Below are positions 1 through 6,160 of a DNA stretch of 6,160 bases, one piece after another. This DNA is from a virus. The position numbers were made by a program, and so were the translations under genes. Every line of letters begins with the position of its first letter. Position 1 is the first letter of the stretch. The notes beneath the pieces are model-generated. The model had not been told where the DNA came from. It saw nothing but the letters and a program-made list of their open reading frames with translations, and searched no databases. The stretch spans positions 1-6,160 of the IMG/VR virus record IMGVR_UViG_3300020030_000092; one strand, given 5' to 3'.

Positions 1-121
1 CGCCCGCCGCCAATGGCGTTTTCAGCAAAAACAAATGAAGCTTCAGCAAAAGTATGCTCTCGAGCAGATGCAAAAGCAATCTGAGCTTTCCTACGCTAAT
101 TGGCAGAAGCAGTTTGATTAC
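1..121. repeat. Terminal redundancy (left copy) from assembly or linearisation of a circular genome
   Basis: Exact 121-nt identity with 6040-6160, offset 6039 nt. Confidence 0.95.
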
Positions 122-1138
122 GAGAATGCCTACAATGATCCTACGAAGGTTTTCGACCGCTATTTGAAAGCTGGCGTCACACCTGCGGCCGTTTTAGGCT
201 CTTCAGGAGTTGGCGTTAACGCAACCATGTCAGGTGGTTCCGCCGCTATGCCCTCCGCCTCTGGCCCCTCGGGTGGTGCTCCTGTTGCTCCCGGTGGTTT
301 TGCTGCTGCTGACCCTGCTGCTATTGCACAGAATATGATTGCGAAGTCTACGGTTGATCGCAACGATGCTGCTTCTAATCGTGACAACGCCGAGGCTGCT
401 CTGCTTCGTGGTAATACGCATACTGTTGAATGGCGTAAAGACATCGACGAGTTGGATAAGCAGATTCGTACGCATAACGTCGACAACGCTGCTGCTCTTG
501 CTGATCTTAATCGCGCTCTTGCCGATATTCATACGGCCGACGCTGAATACGCAGATTTGATGGCTACTTATAAGTTTCAAGATTTTGTCGCCCAATACAG
601 TAAGCATGTCGAGGAAGCTGTTCAGATCAGGGAATTCAATTCAAAGTATTTTGATCAAATTTACGCCGCACAAATTGCTCGCGATTACGCTGCCGCCTAC
701 AGTTCTGCCGCTACAGGCGACCTCGCGAAAGCCGAGTTCGATATAGCCAAAGTTCGTTTGTCTGATCTTCGTGAGTGGTTTCGTCTCAACTGGGATGCTG
801 AAATTGAGGTTCCCCAGGTTACTGAATCAGGCAAGCCTACTGGTAAAACTGTTAAATTAACCGGCCGTCAGATACACGAGCATCTTATGGGTATGGCCGC
901 CGCCAATGCGTCGCAGGGCCTTTCCGCTCAATGGTTTTCCAATCGATCAGAGAAGAACGCTTTTGGTTATTCGATGGCCCGCACGGCCCTTGCCGGTGCT
1001 TTAGCTATTAGCGGTGTGGCGCTTACCAAAGGCGTATCTGCTCCTGCTGGCTACGATGAAATGCGAGATGTTTATGGTTCTTCCGGAGACCAAATTGGCG
1101 CTACGTATACTCGTCGCAGTTATTTTAAGAGAAATTGA
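2..1138 (+). CDS. VP2: Minor capsid / DNA pilot protein VP2, C-terminal 378 codons. It is 5'-truncated only by the window edge and continues from ATG 5921 across the circular junction.
   Basis: The frame of ORF 35..1138 is open from nt 2 (ARRQWRFQQKQ precedes Met35). The duplicated 121 nt place it in frame with ATG 5921. It has a Q/K-rich helix (QQKQMKLQQKYALEQMQKQ). The YENAYNDP...RYLKAGVTPAAVLG segment resembles the AG(L/V)NP region of gokusho/alpavirus VP2. A Gly/Ser/Ala/Pro low-complexity linker spans about nt 190-330. The middle is long and Ala/Asp/Glu-rich, apparently helical. A hydrophobic C-proximal segment reads ARTALAGALAISGVALTKG. Stop is TGA 1136-1138. Confidence 0.85.
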   Translation, partial: ARRQWRFQQKQMKLQQKYALEQMQKQSELSYANWQKQFDYENAYNDPTKVFDRYLKAGVTPAAVLGSSGVGVNATMSGGSAAMPSASGPSGGAPVAPGGFAAADPAAIAQNMIAKSTVDRNDAASNRDNAEAALLRGNTHTVEWRKDIDELDKQIRTHNVDNAAALADLNRALADIHTADAEYADLMATYKFQDFVAQYSKHVEEAVQIREFNSKYFDQIYAAQIARDYAAAYSSAATGDLAKAEFDIAKVRLSDLREWFRLNWDAEIEVPQVTESGKPTGKTVKLTGRQIHEHLMGMAAANASQGLSAQWFSNRSEKNAFGYSMARTALAGALAISGVALTKGVSAPAGYDEMRDVYGSSGDQIGATYTRRSYFKRN

Positions 1139-1161
1139 ACAATTCTTTTAACCTTTTGAAC

Positions 1162-1193
1162 TTTGCCGTCTGTTTTTATTTGTTGTATCTTTG
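1162..1193 (+). promoter_or_regulatory. Candidate Bacteroidetes-type promoter: -33 TTTG (1162-1165), a 20-nt spacer, then -7 TAtcTTTG (1186-1193)
   Basis: It matches the TTTG-N(19-21)-TAnnTTTG consensus described for Bacteroides primary-sigma promoters. It lies in the 81-nt T-rich gap between VP2 and ORF 1220, about 27 nt upstream of that ATG. TTTG is common in this T-rich strand, so a chance match is possible. Confidence 0.3.
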
Positions 1194-1219
1194 TGTTGTA
1201 AACCAATAACCACAATGCT

Positions 1220-1540
1220 ATGAAAAAAGGAAGTAAGTATTTCAAGGCTGGCGATTTGATTGTCGACGTTCTCGAGTACGCGTTTACCGAGTGGCTCGTT
1301 CGCCAAGGAGTATTCGTCGCCTTTAAAACGAATTACGATGTCGTTGTTTCGCCCTACGGAGGGTTTCGCGACCGTTTGCGTGCCCATGTTCGGCGTTCTC
1401 TTTGCAACCCGAGCTTAGGCCCTACCTACCTCATTTCCACCGCTTTTTTGTTTGACACGACGCCCGAGGGTTATGATTTTTGGAGAAAATATTCCGATGC
1501 CTGGAAGCGTTTTTATCTCAGATTTCAATCGCAGCTTTAA
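1220..1540 (+). CDS. Hypothetical protein, 106 aa (ORFan by eye)
   Basis: ATG start and TAA stop. Codon third positions are T/C-rich like VP1, VP2 and VP4. The sequence looks globular, with an aromatic-rich C-terminus (TTPEGYDFWRKYSDAWKRFYLRF). The next ATG follows 11 nt after its stop. Confidence 0.7.
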   Translation: MKKGSKYFKAGDLIVDVLEYAFTEWLVRQGVFVAFKTNYDVVVSPYGGFRDRLRAHVRRSLCNPSLGPTYLISTAFLFDTTPEGYDFWRKYSDAWKRFYLRFQSQL

Positions 1541-1551
1541 ATTACATTGTT

Positions 1552-1875
1552 ATGAAACAGATTCATATCGTTCTTCGCCGCGTTAATCCGGCTCTTGACA
1601 TTGACCTTGTCCAGGTCGGCTACCTTAAAGATGGGCAGTTTTCGTAGTTGTCCCTGGATGTTTTCGAGGATACTCCCATTTTCGATCACTTCGTTCGTTC
1701 GGCTATTTCGAATCTGCCTTATATTCCCCATAGCCTTATCTCTCGTCTCTTAGCTGACCTTGCCGCTTATCCGCATTTTGCGGTCGATTTTTTCGATAAT
1801 ACGCTTGTCCTCATGTTTGATTTTAAACTCGATTGCGATGAAAGCTCGACGGAAGAAGAAAGGAAGAGGAGTTAA
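1552..1875 (+). CDS. Hypothetical protein reading frame of 107 codons, interrupted by an in-frame amber codon at 1645-1647. It could be a readthrough or recoded gene, a nonsense-mutated gene, or two ORFs of 31 aa (ATG) and 75 aa (TTG).
   Basis: ATG 1552 lies 11 nt after the previous stop. The frame reads MKQIHIVLRRVNPALDIDLVQVGYLKDGQFS-TAG-LSLDVFEDTPIFDHFVRSAISNLPY...EEERKRS-TAA. Both halves share the genome-typical codon usage (GAT, GCT, CTT, CGT, TTT). The downstream 75 codons have no ATG start, only a TTG immediately after the TAG. The first in-frame ATG is 1813-1815, which leaves only 20 codons. Confidence 0.45.
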
Positions 1876-2119
1876 GATCGTAACCCGTCCTCTTGGTGGA
1901 AGAGTTCTTTGACAGTGAAGCTCCCGGGAGAGTTCTCTCTTCCTGGGAGTTTTCGCTCGTAGACTCACCGGATTTATCCGGTATAAAGATTCGTGAAGTG
2001 GAGCCATGGAGCCCGAAGACGCGAAGCGTCCCGGCCGCTAGGCCGTCGGGCGGCGTAACGAAACAGTTTTCGCGCTCGAAAGTACCGCCTTTCGAAGCGC
2101 AAAGTATTATTTTACGATT
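1876..2119 (+). promoter_or_regulatory. Structured G+C-rich intergenic region upstream of the ORF66/VP4 module. It is a candidate replication origin or ssDNA recognition element.
   Basis: There is no ATG-initiated ORF longer than 11 codons on the + strand. Stem-loops are present at these positions:
- 1890-1904: ctctt/ggtgg/aagag.
- 1967-1982: accggat-tt-atccggt.
- 2018-2030: gacgc-GAA-gcgtc, which contains GCGAAGC.
- 2032-2045: cggcc-gcta-ggccg.
- 2059-2072: cgaaa-cagt-tttcg.
- 2072-2100: an 11-bp stem with one bulged A.
There is also a 10-nt palindrome CTCCCGGGAG at 1921-1930. An imperfect direct repeat pairs ggaagagttcttt (1898-1910) with gggagagttctct (1926-1938). Nt 2011-2100 are about two-thirds G+C by hand count. 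Confidence 0.5.
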
Positions 2120-2320
2120 ATGGATAAGTTTGATTTTCGCCCCCGTTTCTCCCCCGTGATTGACAGTATTTCTTACCGTTTTTCTATTGGAGCGTACCGC
2201 GGCAAAAAACGAGTTGTTATCGCCTGGTTTTCCGAGGAAGAGCCCGCCAAAGATTACCTTATTCGCTGCCGTCTTGACCATCCCGCTATTAGATTTGACT
2301 GCCTTCAAAGTTTCTTGTAA
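2120..2320 (+). CDS. Hypothetical small protein, 66 aa, translationally coupled to VP4
   Basis: ATG 2120. The stop TAA 2318-2320 overlaps the VP4 start ATG 2320-2322 (TAATG). The sequence looks like a real protein (GKKRVVIAWFSEEEPAKDYLIRCRLDHPAIRF) and is slightly basic. Codon usage matches the core genes. Confidence 0.65.
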   Translation: MDKFDFRPRFSPVIDSISYRFSIGAYRGKKRVVIAWFSEEEPAKDYLIRCRLDHPAIRFDCLQSFL

Positions 2321-3390
2321 TGCCTTGTTCGTCGCCCATATGGATACGTAATCGTCGCTATTTTGACAAGAAGAATCCTTGTCGTGATGGCTCTGACGTC
2401 TCGAAGTCCGCTTTGGCACTCCGTCCCTGGGACATCGCTCGTCAATGGCTCATGGTCCCATGCGGAAAGTGCGAAGACTGCCTGCGTCGTCAGCGTAATG
2501 ATTGGTTCGTGCGTCTAGAGCGCGAGCTTGCTCGTTGCAAGGCTGAATCACAGCAGGCTATTTTCATTACGATAACCATAGCCCCTAGGTATTACGATGA
2601 AGCGTTGCGGGATCCCTCTAAGTTTATTCGGCGATGGAATGAGCGCATTCGTCACGCGCTCGGACATTCTTTTAAGCATGCGTTTTTTCAAGAGTTCGGT
2701 ACCCACCCCGAAACAGGCTCGGCTCCTCGTCTACATTTCCACGGATTTCTTTTCGGGACCAATTGCATGTATAATCAGATTCGAGCGGCTGTCCGCGACC
2801 TCGGTTTTGTTTGGCTGGCGAAGGGCACACATCAGCGCGCGCGATATGTCGTTAAATATGTTACTAAACAGATTCAGTTTAATCCCGAAGAAATTTCGGA
2901 CAAATATGTTACCATAGATGGAAACTCTACACCTTTATCTTGTCTCCTCCAACATCGCCGTTATACGCGAAAATTCGTATCTGCTGGCGTTGGTGATTTT
3001 CTTGGTTATATGCCTCGTCCTTCTGCTCGCACTTCGTCGTGGTCTTATTTTGATTTTGAGAAGCGTATCGATTATAAGTACTCGATTCCTCGATATTATC
3101 TTAGATACCTTAAACCGGAAGACGACGTTATTCGCTCGATTACCGCCGCTGATTCTTATGCACGTTTTAGCAAGTCTTCTCTGGTTAGGCGTGTTGTGTC
3201 TTTGTGTGTTGAACGGTTCAATCTCGATTCCTCCGTATCCCGTAGAGCGTCTTATACGTGGGAGCAAAAGCAAATAATGCGTTTTTCCGCCTCTTCTCGG
3301 AAAATGCCCGACCTCGATCCTCCAACGTGGCTGGACTTAGCCATTCTTCAATTTTGGAGAGATCACTATAAACTTCAACTAAACATTTAA
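2320..3390 (+). CDS. VP4: Rolling-circle replication initiation protein (HUH endonuclease), Microviridae VP4 / phiX gpA-like
   Basis: It carries three rolling-circle replication motifs:
- Motif 1-like: IFITITIAP.
- HUH motif: RLHFHGFLF, with His-Phe-His at nt 2734-2742.
- Double-tyrosine catalytic motif: YVVKYVTK at nt 2845-2868. Compare YVAKYVNK of phiX174 gpA.
The N-terminal MPCSSPIWIRN and CGKCEDCLRRQRNDW are typical of gokusho/alpavirus VP4. Stop is TAA, 3 nt before the VP1 ATG. Confidence 0.93.
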   Translation: MPCSSPIWIRNRRYFDKKNPCRDGSDVSKSALALRPWDIARQWLMVPCGKCEDCLRRQRNDWFVRLERELARCKAESQQAIFITITIAPRYYDEALRDPSKFIRRWNERIRHALGHSFKHAFFQEFGTHPETGSAPRLHFHGFLFGTNCMYNQIRAAVRDLGFVWLAKGTHQRARYVVKYVTKQIQFNPEEISDKYVTIDGNSTPLSCLLQHRRYTRKFVSAGVGDFLGYMPRPSARTSSWSYFDFEKRIDYKYSIPRYYLRYLKPEDDVIRSITAADSYARFSKSSLVRRVVSLCVERFNLDSSVSRRASYTWEQKQIMRFSASSRKMPDLDPPTWLDLAILQFWRDHYKLQLNI

Positions 3391-3393
3391 TTT

Positions 3394-5190
3394 ATGGGAA
3401 AACAACCTTTTATCTCACACGCTGTAAATGGTTACTCTCGCTACGATGTCCCTGAGAGTAAAGCCTTTACGTGTACGCCGGGTATTTTGTATCCGGTGCG
3501 GATCGATTTTATTAACGCCCGGGACCGTGTGTCTATCGAGCAAGGGGTCGATATTCGCAGTAACCCGCTTGCTGTCCCGACATTCAATCCCTATACTATT
3601 CGGCTTCACCGCTTTTGGGTGCCGCTCCAGTTGTATCATCCTGAGATGAGGACAAATAGCAGTAAGTTTGATATGAACGAGTTGAGCCTGAATTGGATTT
3701 GTTGCACGTTTCCCTCTGCTAGTGGTTTGAATATTGATTTCTTTGGCGCGTCGTATACAAACTCGCTTTTCTCTTGGCTGCGTATTGGCAACAAGTATAA
3801 TATGGGCGGCACTGCGCTGGCGTCGACTTCTCTTCCAGCGTCTGCTACTATTTCTCAGTGGTCTAATGCTGATTCGTATTTGGCTTATTGGGATATTGTT
3901 CGAAATTATTACGGTTATTCACAGTGGGGGCTCTATTCTTTCGCGTGGCCTATGGCGAACAAGCTGATTAGTTCGGGTTCCTCGTATACTCTTGACCCTG
4001 AAAATTCGGGCGATGCCAGATTTTTTACACAATGCTATGGCAATCTCGAGTTTCTCGATGCTTTTTATGAGAGCCAATTTTATCCGTCTGCTGTGAGCTC
4101 CTCTAATAATACGTTTAATCGCGGTAATCTCTTTTATCAAATCATCCGCTCTGATTTGAGGAGTGGCAGCGCTGCCTCCGACGGCTATCCCGTTGCTAAT
4201 AGTTATCCTTCCACGACTGCGCTTGGTTCTACGGGTCTTCTTTCGCAAACCCTTCCCACTACCAATTCTACCCCCGCTTCGTCTTTGGCTTATTTTTTGG
4301 TGGCGCACCCAATGGCTGTCGTGCCATCGAATCCCGACCGGTTTAGTCGCCTCATTCCCGTAGGTTCGTCCTCGGCCGTTTCCATGTCGGGCGTTAGCAC
4401 TATTCCACAGTTGGCTATTGCCTCTCGTCTTCAAGAGTACAAAGACCTTCTGGGCGCCGGTGGCAGCCGCTATAGTGATTGGTTGGAGACATTTTTTGCC
4501 TCTAAGATTGAGCATGTTGACCGGCCGAAACTCCTTTTTAGCGCCTCTCAGACAGTCAATGTTCAGATTGTGATGAATCAGGCGGGGGATAATAATTTTT
4601 CTGGTAATCAGCCTCTTGGTCAACAAGGTGGTTCTATTGCTTTCAACGATCGTTTGGGTCGCCGGCAGTCTTATTATTTCCGCGAGCCGGGCTATTTGAT
4701 TGATATGTTAAGCATTAGGCCTGTCTACTATTGGAGTTTCATTAAACCGGACTATCTCAATTATAAGGGCCCCGATTATTTCAACCCTATTTACAACGAT
4801 ATTGGCTACCAGGACGTCCCGGGCTTCCGCATAGCGTTTAACGCCAATCCTGGCAGCAGTTTTGCTACTGAGCCGTGCTTTAACGAGTTTCGTTCCTCTT
4901 ATGATGAGGTTCTTGGCCAGCTCCAAGCCTACTACAAGAATCCCGCCGAGGGTGGCTCCGGCGCTCCCCTTTATTCTTATTGGGTTCAACAGCGCACTGT
5001 TTTGACCTCCAGTGGCTCCGGCTCTTTACCCGAGCCTTCCTATTATCCGATGCTTTTTACCGACTTATTGCAGGTGAACTCGCCCTTTAATTCGACGGTT
5101 GAGGATAATTTCTTCGTAAACATGTCCTATTCGGTTCAGAAGAAGAACTTGATTAATAAGACGTTTGCAACCCGTTTGTCTAATCGTTAA
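3394..5190 (+). CDS. VP1: Major capsid protein (Microviridae VP1 / F-like jelly-roll), 598 aa
   Basis: It is the longest ORF and has no internal stops. The N-terminal pattern is FTCTPGILYPV...DRVSI...RSNPLAVPTFNPYTIRLHRFWVPLQLY. This parallels the conserved G-L-P / R..P...P....v..ffFVP.R block of microvirus capsid proteins. Its position directly after VP4 also fits. A long Ser/Thr/Pro/Ala-rich central insertion (about nt 4130-4400) fits the variable surface loop. Confidence 0.92.
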   Translation: MGKQPFISHAVNGYSRYDVPESKAFTCTPGILYPVRIDFINARDRVSIEQGVDIRSNPLAVPTFNPYTIRLHRFWVPLQLYHPEMRTNSSKFDMNELSLNWICCTFPSASGLNIDFFGASYTNSLFSWLRIGNKYNMGGTALASTSLPASATISQWSNADSYLAYWDIVRNYYGYSQWGLYSFAWPMANKLISSGSSYTLDPENSGDARFFTQCYGNLEFLDAFYESQFYPSAVSSSNNTFNRGNLFYQIIRSDLRSGSAASDGYPVANSYPSTTALGSTGLLSQTLPTTNSTPASSLAYFLVAHPMAVVPSNPDRFSRLIPVGSSSAVSMSGVSTIPQLAIASRLQEYKDLLGAGGSRYSDWLETFFASKIEHVDRPKLLFSASQTVNVQIVMNQAGDNNFSGNQPLGQQGGSIAFNDRLGRRQSYYFREPGYLIDMLSIRPVYYWSFIKPDYLNYKGPDYFNPIYNDIGYQDVPGFRIAFNANPGSSFATEPCFNEFRSSYDEVLGQLQAYYKNPAEGGSGAPLYSYWVQQRTVLTSSGSGSLPEPSYYPMLFTDLLQVNSPFNSTVEDNFFVNMSYSVQKKNLINKTFATRLSNR

Positions 5191-5202
5191 TGTATTGATT
5201 TT

Positions 5203-5499
5203 ATGGCACTTGATTGGCTTCTTGAAGACACTCCCGCCTACATTTCTCGCGGTCAGCGTATTCTCTCCGTTCTTGATGGTTCTGGTTCTATTGACGTCCT
5301 TCCTGGCCGTCCGGATGTAGCAGTAGAGCCTTCTGATTTCGATAAGGGAGAAAGATTTAATCCCGAGATTGATTTCGACCCTAATTCCTTTTCCCGTATG
5401 GATAAGTTCGATGGTCTCGAAGTTGGCCAGGAACTCATTGATTCAGAGATAGATAGGTCGAAGGCCACTGCGAAACCCCCTAAACTTGAAGAAAAATAG
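5203..5499 (+). CDS. Hypothetical acidic protein, 98 aa. It may be an internal scaffolding (VP3-like) protein, but the function is not established.
   Basis: ATG lies 12 nt after the VP1 stop. The protein is strongly Asp/Glu-rich (EPSDFDKGERFNPEIDFDPNSF...ELIDSEIDRSK). It ends at TAG 5497-5499. Its codon usage matches the core genes. Confidence 0.65.
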   Translation: MALDWLLEDTPAYISRGQRILSVLDGSGSIDVLPGRPDVAVEPSDFDKGERFNPEIDFDPNSFSRMDKFDGLEVGQELIDSEIDRSKATAKPPKLEEK

Positions 5500-5727
5500 T
5501 ACTCTCTTTACTTGACGATATATGCTACGTGCGCGGACCCCTTCTGGAGAGTGCGTGAATTTCTGAAGGTTATTGGTAACGACTGCCGGAGAGGCCGCGC
5601 ATTTTTCTATCGTTCTTTATTCAATTGTTTACACCATTGTGGCGAGGTGACGCATTTCGCGGTTCGGAGAACCGACCCGAACGAAGTGAGGGTGCGGCAC
5701 CGTAGCTTCCCTTAAAATTTCAATACC
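5500..5727 (+). other. Second intergenic-like region of 228 nt. It is either noncoding with stem-loops, or a TAG-readthrough or TTG-initiated extension (ORF-track 5512..5715).
   Basis: The frame of ORF 5203 stays open past TAG to TAA 5713-5715, but codon third positions lose the T-richness seen in the core genes. The product is Arg/Cys/His-rich. Local hairpins are cggttc-gga-gaaccg (5660-5674), or alternatively gttcgg/ccgaac (5662-5667/5677-5682), and ggtg-cgg-cacc (5691-5701). A long-range 7-bp pairing links tgcgcgg (5530-5536) with ccgcgca (5595-5601) and is followed by a T-run. Confidence 0.4.
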
Positions 5728-5919
5728 ATGTCAGACGTTAAGCAACCTTTCTACAAATCGAAGGCTTTTTGGACGCTCGCCTCGTCTATTATCGCTGCCT
5801 TGGCCGCCTTTTTTCTTGCTTCTTGTTCTGCCCAGGCTAGAATGCAGCGTAGCGGCGTTCACATCGACACTGTCCGCGTTGATTACATTATTCGTTCTAA
5901 CAATTTAACTCACATTTAG
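5728..5919 (+). CDS. Predicted small lipoprotein / membrane-anchored peptide, 63 aa
   Basis: ATG 5728. The stop TAG 5917-5919 lies 1 nt before the VP2 ATG. The N-region carries Lys at positions 5, 10 and 12. A hydrophobic core reads AFWTLASSIIAALAAFFLAS. The lipobox is Leu-Ala-Ser-Cys at nt 5815-5826, with Cys33 encoded by TGT 5824-5826. The predicted mature peptide is 31 aa. Confidence 0.65.
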   Translation: MSDVKQPFYKSKAFWTLASSIIAALAAFFLASCSAQARMQRSGVHIDTVRVDYIIRSNNLTHI

Positions 5920-5920
5920 C

Positions 5921-6160
5921 ATGCCTATTCCTGTTGCTTCCGCCGCATCTTTTGGCCAGGCTCTTGGTCAGTCGGCTGCATCTACCGGTACTACTGGACT
6001 CATCACTGGCGCCCTCGGCCAGCTTTTTGGCGGTATGAACGCCCGCCGCCAATGGCGTTTTCAGCAAAAACAAATGAAGCTTCAGCAAAAGTATGCTCTC
6101 GAGCAGATGCAAAAGCAATCTGAGCTTTCCTACGCTAATTGGCAGAAGCAGTTTGATTAC
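5921..6160 (+). CDS. VP2: Minor capsid / DNA pilot protein VP2, N-terminal 80 codons. It is truncated only by the window end. The full gene is 5921..6039 plus 1..1138 on the circle, which is 1257 nt or 418 aa.
   Basis: ATG 5921 is in frame with ORF 35..1138 via the 6039-nt offset. The N-terminus MPIPVASAASFGQALGQSAASTGTTGLITGALGQLFGGMNARRQW is Gly/Ala-rich and hydrophobic with GxxxG spacing. This matches the membrane-inserting N-termini of microvirus pilot proteins. Confidence 0.85.
   Translation, partial: MPIPVASAASFGQALGQSAASTGTTGLITGALGQLFGGMNARRQWRFQQKQMKLQQKYALEQMQKQSELSYANWQKQFDY
6040..6160. repeat. Terminal redundancy (right copy)
   Basis: Exact copy of nt 1-121. Confidence 0.95.

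What the first reader, a model, noticed from the sequence alone, without database searches (positions are those of the whole stretch)
1952..2119. Dense G+C-rich stem-loop cluster directly upstream of the replication module: candidate origin
Five stem-loops pack into about 135 nt of apparently noncoding sequence:
- 1967-1982: 7-bp arms.
- 2018-2030: gacgc-GAA-gcgtc.
- 2032-2045: an all-GC 5-bp stem.
- 2059-2072.
- 2072-2100: 11 bp with one bulged A.

The second contains GCGAAGC, the motif known to form an unusually thermostable DNA mini-hairpin (a GNA triloop on a C:G closing pair). Nt 2011-2100 are about two-thirds G+C by hand count, clearly richer than the flanking genes. In ssDNA replicons, structured DNA next to the HUH Rep gene commonly serves as the nick site or as the complementary-strand priming signal. 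Origins of non-phiX microviruses are essentially unmapped.
Basis: partly seen in the sequence, partly recalled or inferred. Interest (0 to 1): 0.65.

Follow-up and report, generated by a model that had tools for sequence, protein, structure and literature searches.

The report
Swappable folded-DNA cassette in gut microviruses
The G+C-rich hairpin cluster is real and evolutionarily conserved, but it is an optional cassette that very different gut microviruses share. It most likely helps the host start copying the phage's single DNA strand, and it is not the site where the phage's own replication protein cuts.

Summary
The window is a circular microvirus genome of about 6,039 nt. The 1876-2119 gap is noncoding and folds far better than shuffles (z = -4.0).

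Across 53 distinct copies from relatives, 99.7% of predicted pairs hold and 9 pairs show compensatory changes. The fifth (2059-2072) is replaced by long-range pairs that close a 72-nt three-way junction (C1, 1993-2064). A near-invariant hairpin follows (C2, 2071-2100).

The cluster is accessory:
- Twelve of 71 close relatives lack it.
- Others carry a different structured cassette at the same place.
- Roughly 97%-identical copies sit in three other microvirus lineages whose capsid and Rep proteins are only 21-30% identical. They occupy other intergenic positions, and in one lineage they run antisense to the genes.

So it cannot be the essential Rep nick site. A universal, near-invariant element at 5506-5619 is the better candidate for that.

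C1 carries two DNA mini-hairpin motifs: GCGNAGC, and a GNNA loop on a C:G closing pair. Its anatomy matches the phage G4 complementary-strand origin.

Best reading (about 0.4): an exchangeable single-strand initiation (complementary-strand origin) cassette. Rivals are a structured RNA and a selfish mobile element. No experiment bears on this yet.

The parts
1878..1911 (+). Block A: a roughly 34-nt noncoding block conserved in all 71 extracted relatives (consensus GT.ACCCGCCCGCTTGGTGGAAGAGTTCTTT). It lies outside the accessory cassette and is a backbone cis element of unknown role.
   Evidence: present in short and long intergenic variants alike.
1921..1953 (+). Terminator-like hairpin (CTCCCGGGAGAG...CTCTTCCTGGGAG) followed by TTTT. 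It ends the upstream gene block.
   Evidence: terminator scan; fold. In the alignment the stem is kept through different sequences, for example CCCCAGGAGA/TCTCCTGTGGG and CCTGTGGGAGA/TCTCCTGCAGG.
1967..1988 (+). H0 hairpin (ACCGGAT-TT-ATCCGGT) plus the TATAAA/TATATA box. It always sits directly 5' of the cassette in lineages 1 and 3. Lineage 2 has a 3-bp ACC-GTA-GGT mini-hairpin there instead.
   Evidence: compensatory variants; same arrangement in other lineages.
1993..2064 (+). Cassette C1, a closed three-way junction.
- P1: 1993-94 / 2063-64.
- P1b: 1998-99 / 2058-59.
- P2: 2003-05 / 2052-54.
- P3: 2011-16 / 2046-51.
- P4: 2018-22 / 2026-30, with a G-N-A triloop (GCGAAGC).
- P5: 2032-36 / 2041-45, with a GCTA loop here and GTTA or GTTAA in relatives.
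   Evidence: every helix is 98-100% paired, 8 of 23 pairs have double changes, and the loop N is A, C, G or T while the flanking G and A are fixed. The only one-sided changes are G.T, on this strand.
2071..2100 (+). Cassette C2: hairpin CGC..TCGAAAG-TACCGC-CTTTCGA(A)GCG. Its apex, TCGAAAGTACCGYCTTTCGA, is invariant in four virus lineages and sits on a different lower stem in lineage 4.
2101..2119 (+). A+T-rich tail (AAAGTATTATTTTACGATT) before the ATG of the 66-aa ORF. It is backbone sequence, also present in relatives that lack the cassette.
5506..5619 (+). Not part of the cassette, but relevant to the 'origin' question. This noncoding element is near-invariant in 78-79 of 80 relatives. It contains CTTTACTTGACGATATATGC and a long hairpin, GCGCGGACC...GGCCGCGC, followed by a T-run. 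It is the best candidate for an essential cis element such as the Rep (+) origin.
   Evidence: Many GenBank relatives at 68-75% identity still align up to about 5619.

Best explanation
Nt 1967-2100 form an accessory, horizontally exchanged cassette (H0 + C1 + C2) that acts as folded single-stranded DNA on the encapsidated strand. I read it as a single-strand initiation signal, that is, a complementary (minus)-strand origin.

Proposed mechanism, all steps inferred:
1. After the ssDNA enters the cell, host SSB coats it everywhere except at these very stable hairpins.
2. The hairpins display a few fixed single-stranded motifs: the G-N-A triloop, the GTTA(A) loop and the TACCGYC loop.
3. A host priming enzyme (primase, a PriA-type primosome or RNA polymerase) recognises the fold and lays down the primer that turns ssDNA into the replicative form.

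Shown here:
- The fold exists.
- It is under selection.
- In this lineage it is selected on the + strand.
- It is noncoding.
- It is dispensable and swappable.
- It moves between distant viruses.

Inferred: that it works as DNA rather than RNA, and that what it does is priming.
For: 1. Structure under selection: 99.7% pairing and 9 compensatory pairs across 53 distinct copies.
2. Strand: in the C1+C2 alignment (52 of 53 copies from lineage 1) all 8 one-sided changes give G.T on the + strand and none gives A.C.
3. DNA-type loops: P4 is GCGNAGC, with N free and G/A fixed. P5 is C-GTTA-G or C-GCTA-G. A third cassette type (L022, L050, L052, L064) has GCC-GAA-GGC and CCGC-GAA-GCGG. A review (PMC13037366) reports GCGAAAGC at the G4 primase start site, GCGTTAGC in St-1 and alpha3, and CCGAAGG in RSF1010 ssiA. 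It also reports that such mini-hairpins bind SSB poorly.
4. Same anatomy as the annotated G4 complementary-strand origin: a 136-nt intergenic region with three G+C-rich hairpins, -29.1 kcal/mol, z = -4.7. C1+C2 is 113 nt, -29.2 kcal/mol, z = -3.3.
5. Cassette behaviour like plasmid single-strand origins: presence/absence and replacement among close relatives. Copies are about 97% identical in lineages whose MCP and Rep are 21-30% identical. Position is always intergenic but varies.
6. No tRNA, no Rfam family at E <= 10 and no sigma-70-type promoter in 1500-2400.
7. In all four lineages the cassette lies on the T-rich strand. T-richness of the encapsidated strand is the documented ssDNA-phage signature (PMC4032129).
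Against: - No experiment or read data bear on priming. Public runs hold these viruses only as undirected contigs.
- In lineage 2 the cassette is antisense to every gene. If that lineage packages the sense strand, as every studied microvirus does, the cassette is on the wrong strand there.
- The recent-substitution spectrum of lineage 2 (C>T above G>A, and A>G above T>C, on the sense strand) looks like lineage 1. It does not suggest antisense packaging.
- Within lineage 2, G.T and A.C changes are about equal (about 3-4 to 3, counted by hand).
- Some relatives have no cassette in either intergenic region, so any priming role is auxiliary.
- No conserved 5'-CTG-3' primase start lies next to the hairpins.
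- Nearest-neighbour energies do not separate the two strands.
- A TATATA box 3-10 nt upstream of the cassette in three lineages would also fit a transcription unit.
Confidence: 0.4

Rival explanations
1. Structured noncoding RNA. The cassette is transcribed from the adjacent TATATA box. It acts either as a 5' leader of the ORF66-Rep message in this lineage or as a free small RNA of about 110-190 nt that binds a host or phage factor.
For: - It sits between a terminator-like hairpin (1921-1953) and the next start codon.
- GGTATATA lies 3-10 nt upstream of the cassette, on the cassette strand, in lineages 1, 2 and 3.
- A gene with its own promoter is free to sit in either orientation, which would explain lineage 2.
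- The fold is also significant with RNA parameters: -47.7 kcal/mol, z = -2.5.
- The covariation is equally compatible with RNA.
Against: - No Rfam family even at E <= 10.
- No sigma-70-type promoter by scan.
- TATATA is not the Bacteroidota promoter type, and lineage 3 sits in host contigs I take to be Bacteroidales. That host assignment rests on my own knowledge of Bacteroidota microvirus proviruses and was not tested.
- No T-run terminator after C2 in any lineage.
- Loops are GNA and GTTA on C:G closing pairs, which are typical stable DNA motifs. They are not GNRA or UNCG, the typical stable RNA loops.
- A cis-acting leader role cannot hold in lineage 2 (antisense) or lineage 4 (between MCP and VP2).
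Confidence: 0.2
2. Selfish or hitch-hiking mobile cassette. A miniature structured element spreads among co-infecting microviruses by illegitimate or microhomology-mediated recombination, or by an HUH enzyme acting in trans. It has no dedicated benefit to the phage.
For: - Presence/absence among close relatives.
- Nearly identical copies in lineages with 21-30% protein identity.
- Three different genomic positions and both orientations.
- Short GTAT(A) similarity at both borders when the filled site (L072) is compared by eye with a genome lacking the cassette (L074).
- Contig L237 joins a lineage-1 flank to a lineage-2 flank at the cassette.
- Depth over the cassette is about 4 times that of the rest of the phage in wastewater runs, with several different flanks.
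Against: - Structure and loop sequences are under strong purifying selection. This needs a reason, although hairpin-dependent transposition would supply one.
- There are no terminal inverted repeats, and no target duplication has been verified.
- These 6-kb genomes carry no transposase.
- The C2 apex has no copies beyond chance in one genome from each of 185,579 bacterial and archaeal species. Five hits were found, all inside ordinary coding-like sequence, against about 4 expected by my arithmetic.
- There is never more than one copy per genome, apart from one partial duplication (L214).
Confidence: 0.25
3. Viral (+)-strand origin: the hairpins present the site where Rep (VP4) nicks to start and end rolling-circle replication.
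For: It lies upstream of the Rep operon in lineages 1 and 2. HUH Rep proteins often use hairpin-borne nick sites (established knowledge). On this reading the cassette's orientation would define the displaced strand, which would fit its constant association with the T-rich strand.
Against: - Absent from 12 of 71 close relatives and replaced in about 10 others, although Rep is 84-92% identical.
- The same cassette serves viruses with 24-30% identical Rep.
- Universal, near-invariant noncoding elements exist elsewhere (5506-5619 and 1878-1911).
Confidence: 0.05
4. Protein-coding: part of ORF 1893-2159 (+) or ORF 1823-2419 (-).
For: Both ORFs are open in the window. The minus-strand frame is open across the gap in 27 of 50 long variants.
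Against: - 1-nt indels among close relatives, and length mod 3 spread evenly.
- No family hits.
- The substitution pattern is pairwise-compensatory rather than codon-periodic.
- The minus strand is T-poor, so it is poor in stop codons by composition alone.
Confidence: 0.01

Closest known systems
Complementary-strand origin of phage G4 (also St-1, alpha3, phiK): a primase (DnaG)-dependent 'G4-type' single-strand initiation signal
   Same: - A microvirus intergenic region of about 110-140 nt.
- Three G+C-rich hairpins with comparable folding energy and z-score.
- Contains a GCGNAGC/GCGNNAGC-class mini-hairpin.
- Non-homologous between related phages.
   Different: - No sequence similarity, and the covariance model built here does not hit the G4 origin.
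- The architecture is a three-way junction plus a hairpin, not three tandem hairpins.
- No conserved CTG start site.
- Optional here, and shared between very distant viruses.
- The host is probably not an enterobacterium.
- Function untested.
Single-strand origins (ssoA, ssoU, ssoT, ssoW) of rolling-circle plasmids, and ssiA/ssiB of RSF1010
   Same: Strand-specific, highly structured, noncoding and dispensable. They are exchanged between replicons as cassettes independently of the Rep/dso module (established knowledge). RSF1010 ssiA carries a CCGAAGG mini-hairpin, the same motif as GCC-GAA-GGC in the third cassette type here.
   Different: The ssoA consensus CS-6 (TAGCGT/A) appears only in copies whose triloop N is T, so it is not conserved. 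No RSB element was identified. The cassette sits in a virus, not a plasmid.
phiX174 primosome assembly site (n'/PriA recognition hairpin) and the f1/M13 minus-strand origin
   Same: An intergenic hairpin or hairpins on the viral strand that escape SSB and recruit host priming machinery. They are dispensable in f1 at a cost in yield (established knowledge).
   Different: No sequence or architectural match could be tested here. The M13 type mimics a promoter in its stems, and no such -35/-10 pair is evident here.
Folded-ssDNA attP of CTX-phi and dif-type integration of temperate microviruses
   Same: Lineage-3 relatives that carry the cassette are prophages flanked by a 15-nt dif-like direct repeat, TCATTATGTTAAATT. 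Their excised 5,891-nt circle is seen in reads.
   Different: The repeat lies about 400-500 nt away from the cassette, not in it. The window virus shows no such repeat next to the cassette. The attP reading is therefore rejected for the cassette itself.

Membership tests
G4-type (primase-dependent) complementary-strand origin | Lies in noncoding DNA on the encapsidated strand. | tested here: inconclusive
   Noncoding: yes. On the gene-sense, T-rich strand in lineages 1, 3 and 4, but antisense to the genes in lineage 2. Which strand is packaged was not measurable.
G4-type (primase-dependent) complementary-strand origin | Cluster of stable hairpins, including a GCGNAGC/GCGNNAGC mini-hairpin, that resists SSB. 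| tested here: met
   The fold is significant and conserved. GCGAAGC lies at 2021-2027, with N free across relatives. SSB resistance itself was not testable.
G4-type (primase-dependent) complementary-strand origin | Primase start trinucleotide (5'-CTG-3' for E. coli DnaG) just 3' of the hairpin that is copied. | tested here: not met
   No conserved CTG in or next to C1 or C2. G4 has CTACTG at its annotated start. The specificity of the unknown host's primase may differ.
G4-type (primase-dependent) complementary-strand origin | Supports primer synthesis and ssDNA-to-RF conversion. | not testable with these tools
   Needs an in vitro priming or ssi-cloning assay.
ssoA-type single-strand origin of RCR plasmids | Conserved CS-6 (TAGCGT/A) in a terminal loop, plus an RSB element. 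| tested here: not met
   TAGCGT occurs only where the triloop N is T. N is A, C, G or T across copies.
Microvirus (+) origin (Rep nick site) | Present in every genome that encodes the cognate Rep, and co-varying with Rep. | tested here: not met
   Absent or replaced in about 22 of 71 close relatives. Shared with viruses whose Rep is 24-30% identical.
Known RNA families (Rfam 15) and tRNA/tmRNA | Match to a curated covariance model, or a cloverleaf. | tested here: not met
   Zero matches at E <= 10 on both strands. ARAGORN finds none.
Intrinsic (rho-independent) terminator: applies to hairpin 1921-1953 only, not to the cassette | G+C-rich stem-loop immediately followed by a T-run, downstream of a gene. 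| tested here: met
   The stem is kept with different sequences in relatives. C2 is not followed directly by a T-run.
MITE / IS200-IS605-type palindrome-associated element | Many copies in host or other genomes, defined ends with a target motif, and a cognate transposase. | tested here: not met
   The C2 apex occurs only at chance level in 185,579 species genomes. There is one copy per virus and no transposase. Ends and target were not rigorously mapped.

The most novel reading that the evidence does not exclude
The cassette belongs to a family of strand-specific folded-ssDNA 'priming modules' that gut microviruses trade across deep lineages. It always marks the encapsidated strand. If so, the large A-rich lineage that carries it antisense (lineage 2, whose 80 of 80 sampled relatives also have A-rich sense strands) would package the strand complementary to its mRNAs. 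These would be negative-sense microviruses, something never described for this family.
Probability: 0.1. Interest if true: 0.9.

Novelty: new variant of a known kind. Interest (0 to 1): 0.6.

Why it matters
Replication signals are mapped only for phiX174-like coliphages. For the hundreds of thousands of gut and environmental microviruses, neither origin is known. This work yields concrete, testable candidates:
- an exchangeable, covariation-supported hairpin cassette as the complementary-strand signal;
- a separate universal element (5506-5619) as the essential origin.

It also shows that noncoding structured modules move between microviruses that share almost no protein similarity. Such exchange could set or widen host range, because complementary-strand priming depends wholly on host enzymes. 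Finally, it raises the question of which strand the A-rich lineage packages.

Tried and rejected
- tRNA or suppressor tRNA. This was prompted by an in-frame TAG at 1645. ARAGORN finds none, and TAG also ends two other ORFs.
- Known RNA families: none at E <= 10.
- Coding: rejected.
- attP or dif site. Lineage-3 prophages do have dif-like repeats, but they lie 400-500 nt from the cassette.
- Host-derived repeat or MITE: only chance-level hits in the species genome set.
- Hits to the C1 pattern in large GC-rich phage contigs (L098, L112, L116, L125, L132) lack the rest of the module and are taken as chance.
- Genome-wide strand asymmetry of C-GNA-G / C-GNNA-G mini-hairpins: clear only where C1 or the third cassette type is present, so it is not a general signature.
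- Homologue of the universal 5506-5619 element, or a phiX-like ACTTG..ATAT motif, in the other lineages. I sought this to orient their nicked strand, and none was found. The phiX-like AACTTGATTAATAA at 5153-5166 (motif hit from 5147), inside the capsid gene, varies at third codon positions, so it is a coincidence.
- Reads to settle strand or transcription. All holding runs are kept as undirected contigs, mostly wastewater total-nucleic-acid libraries.
- Singleton substitution spectra to infer the packaged strand of lineage 2. The spectrum is not mirrored relative to lineage 1. This weakens, but does not exclude, antisense packaging, because polarisation by majority rule and transcription-linked deamination confound it.
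- The covariance model of C1+C2 found no divergent copies in 76 A-rich microviruses, in short-gap relatives or in the G4 origin.

Full report
WHAT THE WINDOW IS

The 6,160 bases are a circular microvirus genome of about 6,039 nt, read with a 121-nt terminal overlap. All genes are on the + strand:
- pilot protein VP2: 5921, wrapping to 1138;
- two small ORFs: 1220-1540 and 1552/1648-1875;
- a 66-aa ORF: 2120-2320;
- Rep/VP4: 2320-3390 (PF23343, phrog_942);
- major capsid protein: 3394-5190 (Phage_F, phrog_514);
- two more small ORFs.

There are two sizeable noncoding gaps: 1876-2119, which is the finding, and 5500-5727.

- G+C reaches 0.65 in 2001-2100.
- As ssDNA, 1876-2119 folds at -50.1 kcal/mol against -35.5 +/- 3.6 for dinucleotide shuffles. 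That is z = -4.0, and none of 200 shuffles folds as well.
- The opposite strand folds equally well.
- There is no tRNA and no Rfam family even at E <= 10.

COMPARATIVE EVIDENCE

Eighty IMG/VR relatives with 84-92% identical Rep were fetched. More came from pattern scans. In many relatives the gap is better conserved at the nucleotide level (85-91%) than the flanking genes (76-88%).

An alignment of 53 distinct copies of nt 1993-2105 gives a consensus fold in which:
- 99.7% of pair cells are standard pairs;
- 9 of 33 pairs show compensatory double changes, in 97 cells;
- no shuffle out of 500 reaches this;
- sliding the partners by 1-3 columns drops pairing to 23-45%.

The fold consists of two units.

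C1 (1993-2064) is a closed three-way junction. Four stacked helices (P1, P1b, P2, P3) carry two hairpins:
- P4 is GACGC-GNA-GCGTC. The middle loop base is A, C, G or T, while the flanking G and A are fixed.
- P5 is CGGCC-GYTA(A)-GGCCG.

C2 (2071-2100) is a nearly invariant hairpin with a TACCGYC loop and a bulged A.

H0 (1967-1982) also covaries.

Its 5' arm (2059-2064) forms the long-range helices P1 and P1b instead.

All eight one-sided changes give G.T on the + strand and none gives A.C. In this lineage, therefore, the fold is selected on the gene-sense strand.

The region is not translated. Loops differ by single-base indels, gap length mod 3 is evenly spread, and no frame is consistently open.

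THE CLUSTER IS AN OPTIONAL, SWAPPABLE CASSETTE

The gap is modular. Every relative has three backbone pieces:
- block A (1878-1911);
- a terminator-like hairpin (1921-1953);
- the A+T-rich tail before the next ATG.

The rest varies among the 71 extracted relatives:
- 12 have nothing else (gap of 98-137 nt);
- 49 have H0+C1+C2;
- about 9 have a different rod-like structured cassette (C') in the same place, which has its own compensatory changes;
- one has C'+C2, and two have C1 without C2;
- four carry a third G+C-rich insert inside the terminator loop, with GCC-GAA-GGC and CCGC-GAA-GCGG mini-hairpins.

Some genomes lack any extra cassette in either gap.

THE SAME CASSETTE OCCURS IN VERY DIFFERENT VIRUSES

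The 20-nt C2 apex was found in four microvirus lineages. The capsid and Rep proteins of lineages 1-3 are only 21-30% identical to one another. Lineages 3 and 4 are closer to each other, at about 55% for the capsid protein and 68% for Rep. The cassettes themselves are about 97% identical, for example L110 against L072.

Position and orientation by lineage:
- Lineage 1 (the window): upstream of ORF66-Rep.
- Lineage 2: between VP2 and Rep, but antisense to all genes.
- Lineage 3: after VP2.
- Lineage 4: between the capsid gene and VP2, with the conserved apex on a different lower stem.

C1 and C' alternate in lineage 2 as they do in lineage 1. In one genome from each of 185,579 bacterial and archaeal species, the apex occurs only at chance level and only inside ordinary coding-like sequence. 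It is therefore not a host repeat. In wastewater runs the cassette bin has about four times the depth of the rest of a lineage-3 phage, and several different flanks join it. That fits many viruses sharing the cassette.

WHAT IT IS NOT

It is not the Rep nick site. An essential, Rep-matched origin cannot be absent from close relatives and also be shared by viruses with unrelated Rep proteins.

A better candidate is 5506-5619. It is near-invariant in 78-79 of 80 relatives and far more conserved than the coding DNA around it. It contains CTTTACTTGACGATATATGC and a long hairpin.

It is also not the integration site. Lineage-3 prophages are flanked by a dif-like 15-nt repeat that lies 400-500 nt away from the cassette.

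WHAT IT MOST LIKELY IS

Its closest match by anatomy is the complementary-strand origin of phage G4. The annotated G4 origin is a 136-nt intergenic region with three G+C-rich hairpins (-29.1 kcal/mol, z = -4.7). It includes GCGAAAGC at the primer site.

A recent review (PMC13037366) documents this motif class at several single-strand initiation sites:
- GCGNAGC/GCGNNAGC mini-hairpins at the G4, St-1 and alpha3 origins;
- the same class in RSF1010 ssiA (CCGAAGG);
- the same class in N4 virion-RNA-polymerase promoters.

The review also reports their poor binding of SSB. Both hairpins of C1 belong to this motif class, and so do those of the third cassette type.

Plasmid single-strand origins likewise behave as dispensable, strand-specific cassettes that are exchanged independently of Rep (established knowledge).

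I therefore favour an accessory single-strand initiation signal. In this model the hairpins stay free of SSB on the incoming strand, display fixed loop motifs, and recruit a host priming enzyme. That the cassette works as DNA, and that it primes, are both inferences.

THE MAIN DIFFICULTY

In lineage 2 the cassette is antisense to the genes. The cassette is on the T-rich strand in all four lineages. Lineage 2 and all 80 sampled relatives of its capsid protein have strongly A-rich sense strands: A 0.35-0.47 and T 0.16-0.29. This is the mirror image of the window, which has T 0.31 and A 0.215, with third-codon T at 0.41-0.43.

A T-rich encapsidated strand is the known ssDNA-phage signature (PMC4032129). 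One reading is therefore that this lineage packages the antisense strand, which would rescue the priming model.

Two observations count against that reading:
- Singleton substitutions in lineage 2 show C>T above G>A, and A>G above T>C, on the sense strand, as in lineage 1.
- Within lineage 2, G.T and A.C changes are about equal (counted by hand).

So the packaged strand there is unresolved. No public run keeps read direction for these viruses.

RIVALS

- A structured RNA driven by the TATATA box that precedes the cassette in three lineages would tolerate either orientation. Against it: no Rfam match, no scanned promoter, no terminator after C2, and DNA-type loops.
- A selfish mobile cassette fits the patchy, multi-lineage, two-orientation distribution. 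Against it: no ends, no target duplication, no transposase, no host copies, and only one copy per genome.

VERDICT

The 'origin' interpretation is half right at best: the cluster is not the nick site, but it is plausibly a complementary-strand signal. It is a new variant of a known kind, with an unusual pattern of horizontal exchange.

Noticed in passing
window 5506-5619: A noncoding element that is near-invariant in 78-79 of 80 relatives, much more conserved than neighbouring codons. It contains CTTTACTTGACGATATATGC plus a long hairpin, GCGCGGACC...GGCCGCGC, followed by a T-run. It is a candidate essential cis element such as the Rep (+) origin. GenBank relatives at 68-75% identity still align up to about 5619.
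   Followed up: partly
window 5620-5727: A second accessory structured cassette, with the mini-hairpin CGGTTC-GGA-GAACCG. It is present in only about 14-24 of 79 relatives, so both intergenic regions carry optional modules. Some genomes have neither.
   Followed up: partly
window 1552-1875 (TAG at 1645-1647): An ATG-started ORF is interrupted by an in-frame TAG. Only the part from TTG 1648 onward is open. TAG also ends ORFs 5203-5499 and 5728-5919, so recoding is unlikely. The cause is a nonsense mutation, a sequencing error or a short ORF.
   Followed up: partly
L166/L110, L167, L168, L172 (MG945515) and L240-L315: A large microvirus lineage has strongly A-rich, T-poor sense strands: A 0.35-0.47 and T 0.16-0.29, with third-codon A at 0.36-0.44. 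This mirrors the T-rich sense strand of the window lineage. The recent-substitution spectrum is not mirrored. Which strand these viruses package appears to be unknown.
   Followed up: partly
L183 (locus coordinates 3225-3239 and 9116-9130); also L179, L191, L205, L222: Lineage-3 microviruses are prophages flanked by the 15-nt direct repeat TCATTATGTTAAATT, which resembles the XerD arm of dif. The host flanks encode RelA/SpoT-like and HIT-like proteins on one side and formate/nitrite-transporter-like and zinc-ABC-like proteins on the other, judged by eye and not searched. The prophage occurs in both orientations between the same flanks. The excised 5,891-nt circle junction is present in a wastewater run.
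   Followed up: partly
L214 (8,343-nt contig): Partial tandem duplication: the capsid C-terminus, a small ORF, VP2 and the cassette all appear twice, 2,654 nt apart. This is either an assembly artefact or a real duplication bounded by the cassette.
   Followed up: no
L237 (2,015-nt contig): The upstream flank is of the window-lineage type and the downstream flank of the lineage-2 type, joined at the shared cassette. This is either a recombinant or an assembly chimera across the shared 110-190 nt.
   Followed up: no
window 1878-1911: A 34-nt block directly after the stop of the upstream ORF is conserved in all relatives, whatever their cassette content. It contains CTTGGTGG and a small CCnCC/GGnGG hairpin. 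Its role is unknown.
   Followed up: partly
C1 loop (window 2036-2041 equivalent) and the C' internal loop in L009, L011, L154 and others: The two otherwise different cassettes share two features: the single-stranded motif CCGTTAAG, and a GCCGAAGA-hairpin arrangement. This suggests a common ligand or distant common ancestry. The window itself has the variant CCGCTAGG.
   Followed up: no
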